A stretch of 64,000 bases of DNA from the IMG/VR virus record IMGVR_UViG_3300027833_000001, positions 101,128-165,127 of that record. One strand, written 5' to 3'. Positions 1 through 64,000 of the stretch are shown piece by piece. Source of the stretch: a virus. Under the pieces are notes generated by a model. The model searched no databases. It was not told the DNA's origin and saw only the letters and a list, made by a program, of their open reading frames with translations. Made by a program: the position numbers and the translations under genes. The first letter of the stretch is position 1; each line of letters begins with the position of its first letter.

Positions 1-2
1 GT

Positions 3-2696
3 GAAGCACAGACTGCGGTAAAGTTTCAACCAGTACTCGCTTCAAATGTTAATAATTTAATCGCGCTGAAAAATCAGCACTCAAGACCAGGGGATTTATT
101 GGCGGCAGCGAGTGCCGCGGGGTATTTACTGCCTAGAGGTACTTCAATTACTTCAGACGCAAACGGAATTATTTGTGGATTCTACTATATGCCGGGCGGT
201 ACATTCATGGTCGGTGAGAGACAATTACGTTTTACCGATGATGTAAAAGATAGAGCATCATTTGTTACTACTTCAGCGCAAGCACCATTTAGTTCATCTG
301 GCATATCTACAGTAGCACAACAAACTGTAGTATCAACAGCAATACCTAAAATTAATTTTGGACAAACTGCACCAGTATCAACGAACGTAGGTTCTTGGAC
401 ACAAGTTACAAGCGTTGAAATGGGTGCTGTAAATATGTCTTCTTCTGTAACGGCTACTGCAAAATCTACCGTTGATCTGAATGTTGATTTAGAAACAGAA
501 ACACACGTTCAAGTTACAGGTGGTTTCGATCCAATAGCACAGACATTCTTTGTAGAAGATCCTGAAGGAGTAATGGCAACAGAAGTCAAAGTATTCTTTA
601 GAAAGAAATCTAGTACTGCTAGTATTACATTACAACTCAGAGAAGTTGTTAATGGTTATCCTTCACGATCAGTACTGCCATACGGTGAAGTTAATCTAGC
701 ACCAAGTCAAGTTACAGTAACTACGGAAGATGCTGATGGAACTATCAGATTCTCTCCTGAAGGTCAGCCAGCGAATCCTTATACAACAACATTTGCATTC
801 GAAGCACCAGTACAACTTAAAGGAAATACTGAATATTGTTTCGTTCTTCTCCCTGCTGGTAATAGTCCAGACTATGAAGTTTGGTGTTCAGAACTAGGAC
901 AGAACAAAGTTGGAGTTGGTGTTCAGAATCAACGCATCTTTGCTGAAGATACAAACATAGGCGGAATACTATTCACATCTTCTAATAACAGAACTTGGAA
1001 CGCTCACCAATCTGAAGATATGACCTATCAAATAACTAAAGCGGTATATGCTTCAAGTAACGGTACAGTACATTTAGAAAATGGAAACACAGATTACATT
1101 ATAGGCGAAAGCTATTCTGGTGGAAGACCTGCTGTTGGTACAGTCGTACACGGATGGAAAGCAACACTAACATCTGGTGGTTCAGGTCATGCAGTGAATG
1201 ATATTGTTACCCTAGCAAATGCAACTGACTCAGGTGGAAATACTCTTACTGGAGTTAAAGCTAAAGTAACAACAGTATCGGGTGGAGCAATCACAGCATT
1301 TGCAATTAGCGATCCCGGCACACTTGCAGATAACTGGACAGGTAATCCGGGTGGGTTAAACCAGCTATCAACTAGTGGCACAGGAACAGGTGCATCAATA
1401 TCACTTGTTCTTGCTAGAGGTCGAGTTACTAATTCTAATCCAATTACAGAACAAATAGATGTTGATGTAGATACTGGACATTTCAGAAATCAAACTGATG
1501 GTGCTCTGATTACTCCAATAGGAAATGGCACAACATTCTTTACTAATACTGCAATTGAAGATAGAAAGTTTAATCAAGTTAGAACTACGATGAATCTAGT
1601 TGAGAATGATGGTATAATGACATATGAATATGCACCAACAAAGTCTTCTAATGTATCTTCAGTCAGTACAACTTATGAAGTCCTTGGACTGAATGTAAGA
1701 AAGAATACTGCGGATGAGAAGTCAATTAGATCATATTCTAACGAAGACTATTATCTTTCTGGTGCCGACACGAAGTCGCTACACTTTAAGATAACATTAC
1801 CAGCAGGTACTAATACTAACCTATCACCAGTGCTAGACTTATCAGCACTTGGATTGTTGACTGTTCAAAACTTGTTGAATAACGACAGCACAAACGAAAC
1901 TACTAATGATGGTAATGCATTATCTAGATACATCAATAAGCCAGTTGTTCTCGCAGATGGTATGGAAGCACAAGATGTTGTTCTTCAAGTTGCGTTATTA
2001 CAACCACCTGGTGCATCTATTGAAGTTTATGGTAAGTTCCAAGCAGAAGCAGATGATGCTAACTTCAATGAAGATTTGCCTTGGATAAAATTAGCAAGAG
2101 ATGATGACTGGTCGCCTATTGGGAGTTCTGTTACACAATCAGCATTTGTTGATTTTGGATTTAAAATACCTGATGCAAACAAAACTGCAGGAGTATTTAC
2201 ATACTCAACTGACAGGGTCACAGAAATATCAATTGACACTGCTGGTTCTGGATATACATCTGCTCCCGAATTATTCTTTAGTGCAGGAGAAGCAACAGCA
2301 TTTGCTCTACTAAGTGGTAATACTGTAGGAAGTTTGACATTGACAGCACCGGGAAGAGATTATAGTAGCACTCCTACTATTGTAGTAGGTACGCAACACG
2401 CTGTATCAACACAATTTGCCACAAATCAGCAAGTAGCTAATGGAGCGAATCTATATACAGTGACAACTGGAGGTACTACAGCCGCATCTGGTAGCGCACC
2501 TACTCATACTAGTGGTAGTGCAACTGATGGAACTGTAGTGTTTGCATATGCAGGAGCTGCCGCACTTGTTTCATGTACAGTGAATACAGTAACATTTGAA
2601 GAGTTCAAGAAGTTTTCTACTAAGTTTGTCTTCTTGTCTTCTAATACATCAAAAGTTCCATATGCAAAAGACTTACGCATTATAGCGACAACATAG
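3..2696 (+). CDS. Large virion structural protein, VrlC/DUF4815-like (5' truncated by window edge)
   Basis: Frame is open from base 3. DPIAQTF...FFRKK...LQLREVVNGYP, FxFEAPV, FTSSNNRTW and terminal F..KFV...VP..KDLRIIA motifs resemble marine T4-like VrlC-type proteins; contains GSGYTSAP repeats. Confidence 0.75.
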   Translation, partial: EAQTAVKFQPVLASNVNNLIALKNQHSRPGDLLAAASAAGYLLPRGTSITSDANGIICGFYYMPGGTFMVGERQLRFTDDVKDRASFVTTSAQAPFSSSGISTVAQQTVVSTAIPKINFGQTAPVSTNVGSWTQVTSVEMGAVNMSSSVTATAKSTVDLNVDLETETHVQVTGGFDPIAQTFFVEDPEGVMATEVKVFFRKKSSTASITLQLREVVNGYPSRSVLPYGEVNLAPSQVTVTTEDADGTIRFSPEGQPANPYTTTFAFEAPVQLKGNTEYCFVLLPAGNSPDYEVWCSELGQNKVGVGVQNQRIFAEDTNIGGILFTSSNNRTWNAHQSEDMTYQITKAVYASSNGTVHLENGNTDYIIGESYSGGRPAVGTVVHGWKATLTSGGSGHAVNDIVTLANATDSGGNTLTGVKAKVTTVSGGAITAFAISDPGTLADNWTGNPGGLNQLSTSGTGTGASISLVLARGRVTNSNPITEQIDVDVDTGHFRNQTDGALITPIGNGTTFFTNTAIEDRKFNQVRTTMNLVENDGIMTYEYAPTKSSNVSSVSTTYEVLGLNVRKNTADEKSIRSYSNEDYYLSGADTKSLHFKITLPAGTNTNLSPVLDLSALGLLTVQNLLNNDSTNETTNDGNALSRYINKPVVLADGMEAQDVVLQVALLQPPGASIEVYGKFQAEADDANFNEDLPWIKLARDDDWSPIGSSVTQSAFVDFGFKIPDANKTAGVFTYSTDRVTEISIDTAGSGYTSAPELFFSAGEATAFALLSGNTVGSLTLTAPGRDYSSTPTIVVGTQHAVSTQFATNQQVANGANLYTVTTGGTTAASGSAPTHTSGSATDGTVVFAYAGAAALVSCTVNTVTFEEFKKFSTKFVFLSSNTSKVPYAKDLRIIATT

Positions 2697-2705
2697 GATA
2701 GGAAG

Positions 2706-2713
2706 TATAAATA
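2706..2713 (+). promoter_or_regulatory. T4-type late promoter TATAAATA
   Basis: Exact consensus directly before ORF 2714. Confidence 0.6.
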
Positions 2714-2920
2714 ATGTTGCAAGCAGAAAAAATAATAAGAGATCCTTCTACTGGAGCAATATTATCTACCGATGTTGCAGGCTTGAGGGCTTTTAAGAAA
2801 AAAAGAGAGATTCAGCGAATGCAAGCTACAACTATTGTCGAAATGTCTGATGATATAAATAGTCTAAAAGATGAACTCTCAGAGATCAAATTACTTTTAA
2901 AGTCAATAATTCAACGCTGA
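2714..2920 (+). CDS. Small coiled-coil hypothetical protein
   Basis: RDPSTGAI start and coiled-coil C-terminus; typical neighbour of VrlC-like genes. Confidence 0.7.
   Translation: MLQAEKIIRDPSTGAILSTDVAGLRAFKKKREIQRMQATTIVEMSDDINSLKDELSEIKLLLKSIIQR
2854..2861 (+). promoter_or_regulatory. T4-type late promoter TATAAATA
   Basis: Exact consensus about 70 nt upstream of ORF 2934. Confidence 0.55.
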
Positions 2921-2933
2921 ACAGGAAGAGCAA

Positions 2934-3770
2934 ATGGCCACAATTACATTAAGATCAGCTAAGGGTAGTCCCCTTACAAATACTGAGGTAGATAATAACT
3001 TTACTAACCTCAATAACGACAAATACGAAAGTGGTGACAATATAGTAGCAGCCGCATTAACAGCTACTGGAAATGTTACACTTGGAATCGCAACTGTAAC
3101 TGCCGCAGGTAGTACACAGAGTGCGGCACAAGCACTTTCAAAAACTTATAACATTATATCTACAGCATCCGCTAACCAAGGTGTTAAACTACCTGACGCG
3201 GTAGCTGGATTAGTAATCAATGTCTACAACACATCTGGTGCAACGATTAAGGTTTATCCTTTCTCTGGCGATACTATCAATGGCGGTAGTGCAGATGCTC
3301 CTGTAGACCTTGTAACTGATAACGGTGCAGAATATGTAGGAACATCAACCGGTGCATGGAGATCAGTTGGATCTGGCGGAAACAACGTACAAGATTTTAC
3401 TGTTAACGGTACAGCCGAACTTTTAGGAGCAGTTAAGTATGGTATTCAGAGCGCAACTGCGGCTGGTACTGACCAAGCTGGTGCTACTGCAATTACTGAA
3501 ACTGTAGTTGTTGTTGCATCTGGTTCTGCTAATAACGGAGTAGTACTTCCTACAGCGGTAGCCGGACTAACAGTGGTCGTACAAAATTCAACAACCGCAG
3601 ATTTAAAATTATACCCTAATACTTCAGATGCTATTGATGGAGCGACTGCTAACGCGGCAAAGTCTTTACCAGCAAAAACAACCATTACAGTAACTTGTAA
3701 TGATGCTACAAACTGGTTATCACATAGATCGCTTGCAATATATGACGCATCTGGAACATTGATTAACTAA
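2934..3770 (+). CDS. Tail-associated structural protein with two internal repeat domains
   Basis: N-terminal KGSPLTNTEVDNNF anchor motif; duplicated TAAG...GVxLP.AVAGL...YP..D.I module; Thr/Ala/Gly-rich. Confidence 0.7.
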   Translation: MATITLRSAKGSPLTNTEVDNNFTNLNNDKYESGDNIVAAALTATGNVTLGIATVTAAGSTQSAAQALSKTYNIISTASANQGVKLPDAVAGLVINVYNTSGATIKVYPFSGDTINGGSADAPVDLVTDNGAEYVGTSTGAWRSVGSGGNNVQDFTVNGTAELLGAVKYGIQSATAAGTDQAGATAITETVVVVASGSANNGVVLPTAVAGLTVVVQNSTTADLKLYPNTSDAIDGATANAAKSLPAKTTITVTCNDATNWLSHRSLAIYDASGTLIN

Positions 3771-3781
3771 GAGGATTCACA

Positions 3782-4759
3782 ATGGCTGGCCCAATTACAC
3801 TAAAAGCAAGTTCGTACCCTGCAACCGCGGCAACAATCCAAGGCGTACGGGAACTTTCTTCTGCTGAAATGAGAGATCATATCGCATTTGTTATTACTAA
3901 TAAGTTTGCTGGTGATCACGATGGGACTGGCACTGCTGAATTAGATACTATTACTGGCTCATTGACTTCTGGATATACTGAAGTAGGTACTTTCACAAAC
4001 AGAGAGCGTGATGAAGCAGTCGGAACTCATCCTGCAAGTGGTAACATGACCACAACAACGTATAGAATTCAACAGAAAAATACTGTAGTTTCTGAAAGTG
4101 GCGTTGTAAGACCACTCAGATATACTGGTGGAACCATTGAAGAGATGTCTGATGGAGAAATTGACACTGAATTGCTAGATGAAGTTATTGCGGCAATGGT
4201 ATTTGAAGATGCAAACACAGTCGGACAATATCATATCAAAACTACCGCACCAACTGGCGGCACATGGGCAGTACGTGATACTATTACTGAAACTCAAGTT
4301 GATGGTACAGACGTAGCATACAATCTTTATCAAAAGACTGCTCCTACAACTGCCGCGGCTACTAATATTAACCGCTTGTTGAAGAGTGATGGTACTGGCG
4401 GTAGTGCTGAGATGACTGACGCAGAAATGGAAACTCTTGTATCTTCATTCAGAAATAGAATTATTGCTTCTGGAATAGGAACGTATCTATTGAACAGTGG
4501 ATCACCTAGTGCCTCTGGAACGTGGGCTCAAATGGGTTCAACGATGACTGACCAATTAAAAACTATTTCAGCACAAAACTATTCTGGTGGTTATACAGGA
4601 TCATACACTGGTTACTATAATAGATTCTTTTCTGGATTCTTAAATGGCGCATATGCCGGTTCGTACTCTGGTACATACACAGGAACATATGCAGGTAACA
4701 CAGTACAATCATCATCATCAACACAAGAAACTAAGGCACTATTCGTAAGAACTGCCTAA
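3782..4759 (+). CDS. Putative virion structural protein with C-terminal Y-x-G-x repeats
   Basis: Thr/Gly-rich; YSGGYTGSYTGY...YAGSYSGTYTGTYAG; GAGG RBS. Confidence 0.6.
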   Translation: MAGPITLKASSYPATAATIQGVRELSSAEMRDHIAFVITNKFAGDHDGTGTAELDTITGSLTSGYTEVGTFTNRERDEAVGTHPASGNMTTTTYRIQQKNTVVSESGVVRPLRYTGGTIEEMSDGEIDTELLDEVIAAMVFEDANTVGQYHIKTTAPTGGTWAVRDTITETQVDGTDVAYNLYQKTAPTTAAATNINRLLKSDGTGGSAEMTDAEMETLVSSFRNRIIASGIGTYLLNSGSPSASGTWAQMGSTMTDQLKTISAQNYSGGYTGSYTGYYNRFFSGFLNGAYAGSYSGTYTGTYAGNTVQSSSSTQETKALFVRTA

Positions 4760-4778
4760 AACTCTTCTATAGAAGTGA

Positions 4779-4812
4779 TATAAATATATGGCACAGAACT
4801 CAAACTGTGCCA
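4779..4812 (+). promoter_or_regulatory. Late promoter TATAAATA followed by 8-bp hairpin
   Basis: TATAAATA 4779-4786; TGGCACAG/CTGTGCCA stem 4789-4812. Confidence 0.6.
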
Positions 4813-4838
4813 GTATTTTATAATTATGAGGATTTATT

Positions 4839-5285
4839 ATGTCAGAAGAACAACCTAAGTACAAAAACCCCATTTGGCTAAACAAAGAGAATCGCTCAAT
4901 TGAGTGTGACATTCTCTATGGCAAAGAATATCAACGAAGCATAATCAATGCAGGTCCAGCTTCAGAAGGATATGTCAATAGAGATTATGATCAGATTATG
5001 ATAGACATCGGTGAAACGGAAATTGATCGTCTTACAGTCATAGATGATGAAAGTAAAGCCGAAGCGGTTGTGAAAGCAAAAGAACAAGAAGAAGTTCACA
5101 AGAATAGAATCAAACAAGAAACTCTATTTGAAATTAAACTTGAGGCTTTTGAAATTCCCATCATCAAAAATTCTAAAAATTCAGAAATGAAGAAGAAAAT
5201 TCGTAGGGCAAAGAACCCACTAGAGGTTACTGCATATGCGACAATACTCATACAAGAAGAATTAGGTGCTGTAATAGATGACTAA
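4839..5285 (+). CDS. Hypothetical protein
   Basis: 148 aa ORF with GAGG RBS; coupled to downstream glycosyltransferase. Confidence 0.7.
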   Translation: MSEEQPKYKNPIWLNKENRSIECDILYGKEYQRSIINAGPASEGYVNRDYDQIMIDIGETEIDRLTVIDDESKAEAVVKAKEQEEVHKNRIKQETLFEIKLEAFEIPIIKNSKNSEMKKKIRRAKNPLEVTAYATILIQEELGAVIDD

Positions 5286-6015
5286 GGGCTACGTTTATGT
5301 GGCTTCTCTGAAAAAAGACTATTACTATGCCGCCAAGCTGTCGGCACTATCTTTATTAGATTTTTATCCAGATGCCAAAATTACACTATTCACTCATGCC
5401 GCGTGGGTTGAATTAGATGACTTCAAAATATTTGATCAGATACGAACAACGGATCTTATGGGTGTCGATATGCCCGTCAATAATCGTGCCAAGCTGTGGG
5501 CATTATCACAGACTCCATATGACTTGACAATGTACCTTGATTGTGACACCATGATAGAAGATGGAGATATACGATTTGCGTTTGATTTTATTAGAGAACA
5601 TGACATAATATTCACTAGAAATAGACCGTACAACGCCAAGATCACTAAGCTAAATGATGAAGATGAGATGATCTACCATTGCGGTGTATTCGTATATAGA
5701 AACACTGACGCAGTAAAGAAATTAATGGATGACTGGTATTACTACTACAGAATCCAATGTGCGCCCGCGCATGATGTGAGTCCTTATCCCGAAGCAGTTA
5801 AACCATGGGATACATTTACAATGTGGTACTTACTAAATAAAACGAAGCACAAAGAAACTATTAATGTAGGAGAGTTTCCATCACCTGATGCTAGATGGAA
5901 TTTTGTCATGGGTCAACGACCTGAAGAATTGGAAGGTAATGATGTAGTTGTGAGACATTACCTATTAGATAGGCACTTTAATTCAAATGAAACTATTAAC
6001 GAACCTCAATCCTGA
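5278..6015 (+). CDS. GT-A fold glycosyltransferase (GT8-like)
   Basis: AKLWAL..TPYD.TMYLDCD DxD motif; HCGVFVY and DARWN motifs. Confidence 0.75.
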   Translation: MTKGYVYVASLKKDYYYAAKLSALSLLDFYPDAKITLFTHAAWVELDDFKIFDQIRTTDLMGVDMPVNNRAKLWALSQTPYDLTMYLDCDTMIEDGDIRFAFDFIREHDIIFTRNRPYNAKITKLNDEDEMIYHCGVFVYRNTDAVKKLMDDWYYYYRIQCAPAHDVSPYPEAVKPWDTFTMWYLLNKTKHKETINVGEFPSPDARWNFVMGQRPEELEGNDVVVRHYLLDRHFNSNETINEPQS

Positions 6016-6637
6016 ACTGTTAGAACGCCTTGACCGCTATCGAAATTGGTTTGATGAGCAAGACGATATCAATACAATTATTCCTGATAAAGATAGAGAA
6101 GGTACACATACACTAGAAAGTGCAACATCTCCAGAGTATCTAAAAGAAGTACAAAAAGATACACACGCAGGCACACCAGAATGTGCTATAGTTACTGACT
6201 TTCATATAAGTGATGGCTCACCTACAAAGTATCGAAATGCTTCCCTAGAGTTATGTACAGACGTATGTGCATTTTTAGGAGCAAAATTTACTGCCGTTCA
6301 TGCATATTATCCAGCAGATGGATTTATGGGATGGCATTGTAATTGGGATACTCCTGGATATAATATTCTTTTGAGTTACAGCGAAAATGATCAAGGCTTC
6401 TTTAGGTATACAGATAAAGAAGGTAACATTGTAACGATGTATGATACACCAGGATGGTCAGCTAAGGTTGGTTATTTTGGAGGCAAAGATGAAGACGCAT
6501 CTAATATTGTTTGGCATTGTGCGGGAAGTAAATTGCCTAGACAGACATTAGGATTCGTCATTCCAGATAGAGATATGTGGCAAATGATGATAGATGATAT
6601 AGATGATAAACCTTTTAATAGAAGTCTATTCCCATGA
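5987..6637 (+). CDS. Putative cupin/2OG-Fe(II) oxygenase-fold protein
   Basis: YYPADGFMGWHCN and distal VWHCA...RQTLGF pattern resemble double-stranded beta-helix metalloenzymes. Confidence 0.45.
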   Translation: MKLLTNLNPELLERLDRYRNWFDEQDDINTIIPDKDREGTHTLESATSPEYLKEVQKDTHAGTPECAIVTDFHISDGSPTKYRNASLELCTDVCAFLGAKFTAVHAYYPADGFMGWHCNWDTPGYNILLSYSENDQGFFRYTDKEGNIVTMYDTPGWSAKVGYFGGKDEDASNIVWHCAGSKLPRQTLGFVIPDRDMWQMMIDDIDDKPFNRSLFP

Positions 6638-6804
6638 AGAGTCGATGGGAAGTCTGGAAACACGCTCTAGGTTCTTTTGATGAAGAAGATGGGTACGATG
6701 CACTTAATGAAGATCGCATAGCATTAATAAGAACTTTCATAGTGGGTTCTAATTTACTATGCGCTTACGTCATTATAATTAATATCATTGTTGGTTGGTT
6801 CTAA
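6634..6804 (+). CDS. Small membrane protein (56 aa, not in ORF track)
   Basis: MKSRWEVWKHALGSFDEEDGYDALNEDRIALIRTFIVGSNLLCAYVIIINIIVGWF; ATGA overlap with upstream stop. Confidence 0.65.
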   Translation: MKSRWEVWKHALGSFDEEDGYDALNEDRIALIRTFIVGSNLLCAYVIIINIIVGWF

Positions 6805-7499
6805 AAGAAACCTTCTCGTTGACCTATAATCATAAATCGGTCATATACTTTCTTGCCTTCCCATGAGTAATAAGTTTGCTGTCTAGTACCTTCATATCCA
6901 ACTTCATCGATTCCAACTTGATCTTTTAAATCAGCGATACTACTTACACAGTTAATACCGTACATCTCTTCAATAACATTACTATTTTGTACTGCAAGAA
7001 CAGCATTTGGATTCTTTGTAGTCAATTCTTTAAGTGGATACATTTGTTCTGTACACATACAGATAACTAGGTCAACATCAATCTTATTTAAATTTTCAAA
7101 TTCAAATGGAACATCTAGATTCCAATGACGAATGTTTACAAATTTTTCTTGGGCGTAATACTTGTGAAGAATTTTAGATAACTCAATCGACTCTTCATCA
7201 ATATCTACCATGTGTATTTGTGATACATCAATGTTCTCACATAGCAACGGTACTATAGGCATACCTAGCCAAGAGTTTAATATCAGTACTCTCATAGAAC
7301 CAGTTTTAGTGTAGTACTCTTCCATGTACTCTTTAACTTCTTCTATTAGCCAAGTGCTGGCTTCCATGTTGTTGCCTTCTAGTGACTGTCTAAAGTCAAC
7401 CAGCTTATGTGGCATTCGTTTTTCAATAACCGAGAGTGCTTCACCCCAGTTTTTAAAGTTGTTTAGAAAATTATAATTTAATTCTTTAGAACTTGACAT
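6801..7499 (-). CDS. Class I SAM-methyltransferase-like protein
   Basis: VLILNSWLG (degenerate motif I), VDIDEE acidic motif II, DLVICMCTEQM, RFMIIG; likely start ATG 7499. Confidence 0.6.
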   Translation of the reverse strand: MSSSKELNYNFLNNFKNWGEALSVIEKRMPHKLVDFRQSLEGNNMEASTWLIEEVKEYMEEYYTKTGSMRVLILNSWLGMPIVPLLCENIDVSQIHMVDIDEESIELSKILHKYYAQEKFVNIRHWNLDVPFEFENLNKIDVDLVICMCTEQMYPLKELTTKNPNAVLAVQNSNVIEEMYGINCVSSIADLKDQVGIDEVGYEGTRQQTYYSWEGKKVYDRFMIIGQREGFF

Positions 7500-8160
7500 C
7501 TTCACTTTTCCCCATTGAGTCAAAAATACATACGTATGGTAGATCACGATACACATGAGATTCAGTATCATGTGGATGGATAAAACCTTGATTGAAACTA
7601 TACACCCAACCTATTGGGAATAGTTTAGTTTTTACAATTCGTCTATTATAGAAAAAGTTATCCAGACCACGATAATACCATAATATTTGAGACTTGTATT
7701 GATTGAAATATTCAGTGATTTCATTACTATTTAGACTATCATTCCAACGAAGAACTGACGAATTTAAATCAGTGTACTTATGTGGAATGTGGCGTGTATC
7801 TTTGTATTGAGTCTCTAAGTCGTGCCACCATGTTTTAACGAAACATAAACAATCTTCAGGATCAAAGTTTGCTATATCATCGATGTTCTTTTGTAGTATA
7901 GTATCTAAATCAAAGAACATCTTTTCACCTCTTTGAGTAACAATAGTCTCATCGAAGAGGTACATTTTATTCCACCACTTCTCCAATTTGTTACCACCAG
8001 GCAATGAAAGTATTTTAATATCAGAATTTATATCTTTACTATCTTCAGTTAGACAATGAAACGTAAAATCTATTGTCAGGTTCTCAAGACAACTTTCATA
8101 TAGTTGATTGACATGAGATGCATTATATTTTGTACCCCATTTTACAGTATAGATATTCAT
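7486..8160 (-). CDS. Glycosyltransferase (KWGxKY family)
   Basis: KWGTKY, FHCLTED, WWNKM, FFDLD (DxD), NSSVLRW. Confidence 0.75.
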   Translation of the reverse strand: MNIYTVKWGTKYNASHVNQLYESCLENLTIDFTFHCLTEDSKDINSDIKILSLPGGNKLEKWWNKMYLFDETIVTQRGEKMFFDLDTILQKNIDDIANFDPEDCLCFVKTWWHDLETQYKDTRHIPHKYTDLNSSVLRWNDSLNSNEITEYFNQYKSQILWYYRGLDNFFYNRRIVKTKLFPIGWVYSFNQGFIHPHDTESHVYRDLPYVCIFDSMGKSEDVKF

Positions 8161-8975
8161 TCGCCTCTCCAATGTCTAAGAAGTTCTGGATGGGAGAGAT
8201 CATCTTGTTTAGTACTTCCTCTACTTGCATCTTCAAATGGTAGTAAGTCAATATTAAATACACAGACAATACAGTGTTCTCTATACTTGGCTACATTCAA
8301 ATCATCTTCATCCCATGATCTACCTCTATTCCAAGAGTATGCCATCCAAGATGGAAAATGATCCCATAAGTCTTCACCATATCTACCCCATTTCCATGAG
8401 TGGTAGTTATCAGTTCCATCTGTATATGTAAACCATATCTTCTTTTGGTTTGCCATCACATCATCCCAAATACACTCACATTGATCATCTGACCATACTT
8501 TACATGAGCCATTTGTATACGCTCCATGTGATAGTTTAAATCTTCTTGTTTGCATTGGTTTAGGATCTTGCCACCACGATTTCATTTTTGTGGGTCTTTC
8601 CATATTGTATGTAATTATAGGAGTTAAGTCACCTTGAATAATTACATCTAAGTCAAAGAACACAAAGCGACCACTAGGTTTATCAGGAGCAAAGTTGTGC
8701 GTGTTGAATACAAAAGTCTTTGCTCTGTCCCAACACCTTGCCATTCCATACTTAAAATCTTCAGCACCAAACCAATACTTAGGATGTATGTCTGGAATAT
8801 CTGGGAAGTCAATTATCTGAACATCATCATCGATACCCTTAGCATCATCTGTATAGCAATAGAAATGAAACTCAAACTGATCGGGAGTATTTCTCTTTGC
8901 CATCTCTTTCAATCTGTTTACAAAATGTGGTCCATATTTCGTACCCCATTTAGCACATACATAATTTACTCTCAT
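8157..8975 (-). CDS. Glycosyltransferase (KWGxKY family)
   Basis: CAKWGTKY, CYTDD, FFDLDV, NGSC. Confidence 0.75.
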   Translation of the reverse strand: MRVNYVCAKWGTKYGPHFVNRLKEMAKRNTPDQFEFHFYCYTDDAKGIDDDVQIIDFPDIPDIHPKYWFGAEDFKYGMARCWDRAKTFVFNTHNFAPDKPSGRFVFFDLDVIIQGDLTPIITYNMERPTKMKSWWQDPKPMQTRRFKLSHGAYTNGSCKVWSDDQCECIWDDVMANQKKIWFTYTDGTDNYHSWKWGRYGEDLWDHFPSWMAYSWNRGRSWDEDDLNVAKYREHCIVCVFNIDLLPFEDASRGSTKQDDLSHPELLRHWRGE

Positions 8976-11473
8976 TTACATTTACCACATTTCATTGTAC
9001 ATATATTCAAAGGCTTTCTCTTTAGATGTTCGCTGATATTAGCAAAATCTGTATTGTGTATTACTTCACCTGTAGTAAAACCTGCTAAGTTATTATACTT
9101 CATATTGTATGGATAGTCAATAGGGTGATATGGTAAAAGTTTATTTTCTACTACATCTCTTGCAATGAACGCACAAGGAAAAGCATTACTAGACGAACCA
9201 ATATAAAAGTATCCACTTTTTCTAGCATCACACCATACTGGATCTTTTTCTTTCATTTTTGGTTTAGTTGTTCTTATTTCATTTTTCTTTGCAAACTGCT
9301 TTAGGGTGTGAAAGTCTATTGGTTTATCTTTTGCAATAGTATTTTCAATTTGATTCTCTTGTTCTGACTTTAACTCAGGCAGTACTTTTTGTATATGATC
9401 AACATATACAAGAGACTCAATATCACTAAATGTTTGTAGGGTTATAGTAATATTTTTGTCTTTTAAGTACTTACAGATTTCTTCTAACTCTACACAGTTT
9501 ACTGGGTCTGTTATTTCACACATAAAAGTTACCCAAGAAACTTTGTAACTATCGAATATATTTTTTATACTCTTTAGAGTGTGTTCATTACCGTCTACAA
9601 AAATGTCATTGAACTCTATGTTCGTATCATTCTGGCGAGTACTCAATTGTATCAGTGCGCCATCTGGTTCTTCATCTTCATATAGACCACGATATAAGTC
9701 ACTGTATTGTTCTCCATGCATTTGGAAATATTTTATGAGTGTATTTGTATCATCATTTTTCTGATTCATTATAGAAAGCAATTCTTCTTTAGGCATGATG
9801 TTGTATAATCGCTCAAAGACTTTCTCATAATTTTCTTTGTAAAACAATTCTTTTAGATATTCGATATAATATTTTTTATATAGCGATTGAACCTCATCCG
9901 AATCTGTATCCCAGAAGATACACTGAATACCATTGTCTACTACATTCTTCATAAAGTCTACTTTAATTGTTGGTAAAGTATTTTTATGCCACATTCTTCT
10001 ATACAATGCGATTGCTTGTAGTCTAGTTATTTTCCAAAAGTATCTTACTGGTCCGTGTACTTTTACTTCTTCTGCTACAACTTTGTGCATCTTAGAAATA
10101 TATCTTTCTTTGTAGAAATCATATACTTCCATTACAGTTTTGTTCCAGTACAATGATTCGTCACCATTTACAAGCATTGAGTCATCTGGATAATCAGCAA
10201 TAAACTTCTTGTGCATAGAAATCATATCGCCAGTTTCATAAAGTTCTTTTATGGTCTGTAAATGTATTGAATCTATTTGTCTAATAAATGTAGTATCTGA
10301 TATTTCTCTTTCCAATTCTGGAAGAGATTTCTTTATATCGTCTACATTACCAGTTAAGTGTGCATCTATCTCTGGAAAATCATTTACGAATTTATTTACA
10401 AGAGACTGTAAATCATTGCTCTTTATCAGTGATTCAATATCTTCAACAACCTCTTTATTCATAAAACGATTCTCTAACATTTCATCTGTCAGAGATTTCA
10501 TTCCTAACCATTCTTTTAGAGTGTTGAAATTTTTTGAGTACTGATCCCAATCAGACCGTAGGCTAGGCAAATCTTTTGCAAATTTCTTTTCTAGTGTATC
10601 GTAGTCTTTATTTGTAAGAAGATTATCAATCTTAACCGTGTGCTTGTTTCTAGTAAAGAAGTTTTTAGGAAATTTAGGTAACCATAACTTTTCAAATTCA
10701 TCTTTGCCGTGCCAATGTATTAATAGATTGTAATTCTTTAGTTCGTGTGGTTTAACACCAGACGTATTCTTACCAAGCATATCGACATTGAACAGAGCAA
10801 ACTTTGCATTATCTCTATACAAGTTTTGTGAAAGATCATCTGGATATTGTTTGCCTCTATTGTAAGAGTACACCCAGTCTACTGGTAAGAAGTTCCAGTA
10901 ATTATCACCCACTGTTTGATGTTCTCTATATGGATAATAATTGTCGGTGCCTTTATAGAATGTTTTGAACACAACATCACTATGTGCCATAACATCATCA
11001 TAAATCTTTTCACCCTGATCAGTACACCACAACATCACACTAGAGTTATATAGTGATCCTTTTATATCTAAGAATCGTCTATCTTTAATTACAGAGGGAT
11101 CTTCCCAATGAGAATAGATCATATGAGGAGACTTTGCGAGTTGTTCTATTTCGTCAATGTTGTTTTGTATTATGATATCTAAATCAAGATAGCAGAAAGG
11201 ACCTTTTGTTTTTAGCCATCGATGTGAATTGAGCATAAGAAACTTGGCTCTATCCCAACAGTAATTCTCTTCACCAAACCAGTATCTAGGATGTAATGGC
11301 TTAACATTAGGAATTGGGCGAGTAGTAATACCCTTATTGATACCTTCTGGCTCATCTGTATAGCAGATGAATTTAAAACGCTTTGTATAATTGCGTTTGA
11401 CCATTCCGTGAAGGTTGTTTACATATTCTGCGGTATACTTGTTACCCCATTTTATGCATAGAAAGTGCATCAT
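8972..11473 (-). CDS. Glycosyltransferase fused to helical region and Cys-rich SPASM-like C-terminus
   Basis: CIKWGNKY, YLDLD, NSSVM in N-terminal ~260 aa; C-terminal CDAR...FPCAF...CTMKCGKCK. Confidence 0.65.
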   Translation of the reverse strand: MMHFLCIKWGNKYTAEYVNNLHGMVKRNYTKRFKFICYTDEPEGINKGITTRPIPNVKPLHPRYWFGEENYCWDRAKFLMLNSHRWLKTKGPFCYLDLDIIIQNNIDEIEQLAKSPHMIYSHWEDPSVIKDRRFLDIKGSLYNSSVMLWCTDQGEKIYDDVMAHSDVVFKTFYKGTDNYYPYREHQTVGDNYWNFLPVDWVYSYNRGKQYPDDLSQNLYRDNAKFALFNVDMLGKNTSGVKPHELKNYNLLIHWHGKDEFEKLWLPKFPKNFFTRNKHTVKIDNLLTNKDYDTLEKKFAKDLPSLRSDWDQYSKNFNTLKEWLGMKSLTDEMLENRFMNKEVVEDIESLIKSNDLQSLVNKFVNDFPEIDAHLTGNVDDIKKSLPELEREISDTTFIRQIDSIHLQTIKELYETGDMISMHKKFIADYPDDSMLVNGDESLYWNKTVMEVYDFYKERYISKMHKVVAEEVKVHGPVRYFWKITRLQAIALYRRMWHKNTLPTIKVDFMKNVVDNGIQCIFWDTDSDEVQSLYKKYYIEYLKELFYKENYEKVFERLYNIMPKEELLSIMNQKNDDTNTLIKYFQMHGEQYSDLYRGLYEDEEPDGALIQLSTRQNDTNIEFNDIFVDGNEHTLKSIKNIFDSYKVSWVTFMCEITDPVNCVELEEICKYLKDKNITITLQTFSDIESLVYVDHIQKVLPELKSEQENQIENTIAKDKPIDFHTLKQFAKKNEIRTTKPKMKEKDPVWCDARKSGYFYIGSSSNAFPCAFIARDVVENKLLPYHPIDYPYNMKYNNLAGFTTGEVIHNTDFANISEHLKRKPLNICTMKCGKCK

Positions 11474-12101
11474 AATATTTCTGTCTCAAATTAACGGTAG
11501 TTTCACTTTGTCCGTTCAGTAGTACTATAGGATATTCTGGTAATATCTGATACGCTCTAGGTGAAGTATCAGTCTCAGTATCTACACCACATAAAAATGA
11601 ATAAATCATATTTTTAGGAAATGTTCTTTGAATCAATTTTTCATGGAATAAATACCAATCATCATTGTCTTTATATTTAGTCATGTAGTAATCAATGTTT
11701 TCTAGCCAATCATCATATATCAAAGATGGGTGTTTTTCATCTGAATTCCATGTCATCACCGAAGAGTTGTATTTACTTCCAAAATCTTTCCAGTAGGTTT
11801 GACATATAGTTGGCTTATCACAGTAAGAAAAGAATTCATATATGTCACATTGTAACACAATATCTAGGTCTAAGTAAAGAACTTCACCAATATTTTTTAG
11901 ACTAAATAGTTGTATCTTTCTCCAATTACTTTCAATATCTTCATTAATGAATTTAACATCTATTTCAGGTCGAAGTAAATGTGCATGGTCTGAAGTAGTT
12001 AAACAAACATAATTATATTCGCCACGAGTACTATCATATATTCTATGTACGTCATCAACGCTATACTTATCTCCATACAGAAGGGTTAGGATTGTCTTCA
12101 A
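11442..12101 (-). CDS. Glycosyltransferase (KWGxKY-related family)
   Basis: YGDKY, WRKIQLF, YLDLD, YNSSVMTW; TTG start with GGAG upstream. Confidence 0.7.
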   Translation of the reverse strand: MKTILTLLYGDKYSVDDVHRIYDSTRGEYNYVCLTTSDHAHLLRPEIDVKFINEDIESNWRKIQLFSLKNIGEVLYLDLDIVLQCDIYEFFSYCDKPTICQTYWKDFGSKYNSSVMTWNSDEKHPSLIYDDWLENIDYYMTKYKDNDDWYLFHEKLIQRTFPKNMIYSFLCGVDTETDTSPRAYQILPEYPIVLLNGQSETTVNLRQKYYDALSMHKMG

Positions 12102-12118
12102 GTCTAAACTCCATGTTA

Positions 12119-12126
12119 TATAAATA
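12119..12126 (+). promoter_or_regulatory. T4-type late promoter TATAAATA
   Basis: Exact consensus upstream of ORF 12154. Confidence 0.7.
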
Positions 12127-12153
12127 GATTACAGAACAGAGGAACTGCAATAT

Positions 12154-12480
12154 ATGGCAACGGTAAATAATATCGTGATTGATCAGGGCACTACCTTTTC
12201 ATTTACGGTCAATCTTACGAATGACGATGGTACCAAGAAAGATTTGACGAATTATGCCGTCACTTCTCAGATGCGTAAAAGTTATTACACTACTACTTAT
12301 ACGTCATTCACTACAGCGAAAATAGATTTAGAAGGTCAGATTACTATATCTTTGACCGCCGCTCAATCATCTGCTGTAAAGGCTGGAAGATACGTTTACG
12401 ATATTGAGATTGCTAGTTCAACTGAAACATTGAGGATTATGGAAGGAATTGTGACTGTAACTCCGGAGGTTACAAAGTAA
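12154..12480 (+). CDS. Small beta-sandwich virion/tail adaptor protein
   Basis: IDQGTTF...QMRKSY...L.LTA.Q...GRYVYDIE...RIMEG..TVTP.VT pattern common in marine myophage tail regions. Confidence 0.7.
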   Translation: MATVNNIVIDQGTTFSFTVNLTNDDGTKKDLTNYAVTSQMRKSYYTTTYTSFTTAKIDLEGQITISLTAAQSSAVKAGRYVYDIEIASSTETLRIMEGIVTVTPEVTK

Positions 12481-12758
12481 TGGCAATAAAAGTAAATATA
12501 CCATCGAATGCAAGTACTACGAAAGTAAGCATACCGACAACAGGTACTATTGCTTCAGTTGTTACTACACAATCTCAGGCAATTACAAACGCAAAGTTAC
12601 AAAATTTAGCCAATATTGATATTTCAACTAATGGTTTATTGGACGGTCATACTTTGGTTTATGATGAAGAAACAGGCAATTTTGTTGCCCAAGCATTAAC
12701 CGCTTCTGTTGATATTGATTCATTGAATCTAACATCACTAGATGGTGGAACGTATTAG
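12480..12758 (+). CDS. Small tail-associated protein ending in DGGTY
   Basis: DGHTLVYD motif; C-terminal LDGGTY. Confidence 0.65.
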   Translation: MAIKVNIPSNASTTKVSIPTTGTIASVVTTQSQAITNAKLQNLANIDISTNGLLDGHTLVYDEETGNFVAQALTASVDIDSLNLTSLDGGTY

Positions 12759-12819
12759 TGATCAACATTCGTTATGAACAAAAGATTTCAGTAAACATAG
12801 AAAAATGAGGAAACATTAA

Positions 12820-14082
12820 ATGGCAACCACTATTCAGATTAAGCGATCAACCGCTTCTGCCGCACCAGCAACTACTGATTTAGTAGAAGCGGAACTGGCA
12901 TATAGCCAAGACAAAAGCAATGATGGCACCGGTGCCATCCTTTATATTGAATCCGTAAACAACGATAACAGTGCAGTAATCCACAAACTTGGTGGTAAAT
13001 TCTATACAGATATCGTTGACGGTGCAACCAATGCGAACACCGGAAACAAACTTGTAAAAAGAGATGCGAGTGGTAACATTGCCGCTGGTACTATTACGTT
13101 TGGCAGTCTTGCTGACGGTACAATCACAGCAACAGGTTTTGTTGATGAAGATAACATGGCATCAAATAGTGCCACACTTATCCCAACTCAGCAATCAGTT
13201 AAAGCATACGTAGATTCTAAAGATTTCTATGTAGACCTTGGTATAGCTGGCGACTCTGGTACTGGAGCAATTACAGATGCAGAAACACTTACTCTTACTG
13301 GTGGAACAGGTATCACAACAGCGGTATCTGGCAATGAAGTTACTCACACACTAGATAACACCGCAGTAAGTGCGGGTAGTTATGGTAGTACTACTGCTAT
13401 TCCTACTTTTACAGTAGACGCACAAGGTAGATTGACAGCCGCAGGCACTGCTTCAATTTCAACTTCATTTAATATTGCTGGTGACAGTGGTACTACAAAT
13501 GCTATTGATGGTGCAGAAACGCTTACTTTTAACGGCACAACAAATGAAATAGAAACCGCAGTATCAGCAAATGCAGTTACTATTGGTCTTCCTACTAACC
13601 CAACTATCGGTGGTAATCTTACTGTCTCTGGTAACTTGATTGTTTCTGGTACTAGAACAGAAGTAAACACACAGACTTTGGAAGTAGTTGATCCACTATT
13701 TGCACTTGCAACGAACAACAGTAGTTCCGATGCAGTTGATATTGGTTTCTACGGACTCTATGATACGTCTGGATCTCAAGACCTATACAGTGGTCTTTTC
13801 AGAGATGCAAACGATGGTAAATGGAAACTGTTTAAAGATACACAAGCAGTACCAACAACAGTGGTTGATACTACTGGTACTGGTTATGCAGTCGCATCGC
13901 TAGTAGCAAACTTGGAAGGTAACGTAACTGGTAACGTAACTGGTACAACTTCAAGTATTGCAAACCACGATACGGATGCCCTTAGTGAAGGGTCAAGTAA
14001 TCTTTACTACACAGCCGCACGTTTCAATAGTGCATTTGACACTAGACTTGACGCCGCAACTATAGACGGTGGTACTTACTAA
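12820..14082 (+). CDS. Tail fibre-like protein
   Basis: MATTIQIKRS...ELAY N-terminal domain; GSYGSTTAIPTFTVDAQGRLT, AGDSGT and NVTG repeats; C-terminal IDGGTY. Confidence 0.75.
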   Translation: MATTIQIKRSTASAAPATTDLVEAELAYSQDKSNDGTGAILYIESVNNDNSAVIHKLGGKFYTDIVDGATNANTGNKLVKRDASGNIAAGTITFGSLADGTITATGFVDEDNMASNSATLIPTQQSVKAYVDSKDFYVDLGIAGDSGTGAITDAETLTLTGGTGITTAVSGNEVTHTLDNTAVSAGSYGSTTAIPTFTVDAQGRLTAAGTASISTSFNIAGDSGTTNAIDGAETLTFNGTTNEIETAVSANAVTIGLPTNPTIGGNLTVSGNLIVSGTRTEVNTQTLEVVDPLFALATNNSSSDAVDIGFYGLYDTSGSQDLYSGLFRDANDGKWKLFKDTQAVPTTVVDTTGTGYAVASLVANLEGNVTGNVTGTTSSIANHDTDALSEGSSNLYYTAARFNSAFDTRLDAATIDGGTY

Positions 14083-14108
14083 CAATTAATTATTTTTGGA
14101 GATGATAC

Positions 14109-14258
14109 ATGGATGAGAAATTAGTGAATCAATATATTCAAACTATGGCGGAAGAAATTAACCGCTTGACGCAAGAAAATATTGTTTTGAAATCGAAGTT
14201 AGTGATTGCAACACAATCATTGAATACTCAGAATGAAGAAACAAAAGAAGAGGACTAA
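14109..14258 (+). CDS. Small coiled-coil protein (49 aa, not in ORF track)
   Basis: MDEKLVNQYIQTMAEEINRLTQENIVLKSKL...; GGAG RBS; fills the gap exactly. Confidence 0.65.
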   Translation: MDEKLVNQYIQTMAEEINRLTQENIVLKSKLVIATQSLNTQNEETKEED

Positions 14259-14681
14259 ATGGCTACAGTAATACGATTAAAAAGATCCGAAACAGCAAGT
14301 GATGCTCCAACTGCATCTGACTTAGCTGTGGGTGAAATTGCCATGAATATGGCAGATCGTCTACTGTACTCTAAGAAAACTGACGGAAGTATAATTTCCA
14401 TAGGCGCCGCAAGATTACCAGAATCTTTTACTTGGTCAAATGACTTAGATTTTGGTACCTTAGCTACTGCGACTGGAGATGCTTACGATTGGGGTGACCT
14501 CACATCTGCTTCAACTGAGTACGATTTAGGCGCGGTAACAACAATAACCAATATACATTCAGATGCGCCTGCCAGTGCAACTGCAAGTGGAACAAAAGGG
14601 GATTTAACTTTCGACTCGGACTATATGTACGTCTGTGTCGCTACTAATACCTGGAAACGTGTTGCGCTTTCAAGTTGGTAA
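14259..14681 (+). CDS. Short tail fibre-associated protein
   Basis: MATVIRLKRS...GEIA N-domain; C-terminal PASATASGTKGD...YMYVCVATNTWKRVALSSW module. Confidence 0.7.
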   Translation: MATVIRLKRSETASDAPTASDLAVGEIAMNMADRLLYSKKTDGSIISIGAARLPESFTWSNDLDFGTLATATGDAYDWGDLTSASTEYDLGAVTTITNIHSDAPASATASGTKGDLTFDSDYMYVCVATNTWKRVALSSW

Positions 14682-14690
14682 GCTAATATA

Positions 14691-14698
14691 TATTTATA
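14691..14698 (-). promoter_or_regulatory. Possible minus-strand late promoter (TATAAATA)
   Basis: TATTTATA on + strand in the intergenic gap. Confidence 0.4.
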
Positions 14699-14717
14699 GA
14701 GAGTAAAGAGATAAACT

Positions 14718-15737
14718 ATGCCAACAAAATTACAACTAAGACGAGGTAGTACATCAGACCATTCCAGTTTTACTGGCGCCGTCGGTGAAGTTACCATCGA
14801 TACAGACAAGGATACTCTGGTAGTTCATGACGGATCAACCGCTGGTGGATTTGTAGTACCTAGACTATCTGATATTAGCGTAACCGATTCGGGTGGTGAC
14901 GGCTCGCTTTCATATAACAATTCAACCGGTGTACTTACTTATACTGGTCCAAGCGCATCTGAAGTTAGAGCGCACATTACTGCTGGTGCTGGTATTTCAG
15001 TTTCAAGTGGTGTTGTTACATTAGACATACTTGACGAAGATAACTTTTCAACAGATAGTGCCACAAAAGCTCCTTCACAGCAATCTACAAAAGCATATAT
15101 TGCTAGCCAGATTGCAACCAAAGACAATACAGATGAGATGACAGAAGGGTCAACCAATCTCTACTTTACGAATTCTAGAGCAGACGCAAGAATATCAAAT
15201 GCTCTTAAAGATGAAGATAACATGGCATCTGATAGTGCTACACATCTTCCTTCTCAACAAAGCGTTAAAGCATACGTTGATGCACAGACAACAGACGAAA
15301 CTGCGGAAGGTTCATCTAATTTATATTTTACCACTGCCCGAGTTGATTCACAAATAGATTCATATCTCAATGCAGGAACTGGAATAACACTTGCTGGTAG
15401 TGGCGCAGTCGCAGTTAATACCTCTGTCATACCAACAATAACTGCAATGAATTCAGCAATTGCAACAAGCATATCTAACCTAGTCGATTCATCACCAGAT
15501 GCATTGAATACGTTAAATGAGTTAGCCGCAGCCTTAGGCGATGATGCTAACTTCAGTACGACAGTAACAAACAGTATAGCAACAAAAGCTCCACTTGCTA
15601 GTGCGGCTCTTACGGGTACACCAACAGCACCCACAGCAAGTACGGGTACAAACACTACTCAACTAGCTACTACTGCTTACGTAAAACAAGAAATAGATGC
15701 ACTCAAGGCACTCTTGTATGCATATGATCAATCATAA
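14718..15737 (+). CDS. Tail fibre-like protein with Mtd-like N-terminus
   Basis: LQLRRG...FTGAVGEVTIDT...VVHDGSTAGG; EGSxNLYFT and SQQSVKAY repeats; LNTLNELAAALGDD and TGTPTAPT fibre motifs. Confidence 0.75.
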   Translation: MPTKLQLRRGSTSDHSSFTGAVGEVTIDTDKDTLVVHDGSTAGGFVVPRLSDISVTDSGGDGSLSYNNSTGVLTYTGPSASEVRAHITAGAGISVSSGVVTLDILDEDNFSTDSATKAPSQQSTKAYIASQIATKDNTDEMTEGSTNLYFTNSRADARISNALKDEDNMASDSATHLPSQQSVKAYVDAQTTDETAEGSSNLYFTTARVDSQIDSYLNAGTGITLAGSGAVAVNTSVIPTITAMNSAIATSISNLVDSSPDALNTLNELAAALGDDANFSTTVTNSIATKAPLASAALTGTPTAPTASTGTNTTQLATTAYVKQEIDALKALLYAYDQS

Positions 15738-15748
15738 GGCGGAGTTAA

Positions 15749-16714
15749 ATGGCGTTATCAACTAGACAAGGACTAATAGACTATTGTTTAAGACGTTTGG
15801 GCTTCCCGGTTATTGAGATTAATATCGATGATGATCAGATAGAAGACCGCGTTGACGATGCTTTACAATTATTCCAAGAATACCACTTTGATGGTGTTGA
15901 AAGAACATATGTAAAGCACCAAATAACAGGGTCTACTTTAAACATTCAAACTGGCATTGCCGCAAACTTCAATGTGGGTGAAACTGTAACTGGAGCAACT
16001 AGTGGTGCTACAGCGGAAGTAGTAACTGGAGTAGCAAGCGCATTAACAGTAGACAATATTAAAGGCACATTCGTAGCAAGCGAAGTACTTAACGGTTCAG
16101 TAAGTGGACTATCTGCTACACTCTCAGCATCGAATTTCTATGCCGCGGGTGATTTGGAAAATGGATACTTTCCAATCAATTCAAACATTCTAAGTATACA
16201 GAGACTATTCCCAATAGGGCAGAGTTCTCAGACAACTGGTACAAACAATATGTTTGACCTTATGTATCAAATGCGAATGAATGATATGTACAGTTTACTG
16301 AGTGCTGACCTCACGTATTACAGCATGGTACAGACGCACCTAAGCACTCTGGATCAAATGTTTGTTAATCAGCGACAGATACGTTGGAATAGAAAAACGA
16401 ACAAACTTTATATCGACACTGATTGGGATTTAACTTTCAATGTGGGCGATTATGTTGTAGCAGAAGCATACGCAATCATAGACCCTTCACTATATCCTGA
16501 AGTGTGGGATGATATGTTCCTTAAAAAATATCTTACCGCATTGCTCAAAAGACAATGGGGAGAAAACATGAAGAAATTTGGAGGAATACAATTACCGGGC
16601 GGAGTGACTTTAAACGGTGTAGAATTATTTCAAGAAGCAACCGCCGAGATCGCACAGATTGAAGATGAGATGCAGATGAAGTATGAACTACCACCGACAT
16701 TTATGGTGGGATAA
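15749..16714 (+). CDS. gp13: Neck protein gp13
   Basis: YCLRRLGFPVIEIN, QWGENMKKF..LPGGVTLNG; synteny. Confidence 0.9.
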   Translation: MALSTRQGLIDYCLRRLGFPVIEINIDDDQIEDRVDDALQLFQEYHFDGVERTYVKHQITGSTLNIQTGIAANFNVGETVTGATSGATAEVVTGVASALTVDNIKGTFVASEVLNGSVSGLSATLSASNFYAAGDLENGYFPINSNILSIQRLFPIGQSSQTTGTNNMFDLMYQMRMNDMYSLLSADLTYYSMVQTHLSTLDQMFVNQRQIRWNRKTNKLYIDTDWDLTFNVGDYVVAEAYAIIDPSLYPEVWDDMFLKKYLTALLKRQWGENMKKFGGIQLPGGVTLNGVELFQEATAEIAQIEDEMQMKYELPPTFMVG

Positions 16715-16721
16715 ATAGAGC

Positions 16722-17459
16722 ATGGCTACTAATTTTTACTTCCAAAATGGTGACACCTCAGGCACAACCTCAGAACAAAGGCTAGTAGAAAGCCTTGTAA
16801 TAGAGAGTCTGAAGATTTACGGGCATGATGTTTTTTATTTGCCACGTACTCTGGTAAACAGAGATACAATCTTTGACGAAGATGCACTGTCTAAGTTCAC
16901 ACAATCATATCCTTTAGAAATGTACATGGAGAATGTACAAGGGTTTGAGGGCGACGGAGATATATTTTCTAAGTTTGGTATAGAAATACGAGACTCAGCC
17001 ACATTTGTATTGGCAAAGAAACGATGGGAAGATTTAGTAGATACTTCTGGCGGTACTTTTCAGTTAGACGCAAGACCTGCAGAAGGAGACTTACTGTATT
17101 TTGCTAAGACAGGATCACTATTTGAAATTAAATTTGTAGAGTTTCAAAATCCATTCTATCAACTTGGAAAGATATACGTATTTAGATTACAATGTGAATT
17201 GTTTCAGTATAGTTCAGAAGTACTTGATACTGGTAATGCTGGTGTTGATGCTATCGAAGATGGTAATTCTCTCGATTCATTCCTGTTTCAGTTGAAGACT
17301 GAAGCTGGTGATCTACTACTTTCAGAGACAAGCGATTCAATTATTAAAGAAGAATTTGCAACAACGAAGACTAATGCAAATACTGATAACGATGACTTCT
17401 TAAACTTCACTGATATAGTGGACTTCACTGAAGTAAATCCATTTGGTGAGGTAGGTTAA
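16722..17459 (+). CDS. gp14: Neck protein gp14
   Basis: YLPR, SKFGIEIRD, RPAEGDL, PFYQLGK, EVNPFG. Confidence 0.9.
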   Translation: MATNFYFQNGDTSGTTSEQRLVESLVIESLKIYGHDVFYLPRTLVNRDTIFDEDALSKFTQSYPLEMYMENVQGFEGDGDIFSKFGIEIRDSATFVLAKKRWEDLVDTSGGTFQLDARPAEGDLLYFAKTGSLFEIKFVEFQNPFYQLGKIYVFRLQCELFQYSSEVLDTGNAGVDAIEDGNSLDSFLFQLKTEAGDLLLSETSDSIIKEEFATTKTNANTDNDDFLNFTDIVDFTEVNPFGEVG

Positions 17460-18463
17460 TGTTTAAAGATAAACAGTTTTATCATTCTACAACGAAGAAA
17501 GCAATTATTGCATTCGGCACAATCTTTAGTAACATACAGATTGAAAGAAAAAACTCTGCTGGTGAAATAGCACAGTCAATAAGAGTACCACTTGCGTATT
17601 CACCAAAGCAAAAGTTTTTAGCTAGGATAGCGGCAATACCAGATACCGAGAGTCGTGGTGAAGTTGCTATTACTTTGCCTAGACTTGGCTTTGAGATTAC
17701 TGGTATTTCATATGATCCAAACAGAAAGATTTCACCAATAAACAAAAACGTAGCATTGCATACAGATAGTACACTTACAGCAAGAACCAGTTTTGTATCT
17801 ACACCATATGACTTAAATCTTACCCTGTACTCTTTCGCAAAGAATCAAGATGATGCCTTGCAGATAGCAGAACAGATAATGCCACATTTTAATCCAGACT
17901 TTAATATCACAGTTAATGATTTACCTGAAATGGGTATCAAAAGAGATATTAAAATAAACTTGGACAGCATTGCATATGAAGATAATTATGAAGGTTCATA
18001 TGCTGGAGACAGACAGAGTATTATATGGTCTTTTAATTTCACGATGAAGTTAAACTACTACGGCTTTGTGAGTACACAAGGTATGATAAGAAAAGCAATT
18101 GCGTCTACTTGGCAGAATCCAGAACTACTAGGAGAGTATGTCAAGCAAACATATTCAGTAGAGAACGTAAAAGCAACAGCAACAGCGACAGTTTCAAGTG
18201 GTGCAGTAAATGCTGTTAATTTGGTGTATAGCGGTGATAAGTACACTTATGCACCCAATGTAACATTCTCTACAGGCACCGCAAGAGCAACAGCAGTTCT
18301 TGGTACTGATGGCAAGATTAAATCTATAACAGTTACTAATGGTGGTACTGGATATAGTACTGCTCCCACAGTAGATATTGAAGCGCCAGAAGGATATCAA
18401 GAGTTCCCTGGTCCAGCAGATGCATATAGATTCGTGGAAGAGTTTGAACAGGAATTTTCATAA
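17459..18463 (+). CDS. gp15: Tail terminator/sheath stabiliser gp15 with inserted repeat domain
   Basis: FGTIFSNI, VPLAYSPKQKFL, LPRLGFEI, EQIMPHF. Confidence 0.9.
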   Translation: MFKDKQFYHSTTKKAIIAFGTIFSNIQIERKNSAGEIAQSIRVPLAYSPKQKFLARIAAIPDTESRGEVAITLPRLGFEITGISYDPNRKISPINKNVALHTDSTLTARTSFVSTPYDLNLTLYSFAKNQDDALQIAEQIMPHFNPDFNITVNDLPEMGIKRDIKINLDSIAYEDNYEGSYAGDRQSIIWSFNFTMKLNYYGFVSTQGMIRKAIASTWQNPELLGEYVKQTYSVENVKATATATVSSGAVNAVNLVYSGDKYTYAPNVTFSTGTARATAVLGTDGKIKSITVTNGGTGYSTAPTVDIEAPEGYQEFPGPADAYRFVEEFEQEFS

Positions 18464-18906
18464 TGACAAACAAAGTATTCGATGCTCTGGATAAAACTTT
18501 TCAAGTTTCCCAGACAAAAACAGAAGAACTAAAGACGCCTGCAATAGTGCAGACTGCTATAGATTCAACAGTTGCAAGTGATTTTGAGGAAGCAAGACAA
18601 GCACTCAAGAGATCAATGTCGTATAACGAAGAGGCTATACAAGGCATATTAAGCATAGCACAGAACAGCGACAACCCTAGAGCATTTGAAGTTGCAGGAC
18701 AGCTAATCAAATCTATGGCTGAAGGTGCAAAAGATATTATGGAAGTACAAAGAACGAAGCAAACAATTGATAAAGTAAATGGTAACATTGATACTAGTAA
18801 TGTTACGAATAATAATCTTTTTGTTGGCAGTACCTCTGAACTTCTTAAAATGATTAACAAACAGAAAGAAGATCAAGAAAAATTGGTGAGTAATGGCTCT
18901 GATTGA
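18463..18906 (+). CDS. gp16: Terminase small subunit gp16
   Basis: PRAFEVAGQL, NNLFVGSTSEL. Confidence 0.9.
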   Translation: MTNKVFDALDKTFQVSQTKTEELKTPAIVQTAIDSTVASDFEEARQALKRSMSYNEEAIQGILSIAQNSDNPRAFEVAGQLIKSMAEGAKDIMEVQRTKQTIDKVNGNIDTSNVTNNNLFVGSTSELLKMINKQKEDQEKLVSNGSD

Positions 18907-20527
18907 AACTTCATATCATGGTAATCCAAACCTAAAACCAGTAGGATATCAACACGATTTTACTCCTGAACAAATTGAAGAGTATTTGAAGTGTAAAGAT
19001 GATGTAATTTACTTTATCGAAAACTACTGCAAAATTGTCACACTAGATTCTGGATTGCAACCCTTCAAACTTTACGAATGTCAAAAGCGAAAAGTAGAGT
19101 TTATCATGGAAGAGCGTAAAGCTATTCTTATGGAAGGCAGACAGCAAGGTAAAACAATTACAGCCGCAGCCTGCATACTACATTATAGTATATTTAATGA
19201 TAGTAAAACAGTTGCTATTATGGCAAACAAGACTTCGGCTGCCCGAGAAGTTCTATCCCGTTATCAAATCATGTACGAACATCTACCTATATGGATGCAA
19301 CAAGGTGTTAAGACTTGGAACAAAGGTAACGTAGACTTAGAGAATGGATCAGTAATATTCACAGCCGCAACAACAGCCTCTGGTATTCGTGGTAAATCTG
19401 TAAACTGGTTGTACATCGATGAGGCTGCCATCATACCAAACAACGTAGCAGATGAATTTTTCACTTCAGTTTATCCTACCATTTCTGCTGGTGAGACTAC
19501 AAAGATTCTACTTACTTCTACACCACTTGGATACAATCACTTCTGGAAATTTTGGAATGAGTCTAAGAAAGGATTAAATGGATTCAAGAGTATGTTTGTA
19601 CCATACTCAGAGATTCCAGGAAGAGATGAGAAATGGGCAGAAGAACAATTTAAACTATTGGGTGAATTAAAGTTTAACCAAGAAGTTTTATGTGATTTTC
19701 TAGGGTCATCTAACACATTGATTAGTGGTAAAGCATTAGGAATGATGTCATCATATGACCCAGAATATACAAAAGATGGATTAGACATATATGAAGAACC
19801 TCAAAAGGATAAATACTATGTTGTAATAGTGGACACTTCTAGAGGCATAGGAGGTGACTATAGTGCATTTACAATGATGGATATAACTGAAATGCCATTT
19901 AAAGTAGTGGGTAAGTATCGAAACAATCAGATATCACCACTATTATATCCCAATATAATTGGTAAAGTAGCATCGGACTTCAATGATGCATACGTCTTAA
20001 TAGAAACAAATGACATTGGACAACAAGTATCAGATATACTTCACCAAGAATTAGAATATGAAAATATATTTAGCACAGTTTCAGAGAATAACAAACAATA
20101 TGTTTCTCCTGGATTCGGAAAGAAAAGCGCATTAGGAGTACGAACAACCAAATCAGTTAAACGACAAGGTTGTTTTGCACTTAAAGCATTAATAGAAGAA
20201 CAAAAACTATTGATTTTCGATGCCGACTGTATTAGTGAATTATCTACATTCGTAGAGAAAGGCGGTACCTTTGTTGCAGATGAAGGATACCATGATGATT
20301 TAGCCATGACCTTAGTGTTATTTGCGTGGCTTAGTACGAATACATTCTTTAAAGACTTGACCAACGTTGATATGAGACAGAATTTATACAATTCAGAGAT
20401 GAGAACAATAGAAAGAGACTTAACACCATTCGGTGTTATAGACGATGGTCAACGAGAAGAAGTATTTGTAGCAAGTGGTGATGTATGGATGTGGGCAGAC
20501 GAGAAAGAGAAATACGAATTATTATAA
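18893..20527 (+). CDS. gp17: Terminase large subunit gp17
   Basis: RQQGKT Walker A, YIDEAA Walker B, STPLG, DTSRG, HDDL. Confidence 0.95.
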   Translation: MALIETSYHGNPNLKPVGYQHDFTPEQIEEYLKCKDDVIYFIENYCKIVTLDSGLQPFKLYECQKRKVEFIMEERKAILMEGRQQGKTITAAACILHYSIFNDSKTVAIMANKTSAAREVLSRYQIMYEHLPIWMQQGVKTWNKGNVDLENGSVIFTAATTASGIRGKSVNWLYIDEAAIIPNNVADEFFTSVYPTISAGETTKILLTSTPLGYNHFWKFWNESKKGLNGFKSMFVPYSEIPGRDEKWAEEQFKLLGELKFNQEVLCDFLGSSNTLISGKALGMMSSYDPEYTKDGLDIYEEPQKDKYYVVIVDTSRGIGGDYSAFTMMDITEMPFKVVGKYRNNQISPLLYPNIIGKVASDFNDAYVLIETNDIGQQVSDILHQELEYENIFSTVSENNKQYVSPGFGKKSALGVRTTKSVKRQGCFALKALIEEQKLLIFDADCISELSTFVEKGGTFVADEGYHDDLAMTLVLFAWLSTNTFFKDLTNVDMRQNLYNSEMRTIERDLTPFGVIDDGQREEVFVASGDVWMWADEKEKYELL

Positions 20528-20530
20528 ATA
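20523..20530 (+). promoter_or_regulatory. Late promoter for gp18
   Basis: TATAAATA. Confidence 0.75.
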
Positions 20531-20591
20531 ATTCATAGGAACAGTAACGTACATTACACGATAACCGTAATTTAACATCGAGGAGAATAAC

Positions 20592-22511
20592 ATGGCTTTT
20601 CAGCTATCACCAGGAGTTCAGGTCAGAGAACAAGACTTGACTAATGTTGTTCCCGCAGTTGCAACCACAATTGGTGCGATTGTAGGAGACTTTAGTTGGG
20701 GTCCTGCCCATCAAATACAAAACGTAGACTCGGAAAACAATTTAGCAGAAATGTTTGGGAAACCAACAACAAGTAATTTCATAGACTTTATGACTGCTTC
20801 ATCATTTTTAGCATATGGGTCTAACTGCTTAACAGTCAGAGAAGTTGGTACTGCCGCAAGAAATGCGACTGCCGATGCATCTGGTTTACTAATAAAAAAC
20901 AGAGAGATTTTTAACGAATCTTATGGTAATGGAGAAGCTAGTGTAGGAGTTTGGGCAGCCAAATATCCTGGAACATTAGGCAACTCTTTAAAAGTCTCAA
21001 TGGCAGACTTAACTTCTACCACAAACACTTCAGTTGCATCTATTGCAGTGACAGCAGGAGGTTCTGGTTATACTTCAGCACCAACAGTCACAGTAGCTAA
21101 TCCAGATACTGGTACTACAGTTGCAACAGCAACAGCAACAGTATCGGGTGGAGCAATCACTGCTATCAGTGTACCGTTTGGTGGAGTTGGATACACTTCA
21201 GTACCTACAATCACTATTTCAGGTGGGGGCGGTTCTGGTGGAACAGCAACAGCAACTCTATCTACTGCTTGGACTTACGCAAATCAATTTGATAACGTAC
21301 CAACCACTACTTCTTGGGGTACTAGATCAGGTACTACAGTAGATGAATTGCACGTTATCGTAGTTGACGAAGACGGATCAATTACAGGTGTAGCTGGAAC
21401 AGTCTTAGAAAAGTTTGCAGGATTATCTAAAGCATCCGATGCTAAAGATGATGTCAATCAGTCCAACTACTGGAAAAAAGTTATCAATGACAGATCCAAA
21501 TGGATATGGGTCATGGATAATCCAACAGAAGGAACAGATTGGGGTACTTCAGCCGCAGGTAATGTCGGATTCGATACACTAACAGCAGGTGTTGCAGATC
21601 AAGAAGTTTCACTATCTGGTGGAGTATTAGCCGCACCAGCAACCGCAGACTTACAATCTGGTTACTTAATGTTTGACAATGACGAATTAATTGACGTATC
21701 GTTAATTATGACTTCGGGTCATGCTCTTGCAGTTTCAGACTATGCAATCGATAACATTGCAGAGATCAGAAAAGACTGTATGGTATTTGTATCTCCAGAA
21801 AGAGATTCAGTTGTTAATAATTCTGGATCAGAAGTAACTGCAATCGTTGCTGATAGAAGTGCATTAACACGCAGTTCATTCGCTGTCATGGACAGTGGGT
21901 GGAAGTATATGTATGACAAGTACAACGACCAGTATGTTTACGTACCACTTAATGGTGACGTAGCTGGTGCTTGTGTTACTTCAGATAACGCAAATGATCC
22001 TTGGTTCTCACCTGCAGGTTATGCCCGCGGAGTAATTAAGAACGCTGTTAAACTTGCATTCTCTCCTAAGAAAGTTGATAGAGATGAGTTATACAGACAA
22101 GGTATTAACCCAGTAGTTGGATTCCCTGGAAACGGTATTGTACTCTTCGGAGACAAAACTTTGCTAGACAAACCTTCTGCATTTAATAGAATCAATGTAC
22201 GTAGACTGTTTATTGTATTAGAAAAAGCAGTTGCTACAGCCGCTAAGTTCCAACTCTTTGACTTCAACGATGCTTTCACAAGAGCGCAGTTCAGATCATT
22301 AGTTGAGCCTTTCTTACGTGACGTACAAGGCAGAAGAGGGATCTATGACTTCAGAGTAGTTTGTGACGAAACAAACAACACTACTGAAACAATAGATGCA
22401 AACGAATTCAGAGCAGATATTTTCGTTAAGCCAGCAAAATCAATCAACTTCATTACGTTGACATTTGTTGCTACACGAACTGGTATCTCTTTTGAAGAAC
22501 TTGGTGCCTAA
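20592..22511 (+). CDS. gp18: Tail sheath protein gp18
   Basis: SPGVQVRE, PWFSPAG, FNRINVRRLF, KPAKSINFI. Confidence 0.95.
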   Translation: MAFQLSPGVQVREQDLTNVVPAVATTIGAIVGDFSWGPAHQIQNVDSENNLAEMFGKPTTSNFIDFMTASSFLAYGSNCLTVREVGTAARNATADASGLLIKNREIFNESYGNGEASVGVWAAKYPGTLGNSLKVSMADLTSTTNTSVASIAVTAGGSGYTSAPTVTVANPDTGTTVATATATVSGGAITAISVPFGGVGYTSVPTITISGGGGSGGTATATLSTAWTYANQFDNVPTTTSWGTRSGTTVDELHVIVVDEDGSITGVAGTVLEKFAGLSKASDAKDDVNQSNYWKKVINDRSKWIWVMDNPTEGTDWGTSAAGNVGFDTLTAGVADQEVSLSGGVLAAPATADLQSGYLMFDNDELIDVSLIMTSGHALAVSDYAIDNIAEIRKDCMVFVSPERDSVVNNSGSEVTAIVADRSALTRSSFAVMDSGWKYMYDKYNDQYVYVPLNGDVAGACVTSDNANDPWFSPAGYARGVIKNAVKLAFSPKKVDRDELYRQGINPVVGFPGNGIVLFGDKTLLDKPSAFNRINVRRLFIVLEKAVATAAKFQLFDFNDAFTRAQFRSLVEPFLRDVQGRRGIYDFRVVCDETNNTTETIDANEFRADIFVKPAKSINFITLTFVATRTGISFEELGA

Positions 22512-22516
22512 TCCCT

Positions 22517-22524
22517 TATAAATA
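22517..22524 (+). promoter_or_regulatory. Late promoter for gp19
   Basis: TATAAATA. Confidence 0.75.
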
Positions 22525-22551
22525 ATAATATTCAACTAGGAGATAAATTAA

Positions 22552-23067
22552 ATGAATATTGAAGAATTTAAAGCGAGACTAGGTGCTGGCGGTGCTAGAC
22601 CAAACCAGTTTCGGGTTTCTCTTGCTTTCCCGAGTTATGTGTCTGGTGTTGATCCATCATACAGTCTTCTCGTTACGGGCGCGGCATTGCCAGCTTCTAA
22701 CGTAAATCCCGCAATCATTCAGTATCGAGGTCGTGAGATCAAGATGGCTGGAGAAAGAATCTTTGATCCATGGACTATTACAGTAGTCAATGATTCAGGT
22801 TTCTCTTTGCGTAAACCATTTGAGACATGGATGAACGGTCTTAATGATCGTGAAACCAACGAAGGTGTTCTCAATCCAAGAGACTATCAAGCAGACTTAA
22901 CAGTTGAACATCTTGATAGAAATGATGCAGTTCTAAATGGTGGTACTTATACTCTCAGAAATGCATTCCCAATACAGATGTCAGAAATTGCACTACAGTA
23001 TGCACAGAACGATATCTTTGAAGAATTTACTGTGACGTTCCAATACTTACACTACGATGTAAAATAG
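22552..23067 (+). CDS. gp19: Tail tube protein gp19
   Basis: GGARPNQF, WTITVVND, EEFTVTF. Confidence 0.92.
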   Translation: MNIEEFKARLGAGGARPNQFRVSLAFPSYVSGVDPSYSLLVTGAALPASNVNPAIIQYRGREIKMAGERIFDPWTITVVNDSGFSLRKPFETWMNGLNDRETNEGVLNPRDYQADLTVEHLDRNDAVLNGGTYTLRNAFPIQMSEIALQYAQNDIFEEFTVTFQYLHYDVK

Positions 23068-23091
23068 AGTTGGACATAGGATTATTATAAT

Positions 23092-24663
23092 ATGGAATTA
23101 TTTGGGTTTGAAATAAACCGGAAGAAGGCGCTAAAGACAGAGAAATCTTTTGTCGCGCCTGATTCGGACGGTGCTTTAGAAAGCATCCAAGCAGGTGGCT
23201 ATTTTGGTACATACTTTGACGTTGAAGGTGTAGCAAATAACGAAGCCGAACTTATTAAGAAGTATCGTGACATATCAATGATGGCAGATGTTGATTCAGC
23301 TATTGAAGATATCGTCAACGATTCAATAAGTAATATGGACAATGAGAAACCTTTAGGATTAAATCTAGAGAATCTCAAAATGTCTGCAACAATAAAGAAA
23401 GCAATACAAGTTGAATTTGATAACATTGTTTCTTTAATGGACTTCAACGATAAAGCACAAGATTACTTTAGACGTTGGTATGTTGATGGTAGAATTTACT
23501 TTCATAAAGTTATTGATACTGCAAAACCAAAAGAAGGTATCAAAGACATAAGATATATTGATCCTAGAAAGATCAAAAAAGTACGGAAAGTAAACAAAGA
23601 GAAAGATAAGAATGGTGTTGCTCTTATTACTAATATTGATGAACATTTTATATTTGATGACAAAGGACTAGCTACTAAGTCTGGACAATATAAAGCGGGT
23701 AATGCTCAAGACAAAGCAATCAAGATAAGCAAAGACGCTATCACATATTGTACCTCAGGCTTGATGGACATGGATAAACTGATCCCTGTCTCATATGTGC
23801 ATAAAGCAATAAGACCTGCGAATCAACTTAGAATGATGGAAAATGCTGTAGTTATCTATCGTATTACTAGAGCACCAGAAAGACGAATCTTTTATATAGA
23901 TGTCGGCAATTTACCTACTGGTAAAGCAGAACAATATCTAAAAGACATTATGGAAAGATATCGTAATAAATTAGTATATGATGCTGGCACGGGTGAAATC
24001 AGAGATGATAAGAAGTTTATGTCAATGCTTGAAGACTTTTGGCTCCCACGGAAAGAGGGTGGTAGAGGCACAGAGATTCAAACATTACCAGGTGGACAAA
24101 ATCTAGGACAGATAGAAGACGTTGAATACTTTCAGCGCAAACTTTATCAGGCACTAAATGTGCCACTGTCTAGACTAGAGCAACAAGCTGGATTAAATTT
24201 TGGTAGAAGTGCAGAGATTACAAGAGATGAACTTAAATTTACTAAGTTTATTTCAAAGCTAAGAAGAAGATTCTCAGGAGTCTTCCACGATCTACTCAAG
24301 ACTCAGTTGGTACTCAAGGGTGTCATAGCTGAGTCTGAATGGGATGATATTAAAGATGACTTGATGTACGATTATGCAAGTGATGTTTACTACACAGAGT
24401 CTAAAGAACAAGAGATTCTACGTAGTCGTATTGAAGTACTCAATGGTGTTGCTCCGTTTATGGGACAATTATACAGTAAGAGATATGTGCAGACTAAGAT
24501 TCTACGCCTTACTGATGAAGAGATTGAGACAATCGATAAAGAGATCGGTGAAGCAGACGAAGGTGAGCATCTAGTTGGCGATGCCGCTGAAGCAGAAAGA
24601 GATAGACAACACCAGATTGCAATGTCGCAAGATGATGAAGAACAACCAAATGGAGAAGAGTGA
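23092..24663 (+). CDS. gp20: Portal protein gp20
   Basis: RAPERRIFYIDVGNLP, MLEDFWLPR, ITRDELKF. Confidence 0.97.
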   Translation: MELFGFEINRKKALKTEKSFVAPDSDGALESIQAGGYFGTYFDVEGVANNEAELIKKYRDISMMADVDSAIEDIVNDSISNMDNEKPLGLNLENLKMSATIKKAIQVEFDNIVSLMDFNDKAQDYFRRWYVDGRIYFHKVIDTAKPKEGIKDIRYIDPRKIKKVRKVNKEKDKNGVALITNIDEHFIFDDKGLATKSGQYKAGNAQDKAIKISKDAITYCTSGLMDMDKLIPVSYVHKAIRPANQLRMMENAVVIYRITRAPERRIFYIDVGNLPTGKAEQYLKDIMERYRNKLVYDAGTGEIRDDKKFMSMLEDFWLPRKEGGRGTEIQTLPGGQNLGQIEDVEYFQRKLYQALNVPLSRLEQQAGLNFGRSAEITRDELKFTKFISKLRRRFSGVFHDLLKTQLVLKGVIAESEWDDIKDDLMYDYASDVYYTESKEQEILRSRIEVLNGVAPFMGQLYSKRYVQTKILRLTDEEIETIDKEIGEADEGEHLVGDAAEAERDRQHQIAMSQDDEEQPNGEE

Positions 24664-24935
24664 TGTCAGATATTGAAGTAGAAGTGAATGATAAGGTTGA
24701 AACAGATAACATAGTCCGTCAGATGATGGACAAAATGGCATCTGGTGACACAACTGGTGCGGCAGACGATTTTAATGTTGCAATGGGACAAAGAGTAGGC
24801 GATGCTTTAGCCACTAGAAAACAAGAAGTGGCAGATACAGTATTCAACACTACCCCAGAAATGGAAAAAATGGGACTTGTAGCAGGTGCTGATGAGTCCA
24901 TAGAAACAAATGGAGAGACAGATGAAGACGTTTAG
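24660..24935 (+). CDS. Small acidic prohead core protein (gp67-like position)
   Basis: Acidic, directly after gp20. Confidence 0.55.
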   Translation: MMSDIEVEVNDKVETDNIVRQMMDKMASGDTTGAADDFNVAMGQRVGDALATRKQEVADTVFNTTPEMEKMGLVAGADESIETNGETDEDV

Positions 24936-25272
24936 GCAGTTTCAAGAAGAAGCTAAACCGGTAAAGAAGCCCACAAAATCAGACCCAACTGCTAATCATC
25001 CAGCAGAAGACGGTGATGAAGGCGATACTACCCCACCTAAACAAGGCTCATCAACAGATCCAAAATTGACACATAATTGTGCAATGAAAGTATTGCATAA
25101 AGAACATGGTGAAGGGCGACCACTTCACTCTGAACACGCTATACCGAGCGCAGATGGTGACATTGCATGGTATAAAGTAATGTTCGAACACGGAATTGAA
25201 ACTTGTGATACAGTAGACCTTGATGTTTTATTAACGGAGTCGCATTCCAATCACAAGAAAAAAGGCTATTAG
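24922..25272 (+). CDS. Putative internal head protein with capsid-targeting-like N-terminus
   Basis: GGAG RBS then MKTFRQFQEE, resembling the T4 internal-protein targeting sequence. Confidence 0.55.
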   Translation: MKTFRQFQEEAKPVKKPTKSDPTANHPAEDGDEGDTTPPKQGSSTDPKLTHNCAMKVLHKEHGEGRPLHSEHAIPSADGDIAWYKVMFEHGIETCDTVDLDVLLTESHSNHKKKGY

Positions 25273-25281
25273 GAGAATTAA

Positions 25282-25668
25282 ATGGCGGTCACAGTAGACG
25301 TTTTAAAATTAACTCAAGTTCAAGGCGTAGTAGCCGTTAGTGGAACTGGCGCGGCAGGTACCATCGCTCTTGCAACTACTCTAAAGAAATCAACCGAAAC
25401 ACAATCGACACCAATAGCTAATATTAGATCCATTAAGTGGACATTAGCTGCCGCTGGTGTTGCGACTGTTACGAGAAACAGTAAAGTTCTTTATGATCTA
25501 GATAAGTCTGGTGAGATTGAGTTTAACGGCTTCTCTGATATTAGAGAAAATGGCTCTGATATAGTAGTGACACTATCAGGTGGATCAGGTACAGTAATCG
25601 TTGAAACAACAAAAGTAAGTGGTTATGGATCACAACAGCATCAAGGTGCAGATGGGAGTCTAGGTTAA
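25282..25668 (+). CDS. Hypothetical virion protein
   Basis: 128 aa, beta-rich, AGGAG RBS, in head module. Confidence 0.6.
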   Translation: MAVTVDVLKLTQVQGVVAVSGTGAAGTIALATTLKKSTETQSTPIANIRSIKWTLAAAGVATVTRNSKVLYDLDKSGEIEFNGFSDIRENGSDIVVTLSGGSGTVIVETTKVSGYGSQQHQGADGSLG

Positions 25669-26321
25669 TGAAACTAATTACAGAAACAGTTGAAGATGTC
25701 AAGTACATCGTAGAAGAGAAAGATGGCAAAAAATCAATGTTTATTGAGGGTGTCTTTCTTCAGTCAGAATTAAAAAATAGAAACGGTAGGATGTACCCCA
25801 AAGAAATCATGCAACGAGAAGTTGCTAGGTACACCAAAGAAAACATCGATACTAAGAGAGCAATGGGCGAACTTGGTCATCCTGATGGACCTACTGTCAA
25901 TCTAGACCGTGTGTCACATCTTATTACTTCACTAAAAGAAGATGGCAATAACTATATCGGTAGAGCAAAAATTCTTGATACACCAATGGGCAACATTGCA
26001 AGAAACCTCATAGAAGAGGGCGCACAATTAGGAGTGAGTTCACGTGGACTTGGATCACTAAAAGAGCGCAACGGTATCAATGAAGTACAGGACGATTTCA
26101 TGCTGTCTACCGCCGCAGATATAGTTTCTGATCCTTCAGCACCAGATGCATTCGTAAGAGGCATCATGGAGAATAGAGAATGGATTATGGAGAACGGTTG
26201 TTGGCGCGAAAGGGAAGTAGACATGGCAAAGGCTTTTATACATAAGACTTCTGCCCGTGAACTGGAAGAAGCAAAACTAGTTGTCTTTGAATCGTTTATG
26301 AAACGACTTTCGAAAATCTAA
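25668..26321 (+). CDS. gp21: Prohead protease gp21
   Basis: GELGHP, GVSSRGLGS, DIVSDPSAPDAFV. Confidence 0.95.
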   Translation: MKLITETVEDVKYIVEEKDGKKSMFIEGVFLQSELKNRNGRMYPKEIMQREVARYTKENIDTKRAMGELGHPDGPTVNLDRVSHLITSLKEDGNNYIGRAKILDTPMGNIARNLIEEGAQLGVSSRGLGSLKERNGINEVQDDFMLSTAADIVSDPSAPDAFVRGIMENREWIMENGCWREREVDMAKAFIHKTSARELEEAKLVVFESFMKRLSKI

Positions 26322-26326
26322 CTTTT

Positions 26327-26334
26327 TATAAATA
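26327..26334 (+). promoter_or_regulatory. Late promoter for gp22
   Basis: TATAAATA. Confidence 0.75.
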
Positions 26335-26370
26335 TTATCAGAAACATAATCCTAAAAGGAGATCAGTAAC

Positions 26371-27570
26371 ATGAGTGTAGAAAATAAGATCAGAGAGTTT
26401 CTTGCGAAGGGTTCAGCCCTTAGTGAAGAACTCCAAGAACTGGATGAGAAGGCAGACAACCTTTCTCCCAATAGTAAACCAGGTGATTCATCTGCCCCTA
26501 CTCAGGGTAGTTCAGATGCTAATCCTGAAAAAGACGATTTAAGTGGAACTAACAACAAGGAAGGTGGTTTAACTGCTGAAGTTGGTAAAGCCGCATCTGC
26601 TAAAGCGAAGAAAGATGGAACATTACCTAAGGGTAATGGTGCTAAAGAAGCTCCTTCTAACTTTGAAAACGAAGAAAACACAGAAGCCTCTGTAAACAAT
26701 AGTTCATCACAAGGCGTAGTCGCACAAGAAGAAGTAGCATCTGAAGAAGAAGTTATCTCTGAAGACGAAGGCACTGAAGAAGAATTGGAAGTTGTTTCCG
26801 AGACTGAAGAAGTTGTAGCAGAAGACGACCAAGAAGTTGTGTCTGAAGATGAAAGTCTTTTCAGTCAAGACATCCAAGGTTTGTTCGAATCAGAAGAGAA
26901 TCTTTCTGAAGAGTTCAAGACTAAGGCAGCCGGTATCTTTGAAGCTGTAGTAACAGCCCGTATTGCCAATGAGATGGACACAATTGAAGCAGAATTAAAA
27001 GAAGAAGCCAACCTTCAGCAAGAGACATTTAAGGAAGAAATGGTTGAGAAACTAGACTCTTTCCTTTCCTATGTTGCTGAGAACTGGATGAAAGAAAATG
27101 AACTTGCCATAGAGCGAGGTCTACGTGCAGAGATCACTGAAGACTTCATTTCTGGTATGAAAACCCTATTCGCTGAACACTACATTCAAGTGCCTGAAGA
27201 GCAGTATGATGTACTGGGCGAAATGCAGGACAAAATTGACTCTTTGGAAACAAAGTTAAATGAGTCCCTTGAAGAAAAGATCGAAGTGGCAGCCCAAAAG
27301 CAAGACCTTCAAAAACAAGCAGTTATCAAGGAAGCTAGTGAAGATTTAACACTAACTGAAGCTGAGAAATTTGCTAAACTTGTTGAAGACATTGAATTTG
27401 GTAGCACTGAAATCTTCCAAGAAAAAGTTGCAGTAGTTAAGGAAAACTATTTTCCAAAGCAAGCGCAACAAGATGAAGATAAAATGGACGATACAGTCGA
27501 AGGGCTAGCCCAAGATGACAGTTATATTTCCAGATATGCTCAGGCAATCTCTCAATCAGCAAAGTTCTAA
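26371..27570 (+). CDS. gp22: Prohead scaffold protein gp22
   Basis: LSEEFKTKA..IFEA, YVAENWMKEN..AI..G, KENYF. Confidence 0.9.
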   Translation: MSVENKIREFLAKGSALSEELQELDEKADNLSPNSKPGDSSAPTQGSSDANPEKDDLSGTNNKEGGLTAEVGKAASAKAKKDGTLPKGNGAKEAPSNFENEENTEASVNNSSSQGVVAQEEVASEEEVISEDEGTEEELEVVSETEEVVAEDDQEVVSEDESLFSQDIQGLFESEENLSEEFKTKAAGIFEAVVTARIANEMDTIEAELKEEANLQQETFKEEMVEKLDSFLSYVAENWMKENELAIERGLRAEITEDFISGMKTLFAEHYIQVPEEQYDVLGEMQDKIDSLETKLNESLEEKIEVAAQKQDLQKQAVIKEASEDLTLTEAEKFAKLVEDIEFGSTEIFQEKVAVVKENYFPKQAQQDEDKMDDTVEGLAQDDSYISRYAQAISQSAKF

Positions 27571-27581
27571 ATAACAAAGTT

Positions 27582-27589
27582 TATAAATA
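27582..27589 (+). promoter_or_regulatory. Late promoter for gp23
   Basis: TATAAATA. Confidence 0.8.
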
Positions 27590-27626
27590 ATAGTACGAAT
27601 CAAAACCCCAATAGGAGAAACGAAAA

Positions 27627-28904
27627 ATGTATCTTTCTGAACAAATTCAAGAGAAGTGGGCTCCAGTTCTGGACCACGAAGCTCTTGGCGAAATCAAAGA
27701 CCCATACAAGAAAGCAGTTACCGCTGTAATTCTTGAAAACCAAGAGAAGGCGTGTAAAGAAGAACGCCTCGCTCTTAACGAAGTCGCAGTCAATAGTAAT
27801 ACTGGCGGCGGAATCGACAACTATGACCCAATTCTGATTAGCTTAGTAAGACGGGCATTGCCTAATCTTATGGCTTATGACGTAGCTGGTGTTCAACCAA
27901 TGACTGGACCTACTGGTCTTATCTTTGCAATGAAGTCACACTTTACCAATCAAACTGGTACAGAGGCTTTATTCAACGAAGCAGACACAGACTTTTCTGG
28001 TTCTGGTACTCACGCTGGATCAAACCCAGTAGACGGTACTTACACAACTGGTACTGGTACTGCTACTAATACTGCTGAAGCACTTGGCGATTCAGGCGGA
28101 ACAGACTTTGACGAGATGGCTTTCTCAATCGAGAAAACAACCGTTACTGCAAAGACTCGCGCACTGAAAGCTGAGTACACAGTTGAATTAGCACAAGACC
28201 TTAAAGCTATCCACGGTTTGGATGCTGAAGGCGAGTTGTCTAACATTCTTTCACAAGAAATTCTTGCTGAAATTAACCGTGAAGTTATTCGAACAATCTA
28301 CAAAGTCGCTAAGCCTGGTTCTGCATCTACTGCAACAGCCGGTACTTTCGATCTTGATGTTGATTCAAATGGCAGATGGTCAGTTGAGCGATTCAAAGGC
28401 TTACTCTTCAACATTGAAAGAGATGCTAACGTAATCGCGCAAGACACACGTAGAGGGAAAGGTAACTTCATCATCACATCTGCTGATGTTGCGGCTGCAC
28501 TCTCAATGGCTGGTGTTCTTGATACTGGTTCAGCACTTCAAGGTGGAGGTCAACTTAATGTTGATGATACTGGCAATACATTTGCTGGTGTTCTTAACGG
28601 TCGTTATAAAGTATATGTTGATCCTTATTCAGCAAATACTGGAGCCGCTTCACAGTTCTACGTAGTTGGTTATAAAGGATCTAGCGCATATGATGCTGGT
28701 ATCTTCTACTGCCCATACGTTCCACTGCAAATGGTTAGAGCGATTGACCCAGGTAACTTCCAGCCTAAGATTGGCTTCAAGACACGTTATGGCATGATTG
28801 CGAATCCTTTCGTAACTCAAGCTAATGGTACTACTGACGGTGCAACATTCACTGCTGACCGTAACCAGTATTACAGACTGTCTAAAGTTACAAACCTTAT
28901 GTAA
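27627..28904 (+). CDS. gp23: Major capsid protein gp23
   Basis: GVQPMTGPTGLIFAM, ELAQDLKAIHG, FYCPYVPL, FKTRYG. Confidence 0.97.
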   Translation: MYLSEQIQEKWAPVLDHEALGEIKDPYKKAVTAVILENQEKACKEERLALNEVAVNSNTGGGIDNYDPILISLVRRALPNLMAYDVAGVQPMTGPTGLIFAMKSHFTNQTGTEALFNEADTDFSGSGTHAGSNPVDGTYTTGTGTATNTAEALGDSGGTDFDEMAFSIEKTTVTAKTRALKAEYTVELAQDLKAIHGLDAEGELSNILSQEILAEINREVIRTIYKVAKPGSASTATAGTFDLDVDSNGRWSVERFKGLLFNIERDANVIAQDTRRGKGNFIITSADVAAALSMAGVLDTGSALQGGGQLNVDDTGNTFAGVLNGRYKVYVDPYSANTGAASQFYVVGYKGSSAYDAGIFYCPYVPLQMVRAIDPGNFQPKIGFKTRYGMIANPFVTQANGTTDGATFTADRNQYYRLSKVTNLM

Positions 28905-28934
28905 TATAAAAAGAATCTCAATAGAGACACTTTT

Positions 28935-28961
28935 AAGGGAGCTTTCGGGCTCCCTTTTTTT
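28935..28961 (+). terminator. Rho-independent terminator after gp23
   Basis: AAGGGAGCT-TTCG-GGCTCCCTT stem plus U tract. Confidence 0.9.
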
Positions 28962-28967
28962 GTGCGT

Positions 28968-28975
28968 TATAAATA
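28968..28975 (+). promoter_or_regulatory. Late promoter upstream of iscU region
   Basis: TATAAATA directly after the terminator. Confidence 0.7.
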
Positions 28976-29012
28976 GAAACGTGCAATGTCGCACAGTCAC
29001 AATGGAAGTGAA

Positions 29013-29249
29013 GTGGATATATTATTACCAGTAGTATTAGCTATAGTAACATTTATTTACGAACCAGGAAACGAAAAGATCAACGATTATTGTAGAGCCG
29101 CAGTTGCGGGTGATCAGTTAGGGCTTGATGGTGAGCCACTTACAACAGAGACTTTCTCGTCAAGAAAAGAATGTTGGGATTACTATGATGATTTTAGAGA
29201 AGATATACCAACTATAAACAATGGGGTAAAATATCCCAGAGGTCAATAA
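29013..29249 (+). CDS. Small hypothetical protein with N-terminal hydrophobic segment
   Basis: GTG start; ILLPVVLAIVTFIY; two Cys. Confidence 0.5.
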   Translation: MDILLPVVLAIVTFIYEPGNEKINDYCRAAVAGDQLGLDGEPLTTETFSSRKECWDYYDDFREDIPTINNGVKYPRGQ

Positions 29250-29264
29250 GACTAGGAGGTAAAA

Positions 29265-29645
29265 GTGGCATATAGCGACAAAGTTATAGACCATTACGAA
29301 AACCCTCGCAACGTAGGCAAATGGGATCCCGCAGACAATATAGGCACTGGAATGGTTGGTGCACCTGCTTGTGGTGATGTCATGCGCCTACAAATTAAAG
29401 TAGAAGGTGATGTCATAAAAGATGCTAAGTTCAAGACTTATGGCTGTGGTTCAGCTATAGCATCCAGCTCACTACTCACAGAGTGGGTAAAGGGTATGTC
29501 GTTACACGATGCGAGTACAATAAAGAACACAGAAATAGCAGAAGAACTTGCTTTACCACCTGTAAAAATTCATTGCAGTGTACTAGCAGAAGATGCTATC
29601 AAAGCCGCAATAGAAGATTACCAAAGCAGGCAAAAGGACGTATAA
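29265..29645 (+). CDS. iscU: Fe-S cluster scaffold IscU
   Basis: YSDKVIDHYENPRNVG, GAPACGD, GCGSAIASSS, LPPVKIHC. Confidence 0.95.
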   Translation: MAYSDKVIDHYENPRNVGKWDPADNIGTGMVGAPACGDVMRLQIKVEGDVIKDAKFKTYGCGSAIASSSLLTEWVKGMSLHDASTIKNTEIAEELALPPVKIHCSVLAEDAIKAAIEDYQSRQKDV

Positions 29646-29648
29646 ATA
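29641..29648 (+). promoter_or_regulatory. Late promoter upstream of iscA-like gene and gp3
   Basis: TATAAATA overlapping the iscU stop. Confidence 0.65.
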
Positions 29649-29653
29649 GTAGT

Positions 29654-29965
29654 ATGATAAAGATATCCTCAGAAGCAAAAGAATACTGGACTGGTTTACT
29701 AGAGAAATCAGAACAGAAGTATGTACGTTTATCACTGAAAGGTAGTGGATGTGCTGGTTTCGCATACGTGTGGGAGTATTCAGATGATGATTCTGATGGC
29801 ACTCTTATAGATGACTTAATTGTTGTTGATGACATAGTGCGAAATGAAGTTGCTGGTAGTACAGTAGATATGGTAACAAGTATGACTGGATCTGAGATAA
29901 CAATAACCAATCCTAACGTAGCAAGTTCGTGCGGATGTGGTGAAAGCATTCAGTTTGAAGCGTAA
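29654..29965 (+). CDS. iscA: A-type Fe-S carrier (IscA/HesB family)
   Basis: GCAGFAY and NPN...CGCGES motifs. Confidence 0.85.
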   Translation: MIKISSEAKEYWTGLLEKSEQKYVRLSLKGSGCAGFAYVWEYSDDDSDGTLIDDLIVVDDIVRNEVAGSTVDMVTSMTGSEITITNPNVASSCGCGESIQFEA

Positions 29966-29976
29966 CGGAGAAACAT

Positions 29977-30564
29977 ATGGCATTTAATAATATATCGTCA
30001 GTCGCAGAAGGAACTTTTGCTGGTAAGAACCCGTCAGAGTTAGACTATTTGCGTCCAAACGGATTTAAATTTCAATTACATAATATGCCTAACGTATCGT
30101 TTTTCTGTCAGGCTGCCAATCTACCAGAAATCTCAATGGGATTTCCAGAGCAAGTAACACCACTTGTAGATATTGCATACCCAGGAGACAAGTTGAGATT
30201 TGGCGAGTTAATGATTAGATTCCTTATTCAGGAAGATATGACTAACTACAAAGAGTTATACTCTTGGCTACGTGGTCTCGGCTTCCCTGAGAACCACAAA
30301 GAGTTCACAGACTATATTAACAGTCAAGCCTATAGAACTGCAACACAGACAAATAACGCTAAGGAGGGCATTGCTCAAGTAAGTGATGCTACTCTGTTTG
30401 TTCTCGATTCCAATAACAATCCAAATGTTAAAGTAACATTCAAAGACGCATTCCCAATATCACTTTCTGGTTTAGACTTTGATATCACGAATGGTGCAGG
30501 TGATTACTTTATTGGTATTGCCGCGTTTAAATATAGAACATATACGATTGATGCAGTAACTTAG
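29977..30564 (+). CDS. gp3: Tail completion protein gp3-like
   Basis: FFCQAANLP, PGDKL, EDMTNYKELYSW, FPISLS. Confidence 0.85.
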   Translation: MAFNNISSVAEGTFAGKNPSELDYLRPNGFKFQLHNMPNVSFFCQAANLPEISMGFPEQVTPLVDIAYPGDKLRFGELMIRFLIQEDMTNYKELYSWLRGLGFPENHKEFTDYINSQAYRTATQTNNAKEGIAQVSDATLFVLDSNNNPNVKVTFKDAFPISLSGLDFDITNGAGDYFIGIAAFKYRTYTIDAVT

Positions 30565-30571
30565 GGAAAAA

Positions 30572-31252
30572 ATGGCTAGATTATTGGTTGGTGGTGATTC
30601 TTTTGCAACATGGGATGAAGATCATTGGTGTAAATACCTCGCTGAACGTGTTCGCGCTCAAGTTCACTCTACTGGTATGCCAGGTAGGTGTATAAAATAT
30701 ACAACACTAAACACCATAGCACATCTAGAGGAAAGTATAGAAAACACTAACACTAGATCCTATACTCACTGCATATTTCATCTTACTTCTTTTCTTAGAT
30801 TGACCTCAATAGGTTTAGATGATACAACGGAAAGAAAGTTAGAGATACTAGAAGACCTTTCAACTGTAACCACCAAGCGATGGTGGAAAGAAGCATATAA
30901 TTTATCTCGTCACTTAGGCAACACAATCACTTATAACAGTAGAGACATTCTAGACTCATTCTATCACAAAAGTTTTAATACACTAACAGAAGCAGAAAAT
31001 ATGATGTATATTGGTGCGCTAATAGGGTATTGTAACTCCAACAAAATAAAGTTATGCATAAGAACAGTTTTCAATGAAGACATTAAGCTCCCTAGATTTG
31101 GACCTGTAGATCATTTTAGATTTGCAGATGAGGCACTGACTCTAATACAACCAAATCACGACCTTAAAGGACACTACACAGCTAAACAACATGAATTGAT
31201 ACTACAAGAATTTAAAAAACTATTTCCAGATTGGTTGGAAACAGACGTATAA
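30572..31252 (+). CDS. Hypothetical protein, SGNH/GDSL-like
   Basis: N-terminal VGGDSF; C-terminal GHY...H. Confidence 0.5.
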   Translation: MARLLVGGDSFATWDEDHWCKYLAERVRAQVHSTGMPGRCIKYTTLNTIAHLEESIENTNTRSYTHCIFHLTSFLRLTSIGLDDTTERKLEILEDLSTVTTKRWWKEAYNLSRHLGNTITYNSRDILDSFYHKSFNTLTEAENMMYIGALIGYCNSNKIKLCIRTVFNEDIKLPRFGPVDHFRFADEALTLIQPNHDLKGHYTAKQHELILQEFKKLFPDWLETDV

Positions 31253-31255
31253 ATA
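31248..31255 (+). promoter_or_regulatory. Late promoter upstream of uvsY
   Basis: TATAAATA. Confidence 0.65.
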
Positions 31256-31285
31256 GTAGTAGAAGAAATATATTATGGAGACACT

Positions 31286-31729
31286 ATGATTAAATTAGCA
31301 GACCTACAAGATATGTGGGTTAATGATTGTAAAATTGATGATTTGAATTTGGGTAAAGAAAGTACTAAGACTCCAGAACTTCATGCGAAGTATCTAAATC
31401 ACTTATCTACAGCTAGACTCCAGTTACGCAAAGCAAACACCAGTCTAATAAAATTAAAACGAATTAAATCTCAATATTTCCGAGGTGAGTTATCCAAAGA
31501 AGAATTGAATGTACTAGGATGGGATCAGTACTTAGGCAATAAGCCACTCAAATCAGAAATTTATGAATACTTAGAAGCTGATGATGATATCATACAGCAA
31601 GCAGATAAATTGGAGTACATTCAGACTACGGTAGATTACCTAGACAGAGTACTCAGAGCAATACAGAGTCGAGGTTGGGATATTAAGAACAGCATCGAAT
31701 GGACAAAATTCACTAACGGACTAATGTAA
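31286..31729 (+). CDS. uvsY: Recombination mediator UvsY
   Basis: LHAKYL, IKNSIEW.KF; synteny with uvsW. Confidence 0.88.
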   Translation: MIKLADLQDMWVNDCKIDDLNLGKESTKTPELHAKYLNHLSTARLQLRKANTSLIKLKRIKSQYFRGELSKEELNVLGWDQYLGNKPLKSEIYEYLEADDDIIQQADKLEYIQTTVDYLDRVLRAIQSRGWDIKNSIEWTKFTNGLM

Positions 31730-31858
31730 ATGGAAGACAAATACATACCAGCATTTTTAACTACTGCTTGGGTATTAACTTTTACTATTCTATTTTGGGC
31801 AACAATAGAAAAACTAACACTTGAATTGTGGTGTATTGCATATGGAATTTTCATGTAA
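31730..31858 (+). CDS. Small membrane peptide (42 aa, not in ORF track)
   Basis: MEDKYIPAFLTTAWVLTFTILFWATIEKLTLELWCIAYGIFM; abuts the uvsY stop and overlaps the uvsW start (TAATG). Confidence 0.55.
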   Translation: MEDKYIPAFLTTAWVLTFTILFWATIEKLTLELWCIAYGIFM

Positions 31859-33336
31859 TGATAACAGTAACGAAGAAAGACGAATGCCACATATTGATCG
31901 ATACGGATCCTAGTACGGCAAAAGAAATCGTTGAATTCTTTACATTCGAAGTTCCTGGTGCAAAGTTTATGCCCGCATATAGAAATAGAATGTGGGACGG
32001 TAAAGCTAGAATGTTTAATATGTACACAAGAGAACTCTATGTAGGTCTATTAGACTATCTAGTGGAATTTTGTGAACAGCTAGAGTACAAGATAGATATA
32101 AAAATTGACAAAGTTGGTGAAGAAGGTACCATCGATCAAGTCTCAAAATTTACAGAGTCCTTAAACTTACACAGCCAAGGTAAACAGATTGCTATTAGGG
32201 ACTATCAACTAGAGGCAGTAACTCATGCGATTAACAATGGTCGATCTCTTCTTTTATCTCCTACTGCTAGTGGTAAGTCTCTCATCATTTACAGTCTTTT
32301 ACGTTATCACCAAGCACACGGACGTAAACAACTTATCATCGTGCCAACGACTTCCCTCGTTGAGCAAATGTGGGGAGATTTTAATGACTACTCATCTGAA
32401 GATAAATGGCAAGCAAACAAATTCTGCCACAAAATCTACGGTGGAAAAGACAAGACCAACAAAGCCGCAGTAATAATATCTACTTGGCAATCAATATATA
32501 AATTTCCTAAGTCTTGGTTTGAAGAGTTTGATGTAGTATATGGAGATGAAGCACACAACTTTAAAGCTAAATCATTGACTACTTTACTAGACAAAATGGT
32601 AAACACTCCATATCGATATGGCACAACAGGTACACTTGACGGCACAAAGACTCATAGATTAGTACTTGAAGGAGTATTTGGTAGAGTGTACAAAGTGACT
32701 ACAACAAAGAAACTCATGGACAGTAAACAACTGGCTGAGTTGAAGATTGTTTGTTTGCTACTAGAGTACTCTGATGCACAGAGGAAGTTAGTATCTAAAA
32801 TGCCATATCAAGAAGAGATGGACTGGCTAGTAACTAACCCACAACGTAATAAGATTATAACTAATTTGACTATAGCACAGACTGGTAATACCCTAGTGTT
32901 ATATCAATTTGTAGAGAAACATGGTGCGGTATTGCACAAGATGATAAGCGAACGTGTAAATTCTGAAAGGATGGTGTTCTTTGTACACGGTGGAACTGAT
33001 ACTGAGCAAAGAGAAGAGATACGCCACTTGACAGAGACACAAAAAGATGCTATAATCATCGCTTCATATGGTACTTTTAGTACTGGTATAAATATAAGGA
33101 ACTTACATAATGTTGTATTTGCTTCACCTAGCAAGTCTCGTATCAGAAATCTACAGTCTATTGGTAGAGGACTTAGGAAGGGTAATCAGAAAGAAGCGTG
33201 TAATTTATTTGATGTCGGTGATGATCTCTCTTGGAAATCTAAGAAGAACTTCACACTCAATCATATGTTAGAACGAATTAAAATTTACAACGAAGAATCG
33301 TTCAACTATAAGATAGCAAAGGTAGAAGTAAAATGA
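31858..33336 (+). CDS. uvsW: RNA-DNA/DNA helicase UvsW
   Basis: SPTASGKS, DEAH, QSIGRGLR. Confidence 0.95.
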   Translation: MITVTKKDECHILIDTDPSTAKEIVEFFTFEVPGAKFMPAYRNRMWDGKARMFNMYTRELYVGLLDYLVEFCEQLEYKIDIKIDKVGEEGTIDQVSKFTESLNLHSQGKQIAIRDYQLEAVTHAINNGRSLLLSPTASGKSLIIYSLLRYHQAHGRKQLIIVPTTSLVEQMWGDFNDYSSEDKWQANKFCHKIYGGKDKTNKAAVIISTWQSIYKFPKSWFEEFDVVYGDEAHNFKAKSLTTLLDKMVNTPYRYGTTGTLDGTKTHRLVLEGVFGRVYKVTTTKKLMDSKQLAELKIVCLLLEYSDAQRKLVSKMPYQEEMDWLVTNPQRNKIITNLTIAQTGNTLVLYQFVEKHGAVLHKMISERVNSERMVFFVHGGTDTEQREEIRHLTETQKDAIIIASYGTFSTGINIRNLHNVVFASPSKSRIRNLQSIGRGLRKGNQKEACNLFDVGDDLSWKSKKNFTLNHMLERIKIYNEESFNYKIAKVEVK

Positions 33337-33713
33337 ATGAACTAGAACCTAAAGTAATAACTCTCCTCAATGAGACTCAGCTAGTAGCATCTGTGGAAGA
33401 GGTCTCACCTACAGAGATTAAACTTCATACACCTTTGAAGATAACGCGCCATCTTAATGAAGGTCCTAGGGGTATGCAAGAGTCATTTGCTCTCATGGGA
33501 TGGATCCCTTTTTCTGACGATTTAGAATATTTTATGAATAGAGATATTATAGCAAACGTATCTACATTGTCGCGCCAGTATGTGCAAGACTATTATGCGA
33601 TTGTTGAGAAAACTTTTTTTGCTGAAAACGAGTCGGGTCATGACGATACCGACGAGATGATAGCAGACATCTACGCTTATGCTCAAGCAGTAGATAACAA
33701 TGAAATACATTGA
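33333..33713 (+). CDS. Hypothetical protein (conserved position between uvsW and gp55)
   Basis: WIPFSDD motif; ATGA coupling. Confidence 0.7.
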   Translation: MNELEPKVITLLNETQLVASVEEVSPTEIKLHTPLKITRHLNEGPRGMQESFALMGWIPFSDDLEYFMNRDIIANVSTLSRQYVQDYYAIVEKTFFAENESGHDDTDEMIADIYAYAQAVDNNEIH

Positions 33714-33739
33714 TTGTATTCTTTAAAGGGACACACCCT

Positions 33740-33767
33740 ATTATACACACTATTTTAGGAATGTCAA
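33740..33767 (-). promoter_or_regulatory. Antisense sigma70-like promoter divergent from gp55
   Basis: Minus strand TTGACA-16 nt-TATAAT with upstream A tract. Confidence 0.65.
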
Positions 33768-33795
33768 GTCTTTTTTTACATTATGGGAAAATAAA

Positions 33796-34380
33796 ATGAA
33801 AAAATCTACAGCACCGAAACAACACTATGTTGACAACAAGGAGTTCCTCGCTAAGATAAGCATCTACCGAGAAGAACGACTGGCAGCCGAAGCCGCTGGC
33901 GAACCTAAACCTAGGGTAACTAATTATCTGGGTGAATGTTTTGTTAAGATAGCAAATCACCTTGCGTACAAGTCAAACTTTGTCAACTATACTTTCCGCG
34001 ATGAAATGATACTAGATGGTATCGAGAATTGCATTACATATATGGACAATTTTGATCCAGCAAAATCTAAGAACCCATTTGCTTACTTCACACAGATTAC
34101 TTACTATGCATTCATACGTAGGATCAAGAAAGAGAAGAAGCATATCGATATCAAGATGAAACTCATTACCAATATGGACTTCACAGAGATGTTTGCAGAG
34201 GGTAAAGAGACTGTTGGTAGCGAGTATCTGGACTACATGAAGAACCAGATAGATCAAGCTAACAAGCACAACGAAGACCACAAAGAAGTGAATTCAAAGA
34301 TCCCTAAACGTAAGCCAAAGTACCTAACAGATAGGGAAGCCGTAGACTTAGCTAAAGATAAGATTGAGGCAATGAAATAA
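33796..34380 (+). CDS. gp55: Late transcription sigma factor gp55
   Basis: HYVDNKEF, MILDGIENC, NPFAYFTQI..AFIRRI. Confidence 0.95.
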   Translation: MKKSTAPKQHYVDNKEFLAKISIYREERLAAEAAGEPKPRVTNYLGECFVKIANHLAYKSNFVNYTFRDEMILDGIENCITYMDNFDPAKSKNPFAYFTQITYYAFIRRIKKEKKHIDIKMKLITNMDFTEMFAEGKETVGSEYLDYMKNQIDQANKHNEDHKEVNSKIPKRKPKYLTDREAVDLAKDKIEAMK

Positions 34381-34393
34381 TTTCAAAAACCAC

Positions 34394-34422
34394 TTGACTT
34401 TTGCCTAAGAATAACATATAAT
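34394..34422 (+). promoter_or_regulatory. Sigma70-like early promoter
   Basis: TTGACT-17-TATAAT. Confidence 0.75.
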
Positions 34423-34446
34423 GGTTTGTTAATAGTAGAGGTATCT

Positions 34447-34737
34447 ATGACAGATGACAACGTGATCGAAGTGGACTTCAGTAAGAAGAAATCCAAGTAC
34501 AATCTCAATGACGCATATGCCATAACACCAGAAGGTACAGTAACCTTTACTTTTGGTGATGGAAATGAATTCGTTACTGAGTTACCAGATTTAAGCAAAC
34601 AGGACTGGACAAAGTTCTTTTCAATGCAAGCCGAAGGTATGTTTGATAATACCTTTCTTTCAGACACAGTAACTATCACCGTAGATAAACCTGACGAACA
34701 AACGGTATACACCTTAGTACCACCAGAGGATAAATAA
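34447..34737 (+). CDS. Hypothetical protein
   Basis: GAGG RBS, ATG 34447. Confidence 0.65.
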   Translation: MTDDNVIEVDFSKKKSKYNLNDAYAITPEGTVTFTFGDGNEFVTELPDLSKQDWTKFFSMQAEGMFDNTFLSDTVTITVDKPDEQTVYTLVPPEDK

Positions 34738-35282
34738 TGGCATCACCGACAGACCCAAATCAAGTTCACATCATGGTGGACTTAGAAACTTTAAGTACTC
34801 GCGCTAACTCTACAATTGTATCTATTGGCGCAACTAAGTTTAAGTTAGATGGGCAACCAGAGCAAGAGTTCTATATAAATGTAGACGCGGCATCTTGTAA
34901 AGCGAAAGGGTTGCACATCTCAAAAGACACCGTAGAGTGGTGGCAAAAACAAAAACCAGAAGCACTTAAAGCATTGATGGTTGACCCAGTAGATATTGAA
35001 GATGCACTAGAAGCATTCACTCAATTTATTGGCAATGACCAAGTAATGATTTGGGGTAACGGTGCATCATTTGATGTTACCATTTTAGAAGAAGCCTATG
35101 AAGCCTGTGGTATATCAAACTACCCTTGGAAACATTGGAACATTATGTGTTTCAGGACAGTAATGAATCTAATGGGTATAAGAAACTCTGATATTCGCGC
35201 CGCAGATAATGACTTACATCACCATGCGCTTGATGACGCAAAGAGTCAAGCCAACACATTGAGAAAAATTCTGACTACATGA
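34737..35282 (+). CDS. DEDDh 3'-5' exonuclease (DexA/RNase AS-like)
   Basis: MVDLETL, WGNGASFD, HHALDDA. Confidence 0.85.
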   Translation: MASPTDPNQVHIMVDLETLSTRANSTIVSIGATKFKLDGQPEQEFYINVDAASCKAKGLHISKDTVEWWQKQKPEALKALMVDPVDIEDALEAFTQFIGNDQVMIWGNGASFDVTILEEAYEACGISNYPWKHWNIMCFRTVMNLMGIRNSDIRAADNDLHHHALDDAKSQANTLRKILTT

Positions 35283-36343
35283 AAATAGCTACGATAAATG
35301 ATACACACTTCGGTGCGAGAAGTGATTCATTACAGTTCGATGCATTCTTTAAAAAGTTTTATGATGAGTTCTTTTTTCCTATGTTGGTTGAAAGAGAAAT
35401 CAAAACTGTAATGCATTTAGGTGATGTTTTTGATAGAAGAAAGTATATCAACTACAATACTCTACGAAGCTGTAAAGAATACTTTTTCGATAAGGCTGCC
35501 AGCTTAGGGATTGACATCCATATGATACCTGGTAACCATGATACATACTTTAAGAATACTAATGATGTAAACTCTCCTGAATTGTTACTACGAGAATACG
35601 ACAATGTTAAAATATATCCAGAAATTTCCACAGTGGAATTTGATGGTCGAAAAATACTATTTGTTCCTTGGATATGTTCAGAAAATTATGACAACAGTAT
35701 GCAAACGATTGCGACTACTGATGCCAAAGTCTGCTTCGGACACTTTGAGTTCGCTGGATTTCAAATGTACAAAGGCGTGTCAAACGATCACGGAATGGGT
35801 GTTGACCCTTTTAGCAACTTTGATTTGGTTTGTAGCGGTCACTATCATCATCGTTCTAGGGTTGATAATATTCTCTACCTTGGAAATCCATATGAAATTA
35901 CGTGGTCTGATTATGATGACCCAAGAGGATTCAACATATATGACACCCATACAAATGATATCGAGTTTTTACAAAACCCATTTAATATTTTTCACAAATT
36001 CCATTATGACGATACCAACGATGATTTTAGAAAACAGCTTGATGCTTTTGACTATGATATTATTTCTGGTTGTTGCATAAAATTAATTGTTGTCAAGAAG
36101 GATGACTTTCAATACTTTGATCAGTTCGTTGAGAAATTGTATCGATGTAATCTCACAGAATTAAAAATCATTGAAGACTTTTCAGAGTTTGAAGATGATG
36201 CAGTTGGAGAGATTGAAGTAAACTTAGAAGACACCATGTCCTTGCTGAATGATTATGTTGATAGCACGACAACTGATCTTGATAAAGATAAACTCAAAAC
36301 AGTTTTACGCACATTATATGTAGAGGCTCAAAGCGTTGATTAA
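35279..36343 (+). CDS. gp47: Recombination endonuclease subunit gp47 (Mre11/SbcD-like)
   Basis: DTHFG, LGDVFD, GNHD, GHYH. Confidence 0.93.
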   Translation: MKIATINDTHFGARSDSLQFDAFFKKFYDEFFFPMLVEREIKTVMHLGDVFDRRKYINYNTLRSCKEYFFDKAASLGIDIHMIPGNHDTYFKNTNDVNSPELLLREYDNVKIYPEISTVEFDGRKILFVPWICSENYDNSMQTIATTDAKVCFGHFEFAGFQMYKGVSNDHGMGVDPFSNFDLVCSGHYHHRSRVDNILYLGNPYEITWSDYDDPRGFNIYDTHTNDIEFLQNPFNIFHKFHYDDTNDDFRKQLDAFDYDIISGCCIKLIVVKKDDFQYFDQFVEKLYRCNLTELKIIEDFSEFEDDAVGEIEVNLEDTMSLLNDYVDSTTTDLDKDKLKTVLRTLYVEAQSVD

Positions 36344-37106
36344 GAAGATAATATCAGCTGGCTGTTCTTTCACTAAACCCGGACATTTTGGTGCTTGGTC
36401 AGAACAATTGGCACATCTTCTTGATGCAAGATTGCTTAATACTGGTTCTCCTTCTCAGGGAAATAATCTCATTGCTAGAAAAGTTATTCATGCAGTAGAA
36501 AAATGTCGTACATCATTCGCTAATATAGATGAACTGTTGGTCGCTGTACAGTGGTCATCACCAAATAGATTTGCAAGATTTATGACAGACACTCAAATTG
36601 AAGATTGGGAAATAACACACGGACCAGAATTTAAAGAAAAAAATCCACCTGGAAACTTTAGCCAAGGTAAAGATGGAAACCCAATTAGGATGTTTAGTGG
36701 TGGCGATGGTTCATGGTTGTTATCAAATCACAACTGGCCCGATGCTGTATCTAAAAATCATATGGAGTTTAGTAATAACATCGATGCAGAAATACGAACA
36801 TACGAAGACATTCTTCGGGTTGAGAATTATTTGAAAAGACATAAAATAAATTACTTTATGTTTTTGGGATGGGATGGTTGTCTATCTAATAAACATTGGC
36901 AAAATCCAAATGTTAAATATCTACGCAACATGGTAGATCATAGTAAGTGGATTACTTCAGAGTATCAATGGTGTGTAAAGAACACTGAGGGTCCTTTCTG
37001 TGAAGGACTAGATACAAAGATTGTCCAACATCCAACACAAGTACAGCACCAGATGTATACTGAAGGCGCTATTATGCCACATTTAAAGTGGCGAGGAATT
37101 ATATGA
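36336..37106 (+). CDS. Hypothetical protein, SGNH-like
   Basis: SAGCSFT, GNNLIA, VQWS...R, C-terminal HP...H. Confidence 0.55.
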   Translation: MIKKIISAGCSFTKPGHFGAWSEQLAHLLDARLLNTGSPSQGNNLIARKVIHAVEKCRTSFANIDELLVAVQWSSPNRFARFMTDTQIEDWEITHGPEFKEKNPPGNFSQGKDGNPIRMFSGGDGSWLLSNHNWPDAVSKNHMEFSNNIDAEIRTYEDILRVENYLKRHKINYFMFLGWDGCLSNKHWQNPNVKYLRNMVDHSKWITSEYQWCVKNTEGPFCEGLDTKIVQHPTQVQHQMYTEGAIMPHLKWRGII

Positions 37107-38773
37107 TAATATTTGAGAAGCTACGTTGGCAAAACTTTCTGTCAACTGGTAACGCATTTACTGAGATTGATTTTACACGTAGTCCTAATACTTTGATTGT
37201 TGGTGAGAATGGCAGTGGTAAATCTACCATGCTTGACGCATTATGTTTCGGACTGTTTAACAAACCATTTAGAGCGATCAGTAAAAATCAACTATTGAAC
37301 TCAGTCAATGGTAAAAACTTACTTGTTGAAGTTGAATTTAGAATTGGTACCAAAGACTATAAAGTTGTTCGTGGCGTTAAACCAAATTTATTTGAAATTT
37401 ATTGTGACGGTACTTTGGTAGACCAAGATGCAAATCTACGAGATACACAGAAATATCTTGAAGACTCTGTATTGAAATTAAACTATAAATCATTTACTCA
37501 AATTGTTATTTTGGGTAGTGCATCTTTCACACCATTTATGCAACTGCCATTAGGTAGTCGAAGAGAGATAATTGAAGACATTCTTGATATTCAAATCTTT
37601 ACTACCATGAATGTAGTATTGAAAGACAAGATGAACAAGATGAAAGAAACCATACGGGACATAGAATCTGATGTAGAAGTCTCTAAGCAGAAAGCACTAT
37701 TGCAAAAACAATATATTGAGAATCTTGAAAATGATAAAGCGATAAAAATTTCAGCAATAGAGAAACAGATAGAAGAAATACATACATCTATAGAAGAACA
37801 TGAAGCAGAAGTAACCAAGTTAAACACAGACAAAACATCACTCGGTAATCCAAAAGAAAGAATTAAGAAACTCAATTCCTTTAAAGAAAAGTTTTCTACT
37901 CAAATTGGTAAAGTAAATAGAGAGTTACAATTCTATGAAGACCATGATGATTGTCCTACTTGTAAGCAAGGCATACCACATGACTTTAAAGAAGATATTC
38001 TAAAAAAGAGAACTGATAAGATTACGGAACTGACAGATGCATCAACCCAGATAGAGGATGAATTTGTCACTTTGAATGCCACCTTAGAAACATTTATGGA
38101 ACTGTCTGAAAGTATCGCAGAGATTACTACGGAGATTATTACCAGCCAGAAGTATCTAACAAGATTGCAGTCTGATATATCTACAGCAAAAGAAAATGTT
38201 GCAGACATCACAGAAGAGAAAAAGAAGCTAAAAGATTTGGCTAAAATAGTGGTCCAGAATGAACACCAACGCTCAGAGAAGAGCGAGGAGAGCCATTACT
38301 TAACAGTCGCTAGTAGTTTACTCAAAGATACTGGTATAAAAACAAGAATCATTCGCCAATACTTACCAGCCATCAATAAACTAGTGAATAAGTTTTTGGC
38401 ATCAATGGATTTCTTTGTACAGTTTGATCTAGATGAAAAGTTTAATGAGACTATCAAGTCTCGCCATAGAGATAAGTTTAGTTATGCATCCTTCAGTGAA
38501 GGTGAGAAGCAACGTATTGATTTGGCATTGCTGTTTACATGGAGAACAATTGCTAAGATGAAAAATAGTGCCGCAACTAATCTACTGATACTTGATGAAG
38601 TATTCGACAGTAGTTTAGACAATAATGGCACAGACTATGTGATGACCTTACTAAATACTATAGGAGAAGAAGCAAACGTATTTGTAATCTCACATAAAGG
38701 CGACCAACTGTTTGACAAGTTTAGAGCAGTAATTAAATTTGAGAAGAAACAAAATTATTCGGTGATAGTATAA
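37103..38773 (+). CDS. gp46: Recombination endonuclease subunit gp46 (Rad50/SbcC-like)
   Basis: GENGSGKST, CPTC zinc hook, FSEGE, LDEVFD. Confidence 0.95.
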   Translation: MIIFEKLRWQNFLSTGNAFTEIDFTRSPNTLIVGENGSGKSTMLDALCFGLFNKPFRAISKNQLLNSVNGKNLLVEVEFRIGTKDYKVVRGVKPNLFEIYCDGTLVDQDANLRDTQKYLEDSVLKLNYKSFTQIVILGSASFTPFMQLPLGSRREIIEDILDIQIFTTMNVVLKDKMNKMKETIRDIESDVEVSKQKALLQKQYIENLENDKAIKISAIEKQIEEIHTSIEEHEAEVTKLNTDKTSLGNPKERIKKLNSFKEKFSTQIGKVNRELQFYEDHDDCPTCKQGIPHDFKEDILKKRTDKITELTDASTQIEDEFVTLNATLETFMELSESIAEITTEIITSQKYLTRLQSDISTAKENVADITEEKKKLKDLAKIVVQNEHQRSEKSEESHYLTVASSLLKDTGIKTRIIRQYLPAINKLVNKFLASMDFFVQFDLDEKFNETIKSRHRDKFSYASFSEGEKQRIDLALLFTWRTIAKMKNSAATNLLILDEVFDSSLDNNGTDYVMTLLNTIGEEANVFVISHKGDQLFDKFRAVIKFEKKQNYSVIV

Positions 38774-39304
38774 ATGGAATTAGTAGAATTAGGTAATGAA
38801 ATTCTCAACAAAGTACCAGAGGTATTTGATTATGAGAAAGATAGCGCGGTAGAGTTTGCAACTGAACTCATGGAAAAAATGATTGAGTTGCGAGGAGTAG
38901 GATTATCTGCCAATCAAGTCGGACATGATAAGAGAGTTTTTTGTATGGGTGTAAAACATCCCACTACAGGTGAAGAATTCAATCGTACTCTCTTTAATCC
39001 ATTATTACTTGGAGTTAATGAAGAGACAAGTGTAGCAGAAGAAGGTTGTTTAAGTATGCCGGGATTCAGATTACACGTTAGTCGCCCTACAGAATGCACT
39101 ATAAAATACCATGATATTAATAACAAAGAAACTACCGAAAAATTTTTAGGTCTAGCCGCAAGAGTTGCGCTACATGAATATGATCATATGCTAGGACTTA
39201 ACATGACGCATAGAGTATCAAAGTTAAAAATGCAAAGAGCGTTAAGGGCATTAGACAAAAGAGTTAAGCGGTTTAACAAAAGGAAAGAACAAGATGGCAG
39301 ATAA
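38774..39304 (+). CDS. def: Peptide deformylase
   Basis: GVGLSANQ, EGCLS, HEYDH. Confidence 0.92.
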   Translation: MELVELGNEILNKVPEVFDYEKDSAVEFATELMEKMIELRGVGLSANQVGHDKRVFCMGVKHPTTGEEFNRTLFNPLLLGVNEETSVAEEGCLSMPGFRLHVSRPTECTIKYHDINNKETTEKFLGLAARVALHEYDHMLGLNMTHRVSKLKMQRALRALDKRVKRFNKRKEQDGR

Positions 39305-39656
39305 CATATTCGATTTTGGATTTACTGCGGTAGATGAAGCACCTACTGGCACAGCCCCAACCGCACCAGTTAGAGCAGAACTACCAGCCGAAGCGATGGA
39401 CTCTGTTATGGAAAAATTGTACGATATCGAAGCAAAATTAATTCAGATGGATAACAGTACACTAATAAGTGAACACAAAGACTTAGTTGCAGGAGACGTT
39501 CAGCAAAAACTAAAAACTTTAGAAGACATGATCATGCCATTATTGCAGAATTTGAAAAAGAATCCAGAGAAAGAATACATTCACTGGCCCAATCGAACTG
39601 CAATTATAGATAAACAAATTGAAAAGATTAAGGCGGTAACACAGTTCTATGAGTAA
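39294..39656 (+). CDS. Hypothetical protein
   Basis: FDFGFTAVD...PLL.NL.KNPEKEYI.WPNR pattern. Confidence 0.7.
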   Translation: MADNIFDFGFTAVDEAPTGTAPTAPVRAELPAEAMDSVMEKLYDIEAKLIQMDNSTLISEHKDLVAGDVQQKLKTLEDMIMPLLQNLKKNPEKEYIHWPNRTAIIDKQIEKIKAVTQFYE

Positions 39657-40299
39657 ATTTAATATTGAAGATTTGGCTTTAACAAATAATGATGTATTTG
39701 AAAGGGCGATAGCGAGAACATATGATCTATATCTCCATGACACTATCGAAGGTCCCGACAAGTATATCAATTGGAATCAATTATTCAGGAGTGCAGGACC
39801 AAATGATGTAATATATGTCCATATCAATTCATATGGTGGACAAATTAATACCGCAATACAAATGATGAGGGCGATGCGCGAAACGGAAGCTACGATTGTC
39901 ACCTCAATCGAAGGGGCTTGTTTATCAGCCGCAACTATGATTTTCTTATGTGGAGACTTATGTGAAGTTTCTGACCACAGCCAGTTTATGGTTCACACTT
40001 ATTCGGGTGGTTCTTTTGGCAAAGGTTCTGAGATTATCTCTCAAGTAACCCACGACTCAGAATGGATTTCAGAATTGATGCACGATGTATATGCAGGGTT
40101 CTTTACAAAGAAAGAGATAGATGATATAATAGCTGGTGTGGATATGTGGGTAACACCAGATGATGTAGTAATGAGACTCAATAAGAGAGCCGAGTTCCTA
40201 ACCAAGAGGGCTAAAGCTGAATTAAAGGAAGCTGAATTAGAAGATTCTATCGTAAAAGCACCAAAAAAGCGGGTAAAAAAGAAAACTAATTTGAATTAA
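39649..40299 (+). CDS. ClpP-like serine protease
   Basis: INSYGG, ACLSAAT (catalytic Ser), FMVH (His). Confidence 0.8.
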   Translation: MSKFNIEDLALTNNDVFERAIARTYDLYLHDTIEGPDKYINWNQLFRSAGPNDVIYVHINSYGGQINTAIQMMRAMRETEATIVTSIEGACLSAATMIFLCGDLCEVSDHSQFMVHTYSGGSFGKGSEIISQVTHDSEWISELMHDVYAGFFTKKEIDDIIAGVDMWVTPDDVVMRLNKRAEFLTKRAKAELKEAELEDSIVKAPKKRVKKKTNLN

Positions 40300-40316
40300 T
40301 TTTACAATCTCTTATA

Positions 40317-40374
40317 TATCAATGACTTAGCACCAAAGAAAAAGGTTGACTTTTGGTGCAACACCTGTCATAAT
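40317..40374 (+). promoter_or_regulatory. Sigma70-like early promoter with upstream IHF-consensus site
   Basis: TATCAATGACTTA 40317-40329; TTGACT 40346-40351, 17 nt spacer, CATAAT 40369-40374. Confidence 0.7.
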
Positions 40375-40402
40375 GTATATATAAATGAGAGAGAGCGTAT
40401 TA

Positions 40403-42745
40403 ATGGAAATTCAAGCCAAGTCAAATCTAGCCAAACTACTGGCTACTGAGAACCTAACGGTCGAGCATCAAAATGTTCAAACTGCTATGTTCGACCTAAA
40501 AGCCCGCAAAGTTATCTTACCTAAATTGAAGGAGATGATCCCAGAACTATATGACTTGTTTATTGGTCACGAAGTTTCTCACGGATTAGAAACTCCTCCC
40601 GAAGGCTGGCACGAAGCTACTTGCGATGCTGGTCGTGGCTTCAAATCATTCTTAAATGTTATTGAAGATGCTCGGATCGAAAAGAAAATCAAAGCACGTT
40701 ACCCTGGTCTTGTAAAGTCTTTTGCTAAAGGCTATAAAGAGTTGCTTGCTAGAGATTTCTTCGGACTGAAGAATCGAGAGATCAGCGAACTACCTCTTAT
40801 TGATAGAATCAATCTCCACTTTAAGGGTGGAACTATGATGAACATTCCTTTCTCACCAGAAGAGTTGCCATTCGTAACTGCTACTGCTAAGTGTGACACT
40901 TGGGATGATGTAGTAGAACTTGCCAACTCTCTATTTGATTACAGCAAGACTGAAGATGCTATGCAAAATCAAATGGAACAGTCCGATGAATTCACCGACG
41001 AGATGGATGAAGAGGAAATGTTGGACGCTTGGGATGATGAGTGTGATGATTCTGGTATGGCAAGCGACCAAGATGGTGAAGCTACCGATGAAGATTCAGA
41101 TGAAGACGGTGCTCCTAGTGATGATGTAGAATCATCTTCAGAACAATCTGAAACTACCGATGAAGATGGTAAGTCATCTCCAATGGATAATGTTGAAACT
41201 GAAGAAAGTGATACCACTGAGAAAGCAGAATCTGGTGATGAAATTAATGAGGGTTCTAGTAAAGAAGCATCAATGGATCCCGAAGCAATGACCGATACAA
41301 ATTTTCGAGAAAGAGAAAAAGAATTGGTTCGTGATGATGATCTGGAAACACTGAACGTCAACTGGCCCAAACTGAAGACTAAAAATTTGGTAATTGATTG
41401 TGCAGATGTTTGGGATTGGACACCTACCTATGAGAATTATTCTCAAGAGACTTTCTCCGTTGAGAAAGCTGAGAATATTCTTCTAGAAAATTTCAATAAA
41501 AAGCATAAGACTACTATTAACCAGTTGGTACAGCAATTCGAAATGAAGCGTAAAGCCACTGCGATTAAAAAGCAACGTGAAAATAAGACTGGAAAGTTGA
41601 ACGAGGATAAGTTGTGGGCATACCGCTTGACGGATGATCTCTTCCTATCTTCAACTACTGTACCAGATGGTCAGAACCACGGTATGCTTATGTTGTTGGA
41701 TATGTCTGGTTCTATGTATCAGCAAATGCAAGCTACGTTAGAACAGTTAATGATCCAAGTTGCCTTTTGTAAGAAAGTTAATATCCCGTTTAAAGTATTC
41801 GGTTTTACTTCAGCCCTTTCCTACAATAGAAAACTTTCGGACTTACAGGAATTCAATGTTGATGACATAATCATGGAAGATCAATGTATTGGTCTATTAG
41901 AATTGATTAGTTCAAACTTGACTCGCGGTCAGTACACTAAAGTCTTTAAGAGACTGCTTGGTTACGGAACAGCGTTTTCAAATTCTTACGGACGTAGAGC
42001 ATTCATTTACGATGACGGACCTAATAGTGTAGAGATGGATCGATATAGTGTTCCATCTCACCTCAGTCTTGGAATGACTCCACTCGCTGAAGGTATTATG
42101 ATTCTTAGGGATGTCGCAATTGAATTCAAAACGAATAACAACCTAGAAGTTCTCAATACAATTATTCTTACCGACGGTGATAACTCCACTACAATGGAAG
42201 TGATCGAGTCAGTAGAAGTACATAATGATGAGTTCGGAACTGGTCGAGACTATACCCGAGCGCAAAAGAAAAGAATGTATGGTAGCAAGTTTTCTGATAT
42301 ATACATCAAAGAAGGCGCTATGACTACTAGAATTTCTCCTGATCGGTACTCTTCACGTGGACTTGCCTACAGCGCATTTTCTAATGCAATGATGCAACAC
42401 TACAAAAAGACTACTGGTTCTAGAATGATTGGATTTAGATTGGTCGAGCCTAATCTTAGAAAAGCCCGTGATGAATACTTCAACACTACTGGAAGATATG
42501 ACTATGCGGCATTTGATGCCTCTAAGAAGACCTGGAATACTGACAAGTTTATTGAGGTGACAGGTGCTCCTCAGTATGATGCTTTATACCTGATTAAGGG
42601 TGGTAAAGGATTGGATGTCGAACAGGGTGAAATGGAAGTTAAATCGACTAGTAAGGGTGACCTAAGACGTGGATTTAAGAAGTTTACCCAGTCTAGATCG
42701 TCTAGTAGAGTATTTTTAAATCGCTTCATTGAGAAAGTTGCGTAA
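40403..42745 (+). CDS. CobT-like protein: HExxH domain, acidic linker, VWA domain
   Basis: HEVSH, NVIEDARIE, long D/E linker, DMSGS MIDAS, LTDG. Confidence 0.85.
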   Translation: MEIQAKSNLAKLLATENLTVEHQNVQTAMFDLKARKVILPKLKEMIPELYDLFIGHEVSHGLETPPEGWHEATCDAGRGFKSFLNVIEDARIEKKIKARYPGLVKSFAKGYKELLARDFFGLKNREISELPLIDRINLHFKGGTMMNIPFSPEELPFVTATAKCDTWDDVVELANSLFDYSKTEDAMQNQMEQSDEFTDEMDEEEMLDAWDDECDDSGMASDQDGEATDEDSDEDGAPSDDVESSSEQSETTDEDGKSSPMDNVETEESDTTEKAESGDEINEGSSKEASMDPEAMTDTNFREREKELVRDDDLETLNVNWPKLKTKNLVIDCADVWDWTPTYENYSQETFSVEKAENILLENFNKKHKTTINQLVQQFEMKRKATAIKKQRENKTGKLNEDKLWAYRLTDDLFLSSTTVPDGQNHGMLMLLDMSGSMYQQMQATLEQLMIQVAFCKKVNIPFKVFGFTSALSYNRKLSDLQEFNVDDIIMEDQCIGLLELISSNLTRGQYTKVFKRLLGYGTAFSNSYGRRAFIYDDGPNSVEMDRYSVPSHLSLGMTPLAEGIMILRDVAIEFKTNNNLEVLNTIILTDGDNSTTMEVIESVEVHNDEFGTGRDYTRAQKKRMYGSKFSDIYIKEGAMTTRISPDRYSSRGLAYSAFSNAMMQHYKKTTGSRMIGFRLVEPNLRKARDEYFNTTGRYDYAAFDASKKTWNTDKFIEVTGAPQYDALYLIKGGKGLDVEQGEMEVKSTSKGDLRRGFKKFTQSRSSSRVFLNRFIEKVA

Positions 42746-42813
42746 AATCAATAGCTTGGAATCGAAAATAATTGAAAAAAAGACTTGACATTAGTTTCGA
42801 TTCCAGCTATAAT
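42746..42813 (+). promoter_or_regulatory. Sigma70-like early promoter with IHF-consensus site and flanking inverted repeat
   Basis: AATCAATAGCTTG 42746-42758; TTGACA 42785-42790, 17 nt spacer, TATAAT 42808-42813. Confidence 0.75.
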
Positions 42814-42853
42814 GTATGTATAAATTGAGTTAACCCTTTTGAGAGAGGTCATT

Positions 42854-44062
42854 ATGATGATACAAGAAAATACAGTTTTCGGTACTGCCCAAACCGAGCA
42901 AGAAGTTGGTGCGATTATTTCAGCACTCGCTAACACTGACAACCCTAGCGGTATTTATTGCCGTAGTCAATTGAATGAAGTTGCGTCCAGTCTTGGAATT
43001 CCCAAGCAAGGTTCCGCACTCGGATTCATTGTCGCAAATTATGCGGTGTCTAGAGGTCGCTACTCTTTTGGAGATAGTGGAGTTGTCGCTGAGATCGTTC
43101 CTAAATCACCGAAGCCTGTCGAAGTAATTCAGACACAGGCTACAGAGGCTAAAGTTTTGACCCAAGCTAAATTGCAAACCTCGGTAGAGAATTTGATTCC
43201 TGATACCGATGCCACTTATGTTCCTTTTGGATTCTACAAAGATTTGTCCAGTATTGTCAAGTCTAAAGTATTTTATCCAACTTTCATCTGTGGTCTATCT
43301 GGTAACGGTAAGACTATGATGGTCGAGCAAGTTTGTGCAAAACTTAAACGTGAAGCAATGCGAGTTAATATCTCCATTGAGACCGATGAAGATGATCTGA
43401 TTGGTGGTAATACACTAGTTGATGGTAACGTAGTGTACCGAGAAGGTCCTGTACTTACCGCTATGAAGCGTGGTGCAGTTCTCATTCTAGATGAGATTGA
43501 TCGTGGCTCTAATAAGCTAATGTGCCTCCAAGCTATCTTAGAAGGTAAAGCGTACTACAATAAGAAAACTGGTGAAGTGATTCAACCTGCACCCGGTTTC
43601 AATGTTATCGCTACTGCCAATACTAAGGGTCGTGGATCAGATGACGGCAAGTTCATGGGAGCCCAGATACTTGATGAGGCTTTCTTGGAAAGATTTGCTA
43701 TCACAATCGAACAAGAATATCCATCGGCTGCCCAAGAGAAGAAAATTGTTCTCAATAAGATGGCTGTCCAAGATTGTGTGGATGTCGAGTTTGCTGAGAA
43801 CTTAGTCACTTGGGCTGACGTTATCAGAAAAACTTTTTACGAGGGTGCAATCGATGAGTTGGTTTCAACCCGAAGACTGGAACACATTGTGAAAGCATTT
43901 GCAATGTTTAATGATCGCCTCAAGGCTATCCAGTTATGTGTGAATCGTTTTGATACTGATACCAAAACAGCCTTCATTGATCTCTACACTAAAGTGGATG
44001 CCGGAGTTGATTTAGAAACTCCAGAAGCAGAAGCAGAAATGGAAGTTATCAATGAAGAATAA
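42854..44062 (+). CDS. CobS-like MoxR-family AAA+ ATPase
   Basis: GLSGNGKT, LILDEID, ATANTKG, FLERF, STRRL. Confidence 0.9.
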   Translation: MMIQENTVFGTAQTEQEVGAIISALANTDNPSGIYCRSQLNEVASSLGIPKQGSALGFIVANYAVSRGRYSFGDSGVVAEIVPKSPKPVEVIQTQATEAKVLTQAKLQTSVENLIPDTDATYVPFGFYKDLSSIVKSKVFYPTFICGLSGNGKTMMVEQVCAKLKREAMRVNISIETDEDDLIGGNTLVDGNVVYREGPVLTAMKRGAVLILDEIDRGSNKLMCLQAILEGKAYYNKKTGEVIQPAPGFNVIATANTKGRGSDDGKFMGAQILDEAFLERFAITIEQEYPSAAQEKKIVLNKMAVQDCVDVEFAENLVTWADVIRKTFYEGAIDELVSTRRLEHIVKAFAMFNDRLKAIQLCVNRFDTDTKTAFIDLYTKVDAGVDLETPEAEAEMEVINEE

Positions 44063-44336
44063 ACCAGACTACAAGTTTAGGGAAGATGAACTATTAGAGG
44101 AGTTCAAAGCCTACATAGATAAGACCTATCAGGGTCACTATGGTCAGGGTGGACTCCAATCTTCCGAAGTGATTGTAGATCGTGGTCATGGTATGGGGTT
44201 CTTCCTTGGTAATGTCGATAAGTATAATGGTCGATATGGCAAGAAAGGAACTCCAGTAGATCACCGAAAAGATATTGTTAAGATTATCCATTATGGTTTC
44301 TTGGCATTGTATGAACACGATAGGAAAAACAAGTGA
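44052..44336 (+). CDS. DUF3310-like hypothetical protein
   Basis: TY.GHY, FFLGNV.KY..RYGKK...D..KIIHY. Confidence 0.65.
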   Translation: MKNKPDYKFREDELLEEFKAYIDKTYQGHYGQGGLQSSEVIVDRGHGMGFFLGNVDKYNGRYGKKGTPVDHRKDIVKIIHYGFLALYEHDRKNK

Positions 44337-45451
44337 GTAGATTAGCCATTACAGGAATAGGTTTAGTAGACAACCTCGGGAACAACCCCGTGGATTGTTT
44401 TGCCGAATACCAAACAGGTGTTTTGGCGCCGCCAGTAAATGGTTCGTTTTCTGCCCAGAAAGATAATCTGACTGAAGTAAAAGCTCCGATGTACAATAGA
44501 CTATTGGACATTAATAAGCTATCACTTCACGCTGTATCCGATGCACTGAATCCTGATATAGAATTTTCAGATAATGTGTTTACTCTATTCTCTACACTAA
44601 CTGCCGGTAACACCACGTTCCAGGACTATGGTTCCGATCTTAGTGATGGAAAGAACAGAGTTAAACCTAAGCAATTGCTACAGGGCTGTAGGGACTTCAC
44701 TGCGGGATTGATAGCACAAACATATGGATTTACAGGTGGTGCTACCAGTATGAACTCTGCTTGTGCTACCAGTATATACCAGTTAGACTATGCATTTCAT
44801 CTAGCAAAACGATATGACTATGTGATATGCGGTGCTGGTGACTCTGCAAATAATTTATGGGATACAACTTTCTTTGAGAAGTTGGGTGCCCTAGGTTCAA
44901 AGTCTGCTCCATTTGATAATGATCGTGATGGAATAATCACAGGTGAAGGAGCAGGCTGTTTAATTTTGGAAGATGTAGATAAAGCTAAAGCTAGAGGAGC
45001 ATACATCTATGGGTACATCCATGAACCTGGTCTAGCAACTGATGGCGTCCATGCAAACTTTGTTAACCCTTCTGATTTTGGTTTGACTAAAGCAATGAAG
45101 ATTGCTACTGAAGGAATCGATCCAAATCATATAGCATTCGTAGCCGCTCATGCTACTGGTACTGAGGAAGGTGATGTTCTTGAATATGAAGCGATACAAA
45201 ATGTACTTCCGTATAAAGATGTTGTGGGATTCAAGTCTAAGCTAGGACACACCATGGCAGGTAATGGAATAATAGAATTAATTTATTCGTTAATGGCATT
45301 AAAATCTAATATAATTCCACTTACGCATATAAATAACACCGAGTGTAGATACGTTACTACAAAAACCCGTGCAACTGAATGTAAGTACGCACTCAAAAAC
45401 AGTTTAGGCTTTGGAGGGAAAGCCGCTTCTATCTTAATTGAGATAGATTAA
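44333..45451 (+). CDS. Beta-ketoacyl-ACP synthase (FabF/FabB-like)
   Basis: AITGIG, SACATS (catalytic Cys), PFD..RDG...GEGAG, AHATGT, KS.LGH, NSLGFGG. Confidence 0.88.
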   Translation: MSRLAITGIGLVDNLGNNPVDCFAEYQTGVLAPPVNGSFSAQKDNLTEVKAPMYNRLLDINKLSLHAVSDALNPDIEFSDNVFTLFSTLTAGNTTFQDYGSDLSDGKNRVKPKQLLQGCRDFTAGLIAQTYGFTGGATSMNSACATSIYQLDYAFHLAKRYDYVICGAGDSANNLWDTTFFEKLGALGSKSAPFDNDRDGIITGEGAGCLILEDVDKAKARGAYIYGYIHEPGLATDGVHANFVNPSDFGLTKAMKIATEGIDPNHIAFVAAHATGTEEGDVLEYEAIQNVLPYKDVVGFKSKLGHTMAGNGIIELIYSLMALKSNIIPLTHINNTECRYVTTKTRATECKYALKNSLGFGGKAASILIEID

Positions 45452-45457
45452 CCAGTT

Positions 45458-45530
45458 CCCCACCTGGGGCTCAGACTGTCACTTTCGTGACCTCTCTCTC
45501 CTCTCATAAATGGAAGTGACAGTCTGAGAT
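45458..45530 (+). ncRNA. Candidate structured RNA: long hairpin with CU-rich anti-RBS loop
   Basis: Perfect 15-bp stem CTCAGACTGTCACTT (45470-45484)/AAGTGACAGTCTGAG (45514-45528); loop TGACCTCTCTCTCCTCTCATAAA; small CCCC/GGGG hairpin 5' of it. Confidence 0.55.
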
Positions 45531-45532
45531 TT

Positions 45533-45540
45533 TATAAATA
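45533..45540 (+). promoter_or_regulatory. Late promoter TATAAATA
   Basis: Exact consensus upstream of ORF 45575. Confidence 0.7.
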
Positions 45541-45574
45541 GCTATTATACAAGTTAAATTTTTGGAGATAACCA

Positions 45575-45937
45575 ATGGCATACAGATACGCAATTAAATA
45601 TTCAAGACCTACCACTGACGATAATTGGTATGTCATGGACACCGATGTGGTTCTTAATGAAGCGGAGACCGCTAGAGAAACAGTTCTCAATGATTGGATT
45701 GATAGCAAAAAAACTGATGGTGATATTGCAGTAAGTTGGGAGTTCAGTGAAGATATGCTGGACTTTACATACATTCTAACATATGCAGATGAAGCCGCAT
45801 ATGATACCTTACAGGCAGAATGGGCAGTAATTAGAGATGCACAGTGTGATGGTATCGAACCTGAGACTGAAGCGAAGTTTGTTCAATTCAATACTGACAC
45901 CGGTAGTACGTATTCTGTTACAAAAGAAACAGTTTAA
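45575..45937 (+). CDS. Acidic hypothetical protein
   Basis: GGAG RBS, late promoter. Confidence 0.7.
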   Translation: MAYRYAIKYSRPTTDDNWYVMDTDVVLNEAETARETVLNDWIDSKKTDGDIAVSWEFSEDMLDFTYILTYADEAAYDTLQAEWAVIRDAQCDGIEPETEAKFVQFNTDTGSTYSVTKETV

Positions 45938-45944
45938 AAAAGAC

Positions 45945-45973
45945 TTGACTTTTCGAAGTCTTCCCTATATAAT
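45945..45973 (+). promoter_or_regulatory. Sigma70-like promoter for gp45 operon
   Basis: TTGACT-17-TATAAT. Confidence 0.75.
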
Positions 45974-46010
45974 GATTTAATATTAACAACAGTGATGAGG
46001 CTTATACATA

Positions 46011-46664
46011 ATGAAAATATCCAAAAAAACCCTTGAGGTTCTCAAAAACTTTGCCAGTATAAATTCGAATCTTTTGATTCGACCTGGCAATGTTTTGACC
46101 ACCATTCCCGCAGATGTAGGCATCTTTGCCCGAGCAGAAGTTCCAGAGACTTTTGATCGTGAAGTAGGTATCTATGATCTAAACAGTCTATTGGCACTTC
46201 TATCTATGATGGATGATACCGATGTCGAGTTTGGTGATGACAGTCTTTCTGTTCGGAAAGGTCCCAGTGAATTCAAATACTACTATGCCGACAAAAACAT
46301 TCTAGTCGCGGCACCAGATAAGATTATCGAAGTAGATTCTGAGTTCGCATTCAAACTAACTTCTAAGACTATCGACACAATCAAGCAAGCGGCATCAATT
46401 GTATCTGCTTCAATGCTTAGTGTAATTGCCAAAAATGGTAAAGTCATTCTCGCTGTGGGTGATCCCGCATCTCCAAGATCGAATAGCTATACGATAGATA
46501 TCGATGGTAGTTATGAGGGTGAATTCGATTGTCGTATCCCAATGGAAAACTTCAAAGTTATCTCTACTGATTACGATGTGGTTCTAAGTAAGAAAAAGTT
46601 CATGCACCTTAATGGTAGTGGACTACAATACTGGATTGCATTAGACGTAAACTCTAAGATTTAA
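46011..46664 (+). CDS. gp45: Sliding clamp gp45
   Basis: LKNFASIN, GIYDLN, YWIALD. Confidence 0.9.
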   Translation: MKISKKTLEVLKNFASINSNLLIRPGNVLTTIPADVGIFARAEVPETFDREVGIYDLNSLLALLSMMDDTDVEFGDDSLSVRKGPSEFKYYYADKNILVAAPDKIIEVDSEFAFKLTSKTIDTIKQAASIVSASMLSVIAKNGKVILAVGDPASPRSNSYTIDIDGSYEGEFDCRIPMENFKVISTDYDVVLSKKKFMHLNGSGLQYWIALDVNSKI

Positions 46665-46673
46665 GGATTCATA

Positions 46674-47291
46674 ATGAAAGGTAATATTGAAGTCGGGTTC
46701 AAAGTCCCGAATGTAACTTTCAATACTCGGGTACTGGATACAGATAGCGATGCAGACAACCCGTATGTATGGCAACCCGTAACAGTCGATTCAATGTTCA
46801 AAGAAAAACGAGTAGTACTGTTCAGTCTACCCGGAGCATTTACTCCAACGTGTTCAACATATCAACTACCACAATTCGAAGAGATGTACAATCAGTTCCG
46901 TGAAGTTGGCATTGATGAAATCTATTGTGTATCAGTGAATGACTCTTTTGTTATGAACAAATGGTCTAAGTGGTTAGATGTTAAGAATGTAAAAATGATT
47001 CCAGATGGCTCTGGTGTTCTTACACAAGCAATGAATATGCTTGTATCTAAAGACAACGTATCATTTGGACAAAGATCATGGAGATATGCTGTCATCTTAA
47101 ATGATGGTGTGGTAGAAAAAACATTTATTGAACCTGGTTTCGGTGACAATGTTGAAGAAGATCCATACGGTGAGACTGCACCACAAAACATATTTGACTA
47201 TGTAATATTTGATAGTCCGGTGCAAGCCCCAGCCAGAGAACTGCAACTTGATCTTTTTGATGGAGGAAAGACTGCGGAATCGTTTGGATAA
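46674..47291 (+). CDS. Peroxiredoxin (Prx5-like)
   Basis: LPGAFTPTCS, SVNDSFVM, RSWRYA. Confidence 0.9.
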   Translation: MKGNIEVGFKVPNVTFNTRVLDTDSDADNPYVWQPVTVDSMFKEKRVVLFSLPGAFTPTCSTYQLPQFEEMYNQFREVGIDEIYCVSVNDSFVMNKWSKWLDVKNVKMIPDGSGVLTQAMNMLVSKDNVSFGQRSWRYAVILNDGVVEKTFIEPGFGDNVEEDPYGETAPQNIFDYVIFDSPVQAPARELQLDLFDGGKTAESFG

Positions 47292-47311
47292 TATAATGAG
47301 AGGAGAGTAGA

Positions 47312-48241
47312 ATGGACGAATTTTTATTTGTCGAAAAGTATAGACCTAAAACCATTGATGAATGTGTGTTACCAAAATCGATTAAAAAAACATTTAATCA
47401 AATGGTCAGTAATGGTGAGATAACAAATCTACTGCTATGTGGTAGTGCTGGTACTGGCAAGACTACAGTAGCAAGAGCATTGTGTAATGAATTAGATTGT
47501 GATTATATTCTAATCAACGGCTCTGAAGAATCTGGTATCGATGTATTGCGTACCAAGATTAAGAAGTTTGCAAGTACAATGAGTTTCGAAAACAAAACTA
47601 AAGTGGTCATTTTAGATGAAGCAGACTATCTAAATCCAAACTCTACTCAACCAGCATTACGTGCATTCATTGAAGAGTTCTCTGCCAACTGCCGATTCAT
47701 CTTTACGTGTAATTTCAAAAACAGAATCATCGAACCCTTACATAGTAGAACTACTGTGGTCGAGTTCCGTTTGGACAAAGCTGACAAGCCAGAAATGGCA
47801 ATGCAATTTCACAAACGTATGAAAGATATTCTGGACATTGAAGAGATTAAATACTCTGATAAAGTTCTTGCTGAATTACTCAAGAAACATTTTCCAGACT
47901 ATCGTAGAGTTCTGAATGAACTTCAGCGGTACAGTATTGGTGGTGTTATTGATGAGGGTATACTGAGCAACTTGGCTGAGATGAATGTCAAGGGACTAAT
48001 CGATGCACTCAAAGATAAAGACTTCAAGAAAATGCGCCAGTGGGTAGCAAACAATGTTGACACAGATCCACAGGGCATCTATCGTAAAGTTTATGATGCG
48101 TTGATCGACAAAGTAAAACAAGTACCTCATTTGGTGCTGTTGATTGCAGACTATCAGTACAAAGCCGCATTCGTATCAGATCAAGAAATCAATCTTACCG
48201 CTTGCCTAACTGATATCATGGCTTCAGTTGACATAAAATGA
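47312..48241 (+). CDS. gp44: Clamp loader large subunit gp44
   Basis: EKYRP, GSAGTGKT, LDEAD, PLHSR. Confidence 0.95.
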   Translation: MDEFLFVEKYRPKTIDECVLPKSIKKTFNQMVSNGEITNLLLCGSAGTGKTTVARALCNELDCDYILINGSEESGIDVLRTKIKKFASTMSFENKTKVVILDEADYLNPNSTQPALRAFIEEFSANCRFIFTCNFKNRIIEPLHSRTTVVEFRLDKADKPEMAMQFHKRMKDILDIEEIKYSDKVLAELLKKHFPDYRRVLNELQRYSIGGVIDEGILSNLAEMNVKGLIDALKDKDFKKMRQWVANNVDTDPQGIYRKVYDALIDKVKQVPHLVLLIADYQYKAAFVSDQEINLTACLTDIMASVDIK

Positions 48242-49044
48242 CACGCATAGTTGCGATAGACTATGAAATCTCAAGTACGTGCCAAGCAAGATGCCCAGTT
48301 TGTATTCGTCAAGACGGTGGAAAACTAAAAGATTTCGTACAGACCCAAAGAACACTTGATGAAACTAAACACATCTTACATGGTGTAGCCAGTGGATTAG
48401 AGTTTGTTAAATTTTGTGGTAACTATGGTGACCCAATGGGTTGTGATGCAGTTGCAGATATATCTGAGTGGCTGATATCAGAAAATCCTAAAGTTAGAAT
48501 TGATATAGCAACTAACGGTGCTATAGGAAAACCAGATACATACCGCAGATTAGGTAAAATGGGAGTCAATGTTATATTTGGATTTGATGGATCAGATCAA
48601 GAATCTAATCAGTTGTATAGAAGAAACGTCAAGTGGTCAGATGCAATGGATAATTTAAAAGCATATAGTTCTGAATGTACCGCACAACATTCTTCTTGGC
48701 AATATTTACTGTTCAATGAAAATAAGATTAATTTAGAAAGAGCAATACAAATTGCAATAGAACATAAAATTAAAATGTTTAATATTAACGAAAGACCTAA
48801 TCCATTTTCTACCTCTTTTCATTCATCTATAGATAAGTTGTCTGGAAAATATGACATAATACAAAGCGAAGGATCAAACGATTTTAAAGAACTAGCGTCC
48901 GGGGGTGAAAAACTGCGAGTGTATTATGGTGCTGGTACGTATGATGAAAGCGATATAGAATATTCACTAACACCTGCTTATAATATGTCAGCACACATAC
49001 AAAAACTAAAGGAAAAATATGACACAGACTTGCATTTCGTATAA
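48238..49044 (+). CDS. Radical SAM protein
   Basis: CQARCPVC, GNYGDP, TNG, FGFDG, YRRNVKW. Confidence 0.85.
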   Translation: MTRIVAIDYEISSTCQARCPVCIRQDGGKLKDFVQTQRTLDETKHILHGVASGLEFVKFCGNYGDPMGCDAVADISEWLISENPKVRIDIATNGAIGKPDTYRRLGKMGVNVIFGFDGSDQESNQLYRRNVKWSDAMDNLKAYSSECTAQHSSWQYLLFNENKINLERAIQIAIEHKIKMFNINERPNPFSTSFHSSIDKLSGKYDIIQSEGSNDFKELASGGEKLRVYYGAGTYDESDIEYSLTPAYNMSAHIQKLKEKYDTDLHFV

Positions 49045-49288
49045 CTGGACACTTTCGCATACTTACATTTCAGATTTTTCAGAAAAGAATCTGAACCTCT
49101 TTATTTCTTTTGATGATAAAGTTTTTCCTTGCTGTATGACAGCTAGTCAACAACCAAAAACAGGTGTTGCTATGAATGGTAGAAACTTACAAGAAGTGGT
49201 TGATAGTGGCGAACTTAATAATATGTACTATGATGATTTGAAAAATGGTACGCCATCAAAATTCTGTGCGGAGACTTGTGGAAGATGA
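49019..49288 (+). CDS. Stand-alone SPASM/twitch-like Cys-rich domain
   Basis: C...ISFDDKVFPCC...C..TCG. Confidence 0.6.
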   Translation: MTQTCISYNWTLSHTYISDFSEKNLNLFISFDDKVFPCCMTASQQPKTGVAMNGRNLQEVVDSGELNNMYYDDLKNGTPSKFCAETCGR

Positions 49289-50082
49289 GATTAGTTCAAG
49301 GTAATTTAGCTACGATAGGTGAAGGTGCTTGTCATGCTATTGCGGAAGAAGTTCTGGAACATATGATTGTAGTCATAAGAGATCAAGAACATCTAACAAT
49401 GGATCAAGAGGTACGAATCTGTGAGATGATTGGTGAGTGCCAGAGATATGATCTGCAACCAGACAGAACAAAACATATTGCTTGCCACAAAAATATTCTC
49501 AGGGTGACTGGAGAAAAAGATGAAGATGGCGAAGAAGGATTATTTGGACATACAAGTGCATTAGATTGGCATGCCAACCAAGCATCAAATCCAGATAGAT
49601 CACCTCTTATATGGTTGAAGGCAATAAAGGGTTCACGAGGTAGTCGTACTAGCTGGATTGATATGATCAAAGCGTATGATGATTTACCAGAACAAGCCAA
49701 GATAGACTTTCAAGATTTACAGATTACTCTTGGGCATGAACATGGTAAATATTCTACTAGTCCATTCTTTAATGAACATCATTCGGTTGACAAACCAATG
49801 AATTTAGTGTATACTAATGCTCTTGGTAAAACTGGATTATACTTTCCATTTCTACAGACATTTGGTATGATAGATAAAACTGAGGAAGAGTTTCAAGAGA
49901 TTTATCAGTACTTGGTTAATCATGTTAAGCAAGAGAAGTTTATGTATCACCATGATTGGAAAGATGGTGATGTAGTTATTAGTGAGCAATGGTTGAGTAT
50001 TCATAAACGATGGCCCTTTAAGAAAATGGAAGACAGGGTACTCCACAGAATTGCTTTTGATTATTCTAAAATAGGAATTTAA
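49285..50082 (+). CDS. TauD/TfdA-family dioxygenase-like protein
   Basis: DWHAN, TSWIDM..AYDDL, HDWKDGDVV, H.R...R.LHR. Confidence 0.75.
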   Translation: MRLVQGNLATIGEGACHAIAEEVLEHMIVVIRDQEHLTMDQEVRICEMIGECQRYDLQPDRTKHIACHKNILRVTGEKDEDGEEGLFGHTSALDWHANQASNPDRSPLIWLKAIKGSRGSRTSWIDMIKAYDDLPEQAKIDFQDLQITLGHEHGKYSTSPFFNEHHSVDKPMNLVYTNALGKTGLYFPFLQTFGMIDKTEEEFQEIYQYLVNHVKQEKFMYHHDWKDGDVVISEQWLSIHKRWPFKKMEDRVLHRIAFDYSKIGI

Positions 50083-50083
50083 A

Positions 50084-50464
50084 ATGCCAGATATTCAATC
50101 AACAGTAGAGTCTTTCATGTTGAAAGCTAACCAACCACCAGAGATCACAGCCAAGTTTCGTGGTACTGATCAAGAACATCTATACATGGATCTTGTTACT
50201 GAAGAGTTCCTCGAACTTAACGGTGCATTCAGTGCTAAAGATATAGTTGAGACTGCTGATGCAATTGCCGACTTGGTATGGGTACTTATGGGTCTTGCAT
50301 CTACTCTTGGTATACCATTTGACCCTGTGTGGGAGGAAGTGAAACGATCCAACGAAAGTAAAGTTACCGATGGTAAATTGCTGAAGAACGTGAAGACTGG
50401 TAAAGTTATGAAGCCCGATACATATTCAGCACCTGACTTAGAAGCGATACTCGATGAGTCTTAG
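50084..50464 (+). CDS. MazG-like/PRA-PH NTP pyrophosphohydrolase
   Basis: EEFLE, DAIADL, EV.RSN.SK, GKVMKP. Confidence 0.8.
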   Translation: MPDIQSTVESFMLKANQPPEITAKFRGTDQEHLYMDLVTEEFLELNGAFSAKDIVETADAIADLVWVLMGLASTLGIPFDPVWEEVKRSNESKVTDGKLLKNVKTGKVMKPDTYSAPDLEAILDES

Positions 50465-50909
50465 TGATTTAATTGGCGTAGCACCAAGAGAAGAGATCGA
50501 TGTTGAGTCTTTCAAAGTAAAGAAGAAAGCTATCAGCCCATTCGATTTTGCTAACAGCATTAACCATAGTAAAGAAAATCTTATGGTAGATGATTGGTCA
50601 GAGAAGCAGTATAGTCCATTCATTGTCAACAAAGCGATGTCGTATTCAAGCGATACAGTCAAGATTGCCAATGAGATGAACTCTCGCCCTCATATTGACC
50701 ACAGATTACAATACGATTTTCTGAAAAGTATGGTACGTAAAAAGAAACGATATAATAAATGGCTAAAACCTGAGAAAGAAGAACGACTAGCAATAGTAAA
50801 AGAGTACTTTGGATACAACAATACCAAAGCACAAGAAGCGTTACGGATATTAAGCGAAGATAACCTCAAAGAGATTGAAGACCGTCTATTTAAAGGTGGC
50901 AAAATCTAA
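50454..50909 (+). CDS. gp62: Clamp loader small subunit gp62
   Basis: Y.PF.VNK, NEMN, QYDF, KEYFGY...KA; synteny before regA. Confidence 0.88.
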   Translation: MSLSDLIGVAPREEIDVESFKVKKKAISPFDFANSINHSKENLMVDDWSEKQYSPFIVNKAMSYSSDTVKIANEMNSRPHIDHRLQYDFLKSMVRKKKRYNKWLKPEKEERLAIVKEYFGYNNTKAQEALRILSEDNLKEIEDRLFKGGKI

Positions 50910-50913
50910 ATTT

Positions 50914-50921
50914 TATAAATA
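50914..50921 (+). promoter_or_regulatory. Late promoter upstream of regA
   Basis: TATAAATA. Confidence 0.7.
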
Positions 50922-50963
50922 CAGTTATATTAACATGAATTTATTTTTATAGGTATAACTGAA

Positions 50964-51383
50964 ATGAGTGAAGACTTCTTTGCTATTGACTTTCCTGGCT
51001 ATGAACCCCTTGAAATCAAGCTAAAAAAATCCGATGACTTCCTAAAAGTAAGAGAGACACTCTCAAGAATTGGAGTTGCATCCAAAAAAGATAAAGTACT
51101 TTATCAATCTTGTCACATATTACACAAGCAAGGTAGATATTTTGTCACACACTTTAAGGAACTTTTTGCATTGGATGGTAAAGATGCAGACTTTACAGAG
51201 AACGATATCCAACGAAGAAATACTATTGCTAAGTTGCTGTCCGATTGGGGCTTAGTAGATGTAATTGAGGAAGATAGATTCTTTGAAGACTGTGCCCCTC
51301 TATCACAAATTAAGGTTTTAGCCTTTAAAGAAAAAGACGAATGGTCTTTAGTAACTAAGTATAATATTGGAAAGAAAAGATAA
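50964..51383 (+). CDS. regA: Translational repressor RegA
   Basis: DDFLKVRETLSRIG, LYQSCHILHKQGRY, HFKELF. Confidence 0.95.
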   Translation: MSEDFFAIDFPGYEPLEIKLKKSDDFLKVRETLSRIGVASKKDKVLYQSCHILHKQGRYFVTHFKELFALDGKDADFTENDIQRRNTIAKLLSDWGLVDVIEEDRFFEDCAPLSQIKVLAFKEKDEWSLVTKYNIGKKR

Positions 51384-51444
51384 TCCGCTACTATGATATT
51401 TATTCATAGAGGTTATTCACTACATCTTTTATTATATATAGTAG

Positions 51445-51535
51445 TGTAATAAGAAAAGTTTTTTATTACATTTAGTCCGAGATGCCTTGAAGTTCAGGAT
51501 CTCAAATTACATAACTCGCTGAAAAGGAGACAACA
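51445..51535 (+). promoter_or_regulatory. ROSE-like RNA thermometer leader of hsp20
   Basis: Upstream hairpins, then CTCGCT-GAAA-AGGAG (51515-51529) sequestering the SD. Confidence 0.6.
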
Positions 51536-51991
51536 ATGGTACGAAAGTATACCCATGCCGATGTCGGCAAAATCTTTGAAAGACTAGACACCTACTCTGT
51601 AGGTTTCGACAAGGTGTTTGACACACTTACGACCGCAAATGAAGTACAAAGCGGTTACCCCCCTTATAATATAATTACGGCTGAAGATAATGAGCATTTC
51701 ATTATTGAAATAGCCGCCGCTGGTTTTACAGAGGATGAGTTTAATATCCATGTAGTTCCTGGTGGCAACCAGTTAGTAGTTCAAGGTGTACAGGATAGGG
51801 GTGAGTCAGAACCAGAGTATTACCATAAAGGAATAGCCGCAAGAAACTTTACACGTACATTTGCATTAGCCGATGGGGTAAAAGTAGAAGGAGCAGAATT
51901 CATAAATGGTATGTTACTTATTACGTTAAAACGAGAGATACCCGAAGATCAAAAACCAATTGAAATTAAAGTCAAAAAAGGAGCAAAATGA
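51536..51991 (+). CDS. hsp20: Small heat shock protein Hsp20 (IbpA-like)
   Basis: YPPYNI, EIAAAGF, HKGIAARNF...F.L, NGML. Confidence 0.92.
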   Translation: MVRKYTHADVGKIFERLDTYSVGFDKVFDTLTTANEVQSGYPPYNIITAEDNEHFIIEIAAAGFTEDEFNIHVVPGGNQLVVQGVQDRGESEPEYYHKGIAARNFTRTFALADGVKVEGAEFINGMLLITLKREIPEDQKPIEIKVKKGAK

Positions 51992-52107
51992 ACACCCTCA
52001 AGAAATACATTAAAGAATGCGATGGAGCTTTCTGTGATACCGTTCTGCTAATAGCGTTTTCTATTGCAGTAATGTCAGTCATGGTCCTTTCACTAGCACA
52101 ACTTTAA
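51988..52107 (+). CDS. Small membrane peptide (39 aa, not in ORF track)
   Basis: MNTLKKYIKECDGAFCDTVLLIAFSIAVMSVMVLSLAQL; AGGAG RBS; ATGA overlap. Confidence 0.6.
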   Translation: MNTLKKYIKECDGAFCDTVLLIAFSIAVMSVMVLSLAQL

Positions 52108-52133
52108 CAGAAAATAATATTATGGAGTCCACT

Positions 52134-52514
52134 ATGAGTGACAACGAACAAAGTACAACTGAGCAACAACTAGCGACACCACATTTATGTGGAATTACCC
52201 TTACTAGCGGGGAAGACATTATCTGTATTCTGAAGTTAGAAACAGATAAGAATAGATACTTGATGTCTAATCCAGCCCTAGTGTTAATGAAGCCGTCTGA
52301 TACTGAAGAGGGAAAGTTTCAGATTGTTTTCAGTCCTTATTGTCCTGCCGCTCATAGTGGACAAGTTTCTATAAAAATAAACTCAGTGGTTGCACTCTAC
52401 GCACCACAAGAAGTAATCGGTGATCAGTACCGAGCCATATTCAGACATCCTGGTCTGGTAGATATGGTACCTAAAGAAGAGCCTGAAGAGAAAAAGCCAA
52501 CATTTAAAGGTTGA
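52134..52514 (+). CDS. Hypothetical protein (conserved position before gp43)
   Basis: LTSGEDII...NP motif, Sm-like. Confidence 0.7.
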   Translation: MSDNEQSTTEQQLATPHLCGITLTSGEDIICILKLETDKNRYLMSNPALVLMKPSDTEEGKFQIVFSPYCPAAHSGQVSIKINSVVALYAPQEVIGDQYRAIFRHPGLVDMVPKEEPEEKKPTFKG

Positions 52515-52539
52515 CATTTGGTCGACACTGTAGTATAAT
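52511..52539 (+). promoter_or_regulatory. Sigma70-like promoter for gp43
   Basis: TTGACA-17-TATAAT. Confidence 0.8.
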
Positions 52540-52571
52540 GTATCTTAATGATTCAATGGTGAAATATCTTC

Positions 52572-55076
52572 ATGTCCCAATTCTATTCCTATGCCTGGCA
52601 ATACGGCAATAAAATACTTACCCGCGGACTCCGTGATGGTAAATCTTTCATAGAAAGACAACCCTTTAAACCAACTCTATATGTTCGCAACGATAAAGAC
52701 TCACAGTACAAGGGTCTTTATGGTGAGAACTTAAAGTCTGTAGAGTTTGGTGACAATCGTGATTGTAAAGATTTTGTAGACAAGTACTCCAAGATCGATA
52801 ACTATCCTATCTACGGTCAAACAGACCTCACTTACCAATATCTTTCTTCAAAATATCCTGATACAGTCAAATTTGATTTGAGTCAGTTGAGCATTCAGAC
52901 AATAGATATTGAGACTACCACAGAACATGGCTTTCCAAATGTTGATGAACCAATCGAAGAAGTTCTATTGATATCGATGGTCGATAACGCAACCAAAAAA
53001 GTTCGCACTTGGGGTTCTGGTGAATGGAAACCACAATCACCTGAGATTGAAGACATTGATGTTGAGTATATAGTTTGTGCGGATGAGTATGATCTGTTGG
53101 AGAAATTCATGTCTTGGTGGGTCAATGACTACCCTGATATTATTACTGGTTGGAATAGTAAGTTCTTTGATATTGCGTATCTAGTCAGTCGTATTGATAG
53201 AGTCTTTGGTAACGATGCTAAGAATTCTCTCAGTCCATTTGGCATGACAAGATCGCGTACAACAACTATCAATAACAGAGAGCAACTTTCGTATGATATT
53301 AAAGGTATCTCACAGTTAGATTATCTTGACCTGTACAAGAAGTTCACATATGGTGCCCGAGAAAATTACAAGCTAGATTATATTGCTGAAGAAGAACTTG
53401 GTCACAAGAAACTTGAAAACAATTTTGATACCTTTAAAGAATTCTATGTCAATGACTGGAATCGTTTCATTGATTATAATATTATCGATGCAAAATTGGT
53501 AGATGAACTTGATGACAAGATGAAGTTGCTAGAACTAATTGCCACTATGGCATATGACTGCAAGTGTAACTTTGAAGATATATTCTCTTCGGTTCGTACT
53601 TGGGATTGTTTGTTATATAATCACTTGTTAGAAAAAAACATTATGATTCCACAGAAGGAAGATAAAGCCAGTCGTGGTATCAAAGGTGGTTACGTACAAG
53701 AACCAGTTCCCGGTAAGTACAAGTGGGTTGTATCAGTCGATGCTACTTCCCTATACCCATCTATCATCATGCAACACAATCTATCGCCTGAAATGTTCTT
53801 AGATATTAAGCCACTTGATTGTACTGTAGATGGTCTGTTAGAAAATAGATATGATACGAGTGGTCTTGTGGCTAGAAATGCTTCAATGGCTGCCAATGGT
53901 TTTTGTTTTGATAGAAGAAGTCAAGGTCTATTCCCAGAGATAACTCAAAAGTTTTTTGATGATCGTCAACGATACAAGAAGTTGATGAAAGAAGCAGAGA
54001 AAGAATACGAAAAGACTAAGAACAAAGATTTACTGGCTGATATCTCCAAGTACAATAACTTTCAGATGGCTAGAAAGATTCAGTTGAACTCTCTGTTTGG
54101 TGCTATGGGTAACAAGTACTTCAGATATTTTGATGAGAGAATTGCAGAGGGTATCACACTAACTGGTCAGTATATCATTCGTGAGACTGCCCGTGCTGTA
54201 AATGAATATTTAAATAAATTCTGTGGCACTGAAGATGTTGAGTATAGTTTTTATACTGATACTGATTCATGCTACATCACATTGGATGTCCTTGTAGAAA
54301 AGTTTCTCAAAGATAAATCACATACTGAAATCATTGATGCACTTGACAAGATTACCGAAGACAAGATAGAGCCATGTATCAACAAAGCCATGTCTAATCT
54401 TTCTAAGTATACAAATGCATTTGAAGATAAGATATTCTTCAAGCGAGAAGCCATTGCCGACAGTGGTATCTTTGTTTCAAAGAAACGCTATGCCCTTAAT
54501 GTATATGACAACGAAGGTGTTAGATATGCTGAACCTAAACTAAAAGTTATGGGCTTAGAGATCGTCAGGTCTTCTACACCAGCACCAGTTAGACAGTCAT
54601 TACGTGACGCTGTGGCACTTTGTCTCAATAAAGATGAGAAAGCATTACAAGAATATGTTGAAGAACACTGGCAAGCATTCAAGAATATGACTCCAGAACA
54701 GATTGCATTCCCACGTGGATGTAACAATCTGGCTAAGTACACAAGTGGTATTAGCATCTATGCCAAAGGTACACCAATCGCTGTTCGTGGTGCCTTGATG
54801 TATAATCATCAACTCAAAGGCTCTAAGTTGACGAATAGATATGAGTATATCAAAGAGGGTGACAAAGTAAAGTTTTTGTATCTCAAAGAGCCAAACTTAA
54901 TTAGAGAAAATGTTATATCATTTATTGGTAAATTACCACCTGAGTTTGATCTACATCAATATGTTGATTACGAAATGATGTTTGAAAAAGCATTCATTGA
55001 GCCACTTCAAAATATTACCAAGAGTCTAAATTGGGATACTAGACCAGTCGCTTCACTTATGGATTTATTTGTTTAG
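52572..55076 (+). CDS. gp43: Family B DNA polymerase gp43
   Basis: DIET, DATSLYPS, KIQLNSLFG, YTDTDS, KKRY. Confidence 0.97.
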   Translation: MSQFYSYAWQYGNKILTRGLRDGKSFIERQPFKPTLYVRNDKDSQYKGLYGENLKSVEFGDNRDCKDFVDKYSKIDNYPIYGQTDLTYQYLSSKYPDTVKFDLSQLSIQTIDIETTTEHGFPNVDEPIEEVLLISMVDNATKKVRTWGSGEWKPQSPEIEDIDVEYIVCADEYDLLEKFMSWWVNDYPDIITGWNSKFFDIAYLVSRIDRVFGNDAKNSLSPFGMTRSRTTTINNREQLSYDIKGISQLDYLDLYKKFTYGARENYKLDYIAEEELGHKKLENNFDTFKEFYVNDWNRFIDYNIIDAKLVDELDDKMKLLELIATMAYDCKCNFEDIFSSVRTWDCLLYNHLLEKNIMIPQKEDKASRGIKGGYVQEPVPGKYKWVVSVDATSLYPSIIMQHNLSPEMFLDIKPLDCTVDGLLENRYDTSGLVARNASMAANGFCFDRRSQGLFPEITQKFFDDRQRYKKLMKEAEKEYEKTKNKDLLADISKYNNFQMARKIQLNSLFGAMGNKYFRYFDERIAEGITLTGQYIIRETARAVNEYLNKFCGTEDVEYSFYTDTDSCYITLDVLVEKFLKDKSHTEIIDALDKITEDKIEPCINKAMSNLSKYTNAFEDKIFFKREAIADSGIFVSKKRYALNVYDNEGVRYAEPKLKVMGLEIVRSSTPAPVRQSLRDAVALCLNKDEKALQEYVEEHWQAFKNMTPEQIAFPRGCNNLAKYTSGISIYAKGTPIAVRGALMYNHQLKGSKLTNRYEYIKEGDKVKFLYLKEPNLIRENVISFIGKLPPEFDLHQYVDYEMMFEKAFIEPLQNITKSLNWDTRPVASLMDLFV

Positions 55077-55083
55077 AAATAAC

Positions 55084-55112
55084 TTGACAAACGAATCAAT
55101 ACCAGATATAAT
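55084..55112 (+). promoter_or_regulatory. Sigma70-like promoter
   Basis: TTGACA-17-TATAAT. Confidence 0.8.
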
Positions 55113-55130
55113 GCACGAAAGGAGAATAAA

Positions 55131-55571
55131 ATGATGAAAGAAGTTCGTAGGTTTAAGATTGAACCACAGTGGAAAAAGTCTGTAGTTGAATCAGAATTCT
55201 TTAGACACCCAGAAAAGACTGGAACCATTGAAGTGGTTGTCTGTTGGCGTGGCGGAGAATATTACATTGACATCGATGATGATAACATCGAGGAACTCAC
55301 CATGATGGATCAAGCAATGAAAGATCCAGAAGAAGCATTTGAAGTAACAGCGTTTGAGGGTTGGGAATTAGATTCCACATGGGATGGTGTATCAGAAGAT
55401 TTATATTTTCATAATATGGATGCAGACTTTGATGAAGAAGCATTCAAAGAAGAGTATGATGGTGACGATGGTGGTTGGGACTACCTAGTAGAAGATCAAA
55501 GATGGGACGCAGATTCATGTGAAATATGGATTCAGAATGGCGTGACAATAACAGAGGAAAAATCAATATGA
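55131..55571 (+). CDS. Acidic hypothetical protein
   Basis: AGGAG RBS; 146 aa. Confidence 0.7.
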   Translation: MMKEVRRFKIEPQWKKSVVESEFFRHPEKTGTIEVVVCWRGGEYYIDIDDDNIEELTMMDQAMKDPEEAFEVTAFEGWELDSTWDGVSEDLYFHNMDADFDEEAFKEEYDGDDGGWDYLVEDQRWDADSCEIWIQNGVTITEEKSI

Positions 55572-56629
55572 GTTTAATGGAAAAGATTAAAAAGAATTCG
55601 ACAATTAAAGAAACGAGCATACTCACAGACTCAAGATTCTTTAATACAAAAGAACTAATTCAGACAACAGTACCCGCATTGAATGTAGCATTGTCTGGTA
55701 AACTAGATGGTGGTCTTACACCTGGACTGACAGTATTTGCTGGTCCATCAAAACACTTTAAGACCGCATTCGCATTACTGTTATCGAAATCATTTCTTGA
55801 CAAGTATGATGATGGTGTGATACTATTCTATGACTCAGAGTTTGGATCACCGCAAGGTTATTTCCAGTCTTTTGGTATTGATACGGATAGAGTTATGCAT
55901 ACACCGATTACTGATATCGAACAACTCAAGCATGATATCATGTCACAGTTGAATGACTTTAGTCCTAGTGATCATGTTATGATCATCGTAGACTCTGTTG
56001 GTAATCTAGCAAGTAAGAAAGAAGTTGATGATGCACTAGATGGTAAATCTGTAGCAGATATGACCCGTGCTAAACAAATGAAATCTCTATTCCGTATGAT
56101 TACACCACATCTGACAATGAAAGATATTCCAGCAGTCGTAGTGAACCATACATACAAAGAGATTGGAATGTTCCCTAAAGATATTGTGTCTGGCGGTACT
56201 GGAATTTATTACTCTGCGGATAACATCTTCATCATTGGTCGCCAACAAGATAAGCAAGGCACAGAACTGATGGGCTATAATTTTATTATCAATGTTGAGA
56301 AGTCAAGATATGTCCGAGAGAAATCTAAGATACCTCTTGAAGTCTCATTCGAAGGTGGTATAAGTAAATGGTCTGGACTGTTAGACATGGCACAAGAATC
56401 TGGTCATGTAATAAAACCAAAAATTGGTTGGTACAAAATAGCATCTGATGGCGAAGATGGAAAAAATTATCGTGCAAAAGAAACTTACACAAAAGATTTT
56501 TGGTTACCAATTCTTACTGATCCTACTTTCATATCGTGGATCGAGAAACGATATCTAATTTCTAGTGAAGCCATTATGAATGAAGAAGTAAGCCAAGATG
56601 ATATTGCCGAAGCATATGGTTCTGAATAA
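55568..56629 (+). CDS. uvsX: Recombinase UvsX
   Basis: AGPSKHFKT, YDSEFG, DSVGNLAS, SGGTG. Confidence 0.95.
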   Translation: MSLMEKIKKNSTIKETSILTDSRFFNTKELIQTTVPALNVALSGKLDGGLTPGLTVFAGPSKHFKTAFALLLSKSFLDKYDDGVILFYDSEFGSPQGYFQSFGIDTDRVMHTPITDIEQLKHDIMSQLNDFSPSDHVMIIVDSVGNLASKKEVDDALDGKSVADMTRAKQMKSLFRMITPHLTMKDIPAVVVNHTYKEIGMFPKDIVSGGTGIYYSADNIFIIGRQQDKQGTELMGYNFIINVEKSRYVREKSKIPLEVSFEGGISKWSGLLDMAQESGHVIKPKIGWYKIASDGEDGKNYRAKETYTKDFWLPILTDPTFISWIEKRYLISSEAIMNEEVSQDDIAEAYGSE

Positions 56630-56799
56630 TGGCTGTATGCGATAGATGTGAAAACAATATAAACGAAGCAACCGATGAAGCTATCTGTTTTGAAGGTGAA
56701 AATGGTAAATTGTATTTGTGTTCGCAGTGTGTAAACGAGATAGAAAGAGAAGTCTTTTCTACAATGAACGACCAAAACCTTAGGGAAACAAATGGATAA
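56629..56799 (+). CDS. Small C4 zinc-finger protein (56 aa, not in ORF track)
   Basis: MAVCDRCE...LYLCSQCVNEI; TAATG coupling to uvsX. Confidence 0.65.
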   Translation: MAVCDRCENNINEATDEAICFEGENGKLYLCSQCVNEIEREVFSTMNDQNLRETNG

Positions 56800-58171
56800 T
56801 ATTGAGCAAATTATAATTGCACACCTGGCACATGATGAAGATTATCTTAGAAAAGTAATTCCATTTGTGAAAGAAGAATATTTTAGCGAGCCAGATACTC
56901 GCCAGGTATTCGTTTCGATTGCAGACTTTGTTGTTAAATACAATAGTTTACCATCGAAGTCTGCCCTATTGATTGCACTACAAGACAACAGGGCTGTAAC
57001 TGAAGATTTGTACCATAGATGTGAAACAATCATCAATGCATTACAGATGACAGACAATCCAAAAGAATGGTTGATTGATGAGACAGAATCTTTCTGTAAA
57101 CAGAAAGCCCTTTACAATGCTATCATGCAATCTATTCAGATTATTGATGGTAACGATACAGTGTACAGTAAAGACGCTTTACCAGACATTCTATCTACAG
57201 CACTTGGTGTAGGGTTTGATACAAACATAGGACATGATTATGTTGAGAACGCTGATGATCGATATGATTTTTATCATAGAGAAGAAGAGAAGATTCCATT
57301 CGACTTAGATTATTTCAATAAGATTACTGAAGGTGGTCTACTAAATAAGACATTGAATGTTGCACTTGCTGGAACTGGTGTTGGTAAATCTCTATTCATG
57401 TGTCACATGGCAGCCTCTTGCATTCAACAAGGAAAGAATGTTCTTTACATCACATTAGAGATGGCAGAAGAACGTATAGCAGAACGTATAGATGCCAACT
57501 TGATGAATGTCGCTATACAAGACTTGAAAGATTTGTCTAGAACAATGTTCAGTGACCGTGTAGAAAAGATTAAAGGCAAAGTTGATGGTAAATTAATCAT
57601 CAAGGAATATCCAACCGCATCTGCCCATGCAGGGCATTTTAAGGCACTGTTAGATGAACTTACCCTCAAGAAGAATTTTACTCCACATATTATTTTTATC
57701 GATTATCTTAATATTTGCACTTCCAGCAGGATAAGAGGTGGGAATGCCAATTCATATACAATCATAAAAAGTATTGCTGAAGAGTTGCGTGGTCTAGCTG
57801 TTCAAACTAATCTTCCAATCGTCACAGCTACACAGACCACTAGAGGTGGCTACAATAATAGTGATGTTGAACTGACTGATACGTCAGAATCATTTGGACT
57901 ACCAGCAACTGCCGATCTTATGTTTGCCCTTATAAGTACTGAAGAGTTAGAACAGCAAGGTCATATGATGGTCAAACAATTAAAGAATCGATACAGTGAT
58001 CCAACTAGAAACAAACGATTCATGGTTGGTGTTGATCGTGCTAAGATGCGATTGTATGATCTAGAAGAATCGGCTCAACAAAATATCACAGATTCTGGTC
58101 AAGATTCTGGTCCAGTCTTTGATAGAACTGATGCTGGTATGCGTGGCGGTCTACAAGATATAAAGTATTAG
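56792..58171 (+). CDS. gp41: Replicative helicase gp41
   Basis: AGTGVGKS, LEMAEE, IDYLN, SESFGLP, QLKNRY. Confidence 0.95.
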   Translation: MDNIEQIIIAHLAHDEDYLRKVIPFVKEEYFSEPDTRQVFVSIADFVVKYNSLPSKSALLIALQDNRAVTEDLYHRCETIINALQMTDNPKEWLIDETESFCKQKALYNAIMQSIQIIDGNDTVYSKDALPDILSTALGVGFDTNIGHDYVENADDRYDFYHREEEKIPFDLDYFNKITEGGLLNKTLNVALAGTGVGKSLFMCHMAASCIQQGKNVLYITLEMAEERIAERIDANLMNVAIQDLKDLSRTMFSDRVEKIKGKVDGKLIIKEYPTASAHAGHFKALLDELTLKKNFTPHIIFIDYLNICTSSRIRGGNANSYTIIKSIAEELRGLAVQTNLPIVTATQTTRGGYNNSDVELTDTSESFGLPATADLMFALISTEELEQQGHMMVKQLKNRYSDPTRNKRFMVGVDRAKMRLYDLEESAQQNITDSGQDSGPVFDRTDAGMRGGLQDIKY

Positions 58172-58174
58172 TAG

Positions 58175-58182
58175 TATAAATA
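58175..58182 (+). promoter_or_regulatory. Late promoter for putative lysis cassette
   Basis: TATAAATA. Confidence 0.7.
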
Positions 58183-58187
58183 GCATT

Positions 58188-58328
58188 ATGGATATTGATG
58201 AGCAAAAAGAAGAGATTGAACACCAGAGACAACAGAACTTGTTTCAAGAGAAATCTCTAAAAGACCAAGAGAAAGCAATTCAAGAACAGCAAGATCGAAT
58301 TGCTAAATTGTTAGGAGGTGAAATATGA
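58188..58328 (+). CDS. Small coiled-coil protein (46 aa, not in ORF track)
   Basis: MDIDEQKEEIEHQRQQ...IAKLLGGEI. Confidence 0.55.
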   Translation: MDIDEQKEEIEHQRQQNLFQEKSLKDQEKAIQEQQDRIAKLLGGEI

Positions 58329-58705
58329 ATTCATTATTTATTGGTATAATCGTATCGCTAGGTATAGGTGGATACTTTTACTACACCACAACACAAAATG
58401 AATTGATTGAACTCAGAGCATTGAACGCGGCATACGAAACTAAATTTGCCACTCAAGAAAATACCATCAACACGATGGAAGCCCGCTACGAAAATCAATC
58501 CAATGCCATCATCGAAATGGCAGCCAAGAACCAAGAAATAATAGCAGAGCGAGACAGATACTTAGGCATATTCCAGCGACATGACCTCGGAAAACTCGCC
58601 AATGCCAAACCTGGACTAATTGAACCGAGAGTAAACAATGCAACTGAAGACGTATTCCGTAGCTTGGAGGCTGATAGCCTTTTCAAGTTTGATCCTACTC
58701 CTTAA
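58325..58705 (+). CDS. Putative inner-membrane spanin (Rz-like)
   Basis: N-terminal TM followed by coiled coil; overlaps lipoprotein gene. Confidence 0.6.
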   Translation: MNSLFIGIIVSLGIGGYFYYTTTQNELIELRALNAAYETKFATQENTINTMEARYENQSNAIIEMAAKNQEIIAERDRYLGIFQRHDLGKLANAKPGLIEPRVNNATEDVFRSLEADSLFKFDPTP

Positions 58706-59141
58706 CGGGTGTAGTTTAATACCGCAACCACCAAGGGAAGTGGTTATAAAAACGGTAGAGATCAAAACTCCTATAAAGCAACCTCTCATGCCGCAAGCGA
58801 TTGCCATGAAAGATCCACACTGGTATGTGGTATCTGATAAGAATATCGAGGAGTTTACAAAAAGAATTAAAAAAGAAACTGGTGGTGTATTTTTTGCCAT
58901 GACGCCAGGTGACTATGAATTGATGGCATACAATCTTCAAGAGATTAAAAGATTTGTAAAAGAAACCAAGGAAGTGATCGTATATTATAGAACTGTGACT
59001 TTAACTGATGAACAATTGGATATTATAAACAAGCCTGAGGAGACAACTCCTAAAAAGAGTTCCTTCTTAGATGTATTCAAAGGAAAAGACACAGATGAGC
59101 GAACAGAAAGTAACAGTGGACAAGACAGTAACAACGAGTGA
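58638..59141 (+). CDS. Putative outer-membrane spanin lipoprotein (Rz1-like)
   Basis: Lipobox LLLNGC followed by Pro-rich segment. Confidence 0.6.
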   Translation: MQLKTYSVAWRLIAFSSLILLLNGCSLIPQPPREVVIKTVEIKTPIKQPLMPQAIAMKDPHWYVVSDKNIEEFTKRIKKETGGVFFAMTPGDYELMAYNLQEIKRFVKETKEVIVYYRTVTLTDEQLDIINKPEETTPKKSSFLDVFKGKDTDERTESNSGQDSNNE

Positions 59142-59487
59142 TCAAGGAACTGCAAGAGTAGATAGCAGAGGTTACCGAACTGTAGAAGGCTTAGAAGATG
59201 CCGATACAAATGGTGATGGACACATCAATAATGGTGAGTTAGCAATGCACCTAGAGTTTAAGCGCAAAGAACTTGAAGATCAAGATGCAATGCGCGATGC
59301 TCAAAGAAAGATGGCATGGTTTGCTTTAGTGGGTATGTTACTATATCCTTTCGCAGTAGTACTGGCTTCATTAGCTGGACTTAACGAAGCGCAAGCAACA
59401 CTTGGTAGTATGGCTCCTACATATTTTGTAGCAGTAGCCGGTATCGTAGCCGCATTCTTTGGTGCTCAAGCGTTTAGTAAAAAATAG
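59095..59487 (+). CDS. Holin-like two-TM protein with EF-hand motif
   Basis: DTNGDGHINNGE loop; two C-terminal hydrophobic helices; basic tail. Confidence 0.5.
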   Translation: MSEQKVTVDKTVTTSDQGTARVDSRGYRTVEGLEDADTNGDGHINNGELAMHLEFKRKELEDQDAMRDAQRKMAWFALVGMLLYPFAVVLASLAGLNEAQATLGSMAPTYFVAVAGIVAAFFGAQAFSKK

Positions 59488-59678
59488 TGGATGCAATAGA
59501 TAGTATCTCACCCGTATCAGCTACATCATATACAACAAAGAAAGTAGTTAAGCAAGTATATGATGCAGGAGAGGGCAACGTAAAGGTTGTCCAAGACACG
59601 TACCTTGTCACTACATACAATGCACAAGGATATCTTAACACAGTTACAACTTCACATAGAGTAGACTACATAGCATAA
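59487..59678 (+). CDS. Hypothetical protein
   Basis: 63 aa, coupled to upstream stop. Confidence 0.55.
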   Translation: MDAIDSISPVSATSYTTKKVVKQVYDAGEGNVKVVQDTYLVTTYNAQGYLNTVTTSHRVDYIA

Positions 59679-59682
59679 TATT

Positions 59683-60837
59683 ATGGATCAAAAAATTATA
59701 GATATTCTCAGCCGCGAGACAAAACGGCAAGACAATACAATTGAACTCATAGCAAGTGAAAACTACGCCAGCAAAGCAGTAATGGAATTAAGCGGAAGTA
59801 TATTTACAAATAAGTATGCTGAAGGTTATCCAGGTAAACGATATTATAATGGTTGCGACCACATGGATGAAATTGAAACCATGGCAATCGAAGAAGTTAC
59901 TAAACTGTTTGGTTGTAACTTTGCCAATGTGCAACCCCATTGTGGCGCCAATGCCAACACCGCGGTATACCAAGCATTTCTACAACCTGGTGATAAAATA
60001 CTAGGTATGGATTTAGCAAGCGGTGGACATTTAAGTCATGGAAGCCCTCCAAATATATCAGGTAAGATTTATGATGCATACACCTATGGTGTTGAAGAGA
60101 ATGGCTTAATTAACTATGATGAAGTTTTGATGTTAGCAGAACGTCATAAACCTAAAATGATTGTTGCCGGTGCTAGTGCATACCCTAGACAAATCGACTG
60201 GAAAGCGTTTAGAGAAATTGCTGACTCAGTTGGTGCATTGTTGTTGGTAGATATGGCACACTATTCTGGTCTCGTAGCAGGCAATTGTTACGATAGTCCT
60301 ATTCAGTATGCTGATATTGTAACAAGTACAACACACAAGACGTTACGTGGTCCTAGAGGTGGTATTATACTGTGGAACAAGAAAGAATATTCCAAACGTA
60401 TTAATAGTGCAATCTTTCCTGGAACACAGGGCGGTCCTTTAATGAATATGATTGCCGCAAAAGCACAATGTTTTGTTGAAGCAAACTCAGAGTCGTTTAC
60501 TCAGTACGCCCATGACGTAGTTGTAAATGCAAAAGCCTTTGCAGAACAACTTACAGCAAATGGATTTGAATGCTTGACAGGCGGCACAGATTCGCATATA
60601 ATACTACTTGATCTAACAAATAGAGGAATCAGTGGAAAAGATGCGGCTGACTTGTTAGAGTTGAATTCAATTACAGTGAACAAAAACGGCATACCAAATG
60701 ACCCTAGAAGTTTTGTAGAGACAAGTGGTATTCGATTGGGTACCGCGGCTGAAACAACTAAGGGACATGATGCTGAATGGTTTAGAAACTTAGCAGATAA
60801 GATTGGAGAAATTCTTGAGCCACTTGAAAGAGAATGA
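59683..60837 (+). CDS. glyA: Serine hydroxymethyltransferase
   Basis: LIASEN, NKYAEGYPG.RYY, GGHLSHG, TTHKTLRGPRGG, FPGTQGGP. Confidence 0.96.
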   Translation: MDQKIIDILSRETKRQDNTIELIASENYASKAVMELSGSIFTNKYAEGYPGKRYYNGCDHMDEIETMAIEEVTKLFGCNFANVQPHCGANANTAVYQAFLQPGDKILGMDLASGGHLSHGSPPNISGKIYDAYTYGVEENGLINYDEVLMLAERHKPKMIVAGASAYPRQIDWKAFREIADSVGALLLVDMAHYSGLVAGNCYDSPIQYADIVTSTTHKTLRGPRGGIILWNKKEYSKRINSAIFPGTQGGPLMNMIAAKAQCFVEANSESFTQYAHDVVVNAKAFAEQLTANGFECLTGGTDSHIILLDLTNRGISGKDAADLLELNSITVNKNGIPNDPRSFVETSGIRLGTAAETTKGHDAEWFRNLADKIGEILEPLERE

Positions 60838-60973
60838 CGTAACATATTTCCAACATTTAAGATTTGCATGGGGAGTTGCATTCGTGTTAATTGTCCATGG
60901 TATATTTCCATTCATATGGGAAACCAAAGCAAGCGAGATTCTGTGTAAATCAGCATACTTATTTGAAGAGTAA
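60815..60973 (+). CDS. Small DUF6356-like membrane protein (52 aa, not in ORF track)
   Basis: HLKENDVTYFQHLRFAW...VHGIFPF..ET.AS; GGAG RBS with TTG start. Confidence 0.6.
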   Translation: MSHLKENDVTYFQHLRFAWGVAFVLIVHGIFPFIWETKASEILCKSAYLFEE

Positions 60974-60981
60974 ATTATATA

Positions 60982-61473
60982 ATGGAACATTTTGAAGTAG
61001 ACCTTACTCTACATCCCAATCTAGTCGATCTTCTATGGTCGACACACCGTCAGCGCATCGATGATTACCACAAACATACCGTGGGCGAAGATTACACCAA
61101 TCTAGATATTCTTATCTTAGATCCTAACGAGGCACTAGACACACTAGCCAATAAATTTCCAGTAAGACCAACAAGAATGTCTCTCATGTATGTAGCACCC
61201 AATGCGGTGATAGTACCCCATGTGGATGGAAAAGACTATGGTCGGAATACAGCGGTTGTGTTCCCATTGGTACAAGTCGGCAAATGTTTCGCTCCAACTA
61301 CCCTATATAAAGTTGAGAATGATTCTCATTCGCATTTAGATTATGATAACGCATATGCCTTTTCCACGCAGGTAATGCATGGTGTAGAAAACAATGAAAA
61401 TGAGCGACTGGCACTACAGGTGTGGTTTGAAGAAGATATTGCAACGCTCTATAAACTTATACACATAAAGTGA
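60982..61473 (+). CDS. Cupin/2OG-Fe(II) oxygenase-like protein
   Basis: PHVD ... HGVEN...R facial-triad pattern. Confidence 0.6.
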   Translation: MEHFEVDLTLHPNLVDLLWSTHRQRIDDYHKHTVGEDYTNLDILILDPNEALDTLANKFPVRPTRMSLMYVAPNAVIVPHVDGKDYGRNTAVVFPLVQVGKCFAPTTLYKVENDSHSHLDYDNAYAFSTQVMHGVENNENERLALQVWFEEDIATLYKLIHIK

Positions 61474-61502
61474 AAATATGCGTAAAATAACTCATTTTTT
61501 AC

Positions 61503-61530
61503 TTGACATTACCCTCAATCCTGCTATAAT
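61503..61530 (+). promoter_or_regulatory. Sigma70-like early promoter
   Basis: TTGACA-16-TATAAT with TGn extension. Confidence 0.75.
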
Positions 61531-61561
61531 ACTAGTATAGTTAATGAGAGAGGAAAGATTC

Positions 61562-61933
61562 ATGTTCAAATTATTCCAGATAAATCCCACTAAAGCGCAG
61601 TATGACCGAGTAAACCAGCTTGGTTGGACAGATGCCATGATAGAAATGCCTATAATAGAGGCTGCCCAATCTGTTAAGATGGGTGGTTCTGAAGCGTGGA
61701 ATGAAATCTACGTCAAGCATTACGCTCATGTATCAAACATTGATACGAATGATGCTGAAGAAGCATTCTTATGGCACAACAATCCATATGGTAATCCAGT
61801 ATTTGAGGAAAAGATTGAGCGATTCGCCAGTCAGTACTCTATGTCTGTTGGTGATGTCATCGTGGATGAGTCTGGTAAAGCACTCATTGTCGATGGATGC
61901 GGGTTCAGTGAAGTTACTGGAGAGTTCGTATGA
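61562..61933 (+). CDS. YodL-like hypothetical protein
   Basis: SMSVGDVI motif. Confidence 0.65.
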   Translation: MFKLFQINPTKAQYDRVNQLGWTDAMIEMPIIEAAQSVKMGGSEAWNEIYVKHYAHVSNIDTNDAEEAFLWHNNPYGNPVFEEKIERFASQYSMSVGDVIVDESGKALIVDGCGFSEVTGEFV

Positions 61934-62055
61934 GCAATCACTATAACGAAGCACTACTAGAACGCCTCTATGAAGAGGCTCTAGATCACGGTATGTCTGA
62001 CGAAGAAGCGACAGAGTATGCCTACGATGAGTTCGAAAAGAGGGCTTTTGCATGA
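61930..62055 (+). CDS. Small acidic hypothetical protein (41 aa, not in ORF track)
   Basis: MSNHYNEALLERLYEE...; ATGA overlaps at both ends. Confidence 0.6.
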   Translation: MSNHYNEALLERLYEEALDHGMSDEEATEYAYDEFEKRAFA

Positions 62056-62249
62056 TCCAGATGCTTCAGGAAGTCACTGATTGGGGTTGTGAGCGTATAG
62101 CAAATGGCATATATCATGTCAATGATAGTGGTCAGTTAGTTGCATACCAAGCACCAGGCGGCACTGTACAGCGATTCAAATCGCCCATGAAACAGTATAG
62201 TAAAGCAAGACGCAAATTTGTTAAAGTAGGAGAATACGAGAATGGATAA
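62052..62249 (+). CDS. Hypothetical protein
   Basis: LQEVTDW...F...RRKF pattern. Confidence 0.65.
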   Translation: MIQMLQEVTDWGCERIANGIYHVNDSGQLVAYQAPGGTVQRFKSPMKQYSKARRKFVKVGEYENG

Positions 62250-62436
62250 AAGGCATGGTAGTGCATATGATCGTGGTTCAGCAGATAGCCACTACGGTCG
62301 TCCAAAAAATCCACATTACTATACGGGTGCAACATATGCATCCGCTCTGGTAGAGGAACACCAAATGAGTCCTGCTGAGATTGAATCATATCTCAAAGGG
62401 TACGAAGAAGAAGATTTACAAAAAGAATTCGGATAA
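62242..62436 (+). CDS. Hypothetical protein
   Basis: HGS.YDRGSADS.YGR..PHY pattern. Confidence 0.7.
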   Translation: MDKRHGSAYDRGSADSHYGRPKNPHYYTGATYASALVEEHQMSPAEIESYLKGYEEEDLQKEFG

Positions 62437-62439
62437 TAT

Positions 62440-63201
62440 ATGCATCTAGCAATCATTGGTTGTGGTTTCGTAGGCAGTACTTATAAGAAAGTTTTAAGTG
62501 AGAGACACCAGATTCATGTTGTTGATCCGGGCATAAATAATAATAAGATAACAGACCATTCAACGTATGATGGTATTATCTTATGTTTGCCTACTCCATC
62601 AAATGATGATGGATCGTGTGATTACTCCGCAATTGTCGATGTAATCGAGCAGATAGAAGACACAACAATTCCAATACTTATTAAGAGTACTATAAATATA
62701 GAGTGTTGGCAGTATATTGAAAAGAACTTTTCAAACCCATTTACATTCTCACCTGAATTTTTGCGACAAGCCTACGCAAGAAAAGATATCAGAGAAAATA
62801 AAAGAATAATATTTGCTGGAAATAATTCACATTTTTGGTGGAAAGTGTTCTATGTTTGTAGCGATTTTACATATAAAGAGTATTGTCATACCACAGATGT
62901 AGAAGAAGTTATTCTTACTAAATATGCAATCAACGCATTTTTAGCAACAAAAGTAGCATGGTTTAACCAGCTATATGATTTTTGTGAAGAACATGGATTA
63001 GACTATGAAAAGGTCAGAAATCACGTATCATCTGACAACAGAATTGGACCAAGTCACACGAAAGTAACTGAAGAACGTGGATTTGGGGGTGCGTGTTTTC
63101 CAAAAGACACTTTAGCACTCATGGAAATGGCGAATCATACAGATACGCTATCAATACTAGATTGTGCCATAGGGTACAATGACACGATTAGATCCTCGTA
63201 G
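62440..63201 (+). CDS. UDP-glucose/GDP-mannose dehydrogenase family (short form)
   Basis: GCGFVG, CLPTP, KST, SPEFLR, GFGGACFPKD. Confidence 0.85.
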   Translation: MHLAIIGCGFVGSTYKKVLSERHQIHVVDPGINNNKITDHSTYDGIILCLPTPSNDDGSCDYSAIVDVIEQIEDTTIPILIKSTINIECWQYIEKNFSNPFTFSPEFLRQAYARKDIRENKRIIFAGNNSHFWWKVFYVCSDFTYKEYCHTTDVEEVILTKYAINAFLATKVAWFNQLYDFCEEHGLDYEKVRNHVSSDNRIGPSHTKVTEERGFGGACFPKDTLALMEMANHTDTLSILDCAIGYNDTIRSS

Positions 63202-63268
63202 TTCAGCTGGATAGAACAACGGATTTCTAATCCGTAGGTCGTAGGTTCGAATCCTACCGGGGATACCA
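63192..63268 (+). tRNA. tRNA-Arg (anticodon TCT)
   Basis: Acceptor ATCCTCG/CGGGGAT, anticodon arm ACGGA-TTTCTAA-TCCGT, GTTCGAATC T loop, encoded CCA. Confidence 0.93.
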
Positions 63269-63289
63269 TATTGAAAAAGGATAGATGTA

Positions 63290-63685
63290 ATGACAGATAC
63301 TAATTATAGTATGATACGCAATGCACTATGTACACCAGACGGCACAATATTACGAAGCCGGCACCGACATGATTATGTTACCCACACTGATGCTAACGGC
63401 AACGAGTATATGATCGACGGCGGAATAGACTATGTTCGTTGTAGTGCTAATGGTGATGAAGAAATGCTGGTAGTCACACTTGCAGAACCTCACGAAGAGG
63501 TTAGAGAAGCGTGTGATTGGGGAACATATGGTCTTAACGGAGACCAGCCACTGTCATATATTACATTGTGTGATATGACTACTGATCACATTGAAGCAGT
63601 CCTAAAAAATGTGTCGTCAATCAATCCAGCAATTAAAATTGCCATGCAGAACGAATTAGAGTATCGCAATGACAATGCCGAATGA
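63290..63685 (+). CDS. Hypothetical protein
   Basis: S.HRHDY...YMIDGG..Y.R, WGTYG..G pattern. Confidence 0.7.
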   Translation: MTDTNYSMIRNALCTPDGTILRSRHRHDYVTHTDANGNEYMIDGGIDYVRCSANGDEEMLVVTLAEPHEEVREACDWGTYGLNGDQPLSYITLCDMTTDHIEAVLKNVSSINPAIKIAMQNELEYRNDNAE

Positions 63686-63878
63686 AAGAAAATGGGCTAT
63701 AGAGAATACTAGAATATTTCTCAGAGATTTGATGGATCCTAAGAAGACACCACGAGTTCCAAGTGCTGTAAGAAAAGAAGCATATCGGTGCCTCAAGCAT
63801 TATCCTGGTGATTACTATATGGAAAAAGCGGCTGAACAGGCACCTAACATATTTGGAGATTGGGATAGTGGACTATAG
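63669..63878 (+). CDS. Hypothetical protein
   Basis: MTMP.ER...TPRVP..VR..A..CLKHYP pattern. Confidence 0.7.
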   Translation: MTMPNERKWAIENTRIFLRDLMDPKKTPRVPSAVRKEAYRCLKHYPGDYYMEKAAEQAPNIFGDWDSGL

Positions 63879-64000
63879 TCCAGACAGTTGGGTAGTGTTA
63901 AAAGTTAAAGAAGGTAAAGGCACATTCCCGTTCTATAAAGTTCTAGCAGGTTGGAGTGGTGGTTACTTGGATGGCTCCTCATGGAGAATGAATAGTGGTA
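63868..64000 (+). CDS. Hypothetical protein (3' truncated by window edge)
   Basis: Y.PD.WVVLK...YKVLAGWSGGYLDG.SWRMNSG; GTG start. Confidence 0.65.
   Translation, partial: MDYSPDSWVVLKVKEGKGTFPFYKVLAGWSGGYLDGSSWRMNSG

Follow-up and report, generated by a model that had tools for sequence, protein, structure and literature searches.

The hairpin that lies directly behind the fabF-like gene of this marine T4-like phage raises the question of whether it ends the transcript of the operon or constitutes a regulatory RNA acting through its loop. In a preliminary description it had been presented as a candidate multi-target small RNA directed against the ribosome-binding sites of phage genes. T4-like phages of SAR11- and OM43-type hosts are among the most abundant ocean viruses. 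To our knowledge, lytic phages have yielded very few regulatory RNAs, and a literature search for regulatory RNAs of T4-like phages infecting such streamlined ocean heterotrophs found none. The window, that is, the whole stretch of DNA analysed, comprises 64,000 nucleotides of a 165-kb genome.

The placement proposed for the element, 3′-terminal in the cobS-fabF operon, proved accurate, with the hairpin placed directly after the fabF-like stop codon. The operon end and the element are composed of the following features:

42785-42813, plus strand: sigma70-type promoter of the cobS-DUF3310-fabF operon (TTGACA-17-TATAAT, 12/12 match)
44333-45451, plus strand: fabF-like ketosynthase gene, last of the operon, with the N and C domains of Pfam ketoacyl-synt and its stop codon at 45449-45451
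45452-45469, plus strand: conserved start of the 3′UTR, CCAGUUCCCC, with a GC mini-hairpin of 3-4 bp (45458-45469) that lies within the minimum free energy fold
45470-45488, plus strand: 5′ arm of the main hairpin in the minimum free energy fold, with compensatory changes in the relatives L002, L017 and L026
45489-45509, plus strand: exposed CU-rich loop GACCUCUCUCUCCUCUCAUAA, within an invariant 25-mer at 45487-45511
45510-45528, plus strand: 3′ arm of the main hairpin, from the minimum free energy fold and the comparison of pairs with L026
45529-45533, plus strand: AUUUU tract, a 3′ end resembling an intrinsic terminator, with U4-U5 kept in all versions
45533-45540, plus strand: late-promoter motif TATAAATA of the downstream 120-aa gene (45575-45937), kept in all versions

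Inspection of the sequence verified the perfect 15-bp stem described earlier (45470-45484 paired with 45514-45528), and its supposed extension is real, with additional U.G, C-G, G.U and U-A pairs bringing it to 19 bp (45470-45488/45510-45528). The main hairpin (45470-45528) presents a stem of 17-19 bp and a 21-nt loop; it is preceded by the mini-hairpin, of the form CCCC-ACCU-GGGG, and followed by AUUUU. A repeat check found stem and loop each to be unique within the window. The predicted fold of the plus-strand RNA reached -38.6 kcal/mol, with z = -5.3, and none of 200 shuffles was as good.

The opposite strand had also been put forward in the preliminary description, as the source of a GA-rich loop that would serve as a decoy of ribosome-binding sites or for RegA. 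The loop of the minus strand resembles an early leader, that strand has a weak promoter-like site (9/12) at 45557-45529, and RegA is encoded in the window (51009-51371). The minus-strand fold, in contrast, gave a z of only -2.0, and the G.U pairs of the stems, three in L026 and two in the window copy, become A.C mismatches on that strand, so that the stem is compatible with a plus-strand RNA only. The neighbouring genes, the U-tract and the promoters of the family members described below are likewise all on the plus strand. This alternative is thus disfavoured and deserves hardly any credence.

The comparison of related phages, which had been named as a check, revealed compensatory change in the stem. 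Five versions of the locus were compared, the window copy and four from other samples, among which the proteins flanking the element are only 64-80% identical. All 25 nucleotides of the loop region are identical in the five, while stem and downstream spacer have changed freely. Relative to L026, 9 of the 17 stem pairs differ in both nucleotides and 2 in one, with pairing preserved throughout, and further double changes were found in L002 and L017. Within the start of the 3′UTR, CCAGTTCCCC has the same letters in 5/5 versions, and the loop of the mini-hairpin varies (ACCT or TAGT) with its CCC/GGG stem kept. Judged from these alignments, the loop sequence itself is under strong selection, and the element is confirmed as a real, structured and conserved plus-strand RNA of a marine T4-like phage. 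Scans of viral and metagenome contigs with the exact and the partly masked loop returned only the same small clade plus chance matches inside coding regions (L013, L031, L035 and L036), and a DNA search of GenBank phages returned no relative of the region. Two small ORFs over the hairpin, of 19 aa on the minus strand and 10 aa on the plus strand, were rejected as genes, their frames being broken by 1-2 nt indels in the relatives.

A scan of viral contigs revealed a wider family, with 51 loci showing promoter, hairpin, terminator or tRNA, and conserved synteny. The stand-alone gene of this family consists of a sigma70-type promoter and a covarying hairpin with the loop ACCUCUCUCUC-spacer-CUCUCUCA, followed by a terminator or a tRNA. 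In an alignment of 27 distinct sequences, 96.5% of the cells were paired, 35 of the cells being G.U or U.G, and 14 of the 15 pairs had double changes; these values were reached by 0 of 500 shuffles, and slid controls were 40-60% paired. The number of CU repeats varies in 2-nt steps with the motif kept (L048, L109), and the loop stays the same even between phages with fully diverged stems. In stand-alone members, a 5′-terminal ATG was rejected as an ORF start, its frame being broken by 1-2 nt indels.

The window copy was related to this family by means of a covariance model, R2, which had an explicit structure and was built from other phages with the window's clade left out. An earlier model, R1, derived from the automatic RNAalifold structure of a MAFFT alignment, had a wrong structure of 3 pairs and was discarded for R2. 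R2 matched 45475-45523 with 23.3 bits and E-values, which are rough, of 0.003 for the window and 0.008 for the genome, and this was the single site that it matched in the window, in the complete 165-kb genome and in contig G001. The positive control, in Methylophilales phage Melnitz, scored 85.8 bits. No full-length match was found in 556 kb of prokaryote DNA preselected for the loop pattern, and nothing at E<=1 in HTVC008M, three cyanophages and marine virus AG-345-E15, where a fast first-look filter was used that possibly missed divergent copies. The Rfam check proposed for the locus returned no match for the whole window at the gathering threshold nor for 45380-45620 at E<=10, and eight family loci matched only tRNA and tmRNA; the family is absent from Rfam 15. 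No description of a CU-loop RNA was found in the literature on pelagiphages and Melnitz, and the Melnitz paper does not mention it. In that phage (MZ577097.1, 38546-38600) the RNA is annotated as part of the CDS MelnitzEXVC044M_66.

The window copy shares with the Melnitz-type family a long covarying stem, a loop of 21-32 nt of the form ACCUCUCUCUC...CUCUCA and plus-strand G.U pairs. Its loop reads G-ACCUCUCUCUC-CUCUCA-UAA, in agreement with the family rule that the loop starts with ACCUCUCUCUC and ends with CUCUCA, and its stem and loop lie within the ranges that define the family (stem of at least 14-16 bp, loop of 21-32 nt, G.U pairs on the plus strand). The closest loop is that of L100/L076, from phages with the proteins most similar to those of this genome. 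The differences concern mainly the setting. Melnitz-type members, which occur only in phages within the DNA searched and in a single copy per genome, have a sigma70-type promoter of their own, which ends 5-7 nt upstream of the stem, and a separate terminator hairpin or tRNA downstream, whereas the window copy has no promoter-like site upstream of 45470 and neither a separate downstream terminator hairpin nor a tRNA gene, its U4 being followed by TATAAATA. They follow the genes for an endonuclease, a hypothetical protein and the GH108 lysozyme and precede a conserved 137-aa gene, whereas the window copy follows fabF. Moreover, family stems typically have a G-rich 5′ arm, which the window stem does not have, and the window copy has an extra small 5′ hairpin and a loop devoid of the central spacer. 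Homologues of the canonical flanking genes were found at ~27-29 kb and 40.9 kb of this genome, where R2 had no match; these include the endonuclease and the 137-aa protein, while tblastn did not find GH108 lysozyme in this genome.

These comparisons assign the window copy to an as yet uncatalogued family of small RNAs in marine T4-like phages, of which it is a divergent and relocated member. The canonical stand-alone copy has disappeared from this genome, where the copy at the operon end is the only one left. This copy has shed the promoter of its kind and probably serves in addition as the terminator at the end of the early cobS-DUF3310-fabF transcript. The same loop can function either in a stand-alone early gene or within an operon terminator, and its occurrence in both arrangements argues that function resides in the loop sequence. 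There are good grounds for a functional RNA that acts through the loop, since a wider phage family shares the loop core.

The placement behind a stop codon suggests a simpler explanation, in which the element would act only in cis, as an intrinsic terminator that also stabilises the 3′ end of the cobS-fabF mRNA, its loop being a relic of an ancestral small RNA. It does have intrinsic-terminator features, being placed immediately behind the stop codon, with a stable stem, a U4-5 tract that is conserved and TATAAATA just downstream, although its loop is far above the usual size, and an automatic terminator scan skipped the 45470-45533 site because it permits loops of 3-8 nt only. However, terminators do not need a 21-nt loop, and a relic loop would be expected to drift, whereas all 25 nt are fixed here while stem and spacer are free to change. 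The loss of the canonical stand-alone copy with retention of this one also argues against a role in cis alone, which is considered unlikely.

Another cis-acting role would concern the downstream gene. In T4 genes e, soc, 49 and I-TevI, ribosome-binding sites are sequestered in early transcripts. The hairpin could similarly sequester the ribosome-binding site of the 120-aa gene in early read-through transcripts, from which late transcripts started at TATAAATA would escape. This octamer, which is identical to the T4 late-promoter consensus, is found within 60 nt upstream of 19 genes in the genome, and it is placed between the hairpin and the next ribosome-binding site, as such an arrangement would need. 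In addition, one metatranscriptome holds an exact contig over 45510-45736 that bridges the 3′ arm and the 120-aa gene; if it represents RNA, transcripts pass through the U-tract. The contig carries no information on start site, strand or level, its uncovered parts being likewise uninformative, and its break is technical, since contigs from a DNA run break at the same place (45495/45509). On the other side, the predicted pairing of the loop with the downstream leader is weak (-6 to -10 kcal/mol) and involves different nucleotides in each relative, the downstream Shine-Dalgarno (SD) sequence varies (GGAGA, GGAGU, GGAGC, AAGGAAA) while the loop is fixed, and stand-alone family members have their own terminator. 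Such sequestration is therefore regarded as very improbable.

If the loop acts in trans, the leaders of phage genes are candidates for its partners. All four matches between loop and leaders claimed in the preliminary description are exact, with lengths of 11, 12, 9 and 8 nt:

42841-42851, plus strand: candidate target leader GAGAGAGGUCA of the cobS-like gene, in the element's own operon, complementary over 11 nt (GAGAGAGGTCA)
47296-47307, plus strand: candidate target leader ATGAGAGGAGAG of the gp44 clamp-loader gene, complementary over 12 nt
40387-40395, plus strand: candidate target leader GAGAGAGAG of the 786-aa cobT-like gene, complementary over 9 nt
61546-61553, plus strand: candidate target early-promoter leader GAGAGAGG of ORF 61562, complementary over 8 nt

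Three of these leaders lie behind sigma70-like promoters, as had been stated, that of gp44 being the exception. The cobS leader, whose predicted duplex with the loop reaches -21.6 kcal/mol versus -10.4 with the 16S tail, persists as GAGAGAGGTC in close relatives, and the L027/L028 clade retains GAGAGAGG. The cobT-like leader has GAGAGAGG at the matching place of contig G001, and the match is absent in L027/L028. No such conservation holds for the gp44 match, since relatives in which the loop is identical have a different leader and an extra 58-aa ORF there.

The low complexity of the loop had raised the concern that short matches arise by chance, and much of the complementarity is indeed a CU repeat meeting a GA repeat, but in this genome it exceeds a composition-matched background. 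Perfect complementarity of at least 8 nt was found in 11 of the 208 predicted leaders of the 165-kb genome, one 12-nt match lying outside the window, whereas shuffled loops of the same composition matched a mean of 2.6 such leaders and 5 of 1000 reached 11 (p ~0.005). Similarly, duplexes of -14 kcal/mol or stronger were predicted for 21 leaders versus 8.2 +/- 4.4 for shuffles (0/60), and the loop matched 5.3% of leaders versus 0.2% of interior coding windows. The enrichment over shuffled loops held in this genome but was not seen in Melnitz (p = 0.26-0.32). Early-promoter leaders paired better with the loop than the others (p = 0.0012 here and 0.028 in Melnitz); they paired equally better with the generic 16S anti-SD tail, and the loop-specific excess for early leaders over that tail was not significant (p = 0.12 and 0.09). 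Both ends of the early-leader consensus are complementary to the loop, ...GAGAGGU to its 5′ half and (A/U)UGAGA... to its 3′ half. GAGAGAGR motifs were as common in HTVC008M and the cyanophages in which R2 found no copy, and GA-repeat leaders are present in unrelated phages too. Chance matches of the loop pattern were unusable as GA-leader controls, being themselves GA-repeat leaders of the opposite strand.

The proposal of a multi-target RNA directed against ribosome-binding sites stands as regards a conserved, structured plus-strand RNA with a loop under selection, and is weakened by the unconserved gp44 match, the missing enrichment in Melnitz and the equal performance of the 16S tail. In the mechanism envisaged, termination at the U-tract would release the RNA, which might also be trimmed upstream of the small hairpin, like other 3′UTR-derived small RNAs. 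Its loop would pair with the purine-rich (U)GAGAGAGG(U) leaders, nearly the whole short 5′UTR of promoter-proximal early genes and among them the cobS leader of its own operon. Such pairing would cover the SD site, and early-gene translation would fall as the RNA accumulates. We give about even chances to a loop-pairing RNA that lowers early-gene translation by covering SD sites; the silencing role is plausible but unproven, and we only infer it.

That the loop stays unchanged in phages so widely diverged is explained at least equally well by one conserved partner, such as a protein or a host RNA, as by many variable leaders. A protein-binding RNA or decoy would use the pyrimidine loop as a high-affinity site to titrate or recruit one conserved host or phage protein. 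Ribosomal protein S1 binds pyrimidine-rich RNA and the KH-domain factor Era binds the 16S tail, so that both are candidate partners, together with a phage regulator. With (C/A/G)ACCUC followed by a CU run, the loop is similar to the 16S 3′ tail GAUCACCUCCUU, which is single-stranded, and one conserved partner would agree with the full divergence of the stems around it, with repeat numbers that shift by 2 nt and leave the motif intact, and with the lack of leader enrichment in Melnitz. Nevertheless, no protein emerged as a candidate by co-variation with the RNA, this genome also having the conserved neighbours of the family with the exception of the lysozyme, and a protein site would not need loop halves that match both ends of the early-leader consensus. 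A protein partner is accordingly considered rather unlikely.

The same pairing could instead be directed at host mRNAs or other host RNAs with GA-rich or GGAGG sites and contribute to host shut-off. The loop is invariant across phages, and CCUCU might pair with GGAGG through one G.U. In contrast, none of 80 prokaryote loci with the loop pattern was a hairpin member of the family, and the leader enrichment in this genome lies within the phage itself; host targets are consequently judged distinctly improbable.

The reading of the element as an RNA that closes early leaders finds parallels in several known systems. T4 RegA and RegB shut off early translation post-transcriptionally at ribosome-binding sites, the same outcome as proposed here, but they are proteins and not RNA; a search for RegB, run without a positive control, gave no match anywhere, control genomes included. 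It is possible, though doubtful, that the family is an abundant RNA counterpart of RegA and RegB across a large group of abundant marine myophages, an anti-SD mimic that closes early leaders as a class and that has here been moved to an operon terminator. The c4 RNA of P1 and P7 is a phage RNA whose loops pair with complementary sites of phage mRNA and block translation. The earlier comparison with it holds as an analogy only, with no Rfam C4 match in 45380-45620 at E<=10, and C4 acts with two short, specific loops on two sites of one operon, whereas the window element would oppose a low-complexity loop to a class of leaders. Small RNAs derived from 3′UTRs, of the CpxQ, SroC and CcsR type, are stable RNAs set free from mRNA 3′ ends together with the terminator of the mRNA, and the location of the window copy fits this type.

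Further parallels are found in bacteria. C/U-rich anti-SD loops occlude ribosome-binding sites in the cuckoo/CcsR RNAs and in RNAIII (PMC4615179). The cuckoo, CcsR1-4 and alpha-r14 small RNAs of Alphaproteobacteria (PMC4615179, PMC8034643) resemble the element in their pyrimidine-rich, anti-SD-like loop motif and in highly variable stems with many compensatory changes, the loop motif alone being conserved. Moreover, CcsR RNAs are cut from a 3′UTR (PMC8034643), being processed from that of an mRNA, and their loci switch between UTR arrangements (PMC4615179, PMC8034643). Cuckoo RNAs, however, are chromosomal and have 2-4 adjacent hairpins with the motif CCUCCUCCC (PMC4615179), whereas the window element is a single hairpin in a phage genome, with a CU dinucleotide repeat and devoid of CCUCCUCCC, and no Rfam match was obtained for it. 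As summarised in the same article (PMC4615179), Staphylococcus aureus RNAIII and Rsa RNAs also have C-rich loops, including that of a terminator hairpin, which pair with the ribosome-binding sites of several mRNAs. RNAIII differs in its UCCC motif and in being a multi-hairpin RNA of 514 nt that is not phage-encoded and bears no sequence relation to the element.

If the anti-leader function is true, it would represent an RNA-based temporal switch of phage gene expression. Each cobS-fabF transcript would then end in a sequence antisense to its own leader, which would provide a built-in negative feedback or 5′-3′ pairing within one mRNA. The window copy also offers a natural experiment on the origin of 3′UTR-derived small RNAs. 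The family to which it belongs is widespread and strongly covarying, with the loop alone conserved, and in Melnitz it has been mis-annotated as a protein gene; this phage, together with OM43 strain H5P1, provides a cultured system for the family.

The CU-loop hairpin lying 3′ of the fabF-like stop codon belongs to an undescribed family of phage sRNAs, of which it is a relocated and novel form. Its source is a T4-like marine myophage, represented by an IMG/VR virus record of 165,127 bp with 38% G+C and terminal repeats, of which the window comprises the last 64 kb. The clamp loader of this phage shares about 60% identity with its counterparts in Methylophilales phage Melnitz and Pelagibacter phage HTVC008M, and the genes flanking the element are all on the + strand.

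Features around the element (window coordinates)
Upstream of the cobS operon, + strand: ClpP-like gene, then 786-aa cobT-like gene
42785-42813, + strand: perfect promoter, TTGACA-17-TATAAT, ahead of the cobS/MoxR-type ATPase gene
Behind this promoter, + strand: cobS/MoxR-type ATPase gene, DUF3310 gene and fabF-like ketosynthase gene, in this order
44333-45451, + strand: fabF-like ketosynthase
45533-45540: TATAAATA, 35 nt upstream of the following start codon
3′ of fabF, + strand: 120-aa ORF, gp45, peroxiredoxin and gp44, in this order
51009-51371: RegA homologue (Translat_reg, PF01818; 156.9 bits)

Directly 3′ of the fabF stop codon, a small GC hairpin (45458-45469, in CCAGUUCCCC) precedes the main hairpin, whose perfect 15-bp stem is extended to 19 bp by U·G, C-G, G·U and U-A pairs (45470-45488 with 45510-45528) and presents a 21-nt loop, GACCUCUCUCUCCUCUCAUAA. 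AUUUU follows directly, and then TATAAATA, the T4 late-promoter consensus; this motif shares its first position(s) with the end of the U-tract and is kept in all relatives. The + strand fold reached –38.6 kcal/mol (z = –5.3) versus a z of only –2.0 for the – strand, and stem and loop were each unique within the window. Sequence and fold bear out the perfect stem and CU-rich loop reported in the preliminary description. A search of Rfam 15, which that description had proposed, returned no match for the element.

The corresponding intergenic region of relatives was collected by protein-guided and pattern-guided searches of viral and metagenome contigs, and four other versions of the fabF-hairpin region were recovered. 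Flanking proteins were 64-80% identical among versions and the spacer 3′ of the hairpin had diverged freely, while the 25 nt at 45487-45511 were identical in every version. The stem sequence itself was not conserved: L002-type contigs replaced a C-G by an A-U pair, L017-type contigs carried two double changes, a U·G to C-G change and a bulged A, and in contig L026 (FabF 64% identical) both bases had changed in 9 of 17 pairs and a single base in 2 more, all pairs still being formed. G·U pairs, of which L026 has three, would be A·C mismatches on the opposite strand, and therefore the selected structure is a + strand RNA; a DNA cruciform or a – strand RNA is ruled out by these pairs, which also contradict the alternative first suggested, a minus-strand GA-rich decoy. 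Small ORFs across the hairpin were ruled out by indels of 1-2 nt in relatives. The comparison demonstrates that the exposed CU-repeat loop is under selection, in + strand RNA from early transcription units. A role as terminator or stabiliser alone does not explain the loop, since it leaves the fixed 21 nt unaccounted for, and the pairing by which the hairpin might sequester the ribosome-binding site of the gene behind it in cis is weak and not conserved. A single conserved protein partner, or a hypothetical mimicry of the 16S tail, would account for loop invariance at least as well as pairing with leaders.

One marine metatranscriptome supplied an exact contig over 45510-45736 (contigs only, with DNA carry-over possible), and some transcripts cross the U-tract if this contig represents RNA. 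Logan contigs of a DNA run and of a metatranscriptome both break inside the hairpin loop (45495-45510); although it might pass for the end of a transcript, this break reflects a drop-out, in assembly or sequencing, at the CU repeat or hairpin.

A stand-alone form of the element was noticed in Melnitz during a GAGAGAG motif search, as a complete small transcription unit (MZ577097.1, 38511-38625; L037:1515-1640) composed of a promoter (TTGACT-17-TATGAT), a 15-bp hairpin, a 25-nt loop, ACCUCUCUCUCGACUUUCUCUCUCA, and a canonical terminator. GenBank annotates over it the CDS MelnitzEXVC044M_66 (59 aa, hypothetical), which runs on into the next promoter and is in all likelihood the sRNA gene wrongly annotated; the RNA goes unmentioned in the Melnitz paper. 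An IMG/VR scan for the shared loop core revealed 51 loci with this stand-alone architecture, in conserved synteny, with endonuclease, hypothetical and GH108 lysozyme genes upstream and a conserved 137-aa gene downstream, and eight family loci compared with Rfam gave no family match at the hairpin. When 27 distinct family sequences were placed in a model-based alignment, 96.5% of cells were paired and 14 of the 15 pairs showed double changes; none of 500 shuffles matched any of the measures and slid controls were only 40-60% paired, a margin that is large even though an alignment fitted to the model favours structure. The terminator is replaced by a tRNA gene in some family loci. In contigs L045, L049 and L058 (e.g. 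L058:3719-3789), the tRNA gene lies within about 10 nt 3′ of the CU-loop hairpin, with no terminator, an arrangement in which RNase P would free the small RNA as the 5′ leader of the tRNA. Phage-encoded permuted tmRNA genes (two-piece, alphaproteobacterial-type) were also found near the sRNA locus (L081:3382-3742, L100:6932-7128), as reportedly published for Melnitz.

A covariance model of the stand-alone family (R2), trained on six Melnitz-type and L058-type sequences only, had a sole match in the window, at 45475-45523 (23.3 bits, E = 0.003). The same site was the sole match in the whole genome (E = 0.008), and a sole match was likewise obtained in the related 116-kb contig; Melnitz, as positive control, scored 85.8 bits. 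R2 found no match in HTVC008M, three cyanophages and a marine single-virus genome, and no full-length match in a 556-kb set of prokaryote loci chosen beforehand for containing the loop pattern. The closest loops were those of L100, ACCUCUCUCUCCUCUCUCAAUCUA, and of L076, which is nearly identical to it, both contigs of phages whose proteins are the most similar to those of the window genome and whose RNA occupies the canonical locus between the GH108 lysozyme and 137-aa genes. Homologues of the canonical flanking genes are present in the window genome, apart from the lysozyme, which tblastn did not find, but R2 detected no RNA there in the whole-genome search. The window copy has neither a promoter of its own nor a separate terminator, is not at the syntenic place and is without the G-rich 5′ arm, so that it is read as a relocated, divergent member that would now also be the operon's terminator hairpin. 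Independent convergence on the same loop, instead of common descent, may be considered, the R2 E-value being modest and only rough. Membership of the element in the CU-loop family, as a selected structured RNA, is highly probable. What the window newly contributes is the promoter-less form, embedded in a putative terminator, in a genome that has lost the canonical copy.

The known systems closest in mode of action are sRNAs whose C/U-rich loops occlude ribosome-binding sites, RNAIII being a further example. In cuckoo/CcsR, conservation is confined to the loop, stems vary freely and a 3′UTR origin is possible (PMC4615179, PMC8034643); the element has the conserved loop and variable stems in common with them, and its place behind the fabF stop codon would fit the third trait. 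Membership in cuckoo/CcsR, RNAIII or P1 C4 was rejected, as motifs, hairpin copy number and Rfam models all mismatch. We infer that the CU-loop family works like the known anti-SD-loop sRNAs, its loop pairing with GA-rich leaders; for the element itself, the chances that it acts in this manner are about even.

The four loop-complementary leaders initially listed (cobS-like, gp44, cobT-like and ORF 61562) all proved exact on recheck. In this genome, perfect loop complementarity of at least 8 nt was found in 11 of 208 predicted leaders versus 2.6 for shuffled loops (p ~0.005), and duplexes of –14 kcal/mol or lower in 21 leaders versus 8.2 ± 4.4 with shuffled loops. The matching leaders sit in a recurrent cassette, TTGACA-N17-TATAAT, 10-28 nt, (A/U)UGAGAGAGG, 4-8 nt, ATG, a looser form of which occurs in Melnitz and other family loci.

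Copies of the cassette
40346-40395, 42785-42851 and 61503-61553: window copies, DNA form (A/T)TGAGAGAGG
29.7, 31.3, 35.6, 36.0 and 40.5 kb: further copies in the whole 165-kb genome

Judged from its copies, the promoter-leader cassette may be a regulatory module that is mobile or kept strongly homogenised; Melnitz carries a similar cassette in two nearly identical copies, at 31702 and 73149. Within the loop, the 5′ half is complementary to GAGAGG(U) at the end of the leader, and the 3′ half to (A/U)UGAGA at the leader's start. The cobS leader, which belongs to the element's own operon and keeps GAGAGAGGUC in close relatives, pairs with the loop at –21.6 kcal/mol versus –10.4 with a 16S tail. 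Enrichment over shuffles favoured loop-leader pairing in this genome; Melnitz showed no such enrichment (p = 0.26-0.32), and the 12-nt gp44 match was lost in relatives having an identical loop. Early leaders paired better with the loop than other leaders did (p = 0.0012 here, 0.028 in Melnitz); the loop-specific excess was not significant, since a generic anti-SD tail gave early leaders the same advantage. The cobS GAGAGAGG leader is also present in the L027/L028 contig clade, where fabF has no hairpin behind it (these contigs are incomplete and a stand-alone copy elsewhere is possible), GAGAGAGR is equally frequent in phages without an R2 match, and GA-repeat leaders are common in unrelated phages. 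Chance matches to the CU-loop pattern in unrelated phage contigs (L052, L053, L056, L074, L083, L098, L112 and L117) were mostly (GA)n-GGT leaders on the opposite strand, 5-9 nt upstream of start codons; Shine-Dalgarno leaders with GA repeats are therefore widespread among phages and by no means confined to the family.

Other features of the neighbourhood were also observed. Phage homologues of the fabF-like ketosynthase form a graded series from 79% down to about 30% identity, and in contig L027 a glycosyltransferase gene precedes the fabF homologue and a gene with a weak fatty-acid-desaturase Pfam match lies behind it; together, the series and these neighbours suggest a putative lipid-modifying auxiliary module around the fabF-like gene of marine myophages. 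The peroxiredoxin (Redoxin/AhpC-TSA) gene, at 46674-47291, separates the sliding-clamp gene gp45 from the clamp-loader gene gp44, a position kept in all relatives seen, the L027/L028 clade included. Relatives carry an extra 58-aa ORF between peroxiredoxin and gp44 (L022:4715-4913), absent in the window genome, whose GA-rich gp44 leader (47291-47312) is located at this junction. The 120-aa ORF has no Pfam domain, is represented by only four protein clusters in a 5.8-billion-sequence database, and was found in RNA-library contigs. With RegA, the genome encodes the protein that represses early translation in T4-type phages, alongside the candidate RNA regulator.
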